Source: Clostridia bacterium | GTDB taxonomy: Bacteria; Bacillota; Clostridia; Oscillospirales; CAG-272 | DNA: 64,000 nt | NCBI GenBank assembly: GCA_017461945.1 | Contig: JAFTSB010000057.1 | Coordinates: 3,594 to 67,593 of the forward strand | Reading direction: 5' to 3' | Shown here: piece after piece, positions 1-64,000 of the stretch | Position numbering within the stretch: the stretch's first letter is position 1 | Layout of the letters: each line of letters begins with the position of its first letter | Position numbers and translations under genes: made by a program | Notes under the pieces: model-generated | Database searches by the model: none | What the model was told of the DNA's origin: nothing | What the model saw: the letters and a program-made list of their open reading frames with translations, nothing else

Positions 1-4
1 AAAG

Positions 5-37
5 AAAAGCCTTGGCGTGGCGGTGTCAAGGCATTTT
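5..37 (+). terminator. possible intrinsic terminator of a gene upstream of the window
   Basis: Stem GCCTTG (9-14) / CAAGGC (27-32) followed by ATTTT. The loop is long (12 nt), so this is weak. Confidence 0.3.
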
Positions 38-135
38 GATATAATTTTGGAGTGATGCGTATTTTTGGGTGATCTTCGCAAAGGCTTGCTGAAAAATCGG
101 CGCTGCGGACGCTAAAAATCAAAAGAATGGTTTGT

Positions 136-188
136 AAAAATGGAAAATAATAAATTAAAAATGGAAAAAAGAATGTAAAATTTGGAAA
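136..188 (+). repeat. three phased copies of AAAA(A/T)TGGAAA upstream of the dxs promoter
   Basis: AAAAATGGAAAA at 136-147 and 157-168, and AAAATTTGGAAA at 177-188. The TGG cores at 141, 162 and 183 are exactly 21 bp apart. Confidence 0.6.
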
Positions 189-229
189 CGGATCGAGAAT
201 TCCGCCGGTCTGCTTTTTTGGCGTGCCAC

Positions 230-258
230 TTGAAATATCGCGCGCGATATGTTATACT
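230..258 (+). promoter_or_regulatory. sigma-70-like promoter of dxs with a palindrome in the spacer
   Basis: TTGAAA (230-235), 17-nt spacer, TGtTATACT extended -10 (250-258). The spacer holds the perfect 16-nt palindrome ATATCGCGCGCGATAT (235-250). Confidence 0.6.
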
Positions 259-289
259 ATATAAGATATAACGAAAGGGGGTGCCCAAT

Positions 290-2194
290 ATGGAGCAATT
301 TGATCAATGGCCCGTATTGGGCACCATTGCATCTCCCGCCGATCTCAAGGAACTGCCTGCTGAAAAGTTGGAGACCTTGGCCAAGGAGATCCGGGAGTAT
401 CTTGTTTTTCGCGTTGGTGAGAACGGCGGACATCTGGCCTCCAATCTCGGTGTTGTGGAATTGACGCTGGCCATTCATCGTGTGTTTGACTCGCCTGTGG
501 ATCACATTGTATTTGATGTGGGGCATCAAAGCTATGTGCATAAGCTGTTGACCGGCCGAAAAGAGGATTTTGACACTCTTCGCGCGCCGGGTGGCCTTTC
601 GGGCTTTACCAAGCGCACCGAGAGCGCGCACGATCCCTTTGGCGCAGGGCATAGCTCCACGGCCATTTCTGCCGCCATCGGTCTGGCAGAGGCAGAGTAC
701 CGCAAGGGCAGCAACGCCTGGACGGTTGCCGTGGTAGGAGACGGCGCGCTGACAGGTGGCCTTGCTTATGAGGCATTGAACAACTGTCCGCGCCACCTGC
801 GCTTGATTTTGATCATCAATGAAAACGAGATGTCCATCTCGCCCAACACAGGGCGCCTTGCCAACCACTTGGCACGAATGCGTACGTCGGGGAGTTATTT
901 AAAAACCAAGGAAGTTACCTCGGGTGCCCTCCGTCATATTCCTTTGATCGGTCGTCCGCTGTACTATCTGATCCGCCGTGCCAAGCGTGGGGTGCGCCAT
1001 CTGCTTTACAAAGAAAATCTGTTTGAACACATGGGAATCCGATATCGTGGACCAGTGGACGGGCACGATACCGATGGCCTGATCGCCCTGCTGGATAATA
1101 CCAAGCGCTTGGGTGAGAGTGTACTGCTGCACGTCAAAACGAAAAAGGGAATGGGGTATGCTCCCGCTGCATCCGACCCCAATGCATACCACTCTTTGCC
1201 GCCCAAGGGCAAGACACCTGTCGGCGAGACCTTTTCCGGGGCGTTTGGTCGCCACCTTTGCCGGTTGGCAGAGGGAAACCGCGATCTTTGCGCCATCACC
1301 GCGGCCATGAGCTGTGGAACGGGACTGGAGCCGTTTCGTGCCCAATACCCCGATCGTTTTTGGGATGTGGGGATTGCTGAGGGGCACGCGGTGACCTTTG
1401 CATCCGGCCTCTGCGCCGGCGGTTTGCGGCCTGTGGTCGCTGTTTATTCCACATTTTTGCAGCGTGCCTATGATAATGTGCTGCACGATGCCGCCCTGCA
1501 GGAATTGCCATTGGTTCTGTGTATTGACCGTGCCGGTCTCAATGCGGGAGACGGCCCCACACATCACGGCATTTTTGATGTGGCGCTGCTGTCGGCCCTG
1601 CCCGGTGTGACCATCTACGCGCCGGTGACGTTGGCCGGTCTTGGTCACTCTCTGGAGGAGGCCTTGACAAAAAAGAAGGGTGTTTCTGCCATCCGCTACC
1701 CCAACGGCGGTCAAAATGCGGAAACGGTAGCCGCTTTTTATCCCCATGGAACAGACGACGGTCAGCCCCTTGGAGTGCGCGTGTGGGAGAACGGTGTTGC
1801 CGATGTACCGTTGACCGTGGTGACCCACGGACGCATTGCCACCGTTGCCCTGGAGGCCGCACGGGCTTTGGGCAAGGTGGGGATCGGCGTGCGTATAGTG
1901 CTGTGTGAAATACTGGCACCGTATGACCGTTTGGCTCATATGGTGGCACCGCATTTGTGTCAAAATGTTCTGTTTTTGGAGGAGGAGATCCGCACGGGCG
2001 GCTTTGGTATGTGCCTTTGTGATGCATTGGAAAGACAAGGTACGATGGCTCACCGCCATCGCGTGATCCTTGGTACCGAGAACGGCTTTGTGACTCCCGA
2101 AAAAGGAAAATCCATGCTGCAAGCCGCAAGATTGGATGCCGAAAACGTGCAAACGGTAGCAGAAAAAATGATCAAAGGAGAAATGTCATGTTAA
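290..2194 (+). CDS. dxs: 1-deoxy-D-xylulose-5-phosphate synthase
   Basis: N-terminus MEQFDQWPVLGTIASPADLKEL and HLASNLGVVELT, plus the TPP motif VVGDGALTGGLAYEALN. SD GAAAGGGGG lies 8 nt before ATG 290; the track ORF starts at in-frame GTG 281. Confidence 0.93.
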   Translation: MEQFDQWPVLGTIASPADLKELPAEKLETLAKEIREYLVFRVGENGGHLASNLGVVELTLAIHRVFDSPVDHIVFDVGHQSYVHKLLTGRKEDFDTLRAPGGLSGFTKRTESAHDPFGAGHSSTAISAAIGLAEAEYRKGSNAWTVAVVGDGALTGGLAYEALNNCPRHLRLILIINENEMSISPNTGRLANHLARMRTSGSYLKTKEVTSGALRHIPLIGRPLYYLIRRAKRGVRHLLYKENLFEHMGIRYRGPVDGHDTDGLIALLDNTKRLGESVLLHVKTKKGMGYAPAASDPNAYHSLPPKGKTPVGETFSGAFGRHLCRLAEGNRDLCAITAAMSCGTGLEPFRAQYPDRFWDVGIAEGHAVTFASGLCAGGLRPVVAVYSTFLQRAYDNVLHDAALQELPLVLCIDRAGLNAGDGPTHHGIFDVALLSALPGVTIYAPVTLAGLGHSLEEALTKKKGVSAIRYPNGGQNAETVAAFYPHGTDDGQPLGVRVWENGVADVPLTVVTHGRIATVALEAARALGKVGIGVRIVLCEILAPYDRLAHMVAPHLCQNVLFLEEEIRTGGFGMCLCDALERQGTMAHRHRVILGTENGFVTPEKGKSMLQAARLDAENVQTVAEKMIKGEMSC

Positions 2195-2817
2195 TAACAG
2201 AGCGCACCTGCGTTATGAATTTCGAAAACGCCATCCGTGGGGCACGCAATCCCATGAACAGCTGGGCCCGTATGGATAGTACCTATGACGAAAAGGGCAA
2301 TTTTGTTTTGGGCCCCAACGATCTGGACCTGGCCAAGCGACTGGCACGCGCCGGCAGCGATCACCGCAAATACCTGCGCCAAATCTTTGTGTCGGTGGAT
2401 ATCACCGCTCCCTTGTATTGGTGGAAGGAATTTGACACCTATAAGGTAGGAACGGTTGCCAATTCCTGCTCTACGATGCATAAAATTCACGCAAAGCCCT
2501 TTGAACGAGATGATTTTTCAAACGATTATCTGGATGAAGGCGGCCTGCAGGCTTTGGATGCTTTGATTGCCTATTTGGAAGGGGAGCGCGTGAAATTTAC
2601 GCAGGATAAGACCAATAAGCAGGCTTGGCACAATATGATCCAGCTGCTGCCCTCGTCCTTCAATCAAATGCGCACCGTGTCGCTGAATTACGAGGTGCTG
2701 ATCAATATTTACTATGCTCGTCGCACCCACAAGCTGGCCGAATGGCATACGCTGTGCGACTGGATCCTTTCGTTGCCCTACGCTCGCGAGCTGATCACCG
2801 TCCGCGAGGAAAATTGA
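2188..2817 (+). CDS. hypothetical protein, distant ThyX/Thy1-like by eye with substrate motifs not conserved
   Basis: AAAGGAG SD 7 nt before ATG 2188; overlaps the dxs stop by 7 nt. GSDHRKYLRQIFVSVDITAPLYWWKEFDTYKVGTVANSCSTMH resembles the ThyX core, but RHRxxS and SxRY are replaced. Confidence 0.7.
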   Translation: MLITERTCVMNFENAIRGARNPMNSWARMDSTYDEKGNFVLGPNDLDLAKRLARAGSDHRKYLRQIFVSVDITAPLYWWKEFDTYKVGTVANSCSTMHKIHAKPFERDDFSNDYLDEGGLQALDALIAYLEGERVKFTQDKTNKQAWHNMIQLLPSSFNQMRTVSLNYEVLINIYYARRTHKLAEWHTLCDWILSLPYARELITVREEN

Positions 2818-2824
2818 CCAAAAT

Positions 2825-2847
2825 GCCGCACACGGTGCGGCGTTTTT
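2825..2847 (+). terminator. intrinsic terminator
   Basis: GCCGCAC-ACG-GTGCGGC hairpin followed by GTTTTT. Confidence 0.7.
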
Positions 2848-2870
2848 GCCCCTTGAAAAGGAGATAATGT

Positions 2871-3980
2871 ATGATTAAATATCGATTGCAGATCGGCCTT
2901 GACGTGGACGATGTTCTGTACGACTGTAACGCCTATGCATTGGAGTGGCTCAATCGGGAGGAGCAGATTGATCCCCCCTTGCATGTCTATGATATCCATG
3001 GCTGGGGAACGGGCGACGAGCGACTGGATCGTCGTATTCGCTATTTTTCAGATCCGCATTTTGTAGAAACGCAGCCCATTTTGCCCGGTGCCAAGGAATT
3101 TGTGCGCAAGCTGACTGAGGTGGCGGAGGTGTTTTTTGTTTCCGCAGTACCGCCTGCCTGTATGAGCGCTCGCGCACTGCGTCTGCGTGAGGATTTTCCT
3201 GAGGTGCCTGCCGAAAATATTTTGCTTGGCACCCGCAAGGATCTGGTGCAGTTGGATATTTTGCTGGATGATGGTGCTCATAACATTTCACGTTCTCCCG
3301 CCACCTATCCAGTACTGTTCCGCAAACCTTGGAATGTGCACCTTTCCGGTTTGATTTCTGTGAATACGTATGACGATTTTGAGCATTTGGTGGAGATTTT
3401 GCGTGCGGCATCCTCGCTGGCTAAGCCCGATTTGACCAAGGGCGGCGTTGTTTGCTTGGTGGGCCCCACGGGCAGCGGCAAAAATGAGATCGCCGAAGCT
3501 TTGGTTCGTGAACATCAAATGATCCGCCCAGTGTCGGTGACGACACGGCCCAACAAGGCCGGCTCCGACGACGATCATTACAAGGTGGTATCGAAAAAGG
3601 AATTTTTCAAGCTGGCCAATGCAGACAAGTTCCTGGAGACCACCGTTTATAGCGGCCATCATTTCGGCACGCTGACCGAAGAACTGGACAATATCGTTTC
3701 CGCCGAAAAATGTGCTGTCATTCCCATTGATATTTGTGGCGCGCTCAGTATGAAAAATCGCTACCGTTCCCGGGCTATGTTGGTCTTTACGCGCTGCCGA
3801 CGCGAGCGCGTGGTGCTGGATATTGTATCTCGCGACCTGGATCCCACCGATAAGACCTGCCGCATTCTATCCTTGGATGATGAATATCGCAACGAGGAGC
3901 TTTGCGATCTGACCGTGCGCACCGACCGTGGGCCGGCAGAGGCCGTTCATGCGATCACGGCCGCCATCACAAAGGGGTAA
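2871..3980 (+). CDS. fusion protein: HAD-type 5'(3')-deoxyribonucleotidase-like N-domain plus guanylate-kinase-like P-loop C-domain
   Basis: N-terminal HAD motif I LDVDDVLYD. C-terminal P-loop GPTGSGKNEI and VSVTTRPNKAGSDDDHYKVVSKKEFFKL...TTVYSGHHFGT (guanylate-kinase pattern). SD AAAAGGAG before the ATG. Confidence 0.75.
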   Translation: MIKYRLQIGLDVDDVLYDCNAYALEWLNREEQIDPPLHVYDIHGWGTGDERLDRRIRYFSDPHFVETQPILPGAKEFVRKLTEVAEVFFVSAVPPACMSARALRLREDFPEVPAENILLGTRKDLVQLDILLDDGAHNISRSPATYPVLFRKPWNVHLSGLISVNTYDDFEHLVEILRAASSLAKPDLTKGGVVCLVGPTGSGKNEIAEALVREHQMIRPVSVTTRPNKAGSDDDHYKVVSKKEFFKLANADKFLETTVYSGHHFGTLTEELDNIVSAEKCAVIPIDICGALSMKNRYRSRAMLVFTRCRRERVVLDIVSRDLDPTDKTCRILSLDDEYRNEELCDLTVRTDRGPAEAVHAITAAITKG

Positions 3981-4047
3981 AAACGCACAATACTGAATGA
4001 ATTTTCTGCATAGAACATTCTATATTGTATAAAATCACACTTTATGC

Positions 4048-4076
4048 TTGACATTTGCATATTTATACGCTATAAT
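4048..4076 (+). promoter_or_regulatory. sigma-70-like promoter of the amino-acid ABC transporter operon
   Basis: TTGACA (4048-4053), 17-nt spacer, TATAAT (4071-4076). Confidence 0.7.
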
Positions 4077-4136
4077 ACTAATGCCTTACGGCTTTAATAT
4101 CTACCCTATGGGGTTGCTTTGAAAGGAAATATGACC

Positions 4137-5030
4137 ATGAAAAAGGTACTGACTCTGGTGCTTGCCGTGCTGATGCTGGTGACCTGCGTAGCCGCCTTCT
4201 CGGCGTGCAGCAAGACCAATGATGATTTTGTGGCTGTGGATGCCGCCGACCTGCTGCAGGAGGATTTCGGCATCGCCGTGAAAAAGAACTCGCCCGAGCT
4301 GCTGGCTGCTGTCAATACGGTGGTTGACGAATGGGTTGCTAACGGCACTATGACCAAGTACGTGGAGTACTACACCGCTTTGGCCGATTATGCCGAAAAG
4401 GGCGGCACCGCCCCCGAGGCCGGTGATCTGAAGACCTCTTGGGATTTTGGCACCGCTACCGAGGTGATTACGGTTTATACCGAATCCGGCTTTGCCCCTT
4501 TTGAGTTTATCTACAACAACGAGGTGGTTGGCGTTGACTTTGCTATTATGAACCAGGTCGCCGTGAATATGGGCAAAAAGGTTGTGGTAAAGGACATTGC
4601 CTTTGATACCATTCCTACCTCCGTTAAGTCCGATACCGGCCTTGCCGTGGGTGCTGCCGGTATGACCATTACCGATGAGCGCCGCGAGGAGGTTGACTTC
4701 TCCAGCATTTATTACAGCTCCACCTTGGTGGTGGTTTCCGCTAAGGATAAGGCGATTGGCAGTGTTGCCGAGCTGGCAGGCTTGAAGGTGGGCGTGCAGG
4801 AGGGCACCAGCGGTGACCTGATCATCTCCGATGCCAAGGGCGACGGCTACTCCTATGAGGTGGAAAAGGAAGACGGCACCGTTGAGACCATTGTGGTCAA
4901 GGCTGCCGGCGCTACGGTATCCCAGTATAAGCAGTATGCACTGGCTCTGGCCGATCTCAAGGCCGGCCGCATTGATGCCATTCTGATGGATAAGCTGCCT
5001 GCACAAACCATGCTGAGTGCTGCAGAATAA
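4137..5030 (+). CDS. amino-acid ABC transporter substrate-binding lipoprotein (SBP family 3)
   Basis: Signal peptide plus lipobox MKKVLTLVLAVLMLVTCVAAFSAC. FAPFEF, VGVDFAI and MTITDERREEVDFSSIYY are typical of polar amino-acid binding proteins. AAAGGA lies 8 nt before ATG 4137. Confidence 0.88.
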   Translation: MKKVLTLVLAVLMLVTCVAAFSACSKTNDDFVAVDAADLLQEDFGIAVKKNSPELLAAVNTVVDEWVANGTMTKYVEYYTALADYAEKGGTAPEAGDLKTSWDFGTATEVITVYTESGFAPFEFIYNNEVVGVDFAIMNQVAVNMGKKVVVKDIAFDTIPTSVKSDTGLAVGAAGMTITDERREEVDFSSIYYSSTLVVVSAKDKAIGSVAELAGLKVGVQEGTSGDLIISDAKGDGYSYEVEKEDGTVETIVVKAAGATVSQYKQYALALADLKAGRIDAILMDKLPAQTMLSAAE

Positions 5031-5095
5031 CAATCACATACAACGAAGGGTGAAGGGGCGAAAGCTCGTTCACCCTTCCCAATGAAAGAGGATTT

Positions 5096-5809
5096 ATGGA
5101 ACAATTATGGACGCGATTTTCCAAAGCGTTTCTGGTGCAGGATCGCTGGAAAATGTATTTGGAGGGCTTGGGTAACACCCTGCTGATCGCCCTAATCGCC
5201 GCCCTGATCGGCATTGTGATCGGCGTGGTGATGGCAATGGTCAATTACATCAATAAAAAGACCGGGCGCTTAAAGGTATTATCCAAGATCTGCAATTTTT
5301 ATATTACCGTTGTGCGCGGCACCCCTGTGGTTTTGCAGCTGATGATTCTGTATTTTGTGGTGTTTGCCTTTTGGGATAACGGCATCATGATCGGTGCCAT
5401 TACCTTTGGTATGAACTCCGGTGCCTATGTGGCCGAAATTGCGCGCTCCGGCTTTGAGAGTGTGGATGACGGTCAAATGGAGGCCGGCCGTTCGCTGGGT
5501 CTTTCCACGTGGCAGACCGTGCGCGCAATCATCATTCCACAGGCCTTGCGCAATTGCTTGCCCCCCCTCTTCAATGAGTTTATTATGCTGGTCAAGGAGA
5601 CCGCTATCGTTGGCTATGTGGGTATTTACGATCTGGGCAAAATCCCGGGACTGATCCAATCCCGTACCTTTGATTATCTGTTCCCGCTGCTGATCGCTGC
5701 ATTGCTTTATTTGGCGGTGGTGTTGGTGCTGACGCGGATTTTGCACATCATCGAAAAGCGGTTGGCTAAGAGTGACCGAAACGGGGGAGGTGTTGGCAAT
5801 GGAAAATAA
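5096..5809 (+). CDS. amino-acid ABC transporter permease (His/Glu/Gln/Arg/opine family)
   Basis: Multi-TM protein with the EAA-like loop [28 protein letters not shown], between the SBP and ATPase genes. Confidence 0.9.
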
Positions 5810-6608
5810 ACCCTTGATCGAGGTCAGAGAGCTGACCAAAAGCTTTGGTGAGCTGCAGGTGCTGCGATCGGTTTCGGTGGATATCATGCCCGGAGAAAAG
5901 GTTGTCATCATTGGCGCCTCCGGCTCCGGAAAAAGCACGCTGCTGCGTTGCCTGAACTGTTTGGAGGATCCCACCGGTGGCTCGATTATGTTCGAGGACG
6001 AGGATCTGGCCGACCCCAAGGTGGATATCAATATCCATCGCCAAAAAATGGGTATGGTGTTTCAACAATTCAATCTGTTCAACAATAAAACCGTGCTTCA
6101 GAATATCACGTTGGCTCCTGTGACCATCCGCAAAAAGAAGCTGGCGCAGGCCAAACGCCGGGCGCTGTTTGGAAAGTGCGAAAAGCCTATCGAAACCAAA
6201 GAGCAGATTTTGAAAGAGGAAAACGAAAAGGCGATGCAGCTCCTTGCACGCATTGGCCTGGAGGATAAGGCTAACGTGTATCCTTCTACACTCTCGGGTG
6301 GACAAAAGCAGCGCATTGCCATTGTGCGCGCCCTTGCGATGAATCCCAAGGTGATGCTGTTTGACGAGCCTACCTCCGCCCTTGACCCCGAAATGGTAGG
6401 CGAGGTGCTGGATCTGATGAAGCAGCTGGCCGATGAGGGCATGACGATGGCTATCGTGACCCATGAGATGGGCTTTGCCCGTGAGGTGGCGGATCGCATC
6501 CTCTTTATGGATGACGGTGTCATCGCTGAGCAGGGTAGTCCCGAGGAGATCTTTGGCAATCCCCAAAGCGAGCGCTTGAAGGCGTTTCTTGCCAAGGTGC
6601 TTTCATAA
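5799..6608 (+). CDS. amino-acid ABC transporter ATP-binding protein
   Basis: Walker [11 protein letters not shown]-loop MVFQQFNLF, signature [15 protein letters not shown], Walker [13 protein letters not shown]. Start chosen at MENKPLIEV, overlapping the permease stop. Confidence 0.92.
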
Positions 6609-6614
6609 AACAGT

Positions 6615-6645
6615 AAAACGGTGCGCTGAAAAGCGCACCGTTTTG
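6615..6645 (+). terminator. intrinsic terminator
   Basis: CGGTGCGC (6619-6626) / GCGCACCG (6633-6640) followed by TTTT. Confidence 0.75.
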
Positions 6646-6705
6646 TCATTTTTATGCCCTTTTGCATAGGCTGACAGAAAGGATTTTTGCTTTTGTGAGG
6701 TGCGT

Positions 6706-8058
6706 ATGGGAAAATATTTTGGGACCGATGGATTTCGGGGCGAGGTAGGACGACAGCTCACCACCGAGCACGCCTTTGCGATCGGTCGTTTTATGGGACA
6801 TCATTTGCAGGGGGACCACCGTCCGCGCGTACTGATCGGAAAGGATACGCGCCGCTCCTCCTATACGCTGGAATACGGCTTAATAGCAGGGCTGACAGCC
6901 TCGGGGGCAGAAGCGCACCTGGTACACGTGCTTCCAACGCCGGGGGTGTCGTATCTGGTACAGACACAGGGCTTTGATTGTGGCATTATGATTTCGGCCA
7001 GTCACAACCGATTTTCGGATAACGGTATTAAAATTTTTGCGCAAAACGGCGCCAAACTGGACGATGATACCACCGCATTGTTAGAGACCTTTCTGGATGG
7101 GGAACGGACGTTGCCGTCGGCGCAAGGAACGGATATCGGCACGGCGGTGGATGCAGGACCGATGGGCGAGCGGTATATGACCCATCTGCGGCAAAGCGTA
7201 CAGGGCGATCTGAAAGGTCTGCGTGTTGGGCTGGACTGTGCCAATGGCAGTGCTTCGCGCCTGGGCGAGATGCTCTTTCGGAATTTGGGTGCAACGGTCT
7301 TTCCCCTTCATTGCACCCCCGACGGCGTTAATATCAACCGCTCCTGTGGCTCCACGCATCCCGAAAGCCTTCAACGGTTGGTGGTGGAAAAGGGACTTGA
7401 TGTGGGGTTTGCGCTGGATGGCGATGCCGATCGTTGTATTGCGGTAGATCACGCCGGGCGCGTGGTGGACGGTGACGGCATTTTGTATGTCATGGGGCAA
7501 TATCTCAAGGCCGCCGGTCGCTTGAAGCACAATACCGTCATTACAACTGTGATGTCAAATATGGGGTTATATCAAGCCTTGGATGCCCTTGACATAACGT
7601 ATGAAAGCACACCCGTTGGCGACCGTTTTGTACACGAGCGAATGGTGCAGACCGATTGCGTTTTGGGGGGAGAACAATCGGGGCATATCATTTTCGGCGA
7701 ATATGCGGATACGGGTGACGGCCTGTTGACCGCGTTGCTGATTGCCGAGCGAATTTGCCGAAGCGGAAAAAGCTTGCAGCAGCTGACGGCAGGCTTTCAC
7801 TCCTACCCGCAACTGACCAAGACCTTTTATGTGTCAAATAGGGAGATGGTCATGGCCGATCCTGCTGTTTTACAAGTGGTGCAGGAGGCGGCCGTCGCGT
7901 TAGCGGGAAAGGGAAGGGTGCTGGCGCGCACCAGCGGTACCGAGCCGGCTGTGCGCTTGACCGTAGAAGCACCGGATGGCGCATTTTGTCGGAAAATTGT
8001 GGAACGTATGGCCGAAATCCTGCAACAAAGGAGGTTTTTGAGCGATGCTGATCACTGA
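6706..8058 (+). CDS. glmM: phosphoglucosamine mutase
   Basis: MGKYFGTDGFRGEVG N-terminus, phosphoserine loop SASHNRFSDNGIK, metal loop LDGDADR, GEQSGH. Confidence 0.92.
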   Translation: MGKYFGTDGFRGEVGRQLTTEHAFAIGRFMGHHLQGDHRPRVLIGKDTRRSSYTLEYGLIAGLTASGAEAHLVHVLPTPGVSYLVQTQGFDCGIMISASHNRFSDNGIKIFAQNGAKLDDDTTALLETFLDGERTLPSAQGTDIGTAVDAGPMGERYMTHLRQSVQGDLKGLRVGLDCANGSASRLGEMLFRNLGATVFPLHCTPDGVNINRSCGSTHPESLQRLVVEKGLDVGFALDGDADRCIAVDHAGRVVDGDGILYVMGQYLKAAGRLKHNTVITTVMSNMGLYQALDALDITYESTPVGDRFVHERMVQTDCVLGGEQSGHIIFGEYADTGDGLLTALLIAERICRSGKSLQQLTAGFHSYPQLTKTFYVSNREMVMADPAVLQVVQEAAVALAGKGRVLARTSGTEPAVRLTVEAPDGAFCRKIVERMAEILQQRRFLSDADH

Positions 8059-8704
8059 TTTTTGGGACTTGTCGCACACCGCTGCTGCACCGTTGCTTCA
8101 CACATGTCCATATCCTTGGGAGGCGCTGGCGCACCTGCGCGAATGGATTCTGTCTTACGGCGATGGGCTGGATCGGGAGTCATACCACCATCCCATGGAA
8201 GGCGTTTGGATCGCCAAAAGCGCCAAGGTGGCGCCTTCGGCGGTGATCAAAGGGCCTGCCATCATCGGTGAGGAGAGTGAGGTGCGACAAGGGGCTTTTT
8301 TGCGCGGCGGAACGGTAGTGGGCGAGGGCTGCGTGGTGGGAAATTCCACCGAGCTGAAGGGCTGCATCCTGTTCGACGGCGTACAGGTGCCGCATTTTAA
8401 TTACGTGGGGGATTCGATCCTGGGCTATAAGGCCCATTTGGGTGCAGGGGCGGTAACCTCGAATGTGAAGGGAGACCGTTCCCCCGTCACGGTGCAATGG
8501 GGCACACATTGCCACCCGACGGGGCTGCGGAAGCTGGGTGCTTTGGTGGGGGATTTTGCTGAGATCGGTTGCCAAGCGGTGTTAAGTCCCGGGGCCGTGT
8601 TGGGACGCCGGAGCACGGTCTATCCACTCTCGCATGTGCGGGGTTATGTGCCGCCGGATAGTATTTTGAAGGGGGAACGGGGAATTTTCTCCAAACGCAA
8701 ATAA
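8045..8704 (+). CDS. hexapeptide-repeat (left-handed beta-helix) protein, GlmU C-terminal acetyltransferase-like
   Basis: Repeated [LIV]G-x4 hexads (IIGEESEVRQGAFLRGGTVVGEGCVVGNSTELKGCILFDGVQV). Overlaps the glmM stop. Confidence 0.7.
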   Translation: MLITDFWDLSHTAAAPLLHTCPYPWEALAHLREWILSYGDGLDRESYHHPMEGVWIAKSAKVAPSAVIKGPAIIGEESEVRQGAFLRGGTVVGEGCVVGNSTELKGCILFDGVQVPHFNYVGDSILGYKAHLGAGAVTSNVKGDRSPVTVQWGTHCHPTGLRKLGALVGDFAEIGCQAVLSPGAVLGRRSTVYPLSHVRGYVPPDSILKGERGIFSKRK

Positions 8705-8732
8705 AAATTATCCGAATCCTGCGAAAAGTCGG

Positions 8733-8761
8733 TTGACATTCCGATGAAAAAAAGGTATACT
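8733..8761 (+). promoter_or_regulatory. sigma-70-like promoter of galE
   Basis: TTGACA (8733-8738), 17-nt spacer, TATACT (8756-8761). Confidence 0.65.
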
Positions 8762-8809
8762 GAATACAATGAAATAATCGCGGCTGTGCCGCGGATGGGA
8801 GTGTGTCAT

Positions 8810-9819
8810 ATGAAGGTTTTGTTGACGGGCGGCGCCGGCTATATCGGTAGCCACACGATTGTGGAAATGTATGCGGCAGGTCACGACGTGGTCGTGGTGG
8901 ATAATTTTGCGAATGCTTCTCCCCGCGTGATGGAGCGCGTGGAGGCCATTACCGGCAAAAAGATTCCCGTGTATGCAGAGGACGTGGCAAACGAGGCCGC
9001 TATGGACCGTATTTTTGCCGAGCATAAGATCGATGCCGTTGTGCATTTTGCAGGTCTTAAGGCTGTGGGTGAATCGGTACGGATGCCTTTGGAATACTAC
9101 GCCAACAATATCGATTCCACCCTGTCCTTGCTGCGTGCCATGAAAAAGGCGGATGTCCGCAAGCTGATCTTCAGCTCCTCTGCCACGGTTTACGGTACCC
9201 CCGAAAAGTGCCCCATTACCGAGGATATGCATACCGGCGATTGCTCCAATCCCTATGGTTGGACCAAGTTTATGATCGAGCAGATCCTGAAGGATTATAG
9301 CCACGCCAATCCCGAAATGCAGGTCATCCTGCTTCGCTATTTCAACCCCGTTGGTGCACATCAAAGCGGACGTATTGGTGAAAGCCCCAAGGGCATCCCC
9401 AACAACCTGATGCCTTATATCACGCAAGTGGCTGTGGGCAAGCGCCCCGAGCTGTCGATTTACGGCAACGATTATCCTACCCCGACGGTACCGGTGTGCG
9501 TGACTATATTCACGTGGTGGATCTTGCCAAGGGTCACGTAGCAGCTCTTGGTTACGAAAAGCCCGGTGTAGGCATCTTCAATCTGGGCACCGGCGTGGGC
9601 TATAGCGTATTGGATATGGTCAATGCCTTTAGCCGCGTGAACAATGTTCCCGTGCCTTATCGCATTGTCGAGCGCCGCCCCGGTGATATCGCCGCTTGCT
9701 ATGCCGACTCCTCCAAGGCGCAAAAGGAGCTGGGTTGGCATGCCGAGCTTGGCCTTGAGGATATGGTGCGCGACTCCTGGAACTGGCAGTCAAACAACCC
9801 CAACGGCTACGATGACTAA
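8810..9819 (+). pseudogene. galE: UDP-glucose 4-epimerase interrupted by a 1-nt frameshift, or a sequencing error
   Basis: MKVLLTGGAGYIGSH and YGNDYPTP run in one frame. The canonical continuation [18 protein letters not shown] is in the -1 frame from 9484. The shift sits at the C-run 9480-9483. Confidence 0.85.
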
Positions 9820-9830
9820 TCTAACAAGCA

Positions 9831-9870
9831 ATCCCCATTGTGCGATTTTCGCACAATGGGGATTTTTTTT
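9831..9870 (+). terminator. intrinsic terminator
   Basis: 15-bp stem ATCCCCATTGTGCGA / TCGCACAATGGGGAT followed by T8. Confidence 0.85.
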
Positions 9871-10052
9871 GTGCATCGCCCTACACCGAATGCGACAAAA
9901 AAAGTCTCGATTTTATCAAAAATGTCTCTTGCGAAAAAAATATTTTTGTGTTAAAATAAGAGAGTAGCAAGAACTGTTTGCGGGACCGCTGCCGCCTTTT
10001 TGACGACACTCTCCCGCCATTTTTGTAAACATTGAACGGGGAGGGGAACACT

Positions 10053-10559
10053 ATGTTTCAGGTTGGAGAACACATCGTTTATGGCATCAACGGCATTTGT
10101 CGCGTGGCCGAGATCGGTCCGTCACCTTATGACAAAGAGGATCCCCGCACGTTTTATTTGCTGATCCCGATCAACAATCCCATGAGCTCAACCATCTACA
10201 CGCCTGTGGATAACGAGCGTGTGCCTATGCGCCGCCTGATGACCAAGGAGGAGATCGAGGCGTTGATCGTTTCCATTCCGGATATCCAGCTTCTGACCGT
10301 TCCCGTAGAAAAGCAACGGCGCGAAATTTACCGCACCGTTATCGGGGAATTGCGACCGGAGGGGTACGTGCAGGTGATCAAGACCGTGCGCTGCCGCCGT
10401 GAGCAGCTGACCGCCGCGCGCAAGCATTTTCCGGTAACTGACTTGGAATACGGACGCCTTGCAAAGCACCTGCTTTGCAGCGAATGTGCCCACGTGCTGG
10501 GTATGAGCGAGGACGAGGTCGATCGTTATATCAGCAACCGCTTGGGCGAAGCGCAATAA
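10053..10559 (+). CDS. CarD_CdnL_TRCF-family transcriptional regulator
   Basis: MFQVGEHIVYGINGICRVAEI (RNAP-interacting Tudor-like N-domain pattern). GGGGAGGGG SD before ATG 10053; the track ORF starts at an upstream TTG. Confidence 0.75.
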   Translation: MFQVGEHIVYGINGICRVAEIGPSPYDKEDPRTFYLLIPINNPMSSTIYTPVDNERVPMRRLMTKEEIEALIVSIPDIQLLTVPVEKQRREIYRTVIGELRPEGYVQVIKTVRCRREQLTAARKHFPVTDLEYGRLAKHLLCSECAHVLGMSEDEVDRYISNRLGEAQ

Positions 10560-10566
10560 ACCGTAC

Positions 10567-10602
10567 AAAAGCCGCAGGGATATTGTATCCCTGCGGCTTT
10601 TG
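10567..10602 (+). terminator. intrinsic terminator overlapping a possible promoter for the next gene
   Basis: GCCGCAGGGA (10571-10580) / TCCCTGCGGC (10588-10597) plus TTTT. TTGTAT (10583-10588) and TGgTATAAT (10603-10611) could act as -35/-10. Confidence 0.7.
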
Positions 10603-10648
10603 TGGTATAATGATAACACCAGTCAATGACATTGCAAAGGAGTACACT

Positions 10649-11953
10649 ATGAACGATGCAAAAAAGTCCACGCCCTTGGGCGGCAAGCTGTGGATCTCGC
10701 TGATCTTTTTCGGCCTTGTGGGGCAGATCGCTTGGGTGGTGGAGAACATGTACTTTGCCACGCTTTCCCAAGATATTTTTGCCAATTCCGGGCGGCAGGA
10801 TCTTTCCTATATTGTGACTACGCTCATGGTTATTTTTTCGGCCATTACAGCCACCGCTACAACCATTGTGGCGGGAGGCTTGTGCGATCGGTCGGGGAAA
10901 CGAAAGCCCTTTATTGCTTATGGCTATATGGCTTGGGGCGTGACCATTATGGCCTTTGCCTTGATCCCCATGCGTGCAGAACATAACCTTTTGTGGGTGG
11001 TGGCTGCCATTTTGGTGGTGTTTGACTGTCTGATGACCCTGTGCGGTTCTACCGCCAACGATGCGGCCTTTAACGCTTGGGTCACCGATGTGACCGATCC
11101 CACCAACCGCGGCAGGGTGGATGCCATTCTTTCCATGCTGCCGGTATTTGCCGTGGTGATTATTTTTATTGGTCTCGGCTCTCTGTACAGCGCCCAAAAT
11201 CAGACCAACGCACTCTTCTTTCTGGTGCTGGGTGCCATTCCTATGATCACGGGCGTGGTGGCGCTTTTTGCCCTTAAGGATCGGTCGCAGGCACAAAAAA
11301 TAGAGAACGGTAGTCGTTTTTCTGATATTTTCTATGGATTTCGCCTTGCAGTGATCCGCAAAAATGCTATGATGTATATCACACTTTGCGCCGCTTGCGT
11401 GGTGGGGGTCGCACAGCAAACCTTCTTCTCATATTTAATGAATTTTGTCATCCGCACCTTGGGGTACGGCGATGGCTTTATGATTCCGGTAGCGGTGATC
11501 ATCGTGGGTGCAGCGGTGATGACGGGCGTGTGCGGTGCGCTGTTCGACCGCCTGGGTCGCAAGCACTTTTATCTGCCCTTGGGGGGCCTTGTTGTGGTGG
11601 GAACTGCTGCAATGTATTGCCTGCAATTTTTGCAAGGAGCAGCCGCCACGGTGGTGCTGTATGTGGGCGGGGTGATCATGATGGGAGCAATCCTGTCGCT
11701 GATTGGAGCATTGACCGCCAATTTCCGTGACTTGACACCGGCTGGATGCGAAGGGCGCTTTCAGGGCGTGCGGATGTGCTTTACGGTTCTGATTCCTATG
11801 ATCGTCGGTCCGCTGATCTCCATGTGCATCGGTTTGGATGCTATGGGGCTGAACGGTGCGGATTTTGCCCCTACGTATGAGATATTTTTGGCCGCTTCCA
11901 TTGTTGCCGCTGTGGCATTGGTGCCCCTGTGGCTGGTGCGTCGCGCCAAATAA
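10649..11953 (+). CDS. MFS transporter (sugar/GPH-like)
   Basis: About 12 predicted hydrophobic helices. AAAGGAG SD before ATG 10649; the upstream part of the track ORF overlaps the carD-like gene and the terminator. Confidence 0.8.
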   Translation: MNDAKKSTPLGGKLWISLIFFGLVGQIAWVVENMYFATLSQDIFANSGRQDLSYIVTTLMVIFSAITATATTIVAGGLCDRSGKRKPFIAYGYMAWGVTIMAFALIPMRAEHNLLWVVAAILVVFDCLMTLCGSTANDAAFNAWVTDVTDPTNRGRVDAILSMLPVFAVVIIFIGLGSLYSAQNQTNALFFLVLGAIPMITGVVALFALKDRSQAQKIENGSRFSDIFYGFRLAVIRKNAMMYITLCAACVVGVAQQTFFSYLMNFVIRTLGYGDGFMIPVAVIIVGAAVMTGVCGALFDRLGRKHFYLPLGGLVVVGTAAMYCLQFLQGAAATVVLYVGGVIMMGAILSLIGALTANFRDLTPAGCEGRFQGVRMCFTVLIPMIVGPLISMCIGLDAMGLNGADFAPTYEIFLAASIVAAVALVPLWLVRRAK

Positions 11954-11962
11954 GCAATTGCC

Positions 11963-12003
11963 AAAAAAGCGCTCACAGAGCTTGTCTGTGAGCGCTTTTT
12001 TTT
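11963..12003. terminator. bidirectional intrinsic terminator between convergent genes
   Basis: AGCGCTCACAG / CTGTGAGCGCT stem flanked by A6 and T8. Confidence 0.8.
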
Positions 12004-12012
12004 ATGATAGGA

Positions 12013-13113
12013 TCAATCAAAATAGCTTTTGCTGATATCGCCATGCAGAATGCGGCGCATGACGCAGATCAACGTGTTGGCCATCATGGCAAAGCCAAGA
12101 TCGGTGGGGTGGGTGTGATCTACGGTACAGCAATCCTCAAAGGGGCCTTGAAAAAAGCTTTCTCCGTCAACGTAATATACGTTGTGGTCGCCCTTATCCA
12201 GGGCATAATTGTAGGTATCCTGCACCACCCGACGGCGCGCCGCTGTGGCGGTGGCAAAAAAGTCTGGGCGGGAGATCATGATATAGGGAATGTCGGGGTG
12301 CTTTTCGCGAATGGTATCGTAAAGCTTTTGGTGAGTGGCGCGCAGATGTGCCACATTGGGGGCATTGTGGTCATAATCCGACACAAACATGGACATATCC
12401 AAGCCGGCAAGATACTTCAGCATAGCGTCTTCAGCACGGCCGTTGCCCGAAAAGCCCAGATTGATAAAATCCAGGGAAAGGGCGCGGCTGATCATGGCTT
12501 GATAAGCGTTGCCGGGGCGAGAAGCGCATCCGCCTTGCGTGATAGAGGAGCCGTAATAGACCACAGGCTTTTGATTGCGATAGGGGGCGCCTTCGCCAAG
12601 ATAAGAGCCCTTTGCTACGCCAATATACAAAGCGTCTACTGCGTTATACAGGGGGAAATTGATGGTGACGTAGTGGAGCTTTTTGCCTGGCAACGGTTGC
12701 TTGGATTCGTATCCGTTTGTCATACCGGTGGGTGGTATAAAGGTGCGGTGATAACGGCTTTCGCGGCCATCGGGCGTGTCGAGAAACAAATCAAAGCCGG
12801 CAGAACCCGAAAGAGGCATGTGCGACAAACGGCCAACGCTTGGCATCACCGCCTTGATCACCACATAGGGCGAGTCGGTGGAAAAACGAACGCGGCCGCC
12901 GGCGGTTTGAAAGCTGAGCTTGTGTACGCCTTCGCTAACGGTGGCAGCTACCTCAGTGGGCATACGCTTGAAAACCGGCTCGGTCAGCGGATTGTACAAT
13001 CCGTAGATCTGAAAGGGAGGCTTGCGCACATCGTGCAGCTCCAGATCGGGGGCATCCACCTTGGCGGCTACTGCAAGGTTGTGATCCAAAAGAGAAATAT
13101 CAAAATTTGCCAT
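12013..13113 (-). CDS. SGNH/GDSL-family hydrolase with an N-terminal beta-sandwich domain (carbohydrate esterase-like)
   Basis: Catalytic block VVYYGSSITQGG, oxyanion block GFSGNG, and DYDHN (Asp-x-x-His block). Confidence 0.8.
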   Translation of the reverse strand: MANFDISLLDHNLAVAAKVDAPDLELHDVRKPPFQIYGLYNPLTEPVFKRMPTEVAATVSEGVHKLSFQTAGGRVRFSTDSPYVVIKAVMPSVGRLSHMPLSGSAGFDLFLDTPDGRESRYHRTFIPPTGMTNGYESKQPLPGKKLHYVTINFPLYNAVDALYIGVAKGSYLGEGAPYRNQKPVVYYGSSITQGGCASRPGNAYQAMISRALSLDFINLGFSGNGRAEDAMLKYLAGLDMSMFVSDYDHNAPNVAHLRATHQKLYDTIREKHPDIPYIMISRPDFFATATAARRRVVQDTYNYALDKGDHNVYYVDGESFFQGPFEDCCTVDHTHPTDLGFAMMANTLICVMRRILHGDISKSYFD

Positions 13114-13127
13114 ACGTACCTCGTTTT

Positions 13128-14237
13128 TTACATCTTTTCCTCACGCAGGCAGCGGCGCAATACATCGCCGATCTGCTCAGCGAACAGCTGAAAGCCAAGA
13201 TCGTTGGGGTGGCCGCCGTCTACGGTGCAGCAATCTCCATAGGTACCGGTGTGAATACGCTCACCGTCGATGAAATAGACGTTCTGATCGCCCTGAGCAA
13301 CAGCGCGACGATAGGAATCCCAAATCACCTCGCGGCGTCGTATGCTGCTTTCCGCACCGCCAATGTAGATGTTGTCGTAATAGAAATCGGAGCGAGAAAT
13401 CATGATATAAGGGATATGGGGGTGCTTTTCGCGGATAGCCTGATACATTTTGAAATGGGTGTTTTGCAGATGCTCCGCTGTCAGGGCGTTGTGGTCGTAA
13501 TCCGATACAAAAGCCGACATCGAAAGCCCGGTCATATAGTTGACCATCACATCCTCGGCAAGGCCGCTGCCCGAAAAGCCGAGATTGATATGATCCACAC
13601 CCAAAGCTCGGGAGATCATGTTCTGATAGCAATTGCCGGGGTGAGAGGCGCATCCGCCTTGCGTGATGGAGGAGCCGTAATACACGATCGGGGCAAGGTC
13701 ACGGTAGGGGGCACCCTCCTCCAGCACAGAGCCTTTGGCAACGCCCACATATAGGGCGGTTACCGGGTTATACAGCGGGAAATGGATGGTAAAGCACCGC
13801 TTGCCGGGGCGATTGATCATGACCTTGGATTCGTAACCGTCGGTCATATTGTACGGGGGGACAAAGGTGCGATGAAACGCAGAGGCGCTGCCGTCGGGAG
13901 CATCAATATACAGATCAAAGCCGGAGGAGCCGGTGAGGGGCATATGCGAGAAATGCGTGACCTTGGGCATTACGACTTTGATGACGATGTAGGGCGAATC
14001 GGTGGAAAAGCGCACACGGCCACCTGCGGTGTGAAGGCTGAGCTTTCGTACCCCTTCACTCACGTTGGCGGCCACCTCGGTGGGCATGCGTTTAAAGTCG
14101 GGCTCGGTCAGCGGATTGTACAATCCGTAAATCTGAAAAGGCGGCTTGCGCACATCGTGCAGCTCCAGATCGGGGGCGTTTACCTTGGTGGCAATTTCCA
14201 AATTTTTATCAATGTCTGCAATATTGAAATCAGCCAT
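13128..14237 (-). CDS. SGNH/GDSL-family hydrolase, tandem paralog of 12013-13113
   Basis: Shares long identical runs with its neighbour (APDLELHDVRKPPFQIYGLYNPLTEP, AGGRVRFSTDSPY, YYGSSITQGGCAS). Confidence 0.8.
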   Translation of the reverse strand: MADFNIADIDKNLEIATKVNAPDLELHDVRKPPFQIYGLYNPLTEPDFKRMPTEVAANVSEGVRKLSLHTAGGRVRFSTDSPYIVIKVVMPKVTHFSHMPLTGSSGFDLYIDAPDGSASAFHRTFVPPYNMTDGYESKVMINRPGKRCFTIHFPLYNPVTALYVGVAKGSVLEEGAPYRDLAPIVYYGSSITQGGCASHPGNCYQNMISRALGVDHINLGFSGSGLAEDVMVNYMTGLSMSAFVSDYDHNALTAEHLQNTHFKMYQAIREKHPHIPYIMISRSDFYYDNIYIGGAESSIRRREVIWDSYRRAVAQGDQNVYFIDGERIHTGTYGDCCTVDGGHPNDLGFQLFAEQIGDVLRRCLREEKM

Positions 14238-14276
14238 AAAATTCTCCTACGTATATGCGTTTTTGGAAAAAGGAGA

Positions 14277-15056
14277 TCAATCCTCCATAATTGCCTTGAT
14301 GGCAGCAATGCACGCAGCTCTGAAGCCCATCTCCTCCAGGGCAGCAACGCCCTTAATGGTAGAGCCACCGGGAGAACAGACCATATCCTTCAGCACGCCG
14401 GGGTGCAGATCGGTCTCGCGCTGGAGCCTGGCACTGCCCTGTACGGTCTCGGCCACCATAGCCATAGCAGTTTTGCGAGGAATACCGTAAAGCACAGCGG
14501 CATCGGCAAAGGCCTCCAACATCAGATCCACAAAGGCAGGACCGCAGCCGCTGATGGCGCCGCCAATCTCCATTTGGGAGGAGGGTAGGGTGTGCACGTG
14601 ACCCACGGCGGCAAACAGTGCGGTCACGGCGGTCAGCTCGTCAGCATTAAGGGAGGTGGTTTGTTCAAACAGAAAGACACCTTCGCCTACCATCGCAGGG
14701 GTGTTGGGCATAATGAACTGCACGCGAACATCGTCGGGCAGCATGGCACGATAGCGGGCGTGATCCCAGCCCAGCGCAATGGAAAGGAGAGCCTTGCCCG
14801 AAAGCAGCTCCTTTGCGTCAGCGAGCGCCTCCTCGACCTGATGGGGCTTGCAGGCCACCAAAACGGTGTCGGCTGCGGCAACGGCCTCTGCAGCAGAGGC
14901 GGCAACAGTAAAGCCGAGAGCCTTGGCCTTGCTTGCCAGCTGCTCGGTGCAGGGGTCAAAGGCAATGATGTCGGCAGCGGCCAGCTTGCCGGATGCAATA
15001 AATCCGCCGGCCAAAGCGCTTGCCATATTGCCCATGCCGATAAAAGCCAGTTTCAT
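14277..15056 (-). CDS. proC: pyrroline-5-carboxylate reductase
   Basis: MKLAFIGMGNMASALAGG (NADP Rossmann motif) and VCSPGGSTIKG near the C-terminus. GGAGGA SD 7 nt before this ATG. Confidence 0.9.
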   Translation of the reverse strand: MKLAFIGMGNMASALAGGFIASGKLAAADIIAFDPCTEQLASKAKALGFTVAASAAEAVAAADTVLVACKPHQVEEALADAKELLSGKALLSIALGWDHARYRAMLPDDVRVQFIMPNTPAMVGEGVFLFEQTTSLNADELTAVTALFAAVGHVHTLPSSQMEIGGAISGCGPAFVDLMLEAFADAAVLYGIPRKTAMAMVAETVQGSARLQRETDLHPGVLKDMVCSPGGSTIKGVAALEEMGFRAACIAAIKAIMED

Positions 15057-15120
15057 GGTGAGTTCCTCCAAGAAAATTCATTAAAACAATTATACTGCGT
15101 GGGCACGAAGATGTCAAGTA

Positions 15121-15162
15121 AAAAGAAAAGCGAGGCGCTAAAAGCGCCTCGCTTTTCTTTTC
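15121..15162 (-). terminator. intrinsic terminator after rpmB
   Basis: CGAGGCGC / GCGCCTCG stem extended by GAAAAG / CTTTTC, with T-runs on both strands. Confidence 0.8.
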
Positions 15163-15167
15163 TCATC

Positions 15168-15353
15168 TTATGCGCGGGTAACTTTACCGGAACGCAGGCA
15201 ACGAGAGCAAACCGCCACAGTAGTGGGGGTACCGTCAACGATAGCCTTGACCTTACGGATGTTGGGCTTCCAAGAACGGTTGGTCTTACGGTTAGAGTGA
15301 GAAACGTTCTGACCGAACACAACGCCCTTTCCGCAAACACTGCACTTTGCCAT
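15168..15353 (-). CDS. rpmB: 50S ribosomal protein L28
   Basis: MAKCSVCGKGVVFGQNVSHSNRKTNRSWKPNIRKV. AGGAGGTG SD before this ATG. Confidence 0.95.
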   Translation of the reverse strand: MAKCSVCGKGVVFGQNVSHSNRKTNRSWKPNIRKVKAIVDGTPTTVAVCSRCLRSGKVTRA

Positions 15354-15419
15354 ATTTGACACCTCCTGTCGCACCCGTGGGTGCTCGTCGTTTCATCAAA
15401 GTTTTCAATAACAACTGGT

Positions 15420-15448
15420 ATTATACCACAACCTGCGTGAAATTGCAA
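15420..15448 (-). promoter_or_regulatory. sigma-70-like promoter of rpmB
   Basis: On the minus strand: TTGCAA (15448-15443), 17-nt spacer, TGgTATAAT (-10 at 15425-15420). Confidence 0.65.
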
Positions 15449-15505
15449 GAGCTTTTTATAATTTTTTTTCAACAGAATTCAAAAAGCTGTGGGATGGCTC
15501 TTTGT

Positions 15506-16894
15506 TCAATTTGTGGGATAAAGAATGGCACGCATCTGGTCATAGGCCTTTGTGCTCATTGCAGATGCCCATGTCGCAGCGAATTCTTCTTCTCGCGGCT
15601 CGCGCCGCTCGGCGGCCAGAAACACCGTCAGACGTGGGGTAGTCAGCCCCGGGCGGGTGATCTGCCGATGATGGCAGGAGGGGATTGCCAGCTCGCAGGT
15701 GATCCGGTGCAGGTCCAGCAGGCAGGCAAGGGCCTCTGATAGCACGGTCTCACTCATGGGGGGCAGCTCCAGCAGAGCGGTGGCGGTCATGTGTTTGGGG
15801 TCGCCTCCTGCAGCAACCAGCTGGCCAACGGTGCGCAAAAGGGTGTCTGCACATCCCTTTTCCGTGGTCATGCCCAACAAAAGCGTTGTATCGTCCTCGG
15901 CCTTGTCAAGAGCCAGCAGACGCTCGGTGCGCGCTGTGACGGTGGGGCGCACGTGGTAGGGGGCAAGAAGAGCATGCAAAAGGCCGTTTTCTGCGGTCAG
16001 CAGCAACGTGTTGCCATGGTGCAGCACCAAGCGCTTGGTGCCGGGCGTGCGCTGCCCCAACAGTGTTATGGGCGCTCCCTTTCCCAACAACAGTGGGAGC
16101 GCGTGCTGCGGAGCGGTGAACAGCACCGTTCCTTTGCCATAAGAGGCAAGGGCAGAAAGCCCCTCATCCGGGTTAAAATACAGCAGGCCGGCGGTATCGA
16201 TGGAAACACCCGTTTCCAATGCCAACAGGTGGGGGAAAACGCCCTCACCGTGTGGTACCGCCAAAGGGGTAAGGCCAAAAGCTTGGTGTGCATCAAAAAA
16301 AGCGGTGACCTCGCGTTCAAAGGGGGCTTGGCCGGTGGGAAACAGCAGCAACAAATAGGGGGCGGAACGAGGGGCCTTATCCTCTGCCATCTGCGCGGCC
16401 ATAACACTGCCCAGCGTTAACGTTGGGCCCTTTGCTCGCCCAAGACCAAGTGCAGAAAACTCTGCTACGTGTCCGCATTTCAGGGATTTATGATGAGGAA
16501 TAGCACCACATCTTGCCAGATAACGCCCACTCATGCTTTGCAGACCGTTTACGTGCAATGCCATACTCTCACCGTCTTGCATCAGCGTTTCCCCTTGCCG
16601 CAGAATATCGGCAAAGATGCGGCGATCCTCATCGCTTCCGCAAACACCATCTATCAGCGTTGCGGCCGGCAAAGTGGCGCGCAGGCTTGTCAATGCATCC
16701 AGAAATCGCAGCTCGCCCACGGTGGGGTCGCGGAGCTCTCGCAATCGAAAATATTCGCGGCAACGCAACAAGGCCGTGAGAGAAAGCGAGAGGCCAAGCT
16801 CAGCTGCCGTATGCTGCAGACCCTCGGGCGACAGCATACCAAAGTTGGTGACGGGACGGCGCTCCGCCATCATGGTATTCATAGGTTCGTTCAT
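15506..16894 (-). CDS. hypothetical protein with a PurL/FGAM-synthase N-terminal-linker-like motif
   Basis: LSLSLTALLRCREYFRLRELRDPTVGELRFLDAL resembles the PurL N-terminal pattern (..gR.PT..EL..f.q). The start ATG overlaps the mtaB stop (ATGA). Confidence 0.6.
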   Translation of the reverse strand: MNEPMNTMMAERRPVTNFGMLSPEGLQHTAAELGLSLSLTALLRCREYFRLRELRDPTVGELRFLDALTSLRATLPAATLIDGVCGSDEDRRIFADILRQGETLMQDGESMALHVNGLQSMSGRYLARCGAIPHHKSLKCGHVAEFSALGLGRAKGPTLTLGSVMAAQMAEDKAPRSAPYLLLLFPTGQAPFEREVTAFFDAHQAFGLTPLAVPHGEGVFPHLLALETGVSIDTAGLLYFNPDEGLSALASYGKGTVLFTAPQHALPLLLGKGAPITLLGQRTPGTKRLVLHHGNTLLLTAENGLLHALLAPYHVRPTVTARTERLLALDKAEDDTTLLLGMTTEKGCADTLLRTVGQLVAAGGDPKHMTATALLELPPMSETVLSEALACLLDLHRITCELAIPSCHHRQITRPGLTTPRLTVFLAAERREPREEEFAATWASAMSTKAYDQMRAILYPTN

Positions 16895-18213
16895 GGTTCT
16901 ACCTCGTTTAGCTGTGCCATCAGGCGGTCACCCTCCACGCAAAGCAACGTTACAGTTCCCAGCTTGGAGCGCAATGGTACCGGCGATGGCGCGCAGACCT
17001 CTAAAAACGTATCGGTATGGCCGATGGCCATTCCGTTCTCGTATGTTTCAAAAAGAACCCTACGTGTGGGTGTTTTCAGCGCATTTTCGAGCCGCTTTTG
17101 ATGCAATTCTTCGGCCACGGCCATCAAAGCCGCAGAGCGCTCTTTCTTCACCGCCTTGGAAATCTGATCGGGGAGCGTGGCGGCAATTGTGCCTGCGCGC
17201 TTGGAATAGGCGAATACGTGCATAGAGAGAAATTCTGCCTGCCGTGCCATATCAACGGTTTCGGCAAAATCCGCATCCGTTTCACCGGGAAAGCCCACAA
17301 TGAAATCGGTGGTCAGCTCCAGGTCCGAAAAGGCGGCACGCAGACGCTGAATGCCGGCCAAGGCTTGATCACGATTGTATTTGCGCTTCATAGCGGCCAG
17401 CACGCGGGAGGAGCCGCTTTGCATCGAAATATGGAAGTGGGGGGCGAGAGAATGGAGCGCGGCGATGCGACGAACGAAATCGTCTTTCATCAAAGAAGGA
17501 TCCAAAGAGCCCAGTCGTATACGGCCAATACCCGGGATGGCATCCACAGCCTCCAGCAGATCGGCCAGCCCAACATCCTGCAGATCGCGGCCCCAAGAGG
17601 CGGTCTCAATGCCGGTCAGTACCACCTCGCGGCACCCGCCCTTGACCAAGCCGGTGACCTCTCGCACCACATCGGCCAGAGGCTTGGAGCGCACACGCCC
17701 TCTGGCGCCCGGAATGGCGCAGTAAGCACAGCGATTTTCGCATCCGTCTTCAATTTTTACATAGGCACGCGTGCGGTCAAAGTGTGTGATCTCCATTGGC
17801 TCAAAGGGGGCGGTGTTCACGTCGCCTATGCGAAGGGTGGGGGCGTTTGGCTTTCCGGTTTTCAGCAGCTCCTTGGCGCGGTTCACCACCGAGAGCTTGT
17901 CCACATTACCGCAAATGTCGTCCACGCCTGCAATACGGGCGGCGGCCTGGGGGTCTGCCTGCGCAAAGCAGCCGGTCAGCAGGATCACAGCCTTGGGGTT
18001 GCGTAAATGCATGCGACGGGCCAGTTGCCCCGCCTTTCGGTCCGATTCGGCGGTAACGGTGCAGGTGTTGATCACGTAGACGTCGCAGGGCTCGTCTGTG
18101 TGCTGCACCAAAAAGCCCTCGCGCTCAAAGGCCTCTGCGATGGCTTCGCTTTCGTATTGATTGACCTTGCATCCAAGGGTCAGTACCGAAACGGTGGGCT
18201 TTTCGTTGTGCAT
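16891..18213 (-). CDS. mtaB: tRNA t6A37 methylthiotransferase (radical SAM, MtaB-type)
   Basis: UPF0004 N-domain VSVLTLGCKVNQYESEAI, radical-SAM cluster GCENRCAYCAIP, C-terminal TRAM-like region. Confidence 0.88.
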   Translation of the reverse strand: MHNEKPTVSVLTLGCKVNQYESEAIAEAFEREGFLVQHTDEPCDVYVINTCTVTAESDRKAGQLARRMHLRNPKAVILLTGCFAQADPQAAARIAGVDDICGNVDKLSVVNRAKELLKTGKPNAPTLRIGDVNTAPFEPMEITHFDRTRAYVKIEDGCENRCAYCAIPGARGRVRSKPLADVVREVTGLVKGGCREVVLTGIETASWGRDLQDVGLADLLEAVDAIPGIGRIRLGSLDPSLMKDDFVRRIAALHSLAPHFHISMQSGSSRVLAAMKRKYNRDQALAGIQRLRAAFSDLELTTDFIVGFPGETDADFAETVDMARQAEFLSMHVFAYSKRAGTIAATLPDQISKAVKKERSAALMAVAEELHQKRLENALKTPTRRVLFETYENGMAIGHTDTFLEVCAPSPVPLRSKLGTVTLLCVEGDRLMAQLNEVEP

Positions 18214-18302
18214 GGCGTTCCCTCACTTTTTATTGTTCTCTTTATTTTACCACGATATGGGGCGGCGGTCAACAGCCGCAAAAATATTTTTTGGCACAGC
18301 TA

Positions 18303-18331
18303 TTGAAAAAGAGGGGAAATGATAGTATAAT
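18303..18331 (+). promoter_or_regulatory. sigma-70-like promoter of the pseudouridine synthase gene
   Basis: TTGAAA (18303-18308), 17-nt spacer, TATAAT (18326-18331). Confidence 0.65.
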
Positions 18332-18349
18332 GTAGGAGACATCGTGGCT

Positions 18350-18377
18350 CGGCAGTGATTGATACTGCCGATTTTTT
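18350..18377 (+). promoter_or_regulatory. terminator-like hairpin inside the 5' leader (possible attenuator)
   Basis: CGGCAGT (18350-18356) / ACTGCCG (18364-18370) plus A-T6, located between the promoter and the SD/ATG at 18395. Confidence 0.5.
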
Positions 18378-18394
18378 GATGAAGGGAGCAGGGC

Positions 18395-19357
18395 ATGAGA
18401 CGACTGATCGTTGGCAAAAACGACGCGGGACAGCGTCTGGATAAATTCATTTCCAAGGCGGTCAAGGGACTGCCCAAATCACTTTTGTATAAAGACATTC
18501 GCACCAAGCGCATCAAGGTCAACGGGGCACGCGCCAAGGAAAACCAGATCCTTGCCTTAGGGGACGAGATCACGCTGTTCATCCGCGATGAATTTTTCGA
18601 TTCTCCCGAGCGTGACGATCACGCGCTGGCGCACATCAAGCCCAAGCTTTCCATCGTGTATGAGGATGAAAACATTCTGCTGCTCAACAAGCGCCCCGGC
18701 GTTTTGGTGCACGAGGATACGGCCGGCGGCGAAAACACCTTGATCCTGCACGTAAAGGCGTATCTGTATGGGAAAGGGGAATATGACCCCGATATCGAGC
18801 AATCCTTTGCTCCGGCGCTTTGCAACCGGATCGACCGCAATACGGGCGGTATTGTGATCGCCGCCAAAAATGCCGAGGCGCTGCGAATTATGAATGAAAA
18901 GATCCGCGAAAATGAAATCAGCAAATTTTATCTTTGCGCGGTCAAGGGCAAAATGCCCCGTCGCGCTGACGAGCTTCGCGGCTATTTGAAAAAGGATAGC
19001 GATGCCAATATGGTTCAGATCTTCGATCGTCCCTTTGCCGGCGCCAAGACCATCATTACGCGCTATCGCGTGTTGGGGGAAAACGGTGGCAATTCGCTAC
19101 TGGAGGTGGAGCTGGTCACGGGTCGAACGCATCAGATCCGCGCTCATATGGCACACATCGGCCACCCGCTGCTTGGAGACGGCAAATATGGCGTGAACCG
19201 CGACGAACGCGGCAAAGGATACAAGCACCAGGCTCTTTATGCGGTGCGATTGCGCTTTGACTTTCAGAGCGAGGCCGGTGCCTTGTCTTACCTGAAGGGC
19301 AAGGAGTTTTCTATTGATGAGAACGAGGTCTGGTTCCTGCGCGATTTTATAAAATAA
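18395..19357 (+). CDS. RluA-family 23S rRNA pseudouridine synthase with an N-terminal S4 domain
   Basis: S4-like N-terminus (QRLDKFISK...), catalytic NRIDRNTGGIVIAAK, GRTHQIRAHMAHIGHPLLGDGKYG. Confidence 0.9.
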   Translation: MRRLIVGKNDAGQRLDKFISKAVKGLPKSLLYKDIRTKRIKVNGARAKENQILALGDEITLFIRDEFFDSPERDDHALAHIKPKLSIVYEDENILLLNKRPGVLVHEDTAGGENTLILHVKAYLYGKGEYDPDIEQSFAPALCNRIDRNTGGIVIAAKNAEALRIMNEKIRENEISKFYLCAVKGKMPRRADELRGYLKKDSDANMVQIFDRPFAGAKTIITRYRVLGENGGNSLLEVELVTGRTHQIRAHMAHIGHPLLGDGKYGVNRDERGKGYKHQALYAVRLRFDFQSEAGALSYLKGKEFSIDENEVWFLRDFIK

Positions 19358-19376
19358 CAGAAAAGGAGGGGGATAC

Positions 19377-21005
19377 ATGAGGAATAAAATGAAAGAAATC
19401 GGCAAACGTGTCGCCGTTTTTTTGACAAAAGTGCCCCCAATGCTGTGTTTGCCCTTCAGCGCTGTTTTAATGGCTCTGTGCTTAATGATCCCCCAGCTTG
19501 GCCCGATGCAATGGTTTTGTATGATTCCTGCGCTTTGGTATCTTTTGGGCCGTTTTCAAAAGGAGCGCATCCCGTTGCGCCGGGCATACGGCCTTGGTTT
19601 TTTGTATTATATCGTCTTTTTTCTGATCATCTGGCATTGGTTTATTGACCTCTATCCTATGGAATTTGCCGGCATCAGCAAGCTGGAGGCGGTGGGGCTG
19701 ATCGCCATCTGCTGGATCGGCCTTTCGTTGCTTCAGGCTTCGCTTGCCGCCCTATCCTTTCCGGTTTTTGCGGCGTTGCTCCGCACGCGCCCCCTACAAC
19801 GCGTTTCGATTTTGACCCCCTTTCTGTTTGCATCGGTTTATACCGTTGCGGAATGGGCACAGACCTTGACCTGGTCCGGCGTGCCTTGGGCGCGCTTGGC
19901 CTTGGGGCAGAGCCAATGCGGCGTTCTGTTTCACAGTGTTTCCTTGTTCGGCTCTTATTTTTTGACTTTCGCCATCGTGGCTGTCAACGCTTTGGCTGCC
20001 TATGCCATTCTGCATTTGGATCGGGCCAGACGGGTGGCCCTGCTGTGTGCCGCCGTATTCGGCCTGAATCTTGCGGCGGAGATGATCGGGTACTTTACCG
20101 CACCCGTTGGTCAGGGAGAAGGCGTTGTGGTAGCAGCGGTACAGGGCAATGTGGGTTCTGCCAATAAATGGACCGCTGACAACACCAAGCAAAGCTACGC
20201 GGTTTACGAAAAGTACACGGCCGAGGCCGTGGCGCGTGGGGCGGAGATCGTTGTGTTCCCTGAAACCTTTATGCCTTACCGCATCACCGAAAACACCGAT
20301 TTGGGGCAATACGTATCGGCCCTGGCCGTCACCTATGGCGTGACCATTCGCTGCGGTGGCTTTTATTACGCGGATGACAACGTATACAATGGCATCTTTA
20401 CGGTGTATCCCAATGGCGAAATTTCCGACACCGTATATGCCAAACGTCGCTTGGTGCCCTTTGGCGAGTTCGTTCCGTGGCGCCCTGTGATCGAGTTCCT
20501 GATCCCACCCTTGGCGGATATGAACATTCTTTCTGACGATCTGGCGCCCGGCACAGATTCTGTCGTCGTAGAGACCTCTGCGGGGCTTGCCGGCACGCTG
20601 ATCTGTTTTGACTCTATCTATGAGAATTTAACGCTGGATGCGGTGCAAAACGGGGCAGAGTACATCTGCCTTTCCACCAACGACTCTTGGTTTTTGGATT
20701 CGATTGGTGTGTATATGCATCATCGGCAAGCTTGCCTGCGTGCCGTGGAAAGCGGACGCTATATCGTCCGCTCCGCCGATACCGGAATCTCTTCTATGAT
20801 CGCCCCCGATGGCCGTAGCTATGAGGTGTTGCCGCCGCTGGTGGAAGGGGTTTCGGTTGGAACAATCTATCCTACCACCCATCGCACGCTGTATTCTTAT
20901 ATCGGCAACACGATGGTGTATCTGCTGATCGCTGCCGAGCTTCTGCTGGCGGCTGACGGCGTGATTACCCTTGTTAAAGCGCGCAAACGCAAGAACGAAG
21001 CATAA
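19377..21005 (+). CDS. lnt: apolipoprotein N-acyltransferase
   Basis: About 8 N-terminal TM helices, then a CN-hydrolase domain with the E-K-C triad context (VVFPETF, KRRLVPFGEFVP, LICFDSIY). Confidence 0.85.
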   Translation: MRNKMKEIGKRVAVFLTKVPPMLCLPFSAVLMALCLMIPQLGPMQWFCMIPALWYLLGRFQKERIPLRRAYGLGFLYYIVFFLIIWHWFIDLYPMEFAGISKLEAVGLIAICWIGLSLLQASLAALSFPVFAALLRTRPLQRVSILTPFLFASVYTVAEWAQTLTWSGVPWARLALGQSQCGVLFHSVSLFGSYFLTFAIVAVNALAAYAILHLDRARRVALLCAAVFGLNLAAEMIGYFTAPVGQGEGVVVAAVQGNVGSANKWTADNTKQSYAVYEKYTAEAVARGAEIVVFPETFMPYRITENTDLGQYVSALAVTYGVTIRCGGFYYADDNVYNGIFTVYPNGEISDTVYAKRRLVPFGEFVPWRPVIEFLIPPLADMNILSDDLAPGTDSVVVETSAGLAGTLICFDSIYENLTLDAVQNGAEYICLSTNDSWFLDSIGVYMHHRQACLRAVESGRYIVRSADTGISSMIAPDGRSYEVLPPLVEGVSVGTIYPTTHRTLYSYIGNTMVYLLIAAELLLAADGVITLVKARKRKNEA

Positions 21006-21036
21006 AAAATCCGCTCCATGGAGCGGATTTTTTTTG
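21004..21036 (+). terminator. intrinsic terminator
   Basis: ATCCGCTC-CATG-GAGCGGAT followed by T8. Confidence 0.85.
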
Positions 21037-21126
21037 TTTTACCGAAATGCTTAAATTTGGTAGACAAACCAAGCAAAATGCGGTATAATGGAAGCAACAA
21101 TCAAGCTTGGAAAGGATTTTTGTCAT

Positions 21127-22998
21127 ATGAAAAGCAATGTGATCCCCGAAATCAAAAACGCTCGCGCGCTGGAGCGGAGCGACGATATCCGTATGAAGCT
21201 GGAGGGTACCCTGGCCGAGGCGGTGCGCTTTATCGAGCGCAATCAGATCTGCGAGGTGGGCCTGTGGCGCAAGTTCGTCGAGGTGTTCCGTATGCACGGC
21301 GACGGCATTGGCGACGTTTGGGTCAGCTGGCGAAGCGAATACTGGGGTAAGATGATGCGCGGTGCCTCTATGGTGTTGCAATATACCAATGATAACGGTA
21401 TGTATAAGATTTTAGAGGAAAGCGTGCGCGATATGCTCACGGCCGAAGATGAGCATGGCCGCATTTCCGGTTATTCCGTCGAACAGGAGTTTACCCGTTG
21501 GGATCTTTGGGGCCGCAAGTATGTGATGCTGGGCATGATGTATTTTATGGAGATCTGCCGCGACGAGGAGCTGAACCATGCCATGATCGCCTCGATGCGC
21601 CGCCAGGCGGATTATATCATCGACCGTATTGGCCCCGGCAAGCTGGATATCCGCACCTGCTCCAAAAACTGGGAGGGGATGAATTCCTGCTCCATTCTGG
21701 AGCCGATGGTGCGACTGTATCGCCTTACCGGTGAGCAGCGCTATCTGGATTTTGCGGAATATATCATTTCCACCGGCTTTATCCAGTCGGCTAACCTGAT
21801 CGAGTTGGCCTATGCCGACGAGGTTGCCCCTCACGATTATCCTGTGGTCAAGGCTTATGAAATGATGTCCTGCTTTGAGGGCCTTTTGCAATATTATTAT
21901 GTGACCGGTATCGAAAAATACAGGACCGCTGTGCTGAATTTCGGGCACCGGATTCTGGATGGCGAGCTGAGCGTGATTGGCTGTAGTGGCTGCACTCATG
22001 AGCTGTTTGACCATACTGCTGTCCGACAGACCCAAACCGATTACAAGGGCATCGTGCAGGAAACCTGCGTGACTGTCACTTGGATGAAGTTTGCTGCAGC
22101 ATTGTTAGAGCTTTCGGGCGAGGCCGCCTTTGCCGACCGTATTGAGCAGTCTTATTACAATGCGTACCTTGGCTCCTTCAACACCCAGCGCGCTCTGTTC
22201 AGCGATAAGAAAATGAACGATGTTCCTCAAGTGCTGCCCTTTGACAGCTATTCGCCCCTGGTGGCAGATCGCCGCGGACGCAAGGTGGGCGGTTATAACT
22301 ATTTTCCCGATCATACCTTTTACGGCTGCTGCGCTTGCATTGGCGCAGCCGGTGCCGGTGTGATCCCCCAGATCGCATTGATGCGCTCGGCTCAGGGCTT
22401 GACGCTGAACTATTATGAGCAGGGTGTGATCCATACCACGACCCCTACCGGTAAAGCGCTGACCTTGACGATGGATACCGCTTATCCCTACGACGGCAAG
22501 GTGCGCATTGCGTTGGAAACCGAGGCTGACGAGCTTTTCACCTTGGCACTTCGTGTGCCTGCGTGGTGTCAAAAGGCAACGGTCACCGTGGGTAGCAGCA
22601 CGCAAGAGGCCGCTCCCGGATATGTCCAGTTGTCGCAAAAATGGCAGAACGGTGATGTGATTTTGCTGGATCTCCCCATGCGCGTGACGCGCGTATTGCC
22701 CCCCGAGGGTGCTGTGAATGCGGATGTATTTGCCGCCTATCAGCACGGCCCCATTGTATTGGCCGCCGACAAGCGTGTGGCTGACCCCGATAGCGTGCTG
22801 GCTCTGCAGTGTGATGAGCAGGGAACGGCCGACTCGCGCGCGGTATATTGTCCCGAGATCCGAGAGGCACACCTTTGCCTTGAGGTTGCGTTGGAAAATG
22901 GCGAGAAGGCTCGCCTGATCGACTATGCCTCGGCAGGCAAGACCTGGACCGAGGAATCTCGCTGTGCCGCGTGGCTTTATCAAAAGCCTCTCGCATAA
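21127..22998 (+). CDS. glycoside hydrolase family 127-like (DUF1680, beta-L-arabinofuranosidase-type)
   Basis: Size and layout fit GH127, with a Cys-rich active-site-like block FYGCCACIGAAGAG. Start chosen at MKSNV; the call is from memory of the family. Confidence 0.6.
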   Translation: MKSNVIPEIKNARALERSDDIRMKLEGTLAEAVRFIERNQICEVGLWRKFVEVFRMHGDGIGDVWVSWRSEYWGKMMRGASMVLQYTNDNGMYKILEESVRDMLTAEDEHGRISGYSVEQEFTRWDLWGRKYVMLGMMYFMEICRDEELNHAMIASMRRQADYIIDRIGPGKLDIRTCSKNWEGMNSCSILEPMVRLYRLTGEQRYLDFAEYIISTGFIQSANLIELAYADEVAPHDYPVVKAYEMMSCFEGLLQYYYVTGIEKYRTAVLNFGHRILDGELSVIGCSGCTHELFDHTAVRQTQTDYKGIVQETCVTVTWMKFAAALLELSGEAAFADRIEQSYYNAYLGSFNTQRALFSDKKMNDVPQVLPFDSYSPLVADRRGRKVGGYNYFPDHTFYGCCACIGAAGAGVIPQIALMRSAQGLTLNYYEQGVIHTTTPTGKALTLTMDTAYPYDGKVRIALETEADELFTLALRVPAWCQKATVTVGSSTQEAAPGYVQLSQKWQNGDVILLDLPMRVTRVLPPEGAVNADVFAAYQHGPIVLAADKRVADPDSVLALQCDEQGTADSRAVYCPEIREAHLCLEVALENGEKARLIDYASAGKTWTEESRCAAWLYQKPLA

Positions 22999-23004
22999 AA
23001 CAAC

Positions 23005-23036
23005 AAAAAGGCCGCCCAATTGGGCGGCCTTTTTAT
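23005..23036. terminator. bidirectional intrinsic terminator
   Basis: GGCCGCCCA / TGGGCGGCC stem flanked by A5 and T5, between convergent genes. Confidence 0.85.
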
Positions 23037-23045
23037 TTACCGTCA

Positions 23046-23300
23046 TTAGTCGGTAACGTAGGGCAGCAGAGCAACCTGACGAGCACGCTTGATAGCGGTG
23101 TTCAGCTCGCGCTGATGCTTTGCGCAAGCGCCGGAAATACGGCGGGGCAGGATCTTGCCGCGCTCGCTGATGAACTTGCGAAGCTTTGCGGTATCCTTGT
23201 AATCAATGAAAGCGACCTTGTCAGCGCAGAACACGCAAACCTTCTTTCTCTTGCGGTTCATGGGGCGCACAGGGCGCACGGTAGTTTCGGTTCTATCCAT
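23046..23300 (-). CDS. rpsR: 30S ribosomal protein S18
   Basis: [49 protein letters not shown]. Confidence 0.95.
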
Positions 23301-23335
23301 GATAAGAAATCCTCCTATAAATATTTGGTGATCTG

Positions 23336-23803
23336 TCAGAAGGGCAGATCGTCGTCCGCCTTCAGCTCCTCAAAATTGGGAGCACCTGCAGGGGTAGAGA
23401 AGGCAGGAGCGGGAGCGGCATAGGCGTCAGGGGTATAACCACCTGCAGCGCCGGTTTCATTTCTGCTGTCAACAAACATGGCCTCGTCTACAACCACCTC
23501 GGTGGCATAGCGGCGCTGACCCTGCTGGTCCTGCCAGGATCTGGTCTGGATCGAGCCGGTCACGCACAGAGCGGAGCCCTTTTTGAAGTACTTGGAAATG
23601 AATTCCGCGGTTTGCCGCCAAGCAACAACGCTGATGAAATCAGCCTGCTGACCGCCTGCGGCATCGGCGGTACGGGATTGGAATCTACGGTTAACGGCGA
23701 GCGTAAAGGTGACTACGGCAACGCCGTTCTGGGTCTGCTTCAGTTCGGGATCGGCAGTAAGCCGTCCGCAAAGCACCACTTTGTTCAGATTTAAGCTGGA
23801 CAT
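23336..23803 (-). CDS. ssb: single-stranded DNA-binding protein
   Basis: [24 protein letters not shown]-fold N-terminus and the acidic tail DDDLPF. Confidence 0.95.
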
Positions 23804-23835
23804 ACCAAACGCCTCCTACTGTTCCGTAAGTTCGA

Positions 23836-24216
23836 TTACTCTGCGTCGGCTACGGGCTCGGCAGCAGGAGCTTCCTCGGTGGCAGCCTCTTCAGCAGGAG
23901 CAGCAGCCTTGGCTACAGCCTCATGCTCAAGACGGATCACCATGGAGCGCATGACGTTCTCATCGATGTTGTAGAGACGCTCAAGCTCTGCGGGGAACTC
24001 AGCCTCGGACTTAAAGGTCACGACCGTGTAGTATCCCTCGGGCTTGTCATTGATGGGGTATGCAAGACGACGCTTGCCCCAATCGGCGACTTCCACGACC
24101 TCGGCGTTCTTTGCGATGATGTCGGTGAACTTGGCAACGACGGCCTTGGTGGCCTCCTCGCCGCCCTCAACATCAACGATGAACAGGGTTTCGTAAGAGT
24201 TGATTACCTTTTCCAT
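23836..24216 (-). CDS. rpsF: 30S ribosomal protein S6 with an Ala/Glu-rich C-terminal extension
   Basis: YETLFIVDV...WGKRRLAYPINDKPEGYY. Confidence 0.93.
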   Translation of the reverse strand: MEKVINSYETLFIVDVEGGEEATKAVVAKFTDIIAKNAEVVEVADWGKRRLAYPINDKPEGYYTVVTFKSEAEFPAELERLYNIDENVMRSMVIRLEHEAVAKAAAPAEEAATEEAPAAEPVADAE

Positions 24217-24311
24217 ATTTTACACCTCCCTATGGACGTTAGACCGCACACATGATAGAATTTATATGCGGTAAGGAGACGGGCGCTGATAGCAGCCCGC
24301 ATCAAGACAAT

Positions 24312-24340
24312 ATTTTACCATGATTTTGCTTGCTTGTCAA
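24312..24340 (-). promoter_or_regulatory. sigma-70-like promoter of rpsF-ssb-rpsR
   Basis: On the minus strand: TTGACA (24340-24335), 17-nt spacer, TAAAAT (24317-24312). This leaves a ~95-nt leader. Confidence 0.6.
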
Positions 24341-24435
24341 GTGCTTTCTCGCCAATCATCGGGCTATTTTTCGCTTTCTTTCCGTATTATTTGTACAAAA
24401 GCCCGGATTTTTTAAAATAAAAATCAAAAAAGGGG

Positions 24436-24464
24436 TTGACAGCAAGAGGGACTTGTGCTATACT
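24436..24464 (+). promoter_or_regulatory. sigma-70-like promoter of ylxM-ffh
   Basis: TTGACA (24436-24441), 17-nt spacer, TGcTATACT (24456-24464). Confidence 0.7.
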
Positions 24465-24498
24465 CTGTAAAGGATTTTGCTTTACAGGGGGTGTTTGC

Positions 24499-24837
24499 AT
24501 GTTTGAAAAGAATTTGCACATCGCCTATTTGCTTGATCAATACGCCTGCGTTTTGGGTGAGCGGCACCGCACCGTGTTGGATTATTACTATAATCAGGAT
24601 TTTTCCCTATCCGAGATCGCCGGCGAGCTGGGCATTTCCCGTCAGGGGGTGCGCGACAGCATCAAAAAGGCCGAGGAGGAGCTCTTCTTTTTGGAAGAGA
24701 ATCTGGGGCTGTATCAGCGTGCCGTTAAAGTCACGGAGCTGGGAGAGCAGCTGCTTTCCACCGAGATGTCGCAGACAGCAAGGGCCTTGATCAACGAGCT
24801 GATCTCCACAGCGGGCGGCAGTCCGCAGCAAAAATAA
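24499..24837 (+). CDS. ylxM: UPF0122/YlxM helix-turn-helix protein (SRP-operon associated)
   Basis: RTVLDYYYNQDFSLSEIAGELGISRQGVRDSIKKAE, immediately upstream of ffh. Confidence 0.88.
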   Translation: MFEKNLHIAYLLDQYACVLGERHRTVLDYYYNQDFSLSEIAGELGISRQGVRDSIKKAEEELFFLEENLGLYQRAVKVTELGEQLLSTEMSQTARALINELISTAGGSPQQK

Positions 24838-24852
24838 GAAAGGCGGTATTTT

Positions 24853-26193
24853 ATGTTTGAGAGCTTAAGCGAAAAATTGAGTAACGCCTTTAAGTTTTTC
24901 CGCAATAAAGGTAAACTTACCGAGGCCGACGTCAAGGCCGGTATGCGCGAGATCAAGCTGGCGCTGCTGGAGGCTGATGTTAATTTTAAAGTGGTGCGCG
25001 ATTTCGTCAAAATGGTGTCGGAGCGCGCCGTTGGCAGTGAGGTGCTGGAATCTCTGGTGCCTGCACAGCAGATCGTTAAGATCGTAAACGAAGAAATGAT
25101 CCGCCTGATGGGCGAGACGCAGGCCAAATTGACCATTGCGCCCAAGCCCCCCACGGTGGTCATGATGGTTGGTTTGCAGGGCGCCGGTAAGACCACCCAC
25201 GCCGGCAAGCTGGCCGGTATGTATAAAAAGCAGGGCAAAAAGCCTTTGCTGGTGGCTTGTGACGTATACCGTCCCGCCGCTATTAAGCAGCTCCAGATCG
25301 TGGGTGAAAAGCTGGATATCCCCGTGTTCACCATGGGTGAGAAGGAAAAGCCCGTTAAGATCGCCAAAGAGGGCTTGAAGCACGCCGAAAAGATGGGCTA
25401 TGATATGGTCTTTGTGGATACGGCAGGCCGTCTCCACATTGATGAGGAGCTTATGGGCGAGCTGCAGGATATCAAAAAGGCCGTAGAACCCACCGAGATC
25501 CTGTTGACCATTGATGCAATGATCGGTCAGGATGCCGTAACGGTGGCGGATCACTTCAACAGCCAGCTTGACGTGACCGGTGTGATCCTTACCAAGCTGG
25601 ATGGCGACACCCGTGGTGGCGCAGCGCTTTCGGTGCGTCACGTGACCGGCAAGCCGATCAAATTTGTGGGCGTTGGCGAAAAGCTGGATGCCATCGAGCC
25701 CTTTTATCCCGACCGTATGGCCAGCCGTATCCTTGGTATGGGCGATGTGCTCTCTTTGATTGAAAAGGCAGAGCAGGCCTATGACGAAAAGCAGGCCAAG
25801 GAGCTGGAGAAAAAGATCCGCGAGTCCACCTTTACCCTTGATGACTATCTGCAGCAGTTCGAGCAGCTGCGCAAGATGGGAAATATTGAGTCGCTTCTGG
25901 GTATGATGCCGGGCGTGAACGCAAGCGCCTTGAAGGATGCCAAGATCGACGAAAAGCAGCTTTCCCGTACCGAAGCGATCATCAAATCCATGACCTTGAA
26001 GGAAAGGGAAAAGCCCGACATCATCGGTGCTTCTCGCAAGCAGCGTATTGCCAAGGGCAGCGGCACCTCAGTAGAGGATGTCAACAAGCTGCTTAAGCAA
26101 TTTGAGCAGGTGCGCAAGATGATGAAGCAGTTTGCCAACGGCGGCATGAAGCGCGGCATGTTTGGCAAGGGGAAGATGCGCTTTCCCATGTAA
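24853..26193 (+). CDS. ffh: signal recognition particle protein
   Basis: MFESLSEKL N-terminus, GTPase motifs GLQGAGKTT, DTAGR and TKLDGD, and a Met-rich M domain. Confidence 0.96.
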   Translation: MFESLSEKLSNAFKFFRNKGKLTEADVKAGMREIKLALLEADVNFKVVRDFVKMVSERAVGSEVLESLVPAQQIVKIVNEEMIRLMGETQAKLTIAPKPPTVVMMVGLQGAGKTTHAGKLAGMYKKQGKKPLLVACDVYRPAAIKQLQIVGEKLDIPVFTMGEKEKPVKIAKEGLKHAEKMGYDMVFVDTAGRLHIDEELMGELQDIKKAVEPTEILLTIDAMIGQDAVTVADHFNSQLDVTGVILTKLDGDTRGGAALSVRHVTGKPIKFVGVGEKLDAIEPFYPDRMASRILGMGDVLSLIEKAEQAYDEKQAKELEKKIRESTFTLDDYLQQFEQLRKMGNIESLLGMMPGVNASALKDAKIDEKQLSRTEAIIKSMTLKEREKPDIIGASRKQRIAKGSGTSVEDVNKLLKQFEQVRKMMKQFANGGMKRGMFGKGKMRFPM

Positions 26194-26268
26194 TGTGTCT
26201 TAAAAACAAGACACCGTAACACAGTTTTCCAAAAAATTTATTTATAAAAACAAAGGAGAATTTTAACC

Positions 26269-26505
26269 ATGGTTAAAATCAGACTCACCAGAACCGGTAA
26301 GACTCATTCCGCTTGCTACCGCATCGTTGTTGCCGATCAGCGCTCTCCCCGCGACGGTCGCTTCATCGAGGAGATCGGCTTCTACAACCCCAACTCCAAG
26401 GAGTTGAAGGTAAACGAAGAGGCTGCAAAGAAGTGGATCGCTAACGGCGCACAGCCCAGCGACACCACCAAGGCACTCCTGAAGAAGGCCGGCGTTATCG
26501 CTTGA
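26269..26505 (+). CDS. rpsP: 30S ribosomal protein S16
   Basis: [41 protein letters not shown]. Confidence 0.95.
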
Positions 26506-26519
26506 TCCGGGGTGACGCA

Positions 26520-26759
26520 ATGGTCAACCTGAAGGAGATCCTCTCCGACATCGCACGCGCTATCGTGGATCATCCCGATGACGTTGTGGTGACCGAGGAG
26601 GAAAAAGGCGACGAGGTCACTCTGACCCTTGGCGTTCATGCCGACGATATGGGCATGGTCATCGGCCGTCACGGCAGAATTGCAAAGGCAATCCGCTCTG
26701 TGATGAAGTCGGTTGCCGGCACCTGCGGCAAAAAGGTCAACGTCGAGATCAAGGACTGA
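26520..26759 (+). CDS. KH-domain RNA-binding protein (UPF0109/YlqC-like)
   Basis: GMVIGRHGRIAKAIRSVM (KH GxxG loop). Conserved position after rpsP. Confidence 0.85.
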   Translation: MVNLKEILSDIARAIVDHPDDVVVTEEEKGDEVTLTLGVHADDMGMVIGRHGRIAKAIRSVMKSVAGTCGKKVNVEIKD

Positions 26760-26768
26760 CGAAACACC

Positions 26769-26866
26769 AAAAGAGCGCGCACCGCTGCGGTGCGCGCTCT
26801 TTTGGTTAAACTGCCACAGTAAGCCCCCTGTAAGGGGGCTTTTGTCGGAAATCCGACAAAGTTTTT
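26769..26866 (+). terminator. three consecutive hairpins closing the ffh-rpsP operon
   Basis: AGAGCGCGCAC / GTGCGCGCTCT plus TTT (26772-26803). AGCCCCC-TGTA-AGGGGGCT plus TTT (~26821-26843). TTGTCGG-AAAT-CCGACAA followed by AGTTTTTT (~26842-26866). Confidence 0.75.
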
Positions 26867-26875
26867 TCCCTTACC

Positions 26876-26904
26876 TTGACATTTCGGGGGACGGGTGTTA
26901 CAAT
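26876..26904 (+). promoter_or_regulatory. sigma-70-like promoter of the MFS gene
   Basis: TTGACA (26876-26881), 17-nt spacer, TACAAT (26899-26904). Confidence 0.7.
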
Positions 26905-26936
26905 TACCATATATTGATACTATAACGGAGGGAATT

Positions 26937-28217
26937 ATGAGTTTAACCATCTCTGCAAAGGCCAAAAAGATCACGTGGCTGCTTGCTATGGTCTATTTTG
27001 CCAGCTATTTGATGCGCAAAAACTTCTCGGTTATGCTGGCCGCTATTACGGCCTCGGGCTTTGACCCGGTTGCTCTTGGTGTGGTGGGCTCTGCAATGAC
27101 CATCTCTTACGGTGCAGGGCAGATCGTCAACGGTATTCTGGGAGATAAGATCAAACCCCAGTATATGCTGACCTGCGGCCTGTTTTTGGCTGCCGCGTGC
27201 AACTTTGCCATGTCCTTTTGTACCACGGTCACGCTGATGGCGGTGGTATGGTTTGTCAACGGCTTTGCACACGCCATGCTGTGGCCGCCCATTGTTCGCT
27301 TGATGGCAATGCACATGAATGACACCGAATATGGCTATGCCGCTGTTCGCATTTCTGCCGCATCCTCTATTGCGACCATCGTGCTATACTTACTCTCTCC
27401 CGTTTTGCTTAAGGTGATGGATTGGAACAAGGTGATCCTGTGTATCGGCTTTGCCGGTGTTGCCATTGCCGTTGCCTGGGTGCTGCTCAACCCCCGCTTG
27501 TTCCAAAAGGAGGGCGCTTCCTTGCCCACGGCCGATGGAGCAGAGGAAGCTGCCGCGCCTGCCGACGCCAAAAAGAACGTTCCGCTGCCGGCCATGGTCT
27601 GGCTGCCCATCGTGCTGATCTTTCTTGGTATTGTGCTGCAGGGTGCTTTGCGTGACGGCGTGGGCGACTGGATGCCCACCTATATGGCGCAGGCCTTTGA
27701 GCTGGATCCCGAAAACGCCATCATTACCGGTGTGGTTCCCGCTATTTTCAGCATCATCAGCTTTACGGCCTTCGACCTGCTGCATCGCAAGCTTCTCAAA
27801 AACGAGGTTACCTGTGCAGCTGTGATCTTCGTGGGCTCTACGGTTTGCGCAGGACTTCTTCTGATGCTCAATCTGTTGGGCGTTTCCGGCTGGGGCGCTG
27901 CCATTCTCTCCGCTTTGCTGATCGGTGTTCTGGTGGCTTGCATGCACGGCATCAACCTGATGCTGATTACCGTTGTACCTAAGAGATTTATTAAAAGTGG
28001 CAAGGTTTCTACCTTCTCCGGTCTGTTGAATGCCGGTACTTATGTGGGTGCTGCTGTGGCACTGCCGCTGTTCCCTGCTTTGGCCGAGAACTTTGACTGG
28101 AACGCCACCATCATCGCGTGGGCCGTCATTGCCGCTCTGGGGGCAATCGTTTGCTTCGCTGTCGTACCCTTGTGGACGAAATTCAGAAAAGAATACTCCG
28201 ATAATCCCGAGGTGTAA
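26937..28217 (+). CDS. MFS transporter, organophosphate:phosphate antiporter (GlpT/UhpC)-like
   Basis: About 12 TM helices. The N-terminal WLLAMVYFASYLMRKNFSVMLAAI matches the R-x-NFS pattern I associate with the OPA family. GGAGGGA SD before ATG 26937. Confidence 0.7.
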   Translation: MSLTISAKAKKITWLLAMVYFASYLMRKNFSVMLAAITASGFDPVALGVVGSAMTISYGAGQIVNGILGDKIKPQYMLTCGLFLAAACNFAMSFCTTVTLMAVVWFVNGFAHAMLWPPIVRLMAMHMNDTEYGYAAVRISAASSIATIVLYLLSPVLLKVMDWNKVILCIGFAGVAIAVAWVLLNPRLFQKEGASLPTADGAEEAAAPADAKKNVPLPAMVWLPIVLIFLGIVLQGALRDGVGDWMPTYMAQAFELDPENAIITGVVPAIFSIISFTAFDLLHRKLLKNEVTCAAVIFVGSTVCAGLLLMLNLLGVSGWGAAILSALLIGVLVACMHGINLMLITVVPKRFIKSGKVSTFSGLLNAGTYVGAAVALPLFPALAENFDWNATIIAWAVIAALGAIVCFAVVPLWTKFRKEYSDNPEV

Positions 28218-28221
28218 AGGG

Positions 28222-28259
28222 AAAAGCCGCAGTTTGCAAATGCAATCTGCGGCTTTTTG
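28222..28259 (+). terminator. intrinsic terminator
   Basis: AGCCGCAG (28225-28232) / CTGCGGCT (28247-28254) plus TTTTT. Confidence 0.75.
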
Positions 28260-28260
28260 C

Positions 28261-28289
28261 TTGACTTTCATTTTTGCTCGTGCTACAAT
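28261..28289 (+). promoter_or_regulatory. sigma-70-like promoter of the PHP-PHP-phosphoesterase operon
   Basis: TTGACT (28261-28266), 17-nt spacer, TACAAT (28284-28289). Confidence 0.65.
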
Positions 28290-28315
28290 AAAACCAAAGA
28301 AAGAGAGGTGCTGAT

Positions 28316-29353
28316 ATGAAGCAGTATCTGTTGCCCGAAAACGGGAATTTTTACAAGGCGAATATGCACACGCATACCAATATTTCCGACGGTGCATTCA
28401 CCCCGGAGGAGATCAAAAAGAAGTATTCCGAAGCAGGCTATTCCATCGTGGCCTTTACCGATCATGAGGTAATGGTATCGCAAAATCACTTAACGGATGC
28501 GCATTTTTTGGCCATTAACGCCGTTGAGACGATCACCAGCGACAAATGGCCGGGTGGCTATTGCTATAATAAGACCTACCACATCAATTTTTATGCCAAA
28601 TCGCCCGACATCACCCATTGCCCAGTACTTAGCGCCAAAAATATCTGGCAGGAGCACACCAAGGCCTATGCCACGCCCGAGATGATCGAGCACCCCTATA
28701 AGAACCACTATTCCATTGCCGGTGTGAACGATGCCATTCAAAAGGCCAAGGCCGCAGGCTTTTTGGTGTGTCTTAACCACCCGGTCTGGTCCAGCCAGGA
28801 TTATACCGACTATATGGGTCTCAAGGGTCTTTGGGGCGTTGAGGTCTATAACACCGGCTGCTATCGTGGCGGTCAGCACGATACGGTGCAGCCCATGGTT
28901 GATATGCTGCGCACCAACGAGCACGTTATGCCCGTGGCCGCCGATGACATTCACTCTGCCGGTGATGCATTTGGCGGCTGGTTGATGGTCAAGGCGGATC
29001 AACTGGAGTACACCACGGTGATGAATGCCTTGGAGCGTGGTGATTTTTATGCTTCCACCGGACCGGAAATCAAGGCACTATATCTGGAGGATGGTGTGTT
29101 GAAAATCGAAACCTCTGAGGCCTTTAGCATTTCGCTGATCAGCAGCTATCGCTACCACCGCGAGCGCCGCGGAACCGACGAGGCCCCCTTGACCGCCGCC
29201 GCCTTTGACCTGAATGAGTTCATCAAACAAAACAACGCTCACGCTTATCCTCGCAATACACCTTGGGTGCGCCTGGAGGTGCGTGATATGCGTGGCAATC
29301 TGGCCTGGACCCGTGCCTTCTTCTTGGACGAGCTGAACGGAAGGGGAGAATGA
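28316..29353 (+). CDS. PHP-domain metal-dependent phosphoesterase
   Basis: N-terminal KANMHTHTNISDG (H-x-H...D PHP motif), IVAFTDHE, and later AADDIHS. Confidence 0.8.
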   Translation: MKQYLLPENGNFYKANMHTHTNISDGAFTPEEIKKKYSEAGYSIVAFTDHEVMVSQNHLTDAHFLAINAVETITSDKWPGGYCYNKTYHINFYAKSPDITHCPVLSAKNIWQEHTKAYATPEMIEHPYKNHYSIAGVNDAIQKAKAAGFLVCLNHPVWSSQDYTDYMGLKGLWGVEVYNTGCYRGGQHDTVQPMVDMLRTNEHVMPVAADDIHSAGDAFGGWLMVKADQLEYTTVMNALERGDFYASTGPEIKALYLEDGVLKIETSEAFSISLISSYRYHRERRGTDEAPLTAAAFDLNEFIKQNNAHAYPRNTPWVRLEVRDMRGNLAWTRAFFLDELNGRGE

Positions 29354-29354
29354 A

Positions 29355-30410
29355 ATGAAACAGTATCTACTTCCCGAAAACGGCAATTTTTATAAAGCCA
29401 ACCTGCACGTACACACCACGGTTTCTGACGGTGCCACCACGCCCGAGGAGACCAAGGCCGGCTATGTGGAGCACGGTTATTCCATCGTTGCCTTTACCGA
29501 TCACGAGGTATTTGTACCGCAAAACGCTTTAACGGATGAGCATTTTCTTGCCATTAACGCTGTGGAACTGGCTGTTAACGACGGCTGGCCGGGCGGATTC
29601 AAATACAACAAGTCCACGCACCTCAATCTCTATGCCATGGATCCCAACAAGACCGATTGCGCTGTTTGCTCCGGCAAGTTTGTGTGGCTGGAGCAATCCA
29701 AGCCCTATATTTCTGAGGCTGCCGCCAACAACAAGTATCGCAAACACTATTCGGTGGCCGCCTATAACGATTTGATTCGCAAGGCGCGCGCTGACGGATT
29801 TCTGACCTGCTACAATCATCCCGTTTGGTCGATGCACAATTACAGCGATTACAGCGGTATGCAGGGCTTGTGGGGCGTTGAAGTCTATAACACCGGCTCG
29901 GCCCGTGGCGGCATGGAGGATACGGTTCAGCCCTTTGAGGATCTGCTTAACCAGGGGCAGCATCTGGTGCCCGTTGCTGCCGACGATGCCCACAGCCTTG
30001 GCGGCTCTGCTTACGGCGGTTGGACAATGGTGAAGGCTGATCAACTGGAGTATGTCACCGTTATGAAGGCCCTGGAGAGAGGGGATTGCTACTCCTCCAA
30101 TGGCCCCGAGATCAAGGAGCTTTATATTGAGGATGGCGTGGTGCATATGACCACCTCCGAGGCGGTCTTTGTTCGCCTGGTGACCAGCATCCGTTATAAG
30201 CATGTGAAGCACGGCACCGAAGAAGAACCCGTTACCGAGGTTGCCTTCGACATCAATCCTTTTATCGAGGGTGAAAAGGAATGCCGCGCTACCCGCACCG
30301 CTCCTTGGTTCCGCTTGGAGGTCAAGGATCGGCGTGGCAAGCACGCTTGGACAAGAGCTTACTTTTTGGACGAGCTGCAAGAAGCCCCCCACGAGGAGGA
30401 AGCCAAATGA
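29355..30410 (+). CDS. PHP-domain metal-dependent phosphoesterase, tandem paralog
   Basis: Starts 1 nt after the previous stop. Shares MKQYLLPENGNFYKAN, YSIVAFTDHEV and VKADQLEY with its neighbour. Confidence 0.8.
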   Translation: MKQYLLPENGNFYKANLHVHTTVSDGATTPEETKAGYVEHGYSIVAFTDHEVFVPQNALTDEHFLAINAVELAVNDGWPGGFKYNKSTHLNLYAMDPNKTDCAVCSGKFVWLEQSKPYISEAAANNKYRKHYSVAAYNDLIRKARADGFLTCYNHPVWSMHNYSDYSGMQGLWGVEVYNTGSARGGMEDTVQPFEDLLNQGQHLVPVAADDAHSLGGSAYGGWTMVKADQLEYVTVMKALERGDCYSSNGPEIKELYIEDGVVHMTTSEAVFVRLVTSIRYKHVKHGTEEEPVTEVAFDINPFIEGEKECRATRTAPWFRLEVKDRRGKHAWTRAYFLDELQEAPHEEEAK

Positions 30411-31948
30411 GAATCGCTTTGGTGGCCGATCTGCATCTATCCGATATTGAAAACACACCTCAGGAGGAAGCGCTGCATTGGGCCATTGAGGAACTGAACC
30501 ACCTGCAGCCGGATGCCTGTGCGTGGCTGGGTGATATCACCGCCTGCGGCGCACCCGACGCGGCCATTCGCTTTCGGCAAAAGATCAGCCGGCTTTCCTG
30601 CCCCTCGGTGACGGTGCCCGGCAATTCGGATCTGCGCACGCCTGCAACGGCGCCTGCGGTCCAACGCTTTTTTTGTAATGACCCTCAGGGCCTGAAGGTG
30701 GGGAACGTGCGCTTGGTGGGGATGGATCTTTCTCGCGATTGCATTTTGCCCGACGAGCGCGCACGGTTGGCAGCCATCGACGGCTGCGACGACCTTGTGC
30801 TGTGCAGCCATCAGCCGGCCAAATATCTGGACGAGGATTCCTTGGCCTTTTTGCGCGGCTGGATCAAGGAGCGTGTAGCCAAGCAACGCATTTTGCTGTG
30901 GGCCAGTGGTCATCGCCACGTGTATGAAAAGGGCGACTTTGAGGGTGTCCCCACCCTTTCAATGCGCGCGCTGGATCCGGATAAGTGCATTGGCGGCTCT
31001 GCGCAGATCTGCATTTTTGACACCGAGCAGGGTGTGGATGGTTTGACAGAGCTGAGCTATTCGCGCCATATGCCGGCGGCCTGGAGTGATGAGGAGCGCC
31101 GCGAATTTTCCGGATTCTTGGGCATCACCTGCTATAACAAAAGCAAGGTGGAGCGTGATATGCCCTTTGCCATCGAGCAGGGCGTGCGCCATTTGGAATG
31201 GCGAAGCATCAAAGAGGGAGAGATCTCCCTGCTGGAGGCCTGGCGTCGGGGCGGAGGAAAGACCTTCTCGCTGCATTTGCCGTCTATTGGATATAACGGG
31301 GAGATTACACACGCGCCCGAATTTCAAAGTGCCGCCATAGATGCGGTGCGGGCGGCGGCTGATATGGTCACCGTGCACCCACCTCAGCTCCCCATGGAGC
31401 ACATGCAAAGCGGATCCCCCATTTTTGAGGCACTTGCCGATACTATGGCAGAGGCGCTATTGCCTGTTTCAAGGGCCGGAATTGACATTTTGGTTGAGAA
31501 CAATCACACAGCCCCCGGCACCAAGCGTGAAACGTTGCGCTTGCCCTATGGCTGCACACCTCTGGATCTGATCGGCTGGCGGGAGGCCTTGCGTGCACGT
31601 CTGGGTGCCGATAGCTGCCACCTGCGCCTTGATATCGGGCACGCACGGAATAATATGCCATTCTCGCAGGAATATCCCATTGGTAAATGGTATGGCGTGA
31701 TCGGTAAAGAGGCGCGCGCCTATCATTTGCATCAGACGATTTATTCCAAAAAGGATAAAAAAATGCACAATCACCATCCCATCATGGGCTGGCACAACAG
31801 CTTTGTCTCCTTTGATGGTTTTTTATGGGCGTGGCACACCGGTGTGCTGAACCACGGGCCGTTGATCCTGGAGATTCGGGAGGGTGAGGGCGCTCCCGCC
31901 ACGTGGGCACGCCTGCAGCGTATGCTGCGCGAGGGTACTTGTCAATAA
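30407..31948 (+). CDS. fusion: calcineurin-like metallophosphoesterase N-domain plus xylose-isomerase-like TIM-barrel C-domain
   Basis: ATG overlaps the previous stop (ATGA). Phosphoesterase motifs VADLHLSD, LGDITACG, PGNSDL, ASGHRHV. C-terminal half has FSLHLP, VTVHPP, ILVENNH, LDIGHA. Confidence 0.75.
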   Translation: MRIALVADLHLSDIENTPQEEALHWAIEELNHLQPDACAWLGDITACGAPDAAIRFRQKISRLSCPSVTVPGNSDLRTPATAPAVQRFFCNDPQGLKVGNVRLVGMDLSRDCILPDERARLAAIDGCDDLVLCSHQPAKYLDEDSLAFLRGWIKERVAKQRILLWASGHRHVYEKGDFEGVPTLSMRALDPDKCIGGSAQICIFDTEQGVDGLTELSYSRHMPAAWSDEERREFSGFLGITCYNKSKVERDMPFAIEQGVRHLEWRSIKEGEISLLEAWRRGGGKTFSLHLPSIGYNGEITHAPEFQSAAIDAVRAAADMVTVHPPQLPMEHMQSGSPIFEALADTMAEALLPVSRAGIDILVENNHTAPGTKRETLRLPYGCTPLDLIGWREALRARLGADSCHLRLDIGHARNNMPFSQEYPIGKWYGVIGKEARAYHLHQTIYSKKDKKMHNHHPIMGWHNSFVSFDGFLWAWHTGVLNHGPLILEIREGEGAPATWARLQRMLREGTCQ

Positions 31949-31964
31949 AACGGACATACGTATC

Positions 31965-32006
31965 AAAAAAACGCCGACATTTCAGCGAAATGTCGGCGTT
32001 TTTTCT
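31965..32006. terminator. intrinsic terminator, usable from both strands
   Basis: ACGCCGACATT / AATGTCGGCGT stem flanked by A7 and T6. Confidence 0.8.
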
Positions 32007-32094
32007 TATGCTTTATCGGTAAAGATCTCCGTATCCTCGTTATGTGATAATGCTTGCGAACCTTGAATTCGTCGTTGCGAAGCATCCAGTTGTC

Positions 32095-34236
32095 TTATAC
32101 ATTTAACTGACGAACGACATTGACCTTTTTCTTCTTGGGGGTGTACAACAACTCGTATTGGCTTTCCAATCCACCATCGGCCTGCAGTACCAGTGTTACA
32201 CGGTCGGTTTCGGCGTGGGGCAGCTCAAAGCGCACCGTGGGGCCGCGATGGTTGCCGTTCGCTTCTGCAGCGGCGCTCCAATCCAGCAGCTCGATCACCT
32301 CGTCGCCCACCTTGGCACTGACGTGAACCGTGCCCGATACCGCCTTGGGGGTGTCGTTCAGCAGCCAAAGCTCTGCCTCAAAGGTTTCGCCCTCCTTCCA
32401 GTCAAACTTCGGGATCCTGGCGCTGAACAGGGTGGGGCGCATTGCTTTTTGTACATAGTAGTAGCAGGGCTTGATCTTGGTGGGGTAAGCGATCAGCTCA
32501 TTGCCTGCGGCGGTGATCCAGGGCTCGTTGTAGTCCCAGTTGATGCCCATGCTGCAGTGGGGCCACTGACGGCGGATCTCCTCAAAGGCACCGCGATAGC
32601 CCTCGCACTGCATCCATTGCTGCCCCTTTACCATTTCCTCCAGGGAGCTGGGAGTGCCGAAATAGTGCTCGTAAACATCCTGACAAACCCATCTGCTTTG
32701 CCCCCAGGCTTTAAAGCCGTGATGCGCTACCCACGCGGGGGTCTCACGAATGGGGAAGAGCTCGTCCTCGGGGATGATCTGCTTCAGGGTTTCGACGTCG
32801 GCGATAGAAGGAACGCCGAATTCGGTATAGGCGGTGTGATGGGAGCCTTGGAATTGCTGGAACACATCGCCGCCCTGGCTTTCGGAGTAGAAGACATAGC
32901 CACCGTGTGCCATGCCATAAAGGGGAGAGGTATAAAGGAAAGGACGCTTGTAGTCCAGCTCGAGGCAGAGCTTGTTGAGAAGGCGCAGAGGGGCAGACTG
33001 CTCATCCATACCCGACCAGGCGTTGAACAGCTCATTTCCGCCGCACCAAAAGGCAAGGCAGGGGTGATGGCGGAACTTTCTGATCATGCCGGTGGCTTCA
33101 TTTTCCAGGGTCTGCATATAATTGCCCACGTCGATGTACTCGTTACAGGCCAGCATAAATTCCTGCCAGAGCAGGATGCCTTCGCGGTCACAGATGTCAT
33201 AAAAGCTTTCCTTGGGAGTGCCTGCACCGCCCCACATACGAAAGATGTTCATGTGGCATTCCTTGGCAAGGCGGATCAACTCCTCATAGCGCGCCGCAGT
33301 GATCTCGCCCCAGAACAGCTCGGGGTTGACCCAGTTGGAGCCCTTGCAGAAGATGCGGCGATTGTTCAGCTCCACGGTGATGGGGGCCTCGTATCTGCCC
33401 TTGGGGAAGATAGAGGGGCCTCTTGCGCCCGCATTGCGCAGCAGGCGGAGGCGGCGGAAGCCCAGCTTGCCCGTGTGTTCCTCATGGCCGTTGCGCACCA
33501 CCCATGTGTACAGATAGGGCGCACCCTGACCGTTGCACCACCACAGCTCGGGGGTGTTTACGGTAAACTGCTTATCGGTGCCGCGATAGACCTCCTTGCC
33601 CTCCTCATCCAATAGCAGGATCTCACAGGGCAGAGCGCAGTCAAAGCTGCAACGAACGGTGCCCACGGTCAGGTCGTCGCTGATGTCTGCCAGCACCTCG
33701 CATGCGCCAATGTGGCTATCGCCACGCGTTTCAATATAGGTGTCGTCCCAGATACCGGAGATCAGCAAACGGGGGTTCCAGTCCCAACCGTAATAAACGG
33801 GGGGATTGCAGGATTCGTTGGCCTCGTCACGGGAATTTGCGTGGCCACGTCCGCTCTTGGGGTGGGGGTAAATATGTACCGTCAGCAGGTCATCCTGGCC
33901 GGTGAGATGTTCGGTCAGCTCGATCTCGTGACCGCGGAACATGCCTTCGTAAGAGAACAGCAGCTTGTCGCCCAGCAGGATGTCGTACCGATATTGAATA
34001 CCCTTTGTCACAAAGAACACGCGCTCGCCGGGTTGGCGCTCCAGCTGTAAGTGGGTGCGGTATTCCCAATGGTCGTTTTCCAAAGGAAGGAACTGCTTGT
34101 AGTTATCCGCGAACTGTACATCTGCAAAGTTGTGGGCGGTGGCATAGTCCTTCTGGATGTTACCGGGGACGGTGGCAGGGAACCACACGTCGGGCTCGGA
34201 GCAGTTTCGGCCTTCCCAAATTTGATAGAATTTCAT
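32095..34236 (-). CDS. glycoside hydrolase family 2 (beta-mannosidase/exo-glucosaminidase-like)
   Basis: GH2 layout with WCGGNELFNAW and a NEY acid/base-like block (ACNEYI); sugar-binding N-domain pattern VPGNIQKDY. Confidence 0.7.
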   Translation of the reverse strand: MKFYQIWEGRNCSEPDVWFPATVPGNIQKDYATAHNFADVQFADNYKQFLPLENDHWEYRTHLQLERQPGERVFFVTKGIQYRYDILLGDKLLFSYEGMFRGHEIELTEHLTGQDDLLTVHIYPHPKSGRGHANSRDEANESCNPPVYYGWDWNPRLLISGIWDDTYIETRGDSHIGACEVLADISDDLTVGTVRCSFDCALPCEILLLDEEGKEVYRGTDKQFTVNTPELWWCNGQGAPYLYTWVVRNGHEEHTGKLGFRRLRLLRNAGARGPSIFPKGRYEAPITVELNNRRIFCKGSNWVNPELFWGEITAARYEELIRLAKECHMNIFRMWGGAGTPKESFYDICDREGILLWQEFMLACNEYIDVGNYMQTLENEATGMIRKFRHHPCLAFWCGGNELFNAWSGMDEQSAPLRLLNKLCLELDYKRPFLYTSPLYGMAHGGYVFYSESQGGDVFQQFQGSHHTAYTEFGVPSIADVETLKQIIPEDELFPIRETPAWVAHHGFKAWGQSRWVCQDVYEHYFGTPSSLEEMVKGQQWMQCEGYRGAFEEIRRQWPHCSMGINWDYNEPWITAAGNELIAYPTKIKPCYYYVQKAMRPTLFSARIPKFDWKEGETFEAELWLLNDTPKAVSGTVHVSAKVGDEVIELLDWSAAAEANGNHRGPTVRFELPHAETDRVTLVLQADGGLESQYELLYTPKKKKVNVVRQLNV

Positions 34237-34251
34237 ACACGGTACCTCGTT

Positions 34252-34980
34252 TTATGAATTTTGATTTAGAATGGCATCTATGGCACACTGCGAAAGCAGG
34301 GCTTTTTTGTCATCGGGCAGATCGCAATGACCGCAATGGGGGATCTCATAGTATTGCACGTGTCGCCCGGCTTTCTTCATTGCGGCAACGAAGCGATCCG
34401 AATGCTTTTCCTTGTTTACCGCCTGGTCGGCTGCACAATGGAAGATATGATACGCAGCGGCAGGCATATGCGGTGCAAGGTGCAGGGGGGAAAAGCGCTC
34501 CAGCACTTGTTCTATGGTGCCCTCCTCGTGCCAAAAGGCGCTGTACAGGGTGCGGGGCAGATCCGGGCGCTCGGTCAGGTGATAGGGGAGATCGCACACC
34601 GGGCAGTTGGCAATGCAGGCCACGGGGGTGCGCTTTGCATAGTGAGTATAGACCAGGGCGCATAGTCCACCCATGCTACCGCCGGTGGCCACCACAGGGA
34701 TGCTTTCAGGGAGCTTGTAGTGGTCGATCAGCACGTCCAGAATTTCGTCGGTCATAGCAACGGACTGGGGGTTCATCCAGTTCCACGGATTGTTATAGGG
34801 ATGCACATAAAGAATGCCGCGTTCTCCATAGTAAGCGCCGGCGCCGGTTTCGGCATGGAACATTTTGGTGTTGCCCAGCCCGAAAAAGGAAACGACAATA
34901 CCGCGCACGGGTGCTTGACACACGGCGGTGTTGACATAAGCAAAGCCTGCCAAATGCTCCATGGTAATCATTTTTTGCAT
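34252..34980 (-). CDS. alpha/beta-hydrolase esterase
   Basis: Nucleophile elbow GGSMGG, and HCAADQAV / PHCGH candidates for the acid/His. AAAGGAG SD before MQKMITME. Confidence 0.7.
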   Translation of the reverse strand: MQKMITMEHLAGFAYVNTAVCQAPVRGIVVSFFGLGNTKMFHAETGAGAYYGERGILYVHPYNNPWNWMNPQSVAMTDEILDVLIDHYKLPESIPVVATGGSMGGLCALVYTHYAKRTPVACIANCPVCDLPYHLTERPDLPRTLYSAFWHEEGTIEQVLERFSPLHLAPHMPAAAYHIFHCAADQAVNKEKHSDRFVAAMKKAGRHVQYYEIPHCGHCDLPDDKKALLSQCAIDAILNQNS

Positions 34981-34996
34981 GCGTAGCTCCTTTTCC

Positions 34997-37294
34997 TTAA
35001 AACTCACTGGCAAGTGCCGCCTGCTCGCTTTTCAGGTGCTGAATGGATTCAATCACCGGGATTTCTCCTTCCGCTGCGCTTGTGGGGGTGGCCAAGAAAA
35101 AGGTGGAATGGCAAGAGGCCAAGGTCAAACGCAGGTTGGTGTAAGGCTCTCCCTTATAGGAAAGAAGCTTGCAGCGGCGTTTGACCATTGAGCCGGAGTG
35201 AGGATCCCATTCCTCCACCTCAAAGGCGCCACGCAGCAGTACGTGATGGTCATATGGCGTTTTGGTAGTGTTGGAAAAATAATAGATGTCACAATCGTCG
35301 TGCTGCTTGTGGATATGATTGATCATACCGCCGCCCGGTATGGTGCGGTGCAGACCAAGATTGTGAAATTCGGGATAAACGGAATTCAGCGCGCCGGTGA
35401 TCTCCAGGCGCGACATACCCGGCATATAAATGTCATAAGGTAGCTCAAAGGAGTTCAGCGCATCGTTGACCGTGGTGCTGCGCACCATGCGGGTGCCGTC
35501 TGCTGCCGAGGCGCTAAAGTACAAAAAGATGGCCTCGCCGCCCTGTGCATTGCGGTGAATGCAGTAATTACGCATGACCGCAGGGTCGCAGGCTTCCTCA
35601 CCAAAAATAGCGCGGATCAAGCGGCAGACCTCACGGTCATTTTCGCCGCTTGCATCGTATTCAAAGGCCTTGGTGGGTAGAACTCCTGTGGCCAGTATTT
35701 TACCGCCCTCGTCATAAAATTTCTTTAACGTTTGCAAGTTTTTCAAACTGATCATCGTGGTTCCGGGGAGTACCACCACGCGGAATTTCTCGCGGTTGCA
35801 GGCGTTATCCAGGTACAAAACACCACCCTCGGTGCGGCAACGGGTATTGACGGTTTCGGGGTGCAGTAAGGTCAGATCGTGACCGGAATAGATCGAGATC
35901 GAATTGATCAGGGTCATATAATCAGCACTGGAGGGCGTGGAAGGATATTCATATCCGTCGGCAGGGGAAAAGTAAAGCCCGGTTTTGCTGTGAAGATCAT
36001 AGATAGGATAGAGCATGGCAATATCGGCCACGTGCCTGCCGCCGCGCAGCAGGGTTTGAGTGCGGGCCACAAAATCGCAGAAATCGCTGTTGGCCGTCAG
36101 CTCGTCGGATAAATGCAGTGCCGTGCAGTTGGCACCGCGAGCAAAGGCGTTCATGGCGTCCTTGTATTGACGCTCGCGGTCATGCTTGGCGTAATTGCGG
36201 AACAGCTCTGCGTTGACGCGCTCGATGTCAAAATTATACGCCGCGCCCGCTGCTACCTTGACCGAATTGGTGCCGTACATATAGGCCTTGTCAAACAGGG
36301 CGCAGGGGGCGTAGATGTTATTGAGCATCGCATCACCCATGGAGAAGGAGCAGGAGGTCAGCTTAGGCTCAGAAAGGTTGCCAAAGGGGGTCAGCCCCAT
36401 CTCGGTGGCAAAATCCCGCAGCGCGCGCAGGATGCCGTTTTGCAGCAGCGAGGCACGCAGGGTCATAAAGCAGGATTTCAGGTGGTCGGTCTCCTTGCCG
36501 ACAAAGCCGAACAGGGCAGGGTAATAGGGGGCAGGGTCAAAGCCAAAGCGCTTTTCAAACAGGCGGTTAAAGGCGGGATCCCAGCTGCGCCGGTTGCGGC
36601 CATTAAAGCCGATGCCCGAATAGGAAATGATATTCAGCGTTTTGCCAAGATAGGGGGCAAAGGTGTCGGCAAACAGCGAAAAGACCGCGCGGATATAGCT
36701 CATGGAGGCTTCATAGGAAAGGTAGTTAGCCCCCTCTCGTTCGGTGTCGTCCACGGCCAGATATTCCCGGATCACATAATTGCCGGCGGGCACCTGCCAA
36801 ATCAGCATCCCATCCTTTACAAAGGGGCGCAGATCGATCAGCTCGCAAAACTCCTCATCAACGGCTACCAGCGACATACGCTCGCCGGGGGTCAAACGGC
36901 GATTGGTGGTTTCTCCACGCTCGCAAATGTATTCCTTGCAGATCAGAATTTTGGCGCGCATGCATTCCTCGCCGATCTCGCTCATGGTGCGGATCACCGC
37001 ATTCTCATAAGCCGGATCCAGATAAAAGCCTACGGTCAATCCCCATTCCTCGGCACGGCGCAAAATAAAAGCATACATGGCCCGGATGTTCGCCAGCGTG
37101 TCGGTATTCAGGGCAGTCCCCATGGGCAGCTGCGGAATCAACGTGCTGCAGCCGCTACGGCGGCAACGTGCCATTTCTGCCTGTAAATAGGATTCAAAAT
37201 TGGGATCATCTGCCGCAGGGAGGGTGAAATAGTACATGGGTCTGCGCGCATTGGTGGGAGTCATAAATGTGGCGCGGCGCTTGTTGGTGGGCAT
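34997..37294 (-). CDS. large uncharacterised protein, putative glycoside hydrolase by context
   Basis: 765 codons. AAAGGAGG SD before MPTNKRR. Heads the operon with the esterase and GH2 genes. I recognise no catalytic motif. Confidence 0.6.
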   Translation of the reverse strand: MPTNKRRATFMTPTNARRPMYYFTLPAADDPNFESYLQAEMARCRRSGCSTLIPQLPMGTALNTDTLANIRAMYAFILRRAEEWGLTVGFYLDPAYENAVIRTMSEIGEECMRAKILICKEYICERGETTNRRLTPGERMSLVAVDEEFCELIDLRPFVKDGMLIWQVPAGNYVIREYLAVDDTEREGANYLSYEASMSYIRAVFSLFADTFAPYLGKTLNIISYSGIGFNGRNRRSWDPAFNRLFEKRFGFDPAPYYPALFGFVGKETDHLKSCFMTLRASLLQNGILRALRDFATEMGLTPFGNLSEPKLTSCSFSMGDAMLNNIYAPCALFDKAYMYGTNSVKVAAGAAYNFDIERVNAELFRNYAKHDRERQYKDAMNAFARGANCTALHLSDELTANSDFCDFVARTQTLLRGGRHVADIAMLYPIYDLHSKTGLYFSPADGYEYPSTPSSADYMTLINSISIYSGHDLTLLHPETVNTRCRTEGGVLYLDNACNREKFRVVVLPGTTMISLKNLQTLKKFYDEGGKILATGVLPTKAFEYDASGENDREVCRLIRAIFGEEACDPAVMRNYCIHRNAQGGEAIFLYFSASAADGTRMVRSTTVNDALNSFELPYDIYMPGMSRLEITGALNSVYPEFHNLGLHRTIPGGGMINHIHKQHDDCDIYYFSNTTKTPYDHHVLLRGAFEVEEWDPHSGSMVKRRCKLLSYKGEPYTNLRLTLASCHSTFFLATPTSAAEGEIPVIESIQHLKSEQAALASEF

Positions 37295-37381
37295 AGAGTG
37301 ACCTCCTTTGCTTGCTACTACCACAAGTATATCATATTTTCTTGGTAATTTCCATAGCGTATGTAAATTTTTTAGGTATCA

Positions 37382-37410
37382 TTGACAGCCGGCGTAAAAT
37401 GCGGTACAAT
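37382..37410 (+). promoter_or_regulatory. sigma-70-like promoter
   Basis: TTGACA (37382-37387), 17-nt spacer, TACAAT (37405-37410). Confidence 0.7.
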
Positions 37411-37441
37411 AATACTATATTTGCAAGAAGGGGGGGTGCGC

Positions 37442-38437
37442 GTGTCACCGATCGAAGGGCAATATCGTAATCTCATGACCCGCCTGGGGCTCACCATGCT
37501 GGTGTTTGAGGCACTGTATACCATTTTTGGTGTGATCATTGGCATTTTGCCTTTTGTTACAGATCGCTTGATGAACCCCATTGCAGGTGATGTGATCTAC
37601 GAGCTGCTTTACGGGCTGCTCTATGCCGCTATTTTTGTGTTGCCGGTGGTGTTCTTTCACTTGATCTCCGGGGGCAAGCGACAGGAGCCTATGGAGCTGG
37701 AGCTCCGATTGCCCCGGTCTACTATCCTGTATATTTTTGCCGGTATGGCCGTCATCAACGCCGCTGCCTATCTGAACTCGTATCTTGTCAGCATTTTCAA
37801 CTATAGCGCTTTTACCGAGCAGCTGATGGAGACCCATAGCGCCGTTACCAACTATCAGCTGATACTGATGGTCTTTACCACGGCGGTGGTGCCTGCCTTT
37901 GTAGAGGAATTCTTGTTCCGCGGCTTGATTCTTTCCAATCTTGCCCCCTATGGCCGCACCACCGCGGTGGTGGCCAGCGCCTTGCTGTTTGGCTTGATGC
38001 ATCAGAATGCCGGCCAATTGCTGTATGCAACGGCTGCAGGCGTTGTGCTGGGCCTGCTTTATCTCAAGGCAAAATCCATTTGGCCCTGTGTGCTGTTGCA
38101 CTTTGTCAACAACTTTGTTTCGGTGATCCAGACCGCCCTGCTGCAGCGCTTGGGCGAGGAAACGGGCAACGGCATTGTAGGGGTAATGCAGGGACTGATC
38201 CTTGGCGTTGGGTTGCTGTGCGCCATTGTGCTGATTTTGCGTGAAAAACGCGAACGTCCTTCCGTTTTTGCGACAGGATGCTTTGAAAAGGATCTGCCTG
38301 CCGATCCCGAATATGTTGCTGCAGAGCTGTCCTTTGGCCGTCGTGTGCGTCTCTTTTTCTCGGCTCCCATGATCATCTTTTTGGTGATCTGCACCGTGCA
38401 GATGGCAGGGCTGATTCTGATGGCGCTTTTGCTTTGA
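37442..38437 (+). CDS. CPBP-family intramembrane glutamic endopeptidase (CAAX protease-like)
   Basis: Motifs VPAFVEEFLFRG, FGLMH and HFVNN in a polytopic membrane protein. GTG start after AAGGGGGGG. Confidence 0.8.
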   Translation: MSPIEGQYRNLMTRLGLTMLVFEALYTIFGVIIGILPFVTDRLMNPIAGDVIYELLYGLLYAAIFVLPVVFFHLISGGKRQEPMELELRLPRSTILYIFAGMAVINAAAYLNSYLVSIFNYSAFTEQLMETHSAVTNYQLILMVFTTAVVPAFVEEFLFRGLILSNLAPYGRTTAVVASALLFGLMHQNAGQLLYATAAGVVLGLLYLKAKSIWPCVLLHFVNNFVSVIQTALLQRLGEETGNGIVGVMQGLILGVGLLCAIVLILREKRERPSVFATGCFEKDLPADPEYVAAELSFGRRVRLFFSAPMIIFLVICTVQMAGLILMALLL

Positions 38438-38447
38438 CGAGGTGCTT

Positions 38448-38924
38448 ATGACAGAACAGGATCAAATCTTTATGGCCTTGGCCTTGGCCGAAGCTGCAAA
38501 AGCCGCCGAGGAGGGAGAAACCCCCATCGGTGCCGTGCTGGCGCGGGATGGGCAGGTCGTGGCCGCAGCACACAATCACCGTGAGCGTACCAATGACGTG
38601 ACCTCGCACGCCGAGCTGGAGGTGCTTCGCCTGGCGGGGCAGCAGCGGGGGGATTGGCGACTTTCGGACTGCACCCTTTATGTGACCCTGGAACCCTGCC
38701 CTATGTGCGCAGGGGCCATCCTGGCCGCCCGCGTGCGGCGTGTTGTTTTTGGGGCCAAGGATGCCACCGCAGGGGCAATGGGCAGCGTACTGAACCTGCC
38801 GCGCTATCCTCTGGGTGCAAAGCCCTTGGTAGAGCAAGGTGTGATGGAGCAGGAATGCAGGGAATTGCTGCAAGGCTTTTTCCGTGCCAGACGCGCTAAG
38901 GCCGAAAAAAGGGATTTGCTTTAA
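38448..38924 (+). CDS. tadA: tRNA adenosine(34) deaminase
   Basis: HAELEVL and TLEPCPMCAGAI zinc-binding deaminase motifs. Confidence 0.92.
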   Translation: MTEQDQIFMALALAEAAKAAEEGETPIGAVLARDGQVVAAAHNHRERTNDVTSHAELEVLRLAGQQRGDWRLSDCTLYVTLEPCPMCAGAILAARVRRVVFGAKDATAGAMGSVLNLPRYPLGAKPLVEQGVMEQECRELLQGFFRARRAKAEKRDLL

Positions 38925-38954
38925 AAAACAAAAACCGTTATATAACCAATAAAC

Positions 38955-38996
38955 ACCCAAAGAGGCCCCCATTTTGGGGGCCTCTTTGGGTGTTTT
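38955..38996. terminator. bidirectional intrinsic terminator
   Basis: 16-bp stem ACCCAAAGAGGCCCCC / GGGGGCCTCTTTGGGT between convergent tadA and icd. Confidence 0.85.
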
Positions 38997-38997
38997 C

Positions 38998-40215
38998 TTA
39001 TGCCAATCTCTTTTCCAATCTTTCGCGAATGGCCGCAATGAAGTCAGCGGAGTTGACTGCCTGCACCTTGGTGCCGGGCACCACCAGACCAACCAGATCC
39101 TTGGTCATAACACCGTCGTTCAAGGTATCAAGGCACGCGCCCTCCAGCTGATCGGCAAAGTGCATCAGCTCCGAAAGACCATCCAGCTCGCCACGCTTGC
39201 GGAGCGCGCCGCTCCAAGCATAAATGGTGGCAATGGGGTTGGTGGAGGTCTGCTCGCCGCGGCAATAGCGGTAATAGTGCTGGGTCACGGTGCCGTGGGC
39301 GGCCTCGTACTCATAGTTGCCGTCGGGGGAAACCAAAACCGAGGTCATCATAGCAAGAGAACCAAAGGCGGTGGAGACCATATCGCTCATTACGTCACCG
39401 TCATAATTCTTACAAGCCCAGATAAAGCCGCCTTTACTGCGGATCACGCGGGCCACGGCATCGTCGATCAGCGTATAGAAATAGGTAATGCCGGCCTGCT
39501 CAAATTTGGCCTTGTATTCGTTTTCGTAAATTTCCTGAAAGATCAGCTTAAAGGTCTGATCGTACTGCTTGGAAATGGTATCTTTGGTGGAAAACCACAG
39601 GTCCTGCTTGGTAGAAAGGGCATATTGGAAGCAGGAATGTGCAAAGGAGCGGATCGAGCTATCCTTGTTATAGGAGCCCTGCAGTACGCCGGGGCACTCA
39701 AAGTTATAGACCGTCTCACGGAAGGTCTCTTTGCCTTCTTTATCGGTAAAGACCAGCTCGGCCTTGCCCTCGGTGGGTACACGGTACTCGGTTGCCTTGT
39801 AAATGTCTCCGTAGGCGTGACGGGCAATGGTAATGGGCTTTTCCCAGTTGCGCACGGCGGGGCGGATGCTGTCGATCAGAATAGGAGCGCGGAACACAGT
39901 GCCGTCCAGAATGGCACGAATGGTACCGTTGGGGGATTTCCACATTTGCGAAAGATGGTATTCCTCCACGCGCTGCTTGTTGGGGGTGATGGTGGCACAT
40001 TTGACCGCCACACCGTATTTCTTGGTGGCGTTAGCAGAATCCAACGTGACCTGATCCTTGGTGCGCTCGCGCTCGGGCAGACCAAGATCGTAATATTCGG
40101 TCTTCAAGTCAACAAAGGGCAGCAGAAGCTCCTCCTTGATCATCTGCCAAAGGATACGGGTCATTTCGTCGCCGTCCATTTCCACCAAGGGAGTTTTCAT
40201 TTTGATCTTTTCCAT
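38998..40215 (-). CDS. icd: NADP-dependent isocitrate dehydrogenase (eukaryote-like type II homodimer)
   Basis: PLVEMDGDEMTRILWQMIKEELLLPFVDL...YYDLGL, KCATITP and NYDGDVMSD. GGAGGT SD 7 nt before ATG 40215. Confidence 0.92.
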   Translation of the reverse strand: MEKIKMKTPLVEMDGDEMTRILWQMIKEELLLPFVDLKTEYYDLGLPERERTKDQVTLDSANATKKYGVAVKCATITPNKQRVEEYHLSQMWKSPNGTIRAILDGTVFRAPILIDSIRPAVRNWEKPITIARHAYGDIYKATEYRVPTEGKAELVFTDKEGKETFRETVYNFECPGVLQGSYNKDSSIRSFAHSCFQYALSTKQDLWFSTKDTISKQYDQTFKLIFQEIYENEYKAKFEQAGITYFYTLIDDAVARVIRSKGGFIWACKNYDGDVMSDMVSTAFGSLAMMTSVLVSPDGNYEYEAAHGTVTQHYYRYCRGEQTSTNPIATIYAWSGALRKRGELDGLSELMHFADQLEGACLDTLNDGVMTKDLVGLVVPGTKVQAVNSADFIAAIRERLEKRLA

Positions 40216-40271
40216 ATTCAATACCTCCGAAATTTGGAAAAATAAAGATACGTATTGCGTTTTTGCGCCAT

Positions 40272-41126
40272 TTACCGTGCTTCGCGCTCTGCAATCCGGC
40301 GCACACGGTTAAGGGCAAGTGCATAAAAATCGGCCAAGGGCATAGCGCGATAAGCATCATGGTCCGACCGGCCGGGGCTGGGAGTCAGCTTCAGCTCACA
40401 CATCAGTGGTCCGCGATAAGGCGAGGCGTCGATACGATCCATCACGTTCTCCCAGTTGACAATGCCGTCACCGGGGGGGAGATGCATATCGTTGTAGACC
40501 CAAAGGGCAGAATCGGTTTCAGGCGCCCAGCGCCCGTGGTTGTCGTTGAGATGCGTGAGGCAAAGCTTGTGGCCGTAAAGGGCCATCATATCCTTGCCGC
40601 GATTGTGGCACTGCTCGTGACCGGTGTCAAAGCAAAAGCCGCAGGCGGGGGAGTGGCCAAAGGTCTGCATGACGGCGGCCAAATATTCTTCACCCTCCAA
40701 GTTCTCAAACCCAACCGTTACGCCGTTTTGTTCCGCCGTGTCCAAGATGCGAGCATAGCGATCCAGTCCGATCTGTGACAGAGGCGGAAAATGATAGCCG
40801 ATGCAGGGGTGTACCACCATCACCTGCACGCCGTGCCGGGCGCAATCCCGGATGCAATCCATCAGCATAGTGGCTACCGCATCTCCTGCTTCTCCTTCAC
40901 GCCATAGCTGGGGCGTTTGCTTGCAGGGGGCGTGAATGGAATAGTAGTCAAGGCCGCATCGCTCCGCCGTTTTGGCCAGCATGGCGGTCTGGTCGGGCTC
41001 CCAGGCTGTAAAGAAGGCATCAAAGCCTGCATCCCGCACCATTTCGATCTGCTGCTGTGTGGGGTAGCGACTGGTGTCGCCCAAAATGTTGATACCGTAG
41101 GTTCGTTTTTTTGACATTTGTATCAC
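40272..41126 (-). CDS. xylose-isomerase-like TIM-barrel protein (sugar phosphate isomerase/epimerase family), paralog 1
   Basis: FENLEGE, DTGHEQCHN, LTHLNDN, PGDGIVNW. Start uncertain (GTG 41126 or ATG 41117). Confidence 0.75.
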   Translation of the reverse strand: MIQMSKKRTYGINILGDTSRYPTQQQIEMVRDAGFDAFFTAWEPDQTAMLAKTAERCGLDYYSIHAPCKQTPQLWREGEAGDAVATMLMDCIRDCARHGVQVMVVHPCIGYHFPPLSQIGLDRYARILDTAEQNGVTVGFENLEGEEYLAAVMQTFGHSPACGFCFDTGHEQCHNRGKDMMALYGHKLCLTHLNDNHGRWAPETDSALWVYNDMHLPPGDGIVNWENVMDRIDASPYRGPLMCELKLTPSPGRSDHDAYRAMPLADFYALALNRVRRIAEREAR

Positions 41127-41956
41127 AAAGAGCGGTCACGTACACGGCGTGCGCGCTCCAGGGTCAAGGCGTAAAACGTGTCAATGGGCATATTGACATA
41201 CGCTCCGTGTGTGTTGCGTTCGGGCTTGTTTTTGGTGGTCAGCTCGCAGGAAAGCACGCCCTCAAAGGGGGAGGCCTCAATGCGTTCCATAACGGTCTTC
41301 CAGTCCACAATACCGTCACCCATAGGCAGGTGGGAATCGTCGTACCACGTAATGATGTCGCCGGTGACACCCAAATTGTCATCAAAGTGCGTGTGGCAGA
41401 GCTTTTCACCGTAAAGGGCCATCATATCACTGTTGCGATAACATTGCTCGTGGCCGGTGTCATAGCAAAAGCCAACGCAGGGCTCGTTCCAGAATTTTTG
41501 CATGACGGCAGCGAGAAATTCCTCTCGCTCGGTGTTCTCAAACGCCAGCTTTACGCCATGCCTGTTGCCGGCCTCGATAATGCGGGCATAGCCGTCCAAT
41601 CCCACCTGCGTGGGGGCAGCAGGGGTCTTGGGCGAAAAGCCGTTCATGGTGTGCAGCACCACGACCGGGATGTCAAAACGAGCGCAATCCTCGATACAAG
41701 CGATCATGGTGGCAATCTCCTTTTCGCCGTCCTCACCGCCGTTCCAAATACGGTACTCGTGGCTGAAGGGAGCGTGGAGAGAGGTGTAGATCAAGCCGTT
41801 TTTGGCACCCGTTTCGGCCCATTTTTCCACGTTGTTGTGATCCCAGCTGGTGAAAAAGGCATCCCAGCCGATTTGCTTGACCAACTCAATGTGCTGGGGG
41901 ATGGTCAGCTCGCTTCGTCCGCCCTGTATGTTAATGCCAAGCTTAAATTCTTTCAT
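41123..41956 (-). CDS. xylose-isomerase-like TIM-barrel protein, paralog 2
   Basis: FENTEREE, DTGHEQCYRNSDMMALYGEKLCHTHFDDNLG, MGDGIVDWK. GGGAGA SD. Confidence 0.78.
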   Translation of the reverse strand: MKEFKLGINIQGGRSELTIPQHIELVKQIGWDAFFTSWDHNNVEKWAETGAKNGLIYTSLHAPFSHEYRIWNGGEDGEKEIATMIACIEDCARFDIPVVVLHTMNGFSPKTPAAPTQVGLDGYARIIEAGNRHGVKLAFENTEREEFLAAVMQKFWNEPCVGFCYDTGHEQCYRNSDMMALYGEKLCHTHFDDNLGVTGDIITWYDDSHLPMGDGIVDWKTVMERIEASPFEGVLSCELTTKNKPERNTHGAYVNMPIDTFYALTLERARRVRDRSL

Positions 41957-41958
41957 TG

Positions 41959-42810
41959 TTACATCTCCCGGTCTCTGACCTTGCGTGCCCGATTCAGAGC
42001 AAAGGCGTAATATTGATCAATGGACATTGCGGCATAGGCGTCGTGATCGGGTCTGCCGTTTTTGTTGTGACGGGTCAGCTCACAGATCAGCGGCCCTTCG
42101 TAGGGAGAAGCATCAATGCGGTCCATTACGCCCTTCCAATCCACAATGCCATCGCCCATGGTCAGGTGCAGGTCATTCTTCCAGCTCAAATCAATGGGCA
42201 GGGTCTTGTCAATGGTGCCAAGATTGTCATTGAAGTGGGTGTGACACAGTTTTTCGCCGTAAAGTGCCATCATGTCCTTGCCCCCGTTATAGCATTGCTC
42301 GTGGCCGGTGTCCAGGCAAAAGCCACAGCTGGGCTCGTTCCAGAAGGTTTTCATCAGGGCGGCTAAATATTCCTCACCCTCTACGTTTTCAAAGCCAAGG
42401 GTCACGCCCAACTTATTGGCAACCTCAATCACACGGGCATAGTTATCCAGACCTACTTGGGTGGGGGTGTGGTCCTTAAAGCCGATGAAGGGGTGAATGA
42501 CCATCACAGGGATGTCAAAGCGTGCGCAATCCTTTACGCAATCGATCAGCGCGTTGGTCACAAACACACCCTCCTCGCCCTCGCGCCACATGCGGCTGAC
42601 CTTATAGTCGCCGCTGAAGGGGGAGTGGATGGATTGATAGATCAGACCGTTACGGGCGGCGGTGTTGGCCCATTCCTCTACCTTGTTGTGATCCCAACCG
42701 GTGAAAAAGGCATCCCAGCCCACCTGCTTGATCAGATCAATGTGCTGTGAAACGGTCATGCCGGGGACGTCGGCAATGATGTTAATGCCCAGCTTATACT
42801 GTTTAGCCAT
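41959..42810 (-). CDS. xylose-isomerase-like TIM-barrel protein, paralog 3
   Basis: FENVEGEE, DTGHEQCYNGGKDMMALYGEKLCHTHFNDNLG, MGDGIVDWK. AAAGGAG SD before MAKQYKLG. Confidence 0.78.
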   Translation of the reverse strand: MAKQYKLGINIIADVPGMTVSQHIDLIKQVGWDAFFTGWDHNKVEEWANTAARNGLIYQSIHSPFSGDYKVSRMWREGEEGVFVTNALIDCVKDCARFDIPVMVIHPFIGFKDHTPTQVGLDNYARVIEVANKLGVTLGFENVEGEEYLAALMKTFWNEPSCGFCLDTGHEQCYNGGKDMMALYGEKLCHTHFNDNLGTIDKTLPIDLSWKNDLHLTMGDGIVDWKGVMDRIDASPYEGPLICELTRHNKNGRPDHDAYAAMSIDQYYAFALNRARKVRDREM

Positions 42811-42845
42811 GTTGAAAACTCCTTTCAAAACGGTATACCGTGTGC

Positions 42846-45095
42846 TTATTTTTGTGCCTGTGCGGCGTAATAGTTCATCAGACAACCGCGCAGAATGATT
42901 TCCTTTTCGTTGTCGGTCAGCCCCTTGATGTACAGTACGATGGGCTCTGTCGTGCCGTCTGCGCGGATCACCTTGGCAGGAAAGGCCTCGCAGCCCGCTG
43001 CAATGCCCTCGCGCACATCGGGGACAAATACAAAATCGCCCTCGCTGTACTCAAACTTGGTCTTGGGATCCAGCGTGAAGGGGAGAATACCCCAGTTGAT
43101 GCAGTTAGAGCGATAGCGCTTGGTGGCAAATTCATAGCAGATATTGGCAAAGCCACCCAGCACCTTCTGGCAGGAGGCGGCTTGCTCACGGGCCGAGCCG
43201 TCACCCGGCTTATTTGCAAACACGCAGGAGCCAAATTGGGTCACAGGTGCCAGCTCCTCCGCTTTTCCCACCTTGGATAGGGCAAAACGGATCTTCTCCG
43301 ACAGCTTGCCCTCCCGGCGCGCAGCCTCGTCGGCGGCAACCGCCTTGGAACGTCCCACATATGCGGGGCACCGGCGAGAAAGGGCAAATTCAGAAAGGCG
43401 CAAGGGGTTAGAACGGTAAGAGGAGGTCTCGCCGGAGGGGATCAACTCGTCGGTGGTAGTGACGGGATCGTGAATAACAGCGGCCAACTCTAAGAGCATA
43501 TTATCGGCAAGCTCGTACATTTTCGGCCAGTCGGTGATGTTGGGGCCAAGGATCAGCTCGGCTTCCTTATCGGCCTTGCCAAAGCCATAGTAGCAGCGCT
43601 TTTCATAAACCGAGCGATCATAGTGATACTTGTGCATCTCGTGGTCGTAAGTCACATCGGTGGCGGCGGTAATGATGCCGCCGTTGGCGGCGGTAGCTGC
43701 AATGGAGCGTGCATCCATCAGTGCCACGCCTGAAAGCTGACCCTCACCGGGCTTAGAGCCCTCGCGGTTGGGGAAGTTACGGGTGGTGTGACGGAGCGAA
43801 AGACCGTTGTTGGCGGGCACATCGCCGGCACCAAAGCAGGGCCCGCAGAAGGAGGGCTTGATGACCGCGCCGTTTGCCAGAAGATCGGCAGAAACGCCAA
43901 TGCGGGTCAGCTCCAGAGATACGGGCACGCTGGTGGGATAGACCGACAGTGAGAAATAGCTGTTGCCCACATTGCCGGTTTTGAGAATGGAGGAGGCCTC
44001 ATCAATGCTGTCAAACATACCGCCGGCGCAGCCTGCGATAATACCCTGATCGGCCATGACCTTGCCATCGGGGCGGACCTTGGAGACCAGATCCAGCTTG
44101 GCCTTTTTTCCAAACTTTTCCGCGGCTTCAGCCTCTACCTCTGCCAGCAGCTCCTTTGCGTGCTGGTTAAAATAGTGAATGGTATACGCTCTGGAGGGGT
44201 GGAAGGGCAGGGCGATCATCGACTCCATTTTTGAAAGATCGATCTCTACCATGCGGTCGTAGTAGGCCACCTTGCCGGGCTGCAGCTTTTTGTAGTCCTC
44301 GGGTCTGCCGTGGGCCTTGTAGTGCTGCTCCACCACCTCATCGGTCTCCCAAATCGAGGAAAGGCAGGTGGTTTCGGTGGTCATTACGTCAATGCCGTTA
44401 CGGAAGTCCATGGGCAGCTCCTTCACACCGGGGCCAACGAACTCCAGCACGCGGTTTTTCACAAAGCCGCTTTCAAAGGTGGCACCCACCAGGGCAATGG
44501 CCACGTCGTGGGGACCGATGCCCTTTTTGGGCTTGCCGGTCAGATATACCAGAACCACCTCGGGGGTGGGAATGTCATAGGTGTTTTTCAAAAGCTGCTT
44601 GACCAGCTCAGGGCCGCCCTCACCGACGGCCATCGTGCCGAGAGCGCCATAGCGGGTGTGGCTGTCCGAGCCCAGGATCATAGCGCCGCATTTGGCCATT
44701 TCCTCACGGGCAAAGGAATGGATGACGCTTTGATTGGCGGGTACGTAAATGCCGCCATATTTTTTTGCGGCAGAAAGTCCGAATACGTGGTCGTCCTCAT
44801 TGATGGTGCCGCCAACCGCGCAAAGGGAATTGTGACAGTTGGTCATGGCATAGGGCATAGGGAATTCCTTCAAGCCGCTGGCACGGGCGGTCTGGATGAT
44901 GCCCACATAAGTGATATCGTGAGAAAGCATCGCATCAAAGCGGATGTTCAGCTGTTCGTCATTGCCGGAGGTGTTATGCGCTTGCAGAATGGAGTACGCA
45001 ATGGTGTTTTTGCGTGCCTCTGCAGGGGTGAGAGGGGCGGTTGCGGCCACCTTGCCGTCAACAAGATAAACGCCCTTGTCGGTTAATTTGATCAT
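42846..45095 (-). CDS. aconitase-family Fe-S hydratase (putative aconitate hydratase)
   Basis: ILGSDSHTRYG, IIAGCAGG and FCGPCFGAG (aconitase cluster-ligand contexts), with a C-terminal swivel-like domain. AAAGGAG SD. Confidence 0.82.
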   Translation of the reverse strand: MIKLTDKGVYLVDGKVAATAPLTPAEARKNTIAYSILQAHNTSGNDEQLNIRFDAMLSHDITYVGIIQTARASGLKEFPMPYAMTNCHNSLCAVGGTINEDDHVFGLSAAKKYGGIYVPANQSVIHSFAREEMAKCGAMILGSDSHTRYGALGTMAVGEGGPELVKQLLKNTYDIPTPEVVLVYLTGKPKKGIGPHDVAIALVGATFESGFVKNRVLEFVGPGVKELPMDFRNGIDVMTTETTCLSSIWETDEVVEQHYKAHGRPEDYKKLQPGKVAYYDRMVEIDLSKMESMIALPFHPSRAYTIHYFNQHAKELLAEVEAEAAEKFGKKAKLDLVSKVRPDGKVMADQGIIAGCAGGMFDSIDEASSILKTGNVGNSYFSLSVYPTSVPVSLELTRIGVSADLLANGAVIKPSFCGPCFGAGDVPANNGLSLRHTTRNFPNREGSKPGEGQLSGVALMDARSIAATAANGGIITAATDVTYDHEMHKYHYDRSVYEKRCYYGFGKADKEAELILGPNITDWPKMYELADNMLLELAAVIHDPVTTTDELIPSGETSSYRSNPLRLSEFALSRRCPAYVGRSKAVAADEAARREGKLSEKIRFALSKVGKAEELAPVTQFGSCVFANKPGDGSAREQAASCQKVLGGFANICYEFATKRYRSNCINWGILPFTLDPKTKFEYSEGDFVFVPDVREGIAAGCEAFPAKVIRADGTTEPIVLYIKGLTDNEKEIILRGCLMNYYAAQAQK

Positions 45096-45204
45096 AGGAC
45101 TGCTCCTTTGAATAAATATACAGTAATATTATATAAAACAAAAATAAGAAAGTCAAGGTATGCGCTTCAATTTTTAGGGTTTGCATAATATTTCCGACTT
45201 TCCC

Positions 45205-45233
45205 TTGCCAAAAATAAGAGAGTATGATAAAAT
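45205..45233 (+). promoter_or_regulatory. sigma-70-like promoter
   Basis: TTGCCA (45205-45210), 17-nt spacer, TAAAAT (45228-45233) preceded by TGA. Confidence 0.55.
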
Positions 45234-45263
45234 ACAAGCGAATCGGAAAAGAGGTGAACAGCG

Positions 45264-46070
45264 GTGTTTGGAATGAAAGAAGTATGCGAGTGCCCCATTT
45301 GCGGCAAGGAGTATGACACCAACCCCGGCACCTGCTCCTGTGGCTTTGAAGGGCTTGTGTTTTTGCCGTGCTACACCACCGATGCCGTGCGCGAAAAATA
45401 CGAAGGGAAGCGAAAGGAGATGACCTTTCGGATCTATAAATTCGCCAAGCAGGTCTATTATGGAGAAAAGCCTTACGAAAGCTCCTCGCTGGTGACCTAT
45501 GAACGGGAGAACCGCATTGACGTGGATGAGGCGTTGGAGCGGCGCGGTCTGGCGGTGGTCGATCCTGCCCGACAACAAAAAAATGGCCTGCCCACCGTGG
45601 CTGTCGAGGGCCTTTTGGCAATGCGCTCCAATGTGCGCGCCCTGATCCTCAACACCGACGAGGCCGAATACAGCGTGCTGGATGAAAGCGGCGTGGAGAT
45701 CCTGCTGCTGGGGGCGCATTTCAAACGATTTTGCGACGGTGGCCTTTTGCAATATCGGGCACTTCGCTATCTTTGGGTGGACGGCAAAAACCGTCACTTT
45801 ATGGCCGACGATAACGTGCTGTTCAGCAAGGATCGGACCAAGCTGCATCTATATGCCCGTTCCCGACCCGGAGAGGAATACCGTGTGCCACCTTGTGTCA
45901 AAATTCTGGAACCGTATAGCTTTTTTATGCCCCATTTTCTCAAAAAACTGTATCTCCCCAAGGGGATTCGTATTGCCCAAAATGCGCTGACGATCCACAA
46001 CGCTTACACCAAAAATGATAACGGCGAGCTGGTCAAAGTACAGCCCGATTTCGAAGTAGTCTACTATTGA
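45264..46070 (+). CDS. hypothetical protein: N-terminal zinc-ribbon plus BspA-type leucine-rich-repeat-like C-domain
   Basis: CECPICGKEYDTNPGTCSCG (4-Cys ribbon). The C-terminal pattern KILEPYSFFMPHFLKKLYLPKGIRIAQNAL is typical of the BspA-like LRR. Start GTG 45264 or ATG 45273. Confidence 0.6.
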   Translation: MFGMKEVCECPICGKEYDTNPGTCSCGFEGLVFLPCYTTDAVREKYEGKRKEMTFRIYKFAKQVYYGEKPYESSSLVTYERENRIDVDEALERRGLAVVDPARQQKNGLPTVAVEGLLAMRSNVRALILNTDEAEYSVLDESGVEILLLGAHFKRFCDGGLLQYRALRYLWVDGKNRHFMADDNVLFSKDRTKLHLYARSRPGEEYRVPPCVKILEPYSFFMPHFLKKLYLPKGIRIAQNALTIHNAYTKNDNGELVKVQPDFEVVYY

Positions 46071-46084
46071 GGGGAGGGGAACGT

Positions 46085-46612
46085 ATGCTGTTGAAAACGG
46101 AATGGTTCTCTCGCCCCGCTACCAAGCTGGCCCCCCTCTTGCTTGGCAAGCTGCTCTGCCGCCGCTTGCCTGACGGCACGGTGCTGCGCTATCGCATAAC
46201 CGAGACCGAGTGTTATTTTGGTGAGGAGGATACGGCCTGCCACGCCCACAAGGGGCGCACGCCGCGCACCGATACGCTGTATCAAGGGGGTGGCATCACT
46301 TATGTGTATTTGTGTTATGGTATCCATAGCCTGCTCAATCTGGTTACCGGAGAAAAAGACCATCCTGAGGCAGTTTTGATCCGCGGCATCGAAGGGGCGA
46401 GCGGCCCCGGCAGAGTCACCAAGCGATTGGAGATCACCTGTGCCGATAACCGCTTGATCCTGACTCCGGAAAACGGTATTTGGATCGAGGATGACGGCAC
46501 ACCGCCACCCGCTTATGTAGCACTGCCACGGGTGGGTATTGATTATGCCGACCCATGCGACCGCGATCGCCCGTGGCGCTATCTTTTGACACAAAAAGGA
46601 GATACGGTGTGA
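46085..46612 (+). CDS. mpg: DNA-3-methyladenine glycosylase (Mpg/AAG family)
   Basis: LLGKLLCRRLPDGTVLRYRITETECYFGEEDTACHAHKGRTPRT...YVYLCYGIHSLLN. GGGGAGGGG SD. Confidence 0.9.
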   Translation: MLLKTEWFSRPATKLAPLLLGKLLCRRLPDGTVLRYRITETECYFGEEDTACHAHKGRTPRTDTLYQGGGITYVYLCYGIHSLLNLVTGEKDHPEAVLIRGIEGASGPGRVTKRLEITCADNRLILTPENGIWIEDDGTPPPAYVALPRVGIDYADPCDRDRPWRYLLTQKGDTV

Positions 46613-47514
46613 AAAAAACACGCATTTTGCTGATTTCTGATATCCATTATACCACCGAGCAAACTGCCAGGGAGCTCAAGGAGATCGATCCTGTGATCAA
46701 GGGCTCGCTTGCCAATGGCCCCATTCTTGGTTATACACAAAAGCAGCGAATGGATTTTATGCTGGAATGTATTCTGCGCGAGCACGCCGCCGCTCCCTTA
46801 GATGCTATTTTGGTGCCGGGAGACCTTTCTATTGATGATTATGATTTCCGCTGCCTGCCACGCAATTATTGCTATGGCGTGAAAAAGGATTATCTGGAGC
46901 GATTTCCGGCCCCCACTTATGTACTTCCTGGCAATCACGATAGCTATCCCAATGTGATCTGGCAAAAGTATATGGGCACCCCCCGTCAGTTTTCAGCGGA
47001 GGTGAACGGTTGCTTGTATTTAATGGCTGACACCTATAACCATACCCCTGCACACAGTGCCTCAGGTTCTCCCTATACGCCCCTTGATCTTGCCTGGGTG
47101 GAGGAGGAATTAAACGCCCATCCGGGGATGCCTGCGTTCTTGCTAGCGCACTATTTTAAGCCAGCCGAAGAAAGCACCCAATTTGCAGAATTTTTGACTA
47201 CGCATTCCCAAATTCGCGCTCTTTTTATGGGACACACCCATCGTTTTGCCGCCCACGATCCTGCCCCTGCATATGGCAATAAGCCTTTGTTTGATATCGG
47301 TGGCTTTTCCTATTATACCAGGCCTACCGATGGCAAATGGGATTTCAACATCTTCCATCCCGAATGGCGTTGGGGCTATCAGTTGCTGGAGCTGGATCAG
47401 AAGCAGTTCCATAGCTGGCACGTGTTTCCTGCCGTGCATTATCACGGCCACAACGGCGATTTTGATCTGCCCTGTGAGATCACCGAGGTCAAGAGCTACG
47501 CACTGTACGATTGA
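46609..47514 (+). CDS. calcineurin-like metallophosphoesterase
   Basis: ILLISDIHYT, VPGDLSIDD, LPGNHDS, MGHTHRF. The GTG start overlaps the mpg stop. Confidence 0.8.
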   Translation: MKKTRILLISDIHYTTEQTARELKEIDPVIKGSLANGPILGYTQKQRMDFMLECILREHAAAPLDAILVPGDLSIDDYDFRCLPRNYCYGVKKDYLERFPAPTYVLPGNHDSYPNVIWQKYMGTPRQFSAEVNGCLYLMADTYNHTPAHSASGSPYTPLDLAWVEEELNAHPGMPAFLLAHYFKPAEESTQFAEFLTTHSQIRALFMGHTHRFAAHDPAPAYGNKPLFDIGGFSYYTRPTDGKWDFNIFHPEWRWGYQLLELDQKQFHSWHVFPAVHYHGHNGDFDLPCEITEVKSYALYD

Positions 47515-47520
47515 TCCTGC

Positions 47521-47555
47521 AAAAAGGCCGCCGAGCCAATGCTCGGCGGCCTTTC
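47521..47555. terminator. bidirectional intrinsic terminator
   Basis: GGCCGCCGAGC-CAAT-GCTCGGCGGCC flanked by A5 and TTTC. Confidence 0.8.
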
Positions 47556-47563
47556 AATTGCAC

Positions 47564-47743
47564 TCAATCCTTGGTTTCAAAATTGCCAAGCGTCATATCC
47601 TGTGCGGCTTGCTCGGGCGCAAAATTGCCCAGGGACATTTCGGTGTGCGCCCGATTGGGTACGGGAGGATCCGGCACCTCAAATTCAGGTACAAAGGGTG
47701 CTTCAATTTCCAATTGCTTTTTCTTTTTCTTGGGGTCTGTCAT
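47564..47743 (-). CDS. small hypothetical protein (59 aa) with an internal M(S/T)LGNF repeat
   Basis: GAGGTG SD 6 nt before ATG 47743. Sequence MTDPKKKKKQLEIEAPFVPEFEVPDPPVPNRAHTEMSLGNFAPEQAAQDMTLGNFETKD. Flanked by terminators on both sides. Confidence 0.4.
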   Translation of the reverse strand: MTDPKKKKKQLEIEAPFVPEFEVPDPPVPNRAHTEMSLGNFAPEQAAQDMTLGNFETKD

Positions 47744-47796
47744 ATTCATCACCTCGTTATTATTTTGATACGTGTGCCTGTTTTTTATACCAAAAT

Positions 47797-47851
47797 AAAA
47801 AAACGCCGATCTCGGTGCGTCCTCCCGAAAGCGAACGCATCAAGATCGGCG
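47797..47851 (-). terminator. intrinsic terminator after the Ldh_2 gene
   Basis: CGCCGATCT (47804-47812) / AGATCGGCG (47843-47851) with an inner GCGT/ACGC stem. T7 on the minus strand (A-run 47797-47803). Confidence 0.7.
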
Positions 47852-47859
47852 GCAGTTTT

Positions 47860-49008
47860 TTATTGCTCCATACCCTTAATTTCGTAGGTGGTTTCCTTGG
47901 CGTTGGAAATATCCACATCGCCAAAGTATTCGCGGCTATCCAGCCCCAGATCGTTGCAGATATTGATCATCTCGGCCACGGTGCTGATGTCTACCTCAAT
48001 ACCATGCTCCTTGTGATACTGCATTGCCAGCGCTTCCTTTTCACCGTGGGTGTAGATCGGCACGTTTTCGTCGGCGCGCTTGGCGTCGCGCAGCTCCTGC
48101 AAAAAGGCGGAAAGATGTGCTTCGATCTCTTGGGTGTCTCCGAAAATCTTGGGGTCGATCACAATAAAGGCGTGACAGGTGCCGGCGCTTTGCCCGGGCT
48201 TGCGCACATGGTGATTGGAGGTGGCACCGCCCGAGGTGATGGCGCAGAGCAGCTCACAGATCATACTAAAGCCATAGCCCTTATGGCTGCCACTTTCCTC
48301 ACGGATACCGCCAACGGGCAGAATGCCCCCCACGCCCTTTTTGCTGTCAATGCAGGCAAGCACACGCTTGGCATCGCGGCAGGCCTCACCGTTTTCGTCG
48401 GTGCCCCAGTTCTCACCAAGGGGCTTGTCTGCCTTGTGATACACTTCCAACTTTCCCTTGGGCACCACCGTGGTGGCGGCATCAAACCAGAAGGGGTAGG
48501 GCTTGGCCGGCATAGCAAAGGCAATGGGGTTAGAGCCAAGAATAGCCTGCTTGGAGTTGGTATGTACCATAATGGATTCGGAGTTGGTCACACACATGGC
48601 CATCATGCCTTGATCGCACGCCATTTTGGTATAATAGCCTGCTATGCCATAGTGATTGGAGTTGCGAACGGTCACAAAGGCCATGCCAACCTTTCTGGCC
48701 TTTTCAATGGCCAGATTCATGGCGTAGATCGAGGTCAGCTGACCCATGGCAGCGTTGGCATCGATCACCGCAGAAACCGGCGTTTCAAACACGATCTGGG
48801 GCTTGGCATCGACCTTGACGCACCCCTTTCCAATGGATTTGTGATAGCGCACCAGTCGCTGCGTGCCGTGGGATTTCACGCCGTAAAGATCGGCCAACAG
48901 CAAAACATCGGTGATCTGGGCGGCTTCCGTTGCGGAAAAGCCGAATTTTTCAAACATATCGCGGCAGGCACGCTCCAGCGTTTCTGCGCTATAGGTGACA
49001 TAGCTCAT
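47860..49008 (-). CDS. Ldh_2-family (malate/L-lactate/sulfolactate-type) NAD(P)H oxidoreductase
   Basis: ADLYGVKSHGTQRLVRY and NSNHYGIAGYY are characteristic of the Ldh_2 family. AGAGGAGAG SD. Confidence 0.82.
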   Translation of the reverse strand: MSYVTYSAETLERACRDMFEKFGFSATEAAQITDVLLLADLYGVKSHGTQRLVRYHKSIGKGCVKVDAKPQIVFETPVSAVIDANAAMGQLTSIYAMNLAIEKARKVGMAFVTVRNSNHYGIAGYYTKMACDQGMMAMCVTNSESIMVHTNSKQAILGSNPIAFAMPAKPYPFWFDAATTVVPKGKLEVYHKADKPLGENWGTDENGEACRDAKRVLACIDSKKGVGGILPVGGIREESGSHKGYGFSMICELLCAITSGGATSNHHVRKPGQSAGTCHAFIVIDPKIFGDTQEIEAHLSAFLQELRDAKRADENVPIYTHGEKEALAMQYHKEHGIEVDISTVAEMINICNDLGLDSREYFGDVDISNAKETTYEIKGMEQ

Positions 49009-49202
49009 GATGCTCTCCTCTTAAAATCAAAGTTGATAGTATTATTGTAAAGAAAATTGGAGCTTCTGGCAATAGCCAATCGTTCGCCGTTTTGGGCTTT
49101 TCGTTCAAATTTGACCGGCTCAAAGCAGAAAAAAACCGGATACTGTTGATTTTCGTTCAAATTTATGGTATGCTATGATGAGAAGGGGGCGTGAGACGAA
49201 TC

Positions 49203-50015
49203 ATGCAGGAGAGCAGCTTTGACCACGGCTTTGGCACCGTGTGGAAGGATGTTTATGTCCACCGCAGAGAGGGATACTATACCTCGGTCAGTGATTTCCA
49301 CCGGCACGAGTTTTACGAATTGAATCTGATTCTTTCAGGCAATGTCAATATTTTGTTGGGTGACCGTGCCGAGCAGGGGCGCGGCTATCATCTGGTGTTG
49401 ACACAGCCCGGCGTGCCCCATTATATTTCCTGCAAGCCCGATACGCTTTACAGCCGCTTGTATCTGGCCTTTTCTACCGATTTTGTCAGTACGATTCCCG
49501 AATGGGTGCAGCTTTGCTCAGCCTTTGGAGAGCAGGGCACCGTTCTGACCCTGACCGCAGAAAGCTGCCACCGTCTGCAAGCCTTGATCCAGCAGATCGG
49601 CGGCGAGACCTCATCCTTTCGCCAACGAATGCTGGTGGGCTATCTGATGTCGCTGATCGGCGAGGAGGCAGGCGAGCAACCGACCGATGTCGCGCGCACT
49701 CCTGCCTATATTTTACAGGCGTTGGCCTATATCGAGGAGCATTATGGTGAAAAGATCGTGGCTGCCGCACTGGCTCACCACCTGAATGTTAGCCGAACCA
49801 CTCTGATGACCGAGTTTAAGCGACACACCGACCGTACTGTTGTAGAATACCTCACTCATTGTCGCATCCGCCATGCTACGCGGTTGCTGCGCGAGGGTAA
49901 AACGCTGGAGGATGTGGCCGCCCACTGCGGCTTCGCCGACAGCAGCGGACTGGTGCGCTGTTTTAAGCGTTGCTATGGTACCACGCCCCGTCGCTATTTG
50001 GCGCAGGGAAAATAA
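49203..50015 (+). CDS. AraC-family transcriptional regulator
   Basis: Cupin-like N-domain and C-terminal HTH pair (LAHHLNVSRTTLMTEFKRH, EDVAAHCGFADSSGLVRCFKRCYGTTPRRY). Start ambiguous (GTG 49191 or ATG 49203). Confidence 0.85.
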   Translation: MQESSFDHGFGTVWKDVYVHRREGYYTSVSDFHRHEFYELNLILSGNVNILLGDRAEQGRGYHLVLTQPGVPHYISCKPDTLYSRLYLAFSTDFVSTIPEWVQLCSAFGEQGTVLTLTAESCHRLQALIQQIGGETSSFRQRMLVGYLMSLIGEEAGEQPTDVARTPAYILQALAYIEEHYGEKIVAAALAHHLNVSRTTLMTEFKRHTDRTVVEYLTHCRIRHATRLLREGKTLEDVAAHCGFADSSGLVRCFKRCYGTTPRRYLAQGK

Positions 50016-50046
50016 GAAAGCGAGCGACTGCGGTCGCTCGCTTTCT
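50015..50046. terminator. 14-bp hairpin between convergent genes
   Basis: AGAAAGCGAGCGAC-TGCG-GTCGCTCGCTTTCT. There is no long T-run. Confidence 0.5.
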
Positions 50047-50047
50047 G

Positions 50048-50365
50048 TTAATCCAGATCAAACTGCCTGCTGATTCTTTTGGACATATGGCGGTAACGCT
50101 TTATGGTGGCGCGGTATTTGCGCTTCATAGGCAACAGCGTGACATCATAAGGGGAACCATCCAACTTCATATCGTCCAGCAGAGATTGCATGACCTTGAT
50201 ATTGCCGGGCAGCTTTTCAGCGGCCTTTTGCATTTTTAAAAGCTCGCGCTCCAGCTGTCGTGCTTCCTCGGTCTCCAAGCCATAAGGACCCTCGTCCTCC
50301 AGGCGCAATGCCTCCAGGCAGCTTTTGATACAAAGACAGCTGTCCAGTTCTCCATCTTCAAACAT
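50048..50365 (-). CDS. hypothetical protein (105 aa)
   Basis: Strong SD AAGGGAGGG 6 nt before the ATG. Acidic, coiled-coil-like N-half and a basic tail. Sits directly downstream of the GH51 gene. Confidence 0.6.
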   Translation of the reverse strand: MFEDGELDSCLCIKSCLEALRLEDEGPYGLETEEARQLERELLKMQKAAEKLPGNIKVMQSLLDDMKLDGSPYDVTLLPMKRKYRATIKRYRHMSKRISRQFDLD

Positions 50366-50429
50366 GCAAAACCCTCCCTTGCTCGGTCACGTTACAACAT
50401 TGTTATTATAGCACAAACCATTGCTGTTG

Positions 50430-51908
50430 TCAAATATGATTTTCGGGGGCGAGCTGAATACGTACTGCAGCTACAGCGGCAGGGGGAAGGGTGATGCGAT
50501 CCCCTTCGACGACAACACGCTTTACGGTAAAGATATCGGTGTTTACAGGAGTGATCTCGGTGGCAGGATCGGTGGCAATATAGTGCATCTCGGCGCTTTC
50601 GATCCGGCGGCCACCAAGCTCCAGCACAAGCTCCTGCGCGCGCTTCATATCAATGTTGGCCAAATGCAGGAATACCGTGTCGTCGGTCATGGACGCTACA
50701 GCATCCACAGCACCCTTGTAGGTCAGATCCAATGCGTGAGTACCCTGATGCTTGCCAAACAGGCTCATTACGGCACCAACGGGCTGCAAATAGGGCTTGC
50801 CTGCGCGGATGGGAGTGGGCAGCATGACGGCGTTGACCTGCCATACGTTGCCAAAGAAGTCGGCCATGGTGGCAATGTCCAGCACATCGCTGTGACGCAT
50901 AATGGTGTTCAAGCAACGGGCATAGGCCACGCCGGCACCCCAAGAGGAAAGCACCTCGTTGCGGTTGCGACCGGGCAGGGCAAAATGTCCCTCGGTCATG
51001 GCCAGGCGCTTGCTGCCACAGTTGGCGCGCATTAGCTTAATGTGATCATCCAAAGACTTATAAGCGTGCATCAGGTGGATCCACGTGCATTCGTAATTGT
51101 CGCGGTACTCGGTGCCGGTGAGAGGGGAATTCTCCAGACCGGAATTGAAGTGGTGATGAAAGGCGATAGCATCAATGCCGTCGGCCTCGCTCATGATCTT
51201 ACACCAGTTGGCCTTGTCGTGGGCACCTTTGTTATCGCCCCAACCGATCAGATAGATCGAGGGGTCCTTTTCTCTCATAGCCGCGGCAAAGCGTTGGGTG
51301 GTCTCATAGCACCCTTCGGCCGTGAAGCCGTAATGTCGCTCTGTGTTGCGAAAACCAACGGTACGGTACGAGGTTTCGTTACCGATCTGCCAATATTTTA
51401 CCCCAAAGGGCTCGGCGGCACCGTTGGCAATGCGCAGGGCGTTTTCGGGGTTGTTGCAGTAATCCACCCACGCGGCGGCTTCCTCGGCGGTGCCCATACG
51501 CAGGGTGTCGTTTTTGGGGCGCTGCCAAAAATCCAAGCCCTCCGACTCCATATTGGCCACGATCAAGGGGGCGGCCTTTACTTGCTTACAAAAGTCCAGA
51601 AATTCGTGGGTGCCTACCTGGTTGTGATAAATGCCGCTCCAGGCATGGTTGATCATCGGAACGCGCTCGCAACGCTTGCCCACCGCTTCGCGCCAATGGT
51701 AATAGGAGGCAAAGCAACCGCCAAAGCGGACCATAGTGGGGCCCAGCTCGCGGATCTTATCCATGACCTCGGGGAACCATTCGTTTTCCACAAAATCCCA
51801 AGCGGCATCGACCGAGGCATCTGCCACCCCAAGGGGCTCCATAAATTGCATATACAGATAAGGGGAGATCGAATGCTTTTTTTGCGTGCTGATATTTAAC
51901 GTGATCAT
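50430..51908 (-). CDS. abfA: alpha-L-arabinofuranosidase (GH51)
   Basis: ISPYLYMQFMEPLG, RFGGCFASYYHW and YWQIGNETS (acid/base Glu context). AAAGGAG SD before MITLNIS. Confidence 0.82.
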   Translation of the reverse strand: MITLNISTQKKHSISPYLYMQFMEPLGVADASVDAAWDFVENEWFPEVMDKIRELGPTMVRFGGCFASYYHWREAVGKRCERVPMINHAWSGIYHNQVGTHEFLDFCKQVKAAPLIVANMESEGLDFWQRPKNDTLRMGTAEEAAAWVDYCNNPENALRIANGAAEPFGVKYWQIGNETSYRTVGFRNTERHYGFTAEGCYETTQRFAAAMREKDPSIYLIGWGDNKGAHDKANWCKIMSEADGIDAIAFHHHFNSGLENSPLTGTEYRDNYECTWIHLMHAYKSLDDHIKLMRANCGSKRLAMTEGHFALPGRNRNEVLSSWGAGVAYARCLNTIMRHSDVLDIATMADFFGNVWQVNAVMLPTPIRAGKPYLQPVGAVMSLFGKHQGTHALDLTYKGAVDAVASMTDDTVFLHLANIDMKRAQELVLELGGRRIESAEMHYIATDPATEITPVNTDIFTVKRVVVEGDRITLPPAAVAAVRIQLAPENHI

Positions 51909-52060
51909 AGCGCTTCTCCTTTGACTTAATACCGTTATTCTACACCCGTTTGCGGAAGATTGCAATGCAAGAGCAAGACTTTTTCGCCCGTTCTATGTCC
52001 GAATATTAAAGTTTTTGCTAAAAACTTGATTTTTTACAATACTTATGTTATACTGCAGAT

Positions 52061-52927
52061 ATGGAAAAGAACATACAAAAAAAGCCCCCATTCTACGCGG
52101 TAGACCTGGGGGGGATTCAATTAAAGGTGTTTATCGTGGGTGCCGATCCGCGCATCAAAAAACGTGCCAGAACCGAACGCGACCCCGAGGGGATGAGAGG
52201 GGTACATACGCACTTTGCCTACGAGGTGTTTTTTGTAACAGCAGGCACCCTGCGCTTGGTTACCGAGGACGATACCAAAGAATACCGCCGTGCCGTGCTG
52301 GTGATCCCACCCCACGTCAATCACTATTCTGCCCCCGATCGAGAGGGCAGCTTTTGCTTGTTGTTTGCGCCGGAGGAGGGCACAAACAGCGAAACGGTAT
52401 TGAAAAAACGGATGGAAGCCGGCGTTTGCGAGCTGCCGCTGGATGAGGACATCGCCTTTTATATCGATCGCTTGGCAAAGCGTTATTGTGAGGATACTCC
52501 TACAGCCCAGCGCGACGTGGAGTTGCTGATCTCCCTGATCTTTAATCGCATGTTTGCGGTGCTGAAGCCAGATCAACCTGCCCCCAAGCGCACAGGCGCA
52601 GTCTCACACATTGGCGCCATTGACAGTTATATCAATCATCGACTTTCCAAACGCATCACCCTGACCGATGTGGCGGAGCACGTGTATCTCAGCACCAAGC
52701 AGATCTCTCGCATTATCGAAAAGGAATATGGCTGCTCCTTTTCGGAGCTGGTTGCCACCAAACGACTGGCTCGCGCCGAAATGCTGCTGAAAAACACCGA
52801 TATGCCTGTTTCGCAGGTGGCCTCTGCCGTGTTTCCATCCTCCGAGGGGTATTTCTATGTGCTGTTCAAAAAACGCTTCGGCATCTCCCCCCTCCAATAC
52901 CGCAAGGAGAGCCGGAACTTCAAATAA
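52061..52927 (+). CDS. AraC-family transcriptional regulator
   Basis: C-terminal HTH pair (VAEHVYLSTKQISRIIEKEYG, VASAVFPSSEGYFYVLFKKRFGISPLQY). Divergent from the GH51 gene. Confidence 0.85.
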   Translation: MEKNIQKKPPFYAVDLGGIQLKVFIVGADPRIKKRARTERDPEGMRGVHTHFAYEVFFVTAGTLRLVTEDDTKEYRRAVLVIPPHVNHYSAPDREGSFCLLFAPEEGTNSETVLKKRMEAGVCELPLDEDIAFYIDRLAKRYCEDTPTAQRDVELLISLIFNRMFAVLKPDQPAPKRTGAVSHIGAIDSYINHRLSKRITLTDVAEHVYLSTKQISRIIEKEYGCSFSELVATKRLARAEMLLKNTDMPVSQVASAVFPSSEGYFYVLFKKRFGISPLQYRKESRNFK

Positions 52928-52929
52928 AC

Positions 52930-52958
52930 AAAAAGCCGCACACGGTGCGGCTTTTTTG
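52930..52958. terminator. bidirectional intrinsic terminator at the core/island boundary
   Basis: GCCGCAC-ACG-GTGCGGC flanked by A5 and T6. Confidence 0.8.
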
Positions 52959-52962
52959 TGTT

Positions 52963-54339
52963 TTATTTAGGCATTCGGTCTTTTCTTGACTTCATGCCAT
53001 AGTAGGAGTTTCCTTGCCACGAATGGTCATAAAAGACGATTTCCGGTATCATCACGCCGGCCTCAAAAAAAGGATTGTGATAATAATTCTTGGCGGGAAT
53101 GGAATAAATTTTGGCTAATATACCATTTTCGATAAAGAACAATTGGTTTTTCAATACTTGTAAGGGCGAACAAAAGCAGTGCAATTCTTCAAAGCCCTCG
53201 TCTATATAGATTTTGGCACAGACATAGCACTCATCTGCCGAATTATACACGCCGTCGTTCCCTTTGTATTTTATGTTCATGTCATTGGCGTAAATGTCCG
53301 TAGCCGGGATATTTTGCGCCAAAAGATAGTTTTTCCCGGCTTCACTTAACGGGAGGGCATCAAGCTGGCCGTTTTCGGCGTGCGTGCTGCCCGGAATGTA
53401 AAACTTTACTTGTTTGCCGTGTTCCTTTAATTCGTGGTAGAGTGCTATTCCTGCGTTTAAGCGGCTACAAAATTCCTCGTTGGGTGTGTCGCCGTTGACA
53501 AGAGGATGTTGTGCAGATATTTGAATCAGAACACGTTTGGGATCAGCGACTTGCGTTTGTAGGGCGTGTTTGTATTTTTCGGCCCAATACACCTCTGCAG
53601 TATTTTCCCATGATGGGCTAATGTTCCAAACCGTGTTAAAATGTTCTGTTAACATATAAACAAAATTATCGTTTTCTTGCTGCAGCGCGGCGGTTTGACA
53701 GTCCATTCGGAACAAAATATGCTCCTTGGCTTTTGCAGGGGGGAGCGTAATATTTAGCCATACCGAGGTTTTAGCCTTGGGCGAATTTTCGTCAAAAGAA
53801 GCAATGACCAAAGGGAGCCGATATTCACTGGAAAAGTAGCGGACCTGCAGCTTGTTTTTCGATCCGCGGTTCAGATTTTCTAAAATTTCGTGTACCCGAT
53901 CCACTTCCAGATCTATGTTATCCTCAAAGGAGCGATAAGAAAATTCATGCTCCATGTTTTTGATATCCTTCAAAAATGGATTGTTTTTGCGAGAAAGAAG
54001 GATCTCGATCTTCGCACCTCTTGCCAATGCCTTTTTGATCATTTCCTGCTTTTTGATATCACTAAAAAAGCCTATGCCCGTTACAAAAATCAATTTGATC
54101 GTGTGAGCGTGAGAAAAAATGTAGCGGTATTCCTTTTCTGTAATATTTTTGTTGGATATGGAAGAAAGAAATCCATATTTTGAAAGCTCATTTGCAAATG
54201 TAATTTTGCTGATATATTTTTTTGTGAAAATAACAGCAATAAAGCCCGTTATGGCGGCCACGATCAGAGACTTTAGAATGTCGCTCCAAAAAGCGATGTG
54301 ATCAATGCTTGTCCAAAGCGCAAGATAATGATTAGGCAT
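52963..54339 (-). CDS. membrane-anchored fusion protein: N-terminal TM helix, unknown middle domain, C-terminal DUF218/YdcF-like domain
   Basis: AAGGAG SD 8 nt before ATG 54339. TM segment LKSLIVAAITGFIAVIF. C-terminal VLIQISAQHPLVNGDTPNEEFCSRLNAGIALYHE...LSEAGKNYLLAQNIP fits the DUF218 pattern. Visibly AT-richer than the core. Confidence 0.65.
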   Translation of the reverse strand: MPNHYLALWTSIDHIAFWSDILKSLIVAAITGFIAVIFTKKYISKITFANELSKYGFLSSISNKNITEKEYRYIFSHAHTIKLIFVTGIGFFSDIKKQEMIKKALARGAKIEILLSRKNNPFLKDIKNMEHEFSYRSFEDNIDLEVDRVHEILENLNRGSKNKLQVRYFSSEYRLPLVIASFDENSPKAKTSVWLNITLPPAKAKEHILFRMDCQTAALQQENDNFVYMLTEHFNTVWNISPSWENTAEVYWAEKYKHALQTQVADPKRVLIQISAQHPLVNGDTPNEEFCSRLNAGIALYHELKEHGKQVKFYIPGSTHAENGQLDALPLSEAGKNYLLAQNIPATDIYANDMNIKYKGNDGVYNSADECYVCAKIYIDEGFEELHCFCSPLQVLKNQLFFIENGILAKIYSIPAKNYYHNPFFEAGVMIPEIVFYDHSWQGNSYYGMKSRKDRMPK

Positions 54340-54433
54340 GGCAAGAACTCCTTGTTCTTTCGATGAGATGAAGCCGTGTGCGACAGGATTGGTGTTACAG
54401 TTACGTAAGACCACTCCATTGGTGTGTAGTTAT

Positions 54434-54462
54434 AGTGTAACATATATCGAACAGTTTGTCAA
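54434..54462 (-). promoter_or_regulatory. sigma-70-like promoter of the DUF218-fusion gene
   Basis: On the minus strand: TTGACA (54462-54457), 17-nt spacer, TACACT (54439-54434). Confidence 0.6.
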
Positions 54463-54561
54463 TTTCGATTACAGGAAAAGAGCGGCGACCGTTTGTGTAC
54501 TGCTGGCTGCGACTCATATGCTACTTTGCACCGTCGCACATTTGTTGGATAACCCAGAACG

Positions 54562-54598
54562 CAAAAAGCTCCCATCGCTTTGTGCGATGGGAGCTTTT
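54562..54598 (-). terminator. intrinsic terminator directly after the tRNA-Arg 3' fragment
   Basis: On the minus strand: AGCTCCCATCGC-ACAAA-GCGATGGGAGCT followed by TTTTT, starting 1 nt after the CCA. Confidence 0.85.
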
Positions 54599-54642
54599 TG
54601 GCACCCGCAGCGGGAATCGAACCCACAACTAACCCTTAGGAG
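54599..54642 (-). pseudogene. 3' half of a split tRNA-Arg(CCT) gene (anticodon loop to CCA)
   Basis: The minus strand reads CTCCTAAGGGTTAGTTGTGGGTTCGATTCCCGCTGCGGGTGCCA. This is the T arm GTGGG-TTCGATT-CCCGC and acceptor 3' strand TGCGGGT. There is no 5' half adjacent. Confidence 0.85.
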
Positions 54643-54778
54643 TTTTTATTGGTGTTCATTTCTATCTGTGTGTGGGTGTTTTTCTTGCAAAACAAGCGTA
54701 AAATCGACCGAAACGATAGATCTTACGCTTGGTAGGTTGTGTGTTTGTTGGTGGTTTTTGTAGTGCTTTGTAATGTGC

Positions 54779-54803
54779 GGGTGTACAATGGGTGGACAAA
54801 AAG
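54779..54803 (+). repeat. left copy of the 25-nt motif GGGTGTACAA-N-GGGTG-N-ACAAAA
   Basis: GGGTGTACAATGGGTGGACAAAAAG, compared with GGGTGTACAAAGGGTGTACAAAACAG at 56981-57006. Same orientation. Confidence 0.8.
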
Positions 54804-54813
54804 TAAAGTGCGT

Positions 54814-55575
54814 TTATTTGGTTTCGTTGCCATAAATCCGATCAATTTTATCGTTTATTTTTGTTTTTGCCAATAATTCACTCTGCATATTATTCAGAAC
54901 AGACATTTTTTCGTCAATTATTAGAGATTGAAAATGAGCGTGGATGTTATCATACAAAATGTATTCATCATAAGAGCCTTCTTCATAATTGGTGATAACA
55001 GCGTTAATTCGGTTGTTCGCTGTGTAGTCATATTCAGCCAAAGCTCTAATCATAGAAATCATTAAAGCTTTAATGCCGTTTATAGTATTTTCTTTTGGCT
55101 TCCATATTGTATTGCAATAGTCATCTATTATTGAGTACATTGAATCAAAATCAAAACTGGCTATTCGGTTAATTCTGTTATATAAGTCTATTACGAGTGG
55201 TTTATTATATGCGTGGTTGTTCAGCTTTAATTTTTCAAGTTTCTCGAAATCATCTTTATCCAAATTAGTAAAATTTATGTTGTAATTAACCTTGGTTCCC
55301 TTATGAGAATACCAATTAGCAACAGATCTTATTAAGTTTACGCAAGTTATGAATTTTGTATTGAAATCTCGTTCGTATTCGAATTTTATGGAATAAAAAT
55401 TTATAAAGGCTAACGTACCGCTTAGAAAAGCTCCGCCCACAAGTGATATGAATATGTTCAAAAACACTTCAAAAACAGGATGGCAATTTTTTAATGGAGT
55501 AAAGACACATATACACAAAATACTTAGTAAAAATGAGACTAGCGAAATCCAAAAAACTAATTTATTTATTTTCAT
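54814..55575 (-). CDS. hypothetical membrane protein (253 aa, two N-terminal TM helices plus a soluble domain)
   Basis: AGGTGA SD before ATG 55575, with its own TTGATT...TATAAT promoter-like signal upstream. TM segments LVFWISLVSFLLSILCICVF and FLNIFISLVGGAFLSGTLAFINF. Confidence 0.7.
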   Translation of the reverse strand: MKINKLVFWISLVSFLLSILCICVFTPLKNCHPVFEVFLNIFISLVGGAFLSGTLAFINFYSIKFEYERDFNTKFITCVNLIRSVANWYSHKGTKVNYNINFTNLDKDDFEKLEKLKLNNHAYNKPLVIDLYNRINRIASFDFDSMYSIIDDYCNTIWKPKENTINGIKALMISMIRALAEYDYTANNRINAVITNYEEGSYDEYILYDNIHAHFQSLIIDEKMSVLNNMQSELLAKTKINDKIDRIYGNETK

Positions 55576-55684
55576 CAATGTTCACCTATGATTTTTTATT
55601 ATATTATAGCATAAAGCATAATAAAATCAATGTATTTTACAAGCATACAAACCGTTGAAAATACTCTTTTGGGGAACAGGATAA

Positions 55685-55730
55685 GAGGAGGGGCTAAATT
55701 GCCATCACTGCGTGAATTTAGCCCCTCCTC
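55685..55730. repeat. perfect 16-bp inverted repeat with a 14-nt spacer
   Basis: GAGGAGGGGCTAAATT (55685-55700) and AATTTAGCCCCTCCTC (55715-55730), GC-rich arms in AT-rich intergenic DNA. Confidence 0.85.
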
Positions 55731-55760
55731 GATTGCTCAAAAGCGGGATACCCGCCTTTA

Positions 55761-55922
55761 TTATTTGGTTGAAAGTATTGCTGAAAGTGCAGCCAATATT
55801 TCCAGAGGATGCTTGGCTTTGTCTATGGATTGCTTCAATAGTTCCTTATCTAAATCGGTTAGCGGATGATTTGAATGATCAACCAGTAATTTCCACATAG
55901 TTTTAACTTGTTGTTCTGTCAT
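55761..55922 (-). CDS. small hypothetical protein (53 aa), below the ORF-track size cut-off
   Basis: ATG lies 1 nt after the upstream gene's TGA (TGATATG). MTEQQVKTMWKLLVDHSNHPLTDLDKELLKQSIDKAKHPLEILAALSAILSTK, followed by a short GCGGG/CCCGC hairpin plus TTTT. Confidence 0.5.
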   Translation of the reverse strand: MTEQQVKTMWKLLVDHSNHPLTDLDKELLKQSIDKAKHPLEILAALSAILSTK

Positions 55923-55923
55923 A

Positions 55924-56829
55924 TCAAAGTCCTAAAATTTGTTTTTTCTTTTGCTCATAATCTTCTTGTGTAATCAATCCGTCATCAAGCATTTCTTTTA
56001 ATTCTTGGAGTTTCTCTTTTGAGGAAGTGGGAGTTTTTGAAAAAGCTCCCGCAAAGGGCGTTACTGCATCTTCAAGTTTTCTTGCATTTAACACAAATTC
56101 AAGTTCTGAACATACAGCATGCAAACTTTTTCTCGCTTCTTTGTAAATGTTAGTAGACTTGTTAATGTTTCCGCCGTTTATAAATGCTATATTAAGCTGA
56201 GTGTTTGCAGAATCGTTTATGCGAATAATTAATTCTAATTGAGAACACATTTCGTTTATTGACCTGCCGACATTACTGCCTACAATCATTCCACCAAGTC
56301 CGAAAAACGCTCCGCCTATCAATGCACTACCTGCCGTTCCTTCTACTTCGCGCCTGCCATTTTCATATACTTCGTAATTGATGATGTCAGAAAAGTTATA
56401 GGTTTTTGAAAAAGTGGATTTTACTTGATAGATAAACTTTTTGTTTTTGTCGTCAATTAAAAGTTTTTTGGTGGTTCGTCCCTTGCCAAAAATCATTATA
56501 ATTTTAGACAATACAAAATTGCTATCAGGGATCCCTGCTTGAGGGGTTAATGCTTCGATGCCTTCGGGCAAACAGGCAATATGCTTGCACATCATATAGT
56601 CGATAATCCAACCGTAGTCGCTTCTAGTTTTATATACATACATAAACCAAATGCAAACAAACAAAGTGGAAATGAAAAAAAGCAAACTTAAAGTGAGCAA
56701 AGCCCTTTCAAACAAGAGAGACAGCACTACACATACAAGCATCATAATACATGCGACAACACCCAAATATGTGGAAAACAACCAAAGTGCCTTCCTCTTT
56801 TTAATAATTTGAATTGGATCGATATTCAT
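55924..56829 (-). CDS. membrane protein with a C-terminal SHOCT domain (301 aa)
   Basis: AGGAGAG SD before ATG 56829; the track ORF extends upstream into the tRNA. Two TM helices, a glycine zipper GSALIGGAFFGLGGMIVGS, and the SHOCT-like tail KLQELKEMLDDGLITQEDYEQKKKQILGL. Confidence 0.75.
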   Translation of the reverse strand: MNIDPIQIIKKRKALWLFSTYLGVVACIMMLVCVVLSLLFERALLTLSLLFFISTLFVCIWFMYVYKTRSDYGWIIDYMMCKHIACLPEGIEALTPQAGIPDSNFVLSKIIMIFGKGRTTKKLLIDDKNKKFIYQVKSTFSKTYNFSDIINYEVYENGRREVEGTAGSALIGGAFFGLGGMIVGSNVGRSINEMCSQLELIIRINDSANTQLNIAFINGGNINKSTNIYKEARKSLHAVCSELEFVLNARKLEDAVTPFAGAFSKTPTSSKEKLQELKEMLDDGLITQEDYEQKKKQILGL

Positions 56830-56879
56830 ATGGTACTCTCCTAATTTGAATTGACGGAATGATCCTTCCAAAATCAATA

Positions 56880-56954
56880 TGGCACCCCCAACGGGAATCG
56901 AACCCATAACTAACCCTTAGGAGGGGTTTATTATATCCATTTAACTATGGAGGC
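56880..56954 (-). tRNA. tRNA-Arg(CCT), complete, carried inside the insertion
   Basis: The minus strand folds by hand into a 75-nt cloverleaf. Acceptor GCCTCCA/TGGGGGT, D arm GTTA..TAAT, anticodon arm AACCC-CTCCTAA-GGGTT, T arm ATGGG-TTCGATT-CCCGT, then G-CCA. Confidence 0.85.
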
Positions 56955-56980
56955 GTGCTATTTAATTGTGATTTTCGCTT

Positions 56981-57006
56981 GGGTGTACAAAGGGTGTACA
57001 AAACAG
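56981..57006 (+). repeat. right copy (tandem GGGTGTACAAA x2) of the motif also found at 54779-54803
   Basis: GGGTGTACAAAGGGTGTACAAAACAG, about 90 nt inside the right junction. Confidence 0.8.
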
Positions 57007-57095
57007 CGATTAGCAGGTTTAGGACACAAAATCCTTGTAGTGTTTGAGTCTATCCTCATAAGGTTTCATTCTATCCTCGCGGATAGACCTACCGA

Positions 57096-57133
57096 TTAGG
57101 AGGGGCTTGTTATATCCATTTAACTATGCAGGC
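57096..57133 (-). pseudogene. 5' half of the split tRNA-Arg(CCT) gene (acceptor 5' strand to anticodon loop)
   Basis: The minus strand reads GCCTGCATAGTTAAATGGATATAACAAGCCCCTCCTAA and then diverges (TCGGTAGG...). GCCTGCA pairs with TGCGGGT of the fragment at 54599-54642. Confidence 0.85.
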
Positions 57134-57405
57134 GTATTCAATTTTTGACACCGTATCGGCGTTTTTGTCGCATTTTGCTGCCAAATAGGTGCTGTTCGGC
57201 AGCAGCAACAGTGGAGCATCGCCCCGACACAACGGCTTGTGCATTACAGAGTATACCACATTTCGGACAAAAAGGCAAGAGCTTAAAAAAGCTTTTGGCA
57301 AGATTTTATGTGCGGTCAAGTGTGTTCCGTGCTCGCCAGGGAAAGTAAAAGTATGAGTTTCTTGAAATTTGATCGCAAAAAGTTCAAAAATCTTGGAAAA
57401 AGAGC

Positions 57406-57435
57406 TTGACATTTGCTTCTTGATTATGTTATAAT
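57406..57435 (+). promoter_or_regulatory. sigma-70-like promoter of rplU-prp-rpmA
   Basis: TTGACA (57406-57411), 18-nt spacer, TGtTATAAT (57427-57435). Confidence 0.7.
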
Positions 57436-57523
57436 AAATGGCCGCTTGAAAAAGGCTATGTGAAGTGTATCCTCGCGATACCGCCTGAGATCAGCGAGTC
57501 TATAAGAAAGAGAGGTGCTTTTC
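57436..57523 (+). promoter_or_regulatory. 5' leader of rplU; possible L21-leader-type autoregulatory RNA
   Basis: An ~88-nt untranslated leader between the promoter and GTG 57524. It sits in the position where Firmicutes carry the L21 leader. The structure was not verified. Confidence 0.3.
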
Positions 57524-57835
57524 GTGTACGCAATTATCGAAACCGGCGGAAAGCAGTACAAGGTCAACGAAGGCGACGTTATCTTCGTTGAAAAGCTCGG
57601 CGTTGCTGAGGGTGAGACCGTAGAGTTCACCAATGTAAAGGCTCTGTCCAAGGACGGCGCTCTGGTTGTTGGTACTCCCGTTGTTGAAGGCGCAAAGGTT
57701 ACCGCTACCGTTGTAAAAGAGGGTAAGGGTAAGAAGGTCGTTGTCTTCAAGTACAAGTCCAAGAAGAACGAGAAGAAGAAGATGGGCCACAGACAGCCCT
57801 ACACGAAGGTTCAGATCAACGCTATCGTTGGTTGA
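57524..57835 (+). CDS. rplU: 50S ribosomal protein L21
   Basis: (V)[27 protein letters not shown] start after GAGAGG. Confidence 0.95.
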
Positions 57836-57837
57836 TC

Positions 57838-58215
57838 ATGACGACCATCACATTTTTCAGAAGCGACGGTATCTTTTACGGGTTTGAGGAAAAGGGCCAC
57901 GTTGGCTATGGCGAGTGGGGCAGCGATCCCTTCTGTGCAATGCTTTCCTCCCTGACCATGTACATCGTTGACGCCATTGAGGAGGTCTATCATGGCGAGG
58001 TCACTTACGATATCAACGACGGTGACACGGTGATTACCATTCGCTCCAAATCCGCTCTCCCTGCCTATGAGGCTGATGAGCGCGTACGCTTTGCCGTTTC
58101 GGGCTTGTTCCTTACGTATTATACGATGCTTGAGGATATGCTGCTCCACGGTGATATGTACGAGTTCACGGGGGACGGTGGCCTCGTCGTAAAGGTCGAG
58201 GACAAAGAATTTTGA
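57838..58215 (+). CDS. prp: ribosomal-processing cysteine protease Prp
   Basis: The His/Cys dyad context GHVGYGEWGSDPFCAMLSS, located between rplU and rpmA. Confidence 0.85.
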   Translation: MTTITFFRSDGIFYGFEEKGHVGYGEWGSDPFCAMLSSLTMYIVDAIEEVYHGEVTYDINDGDTVITIRSKSALPAYEADERVRFAVSGLFLTYYTMLEDMLLHGDMYEFTGDGGLVVKVEDKEF

Positions 58216-58281
58216 CCAAAACCGCCATTGGCGGTATCCGCACACGCACGTGTGTAATTTGATAAGGAGGATTTTCGAACC

Positions 58282-58560
58282 ATGTTGAGAATCAGCTTGC
58301 AGTTCTTCGCCCACAAGAAGGGCGTTGGTTCTACCAAGAACGGCCGCGATAGCGAGTCCAAGCGTCTTGGTGTAAAGGCAGCAGACGGCCAGACCGTAAC
58401 CGCCGGCAGCATTATTGTTCGCCAGAGAGGCACTGCTATTCATCCCGGCAACAACGTTGGCATCGGCAAGGACGACACCCTGTTTGCTCTCATCGAGGGT
58501 AAGGTGAAGTTCGAGCAGAAGAGCCGCGACAAAAAGCAGGTTAGCGTTTACGCCGACTAA
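58282..58560 (+). CDS. rpmA: 50S ribosomal protein L27 with a Prp-cleaved N-terminal extension
   Basis: [32 protein letters not shown]. Confidence 0.95.
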
Positions 58561-58574
58561 ATTTTGTACAGAAT

Positions 58575-58608
58575 AAAAAGGGCGCGCCATCATGGCGCGC
58601 CCTTTTTA
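58575..58608 (+). terminator. intrinsic terminator
   Basis: AGGGCGCGCCAT / ATGGCGCGCCCT followed by TTTTT. Confidence 0.85.
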
Positions 58609-58732
58609 GCATTGCCAAGAGGTGGTCGACGTACTTTTGTACGCCTTGGCCCCCCTTGGCAATGCATCTGCCCCAAAATCGATTGTCGCAACAATCTTTT
58701 TTGAAAAAAGCCAAAAAAATTCAAAAACCCCC

Positions 58733-58761
58733 TTGACAAACCCGTTGTTTTTTAGTATAAT
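58733..58761 (+). promoter_or_regulatory. sigma-70-like promoter of tRNA-Ser
   Basis: TTGACA (58733-58738), 17-nt spacer, TATAAT (58756-58761). Confidence 0.75.
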
Positions 58762-58777
58762 ATATGAGTCGCAGCAC

Positions 58778-58869
58778 GGAGAGATGGCTGAGCTGGTCTA
58801 AGGCGCACGACTGGAAATCGTGTTAGGGCTAATACCCCTACAAGAGTTCGAATCTCTTTCTCTCCGCCA
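58778..58869 (+). tRNA. tRNA-Ser(GGA)
   Basis: 92 nt. Acceptor GGAGAGA/TCTCTCC, anticodon arm CACGA-CTGGAAA-TCGTG, long variable arm, T arm AAGAG-TTCGAAT-CTCTT, then G-CCA. Confidence 0.9.
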
Positions 58870-58873
58870 CGAC

Positions 58874-58902
58874 AAAAGGACGTCCGAAAGGGCGTCCTTT
58901 TT
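58874..58902. terminator. bidirectional terminator between tRNA-Ser and the integrase gene
   Basis: GGACGTCC-GAAA-GGGCGTCC flanked by A4 and T5. Confidence 0.8.
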
Positions 58903-58906
58903 GCAT

Positions 58907-59764
58907 TTAAAACACCTCCAGGCAGCGCTTTTGCACGCTGACGTCCGGGTGCAGATACGTATCGGCGGTGATCGCGATATCAGAGTGGCCGAGCACGTCG
59001 GAAATGATTTTGAGATCCACGCCCTTTTTCAACATCAACGTAGCGTAGCTGTGCCGGAGATCGTGAAAGCGTATGTTAGGGAAATCGAAATTCTCAAGCA
59101 AGATCTTAAATCGGTTCTCCATCTGATTAGGCGTGAGCTTGCAAGCGTAGGATCCGTTATAGGGAGTACAGCATAGCATATCAAAATGCTCCGGTCGCAG
59201 AAGGATGTACCGATCAGAGTCCTCGGTCTTGCAAGGAGTGACCACCTCGCGACCGGACTCCCAGGATCGAGACCGCTGCACGTGCAGCGTCATATCACAC
59301 GGATCCAGGTCGCGCTCTGGGATGATGCCAAGGCACTCACCGCGGCGCAGGCCGTAGCACAGCGCCATGGTCACCGGGATTTCCAGGGAAGTTCCCTGAA
59401 CACAATCAAGCATACGGCGCATCTCGCTTTCCGGCAACACTTGATATTTATACCGGTTGATCCGGGGGAGATCAAAGCGGCCGTAAGGATTGAAATCCAT
59501 ATAACCGCGCCGGATCGCGTAATTGATCATCTTGCGCAACGTGGCGTGCACGTAGACGATCGATCGGTTAGAAAGGCCACGGCCTTTCAGCAGCTCGGTG
59601 AGGAAATCAAGATCAGATACGGTCAGACTGTCGGCCGGAAAGTCACCGAACGCAGGCAGCACGTGCCGGTGCAGGTTCACCCGGTACCCGCGCACGGTGG
59701 AGGGGCGCAACCGGCGCTCACAGTAGTTTTTGAGGAATTCCTCGGCAAGGGTGTTAATGGTCAT
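58907..59764 (-). CDS. tyrosine site-specific recombinase/integrase
   Basis: SAM-like N-domain (NTLAEEFLKNYCERRLRPSTVRGYRVNL). Catalytic contexts LRRGECLGI, HDLRHSYATLML and GHSDIAITADTYLH. Confidence 0.9.
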   Translation of the reverse strand: MTINTLAEEFLKNYCERRLRPSTVRGYRVNLHRHVLPAFGDFPADSLTVSDLDFLTELLKGRGLSNRSIVYVHATLRKMINYAIRRGYMDFNPYGRFDLPRINRYKYQVLPESEMRRMLDCVQGTSLEIPVTMALCYGLRRGECLGIIPERDLDPCDMTLHVQRSRSWESGREVVTPCKTEDSDRYILLRPEHFDMLCCTPYNGSYACKLTPNQMENRFKILLENFDFPNIRFHDLRHSYATLMLKKGVDLKIISDVLGHSDIAITADTYLHPDVSVQKRCLEVF

Positions 59765-60762
59765 TTCATTTTCTCCTTTTCTTCATCGGTCATTTGTCTG
59801 ACACGGGTCATACGGTAGCCAAAACCTACCATCCACTCATACGTAACGACGACGTACTCAACGTCACGACGCAACTGCTCGTTATCGGTATATACAAGAT
59901 CACCATCAGTCACGTCATCCAGCTTGAGCTTGCGCGCAATTTCCTTAAAAACTCCGGTAAAAGAGCACAAGCGCCGACCGGCAAGCGCGGTAGACAACAG
60001 ATCTACAGCACGATCAATCTGCTGATCAGTTCCACGCAGATAATCAGCATCTTTCAACGTATACTTAGCCACCTCAAGGACGGCGCCCTTCAAACTGACC
60101 TCACCGTCATCCATTTCACGAGCTCGCACCTTGTGAATCTCTACCGAAGGATCATAATCCAAACGGCAGCACTCACGCCAAAGCTGCATAAGCTCATCGT
60201 GGTTTATGTAATCCTTACCGTGAAAGTAAGATTCTCTAACGGCAATAATCAAATGCAAATGGGGATGCCACTCAATGCTCCGAAAATACTCCGGGTGGCG
60301 CGTAATCTCAACGGCTTTGAAAACGCCTTTGAATGCTCGATGCACTTTGGCGCGCTGCATAAAACGATTAAAAGCACTTTGGATATCATCTAAGGTACGA
60401 ATCAAATCTGATCCGGCACAGTTCCGAACGGTCAGAGTGCAAAAAACAAAGCGATACCCTTGTGCAGACAACACGTCCATGATCTGCGAGATCTGGCCGT
60501 AAATCTTACGTGTTCGTCTCCACGTACACATGCGACAAAGGCGATCTTTACAAAAATTAGCAAATGATAGCCGAGGAGGGGAACCATCTGTAAAAAAATG
60601 CCACTCGGTATACGTACCACACAGCTCCACAAGTTTGGCACGATCGTGCATACCAAGCCGCTGATAAGAAAAGATCAAGGGCTGATTATCAAGCTTTCGA
60701 TCCACAAACTTGGTGCCAAGCTCACCGCTCTCCAGCTCGTGAGCGGTATCATCAAAATTCAA
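59761..60762 (-). CDS. rolling-circle replication initiator, Rep_1 (pC194/pUB110) family
   Basis: HUH motif WHPHLHLIIAV, active-site Tyr context LEVAKYTLKD, and Cys-rich FANFCKDRLCRMCTWRR. The stop overlaps the integrase ATG (ATGA). Confidence 0.85.
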   Translation of the reverse strand: MNFDDTAHELESGELGTKFVDRKLDNQPLIFSYQRLGMHDRAKLVELCGTYTEWHFFTDGSPPRLSFANFCKDRLCRMCTWRRTRKIYGQISQIMDVLSAQGYRFVFCTLTVRNCAGSDLIRTLDDIQSAFNRFMQRAKVHRAFKGVFKAVEITRHPEYFRSIEWHPHLHLIIAVRESYFHGKDYINHDELMQLWRECCRLDYDPSVEIHKVRAREMDDGEVSLKGAVLEVAKYTLKDADYLRGTDQQIDRAVDLLSTALAGRRLCSFTGVFKEIARKLKLDDVTDGDLVYTDNEQLRRDVEYVVVTYEWMVGFGYRMTRVRQMTDEEKEKMK

Positions 60763-60805
60763 ACCTTTTCACCACCTTTCTTTTAGTGCAGCGAAGATGT
60801 TAACG

Positions 60806-61278
60806 ACGTTACGGTTTACCACAGTTCACACAGCGCGCTACTACTATAGTCCTGCGCTCGCTCCCGCGGCGCGTTACGCTGCGCTTTCATATATTTAGAG
60901 AGAACATTATAAAATTTTGCTCATGAAGAGAACGAAGGATGCGGACGTGTGGAAACTATGGAAAACTCCATATAGTCAGATAAAATGATTCAAATACGTT
61001 TGAGTTTACCACAGTTCCCACACGGGAAGCTGTGCAAACTATGGAAAACCGGACGGTAATGCAGCTAAGGAGGGGGAGGCGCCCCTGGCGCCTTTTTTAC
61101 ATCCCCCCGTAGTCCCCCTTCCTACTGTCAGAACCTACTCGGCGGCCTCTTGGTGTGGTGTCGCTCGCTGCGCTCGCTTTGGGGAAAGCCGCCTATCCTA
61201 ACTTTTGCCTTTCGGAAGGGGGACTGATAAGCGAGACACCGAACAGCCTCCGGCTTTCGGTTTTAACACTTTCGGTTT
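60806..61278. repeat. three sets of short direct repeats upstream of rep (iteron-like)
   Basis: GTTTACCACAGTTC at 60814-60827 and 61004-61017. AAACTATGGAAAAC at 60953-60966 and 61036-61049. CTTTCGG at 61209-61215, 61254-61260 and 61269-61275 (the last two as CTTTCGGTTT). Confidence 0.8.
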
Positions 61279-61313
61279 CTCGCGCTCTTCCAATGAAATA
61301 GAATTTTGATGAT

Positions 61314-61475
61314 TTAATGAGCTGTATCAGAAGAGATGTAAGTGAAAGTGACGTCAATGTGGAATTCATTGGGATTTCTGTTGCTAATAACAGCATCAAC
61401 TGCAAATTCATTGCAAAGTAAAGAATGAACCTTTAAAAAAACTTCTAAAGAATCAAAAACCGCATGAAATTTCAT
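61314..61475 (-). CDS. small hypothetical protein (53 aa), below the ORF-track cut-off
   Basis: AAGGAG SD 8 nt before ATG 61475. MKFHAVFDSLEVFLKVHSLLCNEFAVDAVISNRNPNEFHIDVTFTYISSDTAH. Overlaps the track ORF 61193..61411 in another frame, which has no SD. Confidence 0.45.
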   Translation of the reverse strand: MKFHAVFDSLEVFLKVHSLLCNEFAVDAVISNRNPNEFHIDVTFTYISSDTAH

Positions 61476-61554
61476 TTTCAAAACTCCTTACATTGAAAAC
61501 TATAATAAGATGTAGAATTTTAATTTTGGGCACAGGAGTTGTTTCTATATTCTC

Positions 61555-61900
61555 AAGGCAAGGCACGCGCTCCGCGCGTACGTCGTCGGAGGGTGCGAGA
61601 CCCACGCCAGAGCCGCGCGCAAGCGCGGCGGCACGTGGCATGGTTCTCGCGCTCTCCGATCGACGGGAGGCGGGGAACGGGGAAAGCGAAAAGCCGGTAG
61701 GCCCTTACGGGCGCAAGCTTTGCAGCTTGGGTCCGCCGAGCTCGGCTCCCTGGGAGCCTCGGGTCGATGCGACTTGGGCTCAATGGGGAAAGACAACGTC
61801 CTTTCCATAGACACCGAAACATAGTGCCTCTCAACCGACCGCACCTGGCGTGGGCTGATAGGGAAAGGGGGAAGGGGCAAAACTTGTTGCTTTGGGCGGA
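61555..61900. other. GC-rich, hairpin-dense non-coding segment (candidate structured RNA or single-strand origin)
   Basis: Hairpins at 61565-61579, 61612-61629 (GCCGCGC-GCAA-GCGCGGC), 61744-61758 and 61787-61806. A 10-nt long-range complement joins 61601-61610 and 61845-61854. Only overlapping R/P/A-rich ORFs occur, on both strands. Confidence 0.5.
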
Positions 61901-62290
61901 TCAAGTGGAAAAACCAACAGTCTCGAAAACAAGATTGAACAGAGCACTCATAAAAGCAAAGCCTTCGGTCAACAGCTCCCAGATCAGACGAACAAAATCA
62001 ACAAAGAATTTGAACATACCGACAAAGTAATTCACCAGGAAATCTTTGATGTTTATAAAAAAGCCTTCCACACCGGAAAGATCGCTGTTCCACTTGAAGG
62101 AATAGGGGCTATATACCCCATCTTTGAAATTGGTAACGAAATCAACCAGATCGTCAAAGTTAGGATCAAACAACTGCAGATCTAACAAGATGCGATCGAG
62201 AGAGATCTCACCAACACCGTTTACGGCTCGGATCAGCGAGATACACACCAAAACACCACAGATCAAAGCAAGGAACTTGGGTACTCTCAA
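61901..62290 (-). CDS. small membrane protein (129 aa)
   Basis: N-terminal hydrophobic segment FLALICGVLVCISLI and a hydrophobic C-terminal third. The ATG overlaps the upstream stop (4 nt). Confidence 0.65.
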   Translation of the reverse strand: MRVPKFLALICGVLVCISLIRAVNGVGEISLDRILLDLQLFDPNFDDLVDFVTNFKDGVYSPYSFKWNSDLSGVEGFFINIKDFLVNYFVGMFKFFVDFVRLIWELLTEGFAFMSALFNLVFETVGFST

Positions 62291-63771
62291 AGCACCACCT
62301 TCTTTACAATGATCAGCAGCACGCAGATCGCAAGAATGGATCCAAACGCAGCTCGCATATCAAGACCCAGGACCTCAAAATTGAAAAGACTCTGAAAGGT
62401 ATTGACAGGGGTTTCAACAACCGAAAGCATCAAGCTACGCCAATCACCGGTCTCAGAGATCTGAAGTCCTTCCTTTTTGCCGGCAGAAAAACCGACGTTA
62501 TAACCGACACCATAGCCGGAGTCATAGCTATCCTGGATCGACGTGCCGGAGATCGACTCTTGGCCGGCCATGAACCCTTGTGTATAACCATAAGAGTAAC
62601 CGGGGGAAGCTGCAGTCAGATCTGTCCAAAGACGAAGGCTTGAAAAACTGATCAAAGAAAAACTGCCGGAATACGCCCGGATCGTAAAGAAAAGGATCTC
62701 CTTGGTACTAACCGCATCGCTATAGAAATAGTTAGAGGTACCGTCAGTCTTGATCCAAAGCATAGTACCGCCATCCTCGGCAGCATCTTGAGGCCATTCG
62801 GGCGCCATAATCAGACCGGGGTACGTTGCACTGGGAAGATTGGTATAGATAGGTTTACTGAAAATAAACGACGTGCCGGTAACCGTGCGAGTGCTCCAAT
62901 TAAAGCGAGCTTCCAGATCCGAAAGCAACGAAGCATCAAAGCTGCCGACCAGTTCTGTTATATAACTGATCACATAATTGTACGAACTCGTGAAAGAAGC
63001 GGTACCGTTTGAAAAATCAAAAGGCACGTGATACAAACTATAACTTGAGCTTACGCCATCTACGGTGTATTTGAATGAAAGGGTCAACGTGCAAAGCTCA
63101 AAGATGTTCTTTACAGACGAGTTCTGCAACACATCCGAAAATTCATTCATGGCAGCATCAAAGCCCTCTTGATATTCATCGGAAGCGGAATTATCTGTCG
63201 ACAACGACTGCAGCCACAGCCAGGGCACGGTGTAATCGGGGCGATTGGAAGGAGGCCTACTCACATAAGGATGGCACGAAATATAAACGCTATAATCATC
63301 ATACGTCTGACCGGACTCCATACCCCACTCAATACCAATGGTAATGGTGGATCCTTGCTGAACCTCGATTTCTAAAACCTCCTCGCCGGCCATACCGTCA
63401 AGGACAAAAAATCGATCATCAACACCGATAGAAATATCAAAATATCTAAAACCGGCTTCTGCAGGAAAATCGCTATAGTAATCAACGTAGATCATGCACG
63501 TGGAATAACGTTCCTTAGTCACAGTAAACGTGGCAAGATCACCGTACTGTGCACTTTGGCCGTCTGCTGTGATATACATCAAGCCATCATTATCAAATAT
63601 GATCTGATCTTCTATCAGCACATCAGGAGCATAATTCCACACAATGATATTGTCATTGTTCGTATAAACGTAATCTTCGATATAGTTGATCTCGGACGCC
63701 GACACCGGGATCACCGTCATGGCGACAACCGCAACCAACGCGCCGATCAGCGCAATTACTCTCTTGTACAT
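62287..63771 (-). CDS. secreted protein with a C-terminal membrane anchor (494 aa); possible adsorption/spike protein
   Basis: Signal peptide MYKRVIALIGALVAVVAMTVIPVSA/SE. G/S/Y-rich tract GYSYGYTQGFMAGQ...GYGVGYNVGFSAG. C-terminal TM AAFGSILAICVLLIIV followed by KKVVL. Confidence 0.7.
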   Translation of the reverse strand: MYKRVIALIGALVAVVAMTVIPVSASEINYIEDYVYTNNDNIIVWNYAPDVLIEDQIIFDNDGLMYITADGQSAQYGDLATFTVTKERYSTCMIYVDYYSDFPAEAGFRYFDISIGVDDRFFVLDGMAGEEVLEIEVQQGSTITIGIEWGMESGQTYDDYSVYISCHPYVSRPPSNRPDYTVPWLWLQSLSTDNSASDEYQEGFDAAMNEFSDVLQNSSVKNIFELCTLTLSFKYTVDGVSSSYSLYHVPFDFSNGTASFTSSYNYVISYITELVGSFDASLLSDLEARFNWSTRTVTGTSFIFSKPIYTNLPSATYPGLIMAPEWPQDAAEDGGTMLWIKTDGTSNYFYSDAVSTKEILFFTIRAYSGSFSLISFSSLRLWTDLTAASPGYSYGYTQGFMAGQESISGTSIQDSYDSGYGVGYNVGFSAGKKEGLQISETGDWRSLMLSVVETPVNTFQSLFNFEVLGLDMRAAFGSILAICVLLIIVKKVVL

Positions 63772-64000
63772 GCACGTTCTCCCTTCTCAATCAGACTGTG
63801 AGCGAACCGGGGAATAAACACCACGGCGTCAAACAGGCAATGGGCAACCTCTACGCAGATCAGATAGGAGAGAAAGCCGGCAAGCTGCAGTTCGGCGCCA
63901 AAGGCGGTGGTCCAAACGTTGTTGATGATATCCCGGATAAAAGGAAAAGCAAACTGCTCGTCAATGAACGTGAGGATCTCCGGCGCGGATCCAATACGGT
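63756..64000 (-). CDS. 3' end of a gene truncated by the window edge (hydrophobic protein)
   Basis: My own translation of the minus strand gives ...FIDEQFAFPFIRDIINNVWTTAFGAELQLAGFLSYLICVEVAHCLFDAVVFIPRFAHSLIEKGERACTRE*. The stop overlaps the start of the 494-aa gene. Confidence 0.4.
   Translation of the reverse strand, partial: RIGSAPEILTFIDEQFAFPFIRDIINNVWTTAFGAELQLAGFLSYLICVEVAHCLFDAVVFIPRFAHSLIEKGERACTRE

Follow-up and report, generated by a model that had tools for sequence, protein, structure and literature searches.

The window, i.e. the whole stretch of 64,000 nucleotides of a Clostridia bacterium contig that was analysed, harboured an islet of 2,453 bp (54643..57095) inserted between the two halves of a split host tRNA-Arg(CCT) gene. 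The islet comprises two independent expression units, one consisting of an element-borne tRNA gene with genes A and B and one consisting of gene C, rather than one three-gene machine; in the second unit, a conserved hairpin and promoter block would drive gene C. Both units may best be explained as accessory functions directed against phages, in the manner of superinfection exclusion or abortive infection, most likely acting independently, an explanation that is put forward with somewhat less than even confidence. All features of the islet and of the split tRNA gene described below are located on the minus strand.

The first-pass annotation had considered the genes as cargo of a tRNA-targeting insertion, which was borne out by the base composition of the islet and by its excision in silico. 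Indeed, the GC content of the islet was 31-38% (500-bp windows over 55000-56999), compared with approximately 46-58% in most flanking 500-bp windows. The displaced 5' half of the host tRNA-Arg(CCT) gene (57096..57133; repeat family D1) formed the left junction and ended in a 7-nt anticodon-loop core, CTCCTAA, and the same core together with the displaced 3' half (54599..54642; repeat D2) formed the right junction, the two copies of the core being located at 57102-57096 and 54642-54636. Joining 57096..57133 to 54642..54599 restored a canonical 75-nt tRNA-Arg(CCT), as recognized by ARAGORN; a core at both junctions and a target restored upon excision are what is expected of a tyrosine-integrase-type insertion. 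The host tRNA gene's own terminator hairpin, with a perfect stem of 17 bp (I6), was found at 54562..54600. No integrase gene was present inside the islet, genes A, B, and C being the sole coding genes between the junctions, and the closest one (58907-59764) was part of a separate element at a tRNA-Ser gene. An ICE in another genome (L074, compared with L075) was joined at the identical CTCCTAA core. A tandem TTGTACACCC-type repeat near the left end of the islet (56981..57003; D8), which apparently resembles an integrase arm site, had a second copy near the right end (54779..54801; 91% identical to the left one).

Upstream of gene A, the islet carried a complete tRNA-Arg(CCT) gene of its own (56880..56954; ARAGORN; Rfam tRNA, 58 bits), and no RNA family other than tRNA was retrieved with Rfam over 54300-57500. 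A hybrid of host and element, as in ordinary tRNA-targeting elements, was rejected as the origin of this tRNA, since its acceptor stem was self-consistent (C5:G68) and the outer halves of the split host gene paired with each other (G5:C68). A terminator was absent between the islet tRNA gene and gene A, indicating that genes A and B are probably co-transcribed with the tRNA.

Three open reading frames had been proposed for this strand, all of which were present and under purifying selection (dN/dS of 0.15 for A, 0.08-0.25 for B, and 0.23 for C versus relatives; range 0.08-0.25), indicating that they are all real genes, the one encoding 53 aa included. Gene A (55924..56829; ribosome-binding site AGGAG) codes for a protein of 301 aa with a transmembrane (TM) hairpin, a PH-like domain with a glycine-zipper loop, and a SHOCT tail. 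The two TM helices, the beta-rich middle region with its glycine zipper, and the SHOCT domain, all of which had been read from the letters before, were supported by hydropathy, the AF2 model, and Pfam, respectively. There were two TM-grade segments (Kyte-Doolittle 19-residue mean of 2.98 and 2.41), modelled by AF2 as N-terminal helices at residues 5-40 and 42-68, and a beta-rich domain (residues 109-223) of seven strands, broken by a disordered, low-confidence loop (residues 167-190) containing GSALIGGAFFGLGGMIVGS and followed by a helix (residues 227-256). The hydrophobicity of the glycine-zipper loop was below TM grade. The SHOCT domain (PF09851; residues 272-299) scored 35.9 bits, the cut-off being 27 (E=5.6e-9). 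In a Foldseek search against the PDB, PH, PTB, and FERM domains were the best-ranked matches (best E=1.6e-3), and a PH-like fold is hence predicted for the soluble domain. The earlier statement that no family beyond SHOCT could be named was wrong for gene A, as it matched both PF27000 (PH_gly_zipper) and phrog_888 (E=2.5e-30; residues 114-301 aligned to profile positions 77-271 of 271). A precomputed PF27000 match existed for the exact A protein in four contigs, and PF27000 and SHOCT were both precomputed on all of the 120 A homologues listed. PF27000 plus PF09851 and PHROG 888 thus resemble gene A over its whole soluble part. However, PF27000 and PHROG 888 are named by architecture only, with no function attached, their models exclude the N-terminal TM hairpin, which is hypervariable, and the partner gene B is specific to one sub-clade of A.

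The distribution of the A family was patchy and tied to tRNA genes and prophages, a tRNA gene being located at no more than 1.5 kb in 13 of the 48 distinct loci. Prophage copies were positioned between the integrase and an ImmA-type protease or repressor (L083, L084, and Latilactobacillus phage P3) or occurred as morons in structural or late regions (CDMH1 gp21 and L086). Within the phage and plasmid collections, A was retrieved only from a C. difficile phage and phage-plasmid, a Latilactobacillus phage, and an Oenococcus phage; in viral contigs, a scan with a single sequence found nothing and an alignment-based scan was needed. The neighbours of A homologues were mostly unannotated ORFans and not recognised defence genes, and some were ordinary genes (BD-FAE hydrolase, YfhO, and a sigma factor). 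Among the other neighbours were candidate or proven defence genes, namely a Fic gene (L012; PADLOC PDC-S04, E=5e-99), of which an 82% identical copy was found in L073, a PIN gene (L070), and a weak AbiTi-like match (L017). In addition, a DUF2971 gene (L100; PDC-S31, E=3e-28) started 2 nt past the stop codon of A. DUF2971 corresponds to the abortive-infection protein Aristaios (PMC11381338).

Gene B (55761..55922) codes for a soluble protein of 53 aa with two HPL-containing repeats and no hydrophobic segment. Its translational coupling to gene A, noted before as TGATATG, was read in the sequence as a TGA-T-ATG junction. Similarly, all B homologues with a readable context (L013, L070-72, and L078-81) started 1 nt after the stop codon of a PF27000 gene. 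B is a narrow family, and A-B is the conserved unit. Gene B was confined to one sub-clade of A, most A homologues (40-60% identity) being devoid of it. The TM region and the PH domain of A diverged much faster than B (48% versus 75% identity), the identity of B amounting to 75-98% where that of A dropped to 48%.

The tRNA-A-B unit was closed by a terminator-like hairpin (GCGGGTATCCCGC; 55743..55755), which was kept in L078, L079, and L012. It was followed by a perfect 16-bp inverted repeat (55685..55730; arms at 55685-55700 and 55715-55730; I10) with a conserved 14-nt loop (AGTGAYGGC) and by a putative promoter of gene C (TTGATT-16-TATAAT, preceded by a TG; 55603..55630) that aligned with its equivalents in L013, L078, and L079. 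The hairpin, the inverted repeat, and the separate promoter had all been reported in the first-pass annotation and were found again. The inverted repeat was part of a conserved intergenic block of approximately 170 nt, and six pairs of its stem were changed on both sides among five sequences. The inner 11 bp of the arms plus the loop (55690-55725) were unique in the window (gapped search; 0 chance matches expected), and the motif had 0 matches in viral contigs. The gene slot behind this conserved region was variable and contained, depending on the genome, gene C or a gene for a PIN, a 381-aa, or a 209-aa protein, the occupants being unrelated to one another. A layout of tRNA gene, A, B, slot, and attR, together with the conserved promoter block, recurred across species with differing slot genes, and the islet itself was found in several samples. 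The three-gene module that had been proposed could not be upheld, as none of the 56 genome loci with A relatives had B or C. Moreover, A, B, and C co-occurred only in the lineage of the window and in L013, gene C being replaced elsewhere by one of the other slot genes.

Gene C (54814..55575) codes for a protein of 253 aa. It combines two N-terminal TM helices with a long helix forming a stalk and with a bundle of helices in the cytoplasm, in which a DDY motif is conserved. The two TM helices assigned earlier coincided with two TM-grade segments, the motif NIFISLVGGAFLS in the second one being invariant in close relatives, and the AF2 model was all-helical (pLDDT 84.5). A hairpin downstream of gene C (AAGCGTAARATC...GATTTTACGCTT; 54693..54731; I15) was present after the C homologue of L012 too. 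The structure comparison suggested for all proteins, which had yielded PH, PTB, and FERM domains for A, gave no significant fold match for C in the PDB and BFVD, and its mechanism is therefore deduced from architecture alone. The family was rare and unnamed. A set of 1.84 billion representatives contained 41 clusters of it at the 50% identity level, and C was found in none of 50,697 phage and none of 72,556 plasmid records. Pfam returned sub-threshold noise only for C and 34 members of its family, including weak CyanoTRADDas_TM (E=0.03) and holin matches. Relatives of C at 30% identity were located between the mod and res genes of type III restriction-modification (RM) operons at three loci, with overlapping stop and start codons, the C proteins of these loci sharing just 31-33% or so identity with each other. 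Two of these three loci also contained a SieB-domain gene. Homology of C itself to SieB (PF14163) was rejected, given an hhalign probability of 0.5% versus a SieB-domain protein and PF14163 matches in 0 of 34 family members. A relative of 47% identity had a gene for a DUF4238 protein on one side and, on the other, the gene of a type IIG enzyme (PADLOC E=0), and a DUF4238 protein is known to protect against T7 (10.1101/2021.01.21.427644). A relative of 48% identity was located between an A homologue and a Fic/PDC-S04 gene, at another tRNA-Arg(CCT) gene. Gene C occurred without A in L008, L082, L094, and L095, and the copy in the window had no adjoining RM gene.

The genomic context of the A and C families leans towards phage defence, as read from the neighbouring sequences. 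Genes A, B, and C may be seen as plausible phage-defence genes because relatives occur in prophages, inside RM operons, and beside proven anti-phage genes. The PADLOC check that had been advised gave no match to any model for the three proteins (PADLOC-DB 2.0; 5,027 models; 0 families each at E<=1), nor for a neighbouring 458-aa ORF, and NCBIfam gave no match above noise. Homology of A to Sie2009 (Tuc2009 orf2) was rejected too (hhalign probability of the A-family profile 0.45%; 11 aligned columns). Since the comparisons with PADLOC, Sie2009, SieB, and the PDB revealed no homology to characterised defence proteins, the defence role is argued from genomic context alone, and guilt by association is a weak argument for single genes on mobile elements. 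Furthermore, housekeeping and envelope-stress settings are also known for both SHOCT and bacterial PH domains (PMC11237479, PMC3581485). In the literature that was searched, no experimental data were found on any member of the three families, nothing on PH_gly_zipper, PF27000, or phrog_888, and nothing linking SHOCT to phage defence.

A is predicted to be an inner-membrane protein with an N-in TM hairpin and a PH-like domain on the cytoplasmic side, its zipper loop not being hydrophobic enough to cross the bilayer. If the explanation by anti-phage functions holds, A would be positioned at the inner leaflet, its PH domain, glycine-zipper loop, and SHOCT domain all turned towards the membrane, and may either hinder phage genome entry or, when triggered, self-associate via its glycine zipper, whereby the membrane would be depolarised. 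Gene B may encode a stoichiometric regulator or antidote of A. Gene C may encode the sort of membrane effector or sensor found alongside RM systems, providing a second line of defence and present here as a stand-alone copy.

A role in membrane homeostasis, envelope-stress tolerance, or another host benefit unrelated to phages, with the genes merely travelling on mobile DNA, is unlikely. It would fit the proposal that SHOCT-like domains are inner-leaflet tethers interfacing with PSP envelope-stress systems (PMC11237479), the membrane-associated oligomeric rings built by bacterial PH domains (PMC3581485), and the non-defence neighbours of some A homologues (BD-FAE hydrolase, YfhO, and the sigma factor). 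It does not account for the patchy distribution linked to tRNA genes and prophages, the C relatives with overlapping codons within type III RM operons, or the Aristaios-like, Fic/PDC-S04, and PIN genes among the neighbours, and PSP, Lia, and two-component genes were not found nearby. Alternatively, A and B might be an addiction pair that stabilises the islet, with A a membrane-damaging glycine-zipper toxin and B its neutraliser, any effect on phages being secondary and C unrelated cargo. The small size of B, its coupling at 1 nt, and its conservation at 75-98% identity while A falls to 48% agree with this idea, as do the persistence of an integrase-less islet in several samples and the fact that a glycine zipper is the toxic part of the depolarising toxins TelE and EsxX (PMC10434224, PMC12744356). 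Yet, most A homologues (40-60% identity) occur without B, which implies that A is not generally lethal in its absence, prophages stably carry A without a B-like gene, and the zipper loop falls short of TM-grade hydrophobicity, making an addiction pair quite improbable.

That the islet would be a remnant, now in decay, of a larger integrative element, with genes that are no longer useful, is very unlikely given the intact open reading frames of A, B, and C under purifying selection and the recurrence, in different species, of the tRNA-A-B-slot-attR layout with its conserved promoter block and differing slot genes. Such decay could nevertheless explain the absence of both integrase and excisionase, the complex architecture (split tRNA gene and duplicated arm-like repeats), and the use of the same core site by a full ICE in a related genome. 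An interbacterial toxin-immunity set, composed of a glycine-zipper toxin and membrane immunity proteins, has hardly any probability at all: A possesses the glycine-zipper motif and membrane immunity proteins are typical for glycine-zipper toxins (PMC12744356), but A, anchored through a TM hairpin of its own, has no secretion domain, be it LXG, Rhs, signal, or other, and T7SS and T6SS genes were absent nearby. As in TelE and EsxX (PMC10434224, PMC12744356), A has a GxxxG-rich hydrophobic stretch able to self-associate in membranes; in contrast to these toxins, its zipper is inserted in the PH-like domain of a membrane-anchored, non-secreted protein without LXG or a T7SS context.

Compared with known exclusion systems, lactococcal Sie2009 and the SieB proteins of P22 and lambda are small membrane proteins of the lysogeny module, encoded between integrase and repressor, as are the A-family members of L083, L084, and Latilactobacillus phage P3. 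In addition, C-family genes are accompanied by a SieB-domain gene in the type III RM operon. The topology of Sie2009 differs from that of A, its soluble domain following a single N-terminal hydrophobic segment. PrrC is an abortive-infection effector embedded in type Ic hsd RM loci. Like the C relatives between mod and res, it represents an extra gene wedged into an RM operon, whereas C is a two-TM helical protein without ATPase or nuclease domain, and the RM systems concerned are of type III or IIG instead of type I. The placement of C-family genes between mod and res hints at restriction coupled to a membrane effector.

A broader reading would join these observations. PH_gly_zipper-SHOCT might be a shared membrane module of small defence operons with interchangeable partners (B plus a two-TM protein, PIN, Fic, a DUF2971 ADP-ribosyltransferase-like protein, and ORFans), spread on integrase-less, tRNA-splitting islets with a replacement tRNA, and, separately, the C family might have gone unnoticed as a third component of some type III and IIG RM systems; taken together, this is speculative and rather unlikely to hold. 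If confirmed, a function would be available for PF27000/PHROG 888, which is widespread on prophages and tRNA-adjacent islets and currently has no function assigned, and the C family would represent a new membrane protein associated with RM systems. Three testable leads would result in gut Clostridia and Christensenellaceae, the phage defences of which are little studied. The islet findings leave the textbook picture unchanged and define small clonable constructs.

Concerning mobility, the islet, if confirmed as such, would be a minimal mobile element that destroys its tRNA target and supplies its own copy, with a promoter block before an exchangeable cargo slot. It is flanked by a duplicated tRNA core and lacks a recombinase, as do CIME-type elements (integrase-less, att-flanked, and mobilised in trans), and its conserved flanks around a variable gene slot recall the P2/P4 defence hotspots (10.1101/2021.01.21.427644). 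Mobilisation in trans is putative for the islet, and, unlike in CIME-type elements and hotspots, the host tRNA gene is repaired at neither junction, a complete tRNA-Arg(CCT) gene being carried by the islet instead.

The islet contains two expression units that encode conserved membrane proteins. The first comprises gene A (56829..55924; 301 aa) and gene B (55922..55761; 53 aa), which meet at a TGA-T-ATG junction, and the second gene C (55575..54814; 253 aa), all on the minus strand. Two TM-grade hydrophobic segments were present in A and two in C, in agreement with the two TM helices of each in the structure predictions, and the hydrophobicity check revealed no TM-grade segment in B. The details given in the first-pass annotation (ORFs, junction, hairpin, inverted repeat, promoter, and TM pairs) were accurate.

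The islet is mobile and integrase-less. Its GC content was 31-38% over positions 55000-56999, and that of most flanking 500-bp windows roughly 46-58%. The insert (57095..54643; 2,453 bp), within which no recombinase gene was found, lies between an outer 5' half of tRNA-Arg(CCT) (57133..57096) and a copy of the 3' half (54642..54599), and carries a complete inner tRNA-Arg(CCT) (56954..56880), all on the minus strand. In-silico excision joined the outer halves at the core CTCCTAA to yield a canonical 75-nt tRNA-Arg(CCT). The low GC content and this restoration of the tRNA bear out the earlier view of the genes as mobile cargo of a tRNA-targeting insertion. The host tRNA was cut at its anticodon loop and repaired at neither islet junction, and the acceptor stem showed a compensatory change, with G5:C68 in the rebuilt host tRNA and C5:G68 in the inner complete tRNA. 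In the simplest reading, the insert disrupted the host tRNA and supplied an intact, complete substitute. TTGTACACCC-type repeat pairs close to both insert ends look like putative arm sites.

The same site was found elsewhere. The compared contigs L074 and L075 were identical downstream of CTCCTAA, upstream of which L074 carried ICE genes (ArdA, PcfJ, and PcfK) and L075 the tRNA 5' half, indicating that integration at this core is active in these gut Clostridia. Positions 6560-7010 of both contigs represent one chromosome with and without the ICE, the junction falling exactly at CTCCTAA of tRNA-Arg(CCT). In L070, from a different species, a sister islet had the order tRNA-Arg(CCT), A, B, PIN, core plus 3' half, and terminator. 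In locus L012, the 55 nt located 5' of tRNA-Arg(CCT) (2063-2117) had a 78% identical repeat at 2336-2390, which follows the tRNA and its terminator and directly precedes the conserved hairpin block and the A homologue. This duplication suggests that the shared hotspot has been rearranged differently in L012.

Gene A was described initially as belonging to no family that could be named beyond SHOCT. Precomputed annotation assigned both PF27000 (PH_gly_zipper) and SHOCT to the exact A protein and to all 120 homologues listed; the local Pfam copy, which is without the PF27000 model, reported SHOCT only. Furthermore, A matched PHROG 888 (E=2.5e-30). Its predicted structure (mean pLDDT 77) consisted of a helical hairpin, a seven-stranded beta domain plus C-terminal helix, and a two-helix tail, with a disordered glycine-rich loop at residues 167-190, and the Foldseek matches in the PDB were PH, PTB, and FERM domains. 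Hence, A belongs to a named family to which no function is attached. The KKRK motif at the N-terminus and the K/R residues in the segment after TM2 suggest that the PH domain, the glycine-zipper loop, and SHOCT are cytoplasmic, probably against the inner leaflet, a topology that fits the predicted membrane tethering by SHOCT-like domains (PMC11237479) and the predicted oligomerisation of bacterial PH domains (PMC3581485). The glycine-zipper stretch GSALIGGAFFGLGGMIVGS (window 56263-56340; A residues 164-189) gave weak profile matches (E about 0.1) to the prion protein, in its hydrophobic glycine-rich segment; these are compositional and no evidence of homology.

Gut MAGs of Christensenellaceae and of other Clostridia contained the A family. 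A tRNA gene occurred at most 1.5 kb from A in 13 of 48 distinct loci, namely Arg-CCT in another four distinct contexts (L012, L070, L073, and L075) and Leu, Ser, Asn, Met, or Thr at the remaining loci. In Latilactobacillus phage P3 and two other prophages (L083 and L084), A was flanked by an integrase and an ImmA-type protease or repressor; as a moron, it lay between Bro-N and the tape-measure gene in C. difficile phage CDMH1, and in L086 it had a sigma factor on one side and the terminase on the other. Neighbours of A included Fic (PDC-S04; L012 and L073), PIN (L070), a DUF3800 protein (L014), a weakly AbiTi-like protein (L017), and DUF2971 (PDC-S31; L100), starting 2 nt past the A stop and known as the Aristaios abortive-infection family (PMC11381338).

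Between B and the next gene, a block of roughly 170 nt was conserved in the window and in loci L078 and L079. It consists of a terminator hairpin (GCGGGTATCCCGC; 55755-55743, minus strand), a perfect 16-bp inverted repeat (arms 55685-55700 and 55715-55730) with a conserved loop, TTATCCTGTTCCC, and a TTGATT-16-TATAAT promoter-like site with an upstream TG, 5' of C. Locus L013 kept the inverted repeat and the promoter and lacked the terminator hairpin; L012 had another copy, located 5' of its A homologue. Among the five sequences, six pairs of the inverted-repeat stem had changes on both sides. In the slot after A-B, the window and L013 carried C and L070 a PIN gene; L078 encoded an unrelated protein of 381 aa there, and L079 and L081 one of 209 aa, likewise unrelated. 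Thus, C is an exchangeable cassette preceded by a conserved control region and not an obligate partner of A-B, which contradicts the three-gene module proposed at first. The double-hairpin element formed by the terminator and the inverted repeat (loop AGTGAYGGC), upstream of the conserved promoter (window 55665-55765; L078:1260-1365; L079:1253-1358; L012:2412-2520; L013:1255-1335), has no Rfam entry and may act as an RNA, an operator, or a recombination site.

The contexts of C relatives were the most informative result of the analysis. The family recurs inside RM operons, and C itself forms an independent cassette. A word-indexed search retrieved eight relatives and an exhaustive profile search 41 representatives among 1.84 billion; no family match was found in Pfam, PADLOC, PHROG, or NCBIfam. 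The predicted structure was all-helical, with TM1, a 59-residue TM2/stalk helix, and a helical bundle (pLDDT 84.5; pTM 0.71), and a fold search gave no match. One provirus contig from IMG/VR (L082) and two contigs from metagenomes (L094 and L095) each carried a type III RM operon in which a relative about 30% identical to C was wedged between the genes for the Mod methylase and Res helicase-endonuclease, its start and stop codons overlapping the adjacent genes; the three relatives were about 31-33% identical to one another. A SieB-domain gene lay upstream in L082 and L094, and a DUF4391 gene also occurred in L082. These operons span L082:1000-8071, L094:4195-10878, and L095:3994-8615, and PADLOC 2.0 recognised none of their extra genes (C-family, SieB-domain, and DUF4391). 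Similarly, a 47% identical relative had a type IIG enzyme (PADLOC E=0) on one side and a DUF4238 protein on the other; protection against T7 has been shown for a DUF4238 protein (10.1101/2021.01.21.427644). A 48% identical relative lay between an A homologue and Fic (PDC-S04; E=5e-99), again at tRNA-Arg(CCT).

The islet genes fall in a familiar class of mobile-element-borne membrane proteins. Genomic context and architecture, the entire basis of this reading, suggest that the units would act against phages, via exclusion or abortive infection, and an anti-phage role for at least one unit is quite possible, if short of probable. The first interpretation stands in part, namely as to mobile cargo and a context leaning to defence, and not as to a three-gene module or a family-less A. 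PADLOC recognised neither A, B, nor C, no homology to Sie2009 or SieB was found, and the literature searched held no paper addressing these proteins. A phage-unrelated role in membrane homeostasis is unlikely; the remaining neighbours of A were mostly ORFans, with some ordinary genes (BD-FAE hydrolase, YfhO, and a sigma factor).

Regarding B, only 19 clusters at at least 67% identity were found among 5.8 billion clusters. In every case with readable context, B started 1 nt past a PF27000 gene, and most A homologues at 40-60% identity were without B, so that A-B is a real pair in one sub-clade only. B remained 75-87% identical where the A PH domain falls to 48% and the A TM region is unalignable. 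That this pair serves addiction is unlikely, and an interbacterial toxin-immunity function of the islet is scarcely plausible. The dN/dS ratios (Nei-Gojobori; against the nearest diverged relatives) were 0.15 for A, 0.08-0.25 for B, and 0.23 for C, indicating that all three are functional coding genes; a functionless remnant is very unlikely. The finding represents a modest but concrete lead, the most original elements being the C family tied to RM systems and the islet that splits a tRNA gene and replaces it.

Just outside the right junction of the islet, a 458-aa ORF (52963-54339; minus strand) with a GC content of about 39-44% and an N-terminal hydrophobic segment had no match in Pfam, PADLOC, PHROG, or NCBIfam. 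Every exact-copy contig retained this ORF beside the islet, and it may represent an older insertion. A second small element (58778-60762) abuts tRNA-Ser(GGA) (58778-58869; plus strand) and contains a 285-aa ORF (58907-59764) and an overlapping 333-aa ORF (59761-60762), both on the minus strand and judged by eye to be tyrosine recombinase-like and replication-initiator-like, respectively. Therefore, tRNA-linked insertions, two in all, lie on either side of the ribosomal operon rplU-prp-rpmA (57515-58560).

Follow-up and report, generated by a model that had tools for sequence, protein, structure and literature searches.

What does a GC-rich, hairpin-dense stretch of DNA do inside a mobile element of a gut Clostridia genome? 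The window, which is the whole 64-kb stretch of DNA that was analyzed, holds such an island at positions 61555-61900, and the first-pass annotation had offered two options for it: a structured noncoding RNA, or a single-strand origin of a rolling-circle replicon. The location and the comparative evidence favor the latter. The island probably comprises the plus-strand origin and the complementary-strand origin (sso) of a phage, possibly together with a packaging signal, and would act as single-stranded DNA.

A GC-rich island in a filamentous prophage

The element, about 9 kb long, is a filamentous (inovirus-like) prophage integrated into the genome of a gut Clostridia bacterium. The first-pass annotation had missed that it is a filamentous prophage rather than a plasmid. 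It carries a Zot/pI-like ATPase, a small hydrophobic coat protein and inovirus synteny, with the gene order Zot, a protein of about 110 aa, a large protein, a protein of about 130 aa and rep, as in Inoviridae records. The 261-aa Walker-A protein, starting with MVLVTGGVKTGKST, shares 40-62% identity over 86-99% of its length with the Zot proteins of 12 Inoviridae records, and 30% with that of a 13th. This Zot-like identity comes from tblastn against phage records only; the Pfam Zot profile did not match the protein, and PHROGs, Pfam and NCBIfam gave nothing useful for the structural genes. The large protein of 494 aa (62287..63771, minus strand) has a signal peptide, Gly/Ser-rich linkers and a C-terminal membrane anchor. 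By position and architecture it may be pIII-like, and its counterparts in relatives are 424-964 aa long. The last gene of the morphogenesis module (61901..62290, minus strand) encodes a membrane protein of 129 aa, pVI-like by position, which is 25-40% identical to those of relatives in tblastn, and its stop codon forms the right border of the island.

On the other side lies the gene of the rolling-circle initiator Rep (Rep_1, pC194/pUB110 family; 59761..60762, minus strand). Its product matches PF01446 with E = 5.8e-63 over 244 of the 253 profile positions and contains HPHLHLII, which we take to be the HUH motif. Among 593 homologues, the nearest is 61% identical. A tyrosine integrase (PF00589; 58907..59764, minus strand) follows, adjoined by a tRNA-Ser(GGA) attachment site (58778-58869, plus strand), and relatives are inserted at the same rpmA-proximal locus. 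Single-protein scans of IMG/VR with Rep and with the 494-aa protein found no relatives. The bajarodino viruses, which are related Inoviridae records, share the morphogenesis module, and the origin model gives no match in them; they apparently use another initiator or origin. The island stands between the last morphogenesis gene and the Rep_1 gene, about 0.8 kb from the latter, and is likely to be the non-coding, intergenic replication-origin region of the prophage.

The island has a GC content of 0.647 (64.7%), compared with 0.487 (48.7%) for the prophage and 0.526 (52.6%) for the host part, and its value is reached by only 0.13% of 346-nt windows across the 64 kb. The prophage had been described as an AT-rich element. 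This fits the surroundings only mildly; what is truly AT-rich is the stretch 61290-61536, with a GC content of 0.30. Compared with shuffled sequences, the island folds strongly both as RNA (z = -4.3 for the plus strand and -4.05 for the minus strand) and as DNA (z = -4.2 and -3.6), and 0 shuffles equalled it. At locus L001 (12 kb), the island is the most stable 150-nt stretch, with -48.6 kcal/mol against a mean of -17.9 (sd 5.7). The hairpins that had been picked out by eye were all found in place: ACGCGC-TCC-GCGCGT (61565-61579), GCCGCGC-GCAA-GCGCGGC (61612-61629), GGCTCC-CTG-GGAGCC (61744-61758) and GGAAAG-N8-CTTTCC (61787-61806), besides the palindrome GCCGAGCTCGGC (61735-61746). Two of the earlier interpretations had to be changed. 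The GCAA hairpin had been listed as one with a GNRA loop and is only the tip of an 83-nt imperfect hairpin (61582-61664). The 10-nt complement between 61601-61610 and 61845-61854 exists, but the proposed closing of a domain of about 250 nt is not conserved. The pairing needs bases already paired within the 83-nt hairpin, and no equivalent was seen by eye in the two relatives that share the 5' module of the island, L008 and L135.

Searches with the sequence of the region returned little. At gathering thresholds, Rfam reported two tRNAs only in the whole 64-kb window, and at permissive thresholds nothing relevant in 60700-62000, where the best match in the island was a plant miRNA model with 26.6 bits against a gathering score of 168. 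The 1.1-kb intergenic region had no blastn match among 50,697 phage records, and 60763-61900 had none at E <= 0.01 among 72,556 PLSDB plasmids (word size 11). One near-identical copy of the locus (L003) differs solely in the neighboring gene and is uninformative on the island. A G-quadruplex on the plus strand was considered as a general feature and rejected, as its motif occurs only in the window and L135.

The nick core and the hairpin beside it

The minus strand, which is the gene-sense strand, carries at 61537..61558 the sequence CCTTGAGAATATAGAAACAAC, a nick core of the double-strand origin (dso), or plus-strand origin. With the predicted cut marked, it reads CCTTG|AGAATATAGAAACAAC. It is identical to the pUB110 origin CTTGATACATATAGAAATAAC (record NC_001384) at 18 of 21 aligned positions, and the pC194 record carries CTTGATA, from which the heptamer of the window, CTTGAGA, differs by one change of T to G. 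From this homology, the nick is predicted between 61554 and 61553 (CTTG|A). About 80 distinct Rep_1 contigs have a 19-nt core, CTTGATACTATAGAAACAA, upstream of their rep genes. The nick core takes in positions 61555-61558, which form the left edge of the island, and on the nicked strand the island is directly 5' of the nick. The rolling-circle context suspected in the first-pass annotation is borne out, and more strongly than could be known there, by the nearby Rep_1 gene and by the nick core of its family abutting the island. The same strand would, by analogy with Ff, be the one packaged.

Seven nucleotides 5' of CTTGA stands the small GC hairpin ACGCGC-GGA-GCGCGT (61565..61579, minus strand). 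This leftmost hairpin, whose membership in the dso had been overlooked, belongs there, probably as the hairpin for Rep recognition or for termination. In the alignment of relatives, its helix (helix 5) is 97% paired with double-sided changes in 3 of 5 pairs, and RNAalifold found it as well when given an alignment not fitted to the structure. Of 81 distinct nick sites, 72 have an upstream hairpin with 5 bp or more. Most of these hairpins lie 6-11 nt from CTTGA; GGA is the loop seen most often, while the stems come in 57 different versions. About 80 Rep_1 replicons keep the GGA-triloop hairpin together with the nick core. In pC194 and pUB110, the best matches of model R1 are at the origins, each with a hairpin upstream of the nick, although they are weak (E = 0.22 and 0.023). 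HUH relaxases are known to recognize a hairpin during termination, and the arrangement here resembles that of their oriT sites in having a short inverted repeat 6-11 nt 5' of the cleavage motif, with a variable stem and conserved loop and spacing. It differs in being a replication origin and not a transfer origin, and the contact of Rep_1 with the hairpin is a candidate only.

The origin is similar to the dso of pC194 and pUB110 in its Rep_1 initiator, in CTTG|A(T/G)A on the rep-sense strand upstream of rep, and in hairpins a few bases 5' of the nick in all three. It is unlike them in having CTTGAGA in place of CTTGATA and much longer, GC-rich hairpins, in residing on an integrating phage and not on a plasmid, and in the roughly 740 extra bases that separate origin and rep in this copy. 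Directly 3' of the nick on the minus strand is the AT-rich stretch 61290..61536. In relatives, the corresponding stretch would serve as the promoter and ribosome-binding leader of rep. In this copy the stretch precedes an ORF of 53 aa (61314-61475), whose ribosome-binding site is AAGGAG. The sole match to a promoter consensus was reported on the plus strand at 61477-61506 (TTCAAA-18-TATAAT).

A long covarying hairpin and the C-rich spacers behind it

Farther upstream of the nick comes the imperfect 83-nt hairpin (61582..61664, minus strand). Its base (GAGAGCGCGAGAA / TCTCGCAC) and its apex (GTGCCSCCGCGC-TTGC-GCGCGG) are conserved, and its mid-stem covaries across 12 relatives. The copy in the window matches the covariance model with 151 bits, and the long hairpins of relatives each gave the same fold when folded independently as single sequences. 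In helix 3, 95% of pairs are formed and 10 of 14 are altered on both sides. For the structure alignment as a whole, which is based on 12 related sequences, 86% of cells are paired against 72% in shuffles, and 24 pairs show double-sided changes against 13.1; in both respects 0 of 500 shuffles reached the observed value, and controls in which the structure was slid along were 33-55% paired. RNAalifold also recovered the core of the long hairpin from an unfitted alignment. The two strands of the hairpin region fold about equally. In the alignment, fitted to the structure, G.T outnumbers A.C by 24 to 12, and folding energies do not settle the choice of strand either. The hairpin may be a complementary-strand origin, a packaging signal, or both. 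A scan of IMG/VR for the exact pattern of its apex yielded only chance matches in coding regions of high-GC phages and was discarded.

The rest of the island, 61667..61900, forms a 5' module on the minus strand. In the centroid DNA fold it consists of short hairpins (61840-61850, CGCCAGGTGCG; 61763-61773; 61744-61758; 61715-61730; 61702-61713) and unpaired C-rich spacers. The core CCTTTCCCTATCAG..CGCCAGGTGCG is common to the window, L008 and L135; in other relatives its place is taken by another 5' module, type A. The spacers contain, on the minus strand, tracts of the form (C/G)TTCCC(C). One is CTTTCCCTAT at 61858..61867, a member of the direct-repeat family D1, and others lie at 61783-61792, 61677-61686, about 61671-61676 and about 61868-61873. 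In the island of the window, TTCCC is found 5 times against an expectation of 0.62, and 0 times on the other strand. Over 11 related islands, the viral strand has 20 copies and the other strand 0, and the corresponding counts for YCCC are 75 and 13. CCC outnumbers GGG by 125 to 38. The TTCCC tracts are located in predicted unpaired spacers.

The order of these parts is common to the relatives: the last gene, a GC-rich block of 240-340 nt, the long hairpin, the small hairpin, the nick, an AT-rich leader and rep. It is retained in 10 relatives, the Reps of which are only 48-61% identical. One relative, L136, is a circular contig of 9.2 kb. The cassette of hairpins and nick keeps its internal order even when it is inverted relative to rep. 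When 6 phage relatives were compared, the most stable 150-nt stretch of the whole contig was, in all 6, the one directly upstream of the nick, always on its 5' side on the nicked strand. The same is true for four small plasmid-like contigs, the circular L055, L056 and L105 and, in addition, L128; small circular plasmid-like contigs require an sso. Such a stable block is missing from that place in most small plasmids that share the nick core, and the long hairpin is therefore not a general part of the double-strand origin. L137 has the same morphogenesis genes (80% identity for Zot and 69% for the coat protein) and lacks the island and hairpin. L131 and L132, with a Rep as close as the others (56%) and a different assembly module (Zot 25%), also have a long hairpin in this position, but its sequence is another.

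How the island may work

These observations suggest the following course of events. Rep would bind the double-strand origin, that is, the nick core (61537-61558) and the GGA-triloop hairpin (61565-61579), and nick at CTTG|A, after which leading-strand synthesis would proceed into rep and then round the circle. As the island is immediately 5' of the nick, displacement of the old strand would reach it last. Khan (2005), in the words quoted in PMC5037232, places the sso directly upstream of the dso, an arrangement that leaves its exposure to the end, and the intergenic signals of Ff phages occupy the same place relative to the nick. Once the strand is single, whether displaced or infecting, it would fold into the 83-nt hairpin and the smaller GC hairpins, which would resist coating by single-strand-binding protein and leave short unpaired TTCCC(C) tracts between them. 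Hairpins and tracts together would constitute the sso, on which a host enzyme lays the primer. We favor DnaG primase, starting in (T/C)CCC tracts in the manner of phage G4; RNA polymerase, as in ssoA or Ff, is the alternative. The long hairpin may additionally, or instead, be a packaging signal.

The option of a single-strand origin is thus supported by position, conservation and covariation, with the function itself deduced from sequence. For the enzyme, the clue comes from the primase of Clostridioides difficile, which favors 5'-d(CCC) flanked on its 5' side by C or T (PMC5204125). This preference, measured in C. difficile, is carried over by analogy to the uncultured Clostridia host, and a search for the zinc-finger motif found no dnaG in the 64-kb window. 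The asymmetry of TTCCC between the strands is compatible with orientation-dependent priming. An ssoA-type origin has an RSB sequence at the stem base and CS-6 in the terminal loop. CS-6 (TAGCGT/A) is absent from both strands of the window island, where the terminal loop of the hairpin is TTGC, and from 9 of 10 relatives. An RSB-like 17-mer (example TTATGCCGAGAAAATTT, from PMC4598088 and also the pC194 record) matched neither strand of the island when up to 5 mismatches were allowed, and the hairpin base has only the hexamer CGAGAA in common with RSB. No -35/-10-like sequences were seen by eye in the GC-rich stems, and a scan limited to duplex promoters found none in them either; within this scope, an RNA polymerase mechanism of the ssoA or Ff type is left without sequence support.

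[quoted passage not shown] It differs from them in lacking RSB and CS-6 and any similarity in PLSDB, in being GC-rich and not AT-rich, and in having TTCCC(C) tracts instead. In the origin of phage G4, stable hairpins stand beside a short single-stranded trinucleotide at which primase starts on SSB-coated viral DNA. The hairpins here likewise flank (T/C)CCC tracts that fit the Clostridial primase preference; the likeness is one of analogy only, with no sequence relation and CCC rather than CTG as the start motif. In Ff phages, a minus-strand origin next to the nick is combined with a long packaging hairpin. The intergenic region of Ff (f1/M13/fd) and IKe is similar to ours in lying between the last morphogenesis gene and the replication gene and in its series of hairpins leading to the plus-strand nick, and it holds the packaging hairpin (bioRxiv 10.1101/2023.12.30.573655; PMC10334589). 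It is unlike ours in its initiator, which is of the gpII type and not Rep_1, and in sequence, where there is no similarity; the host here is a Clostridia of Gram-positive type.

Because the element is a filamentous prophage, a packaging signal is the second candidate function. It is conceivable, though we rate it well below the origin reading, that the main role of the long hairpin, or of the island as a whole, is that of the packaging (morphogenetic) signal, a hairpin of the viral single strand that assembly proteins recognize to start extrusion, like the 78-nt hairpin of Ff; this would be compatible with an sso. The inovirus-like nature of the element agrees with it, and the conserved hairpin sequence follows the morphogenesis module and not Rep, as L131 and L132 demonstrate. 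The packaging hairpins of Ff and IKe, whose stems measure 24 and 22 bp, are intergenic, between gene IV and the origin (bioRxiv 10.1101/2023.12.30.573655), and the 83-nt hairpin stands at the equivalent place. Its correlation with the assembly module, however, points in both directions. The packaging hairpin of Ff is the one farthest from the nick, and the nick-proximal ones are the minus-strand origin; the long hairpin here is nick-proximal. Comparable GC hairpins occupy the same position in the plasmids without virion proteins (L055, L056, L105 and L128), L137 does without one while having the same assembly genes, and the known signals of integrative filamentous phages are short, 20-26 nt (bioRxiv 10.1101/2023.12.30.573655). 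Less likely still is an extended double-strand origin, in which the palindromes act in the duplex as Rep-binding repeats or melting cruciforms and have no role in lagging-strand synthesis. The passage on the pC194 family in PMC5037232 does describe inverted repeats beside the nick as typical of the Rep-binding element, equal folding of both strands is what true palindromes would give, the R1 matches, weak as they are, fall at the pC194 and pUB110 origins, and the GGA-loop hairpin is clearly coupled to the nick core. Against this, most replicons with the same core and small hairpin lack the long GC hairpin upstream, which is thus not needed for the function of Rep, and the conserved sequence of the hairpin is independent of Rep relatedness. 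Moreover, palindromes acting in the duplex leave unexplained the asymmetry between strands, namely the 5' module of 230 nt and the 20 TTCCC tracts against 0.

That the island acts as RNA is improbable, be it a structured 3' end, terminator or insulator of the minus-strand late operon, or an antisense or noncoding RNA on the plus strand starting from 61477-61506. Rho loads at C-rich, G-poor sites, and the spacers, C-rich and G-poor in the mRNA sense, look like such sites. The predicted RNA fold is strong, somewhat better on the plus strand (-170.6 kcal/mol) than on the minus strand (-154.6 kcal/mol), the TTCAAA-18-TATAAT match is directed into the island, and Ff intergenic structures have been implicated in termination of gene IV transcription (PMC10334589). 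Yet Rfam gave no match at any threshold, no hairpin is followed by a U-tract, the minus strand has no terminator-like site, and by eye only about half of the relatives have a TATAAT in the plus orientation. The structure is tied to the nick site and, when inverted, holds its order relative to the nick and not to rep, which speaks against the noncoding RNA proposed in the first-pass annotation. A coding origin of the island is scarcely credible, whether as an Arg/Pro-rich ORF of 119 aa (61545-61904, minus strand) or as a decayed fragment of a GC-rich host gene. The start of the ORF overlaps the upstream stop by 4 nt, which resembles translational coupling, and a gene caller placed a 115-aa ORF at the same site in L006. 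The two products are unrelated, however (BLASTP E = 0.36), and the 119-aa ORF has no Pfam match. Measured against the conserved hairpin, the longest stop-free frame varies between relatives, and the lengths of indels in the hairpin are not divisible by three. Stop codons are AT-rich, which is why all three frames run long. The judgment that there is no credible ORF was therefore sound, and conservation of position in at least 10 phages and not in host genomes speaks against a gene or a host-gene fragment.

We consider the island an ordinary kind of element in a poorly studied group of phages. Filamentous phages of gut Clostridia are common in metagenomes, and no cis-acting DNA signals of theirs are described in PMC10061712 or in the other literature searched. 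For one family, the predicted plus-strand origin is now fixed to a few bases and the covarying hairpin module adjoining it is defined. A bolder reading, which we put forward tentatively, is that of an undescribed class of sso, employed by filamentous phages of gut Clostridia with Rep_1 initiators, in which very stable GC hairpins offer single-stranded TTCCC(C) tracts to DnaG and the 83-nt hairpin doubles as a packaging signal; the CCC preference of the host DnaG, on the same tentative footing, would be unusual among bacteria. If true, no inovirus of Gram-positive type would have had its minus-strand origin and packaging signal defined before. For annotation, the Arg/Pro-rich 'genes' of 115-119 aa over such islands are artefacts, and the 19-nt core with the GGA-loop hairpin can be used to spot origins of Rep_1 phages and plasmids in metagenomes. 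The defined origin may also be a starting point for replicons or phagemids with which to work on Oscillospiraceae and related Clostridia, which are genetically intractable, and in asking whether the CCC specificity of Clostridial primase shapes the origins of their phages.

Prophage setting

The minus strand of the window carries a tyrosine integrase gene (58907-59764) that abuts tRNA-Ser(GGA) (58778-58869), and a gene for a Rep_1 rolling-circle initiator of the pC194/pUB110 family (59761-60762; Pfam E = 5.8e-63). Beyond a 1.14-kb non-coding stretch, the same strand has genes for a membrane protein of 129 aa (61901-62290) and for a 494-aa protein (62287-63771) that combines a signal peptide with a C-terminal anchor. 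The prophage is truncated by the window end; the full ~9-kb unit is seen in an ENA metagenome contig (L001), whose copy is identical (100% over 1601 nt). There, genes for a DUF2726 protein and an HTH repressor on the other strand are followed by small genes, a recombination directionality factor among them, by genes for 98-aa, 78-aa hydrophobic and 261-aa proteins, then for a 109-aa protein and the 494-aa and 129-aa proteins, and finally by the non-coding region, Rep and Int.

The 261-aa protein has a Walker A box (MVLVTGGVKTGKST) at its N-terminus and shows 40-62% identity to the 'Zonula occludens toxin' (Zot) of deposited Inoviridae in 12 genomes, and 30% in a 13th. Gene order in the Inoviridae genomes with this match is the same as in the prophage. 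The contig of one relative (L136, 9232 nt) has a 30-nt terminal overlap, and thus represents a related phage in circular form, episomal or from a virion, with the integrase still aboard. From the Zot identity, the Inoviridae gene order and this circular 9.2-kb relative, the element is an integrated filamentous (inovirus-like) prophage of a Clostridia bacterium. Relatives were found in Oscillospiraceae and Eubacteriales MAGs.

The integration site is tRNA-Ser(GGA), directly downstream of the rplU-prp-rpmA (L21-Prp-L27) operon (57515-58869). The integrase adjoins the L27 gene also in the related prophages L005, L139 and L140 and in the further copies L002 and L004, so the attachment site is conserved across the prophage family. 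L003, an otherwise near-identical metagenomic copy, has a 16-nt deletion (window equivalent 61982-61997) that frameshifts the 129-aa membrane-protein gene, and two substitutions besides; its island is unchanged.

The structured island and the predicted nick site

The first-pass annotation had described a GC-rich, structured island at 61555-61900, and its GC content, folding and hairpins confirm this. GC is 64.7%, against 52.6% in the host part of the window and 48.7% in the prophage part, and only 0.13% of 346-nt windows reach the value of the island. Compared with dinucleotide shuffles, its fold gives z = -4.3 (plus strand) and -4.05 (minus strand) as RNA, and -3.6 and -4.2, respectively, as DNA. 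The most stable 150-nt stretch of the 12-kb prophage locus falls in the island (-48.6 kcal/mol; mean -17.9, sd 5.7). Every hairpin that had been listed is in place, as are the palindrome and the 10-nt complement, which is the inverted repeat I13. The hairpin with a 'GNRA' loop, although present, is the mere tip of an 83-nt imperfect hairpin (61582-61664). No conserved reading frame occurs in the island, and it was rejected as a gene: the ORFs that were predicted there in two phages are not related to each other. A canonical G-quadruplex motif, GGGCTGATAGGGAAAGGGGGAAGGGG, lies at 61852-61877 (plus strand), where the viral strand is an i-motif-capable C-tract; it occurs in the window and L135, and is absent from the other relatives.

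Relatives were Rep homologues at 48-61% identity, traced to their contigs. With the non-coding region as query (blastn/nhmmer), window 61500-61659 is 82% identical to the sequence that directly precedes rep in the nearest relative, and a 22-nt core within it, CCTTGAGAATATAGAAACAAC (61537-61558, minus strand), has a much wider spread. The experimentally known origins of pC194 and pUB110, upstream of rep on the rep-sense strand, read ...TCTTATCTTGATAATAAGG... and ...TTATCTTGATACATATAGAAATAACG..., respectively, and the window core is identical to the pUB110 origin at 18 of 21 aligned positions. Upstream of rep in ~80 distinct Rep_1 contigs, the core recurs in the form CTTGATACTATAGAAACAA. By homology, the nick is predicted between the G and the A of CTTGA (61554 and 61553). 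The left edge of the island therefore overlaps the plus-strand origin, and the island itself is directly 5' of the predicted nick on the strand that would be cut. A hairpin of at least 5 bp is found upstream at 72 of 81 distinct nick sites (57 different stems), mostly 6-11 nt from CTTGA and with GGA as the commonest loop. Thus, the short GC hairpin generally accompanies the nick core and is part of the double-strand origin (dso).

Ten relatives keep one order: the stop codon of the last morphogenesis gene, a GC-rich block (240-340 nt; GC 0.60-0.77 versus 0.45-0.51 for their contigs), a long hairpin, the short GC hairpin, the nick core, an AT-rich leader of about 70 nt and the start codon of rep. 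Both hairpins form in each sequence folded singly. In an alignment of 12 instances, fitted to a covariance model (R1) built for this module, pairing reaches 86% of cells, compared with 72% in column shuffles, and 24 pairs are changed on both sides, compared with 13.1. None of 500 shuffles equalled any observed measure, and slid controls gave 33-55% paired. When RNAalifold is given an unfitted MAFFT alignment, the core of both hairpins still emerges. In the long hairpin, sequence conservation covers the base and the apex (GAGAGCGCGAGAA...GTGCCSCCGCGC-TTGC-GCGCGG...TCTCGCAC), and the middle covaries. The 5' part of the island is modular, with one type common to the window, L008 and L135, and a second, with a covarying hairpin of its own, in the other relatives. 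In the related contigs L010, L011 and L051 (Rep 42-43% identical), the hairpin-plus-nick cassette is inverted relative to rep with its internal order kept; it lies upstream of rep on the opposite strand (9518-9609 in L010), and ~400 nt more of GC-rich structured DNA separates the two.

Between the nick with its AT-rich leader and rep, the window has ~740 nt (60763-61536) present in none of the relatives, whose rep starts ~70-90 nt after the nick. This DNA holds a 53-aa ORF (61314-61475, minus strand) with an AAGGAG ribosome-binding site and no family match, and a second GC-rich block (about 61040-61290) that has the motifs TATCAG, CCCCCTTCC and CTTTCCCC in common with the island. This block includes, at 61226-61288, a further but degenerate version of the long-hairpin base, GAGCGCGAGAAAC...GTGTCTCGC (R1 E = 0.2). 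Just upstream of rep, a 19-23-nt motif, GTTTACCACAGTTC(A/C)CACA and its near-complement TGTG(G/C)AAACTATGGAAAAC, occurs in four copies of alternating orientation (60806-60832, 60946-60968, 60996-61024 and 61031-61049). These look like operator or iteron sites, and none was seen in the intergenic sequences of relatives. A sigma-70-like match, TTCAAA-18-TATAAT (10/12; 61477-61506, plus strand), would direct transcripts over the nick site and on into the island, in antisense orientation to the phage genes; TATAAT in this orientation was seen by eye in about half of the relatives.

Candidate roles of the long hairpin

Stability was scanned by window in 67 contigs with one nick core. In all six phage-type relatives tested, the stability maximum falls on the 150 nt upstream of the nick; the same holds for four small plasmid-like contigs, three of them circular. 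Most small plasmids with the core have their strongest structure elsewhere; therefore, the long GC hairpin is dispensable for Rep function. This points to an accessory role, for example as a single-strand origin (sso) or a packaging signal. Since the small plasmids lack genes for virion proteins and need an sso, the assignment tilts towards the sso. Complete circular plasmids of 2-3 kb among the small Rep_1 contigs are L055, L056, L105, L121, L125, L099 and L042.

The hairpin may also, or instead, serve in packaging. The hairpin sequence tracks the assembly module rather than Rep: L131/L132, with Rep at 56% identity and Zot at 25%, has a different hairpin in the same place. The position of the island matches two known arrangements. 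One is that of an sso just upstream of the dso, where it becomes exposed last (PMC5037232). The other is that of the packaging hairpin in the filamentous phages Ff and IKe, whose intergenic region holds it between gene IV and the origin. However, the relative L137 shares the assembly genes and lacks the island. On this 7911-nt contig, which has the morphogenesis genes in common with the prophage (Zot 80%, coat protein 69%), a Rep_1 gene directly follows the preceding gene, and there is neither an intergenic island nor a recognisable nick core. The deposited rodent-faeces Inoviridae 'bajarodino virus' genomes (L151, L152 and L154) share the morphogenesis module and synteny with the prophage; they have no match to the origin model, and only ~90-280 nt separate the replication gene from the last annotated gene. 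Evidently, these phages exchange their assembly module independently of their replication module. Packaging signals of integrative filamentous phages have been described as largely unknown, and a study of Clostridial gut inoviruses makes no mention of intergenic signals.

As for an sso, the island is not an ssoA: it differs from that type in having neither CS-6 nor RSB (none within 5 mismatches; motifs from PMC4598088 and the pC194 record). It is claimed by no other known family; PLSDB plasmids show no similarity to it, and no Rfam family matches. Its strands are asymmetric. On the viral (gene-sense) strand of 11 islands, CCC outnumbers GGG by 125 to 38, (C/T)CCC its complement by 75 to 13, and TTCCC occurs 20 times against 0 on the other strand. 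The window island has five TTCCC against 0.62 expected from composition; these TTCCC/CCC tracts constitute the direct-repeat family D1 and sit in predicted unpaired spacers between hairpins. The GC skew of the neighbouring genes is opposite to that of the island. The primase of Clostridioides difficile has a preference for 5'-d(CCC), strongest when C or T stands on the 5' side, and other bacteria tested differ (PMC5204125). By analogy, this suggests that primase may start at the CCC tracts. The host dnaG is absent from the window.

Taken as a whole, the best explanation for the island is that it forms the origin region of a filamentous prophage. At its left end, nick core and GGA hairpin would form the dso, and the rest would serve as a complementary-strand origin, possibly combined with a packaging signal. 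These signals would act as folded single-stranded DNA of the window minus strand. What the sequences show directly is the homology of the nick site, the layout, the covariation, the stability rank, the lack of coding and the strand asymmetry; from these, nicking, priming, the enzyme that primes and packaging are inferred. The element that carries them belongs to an under-studied phage group.
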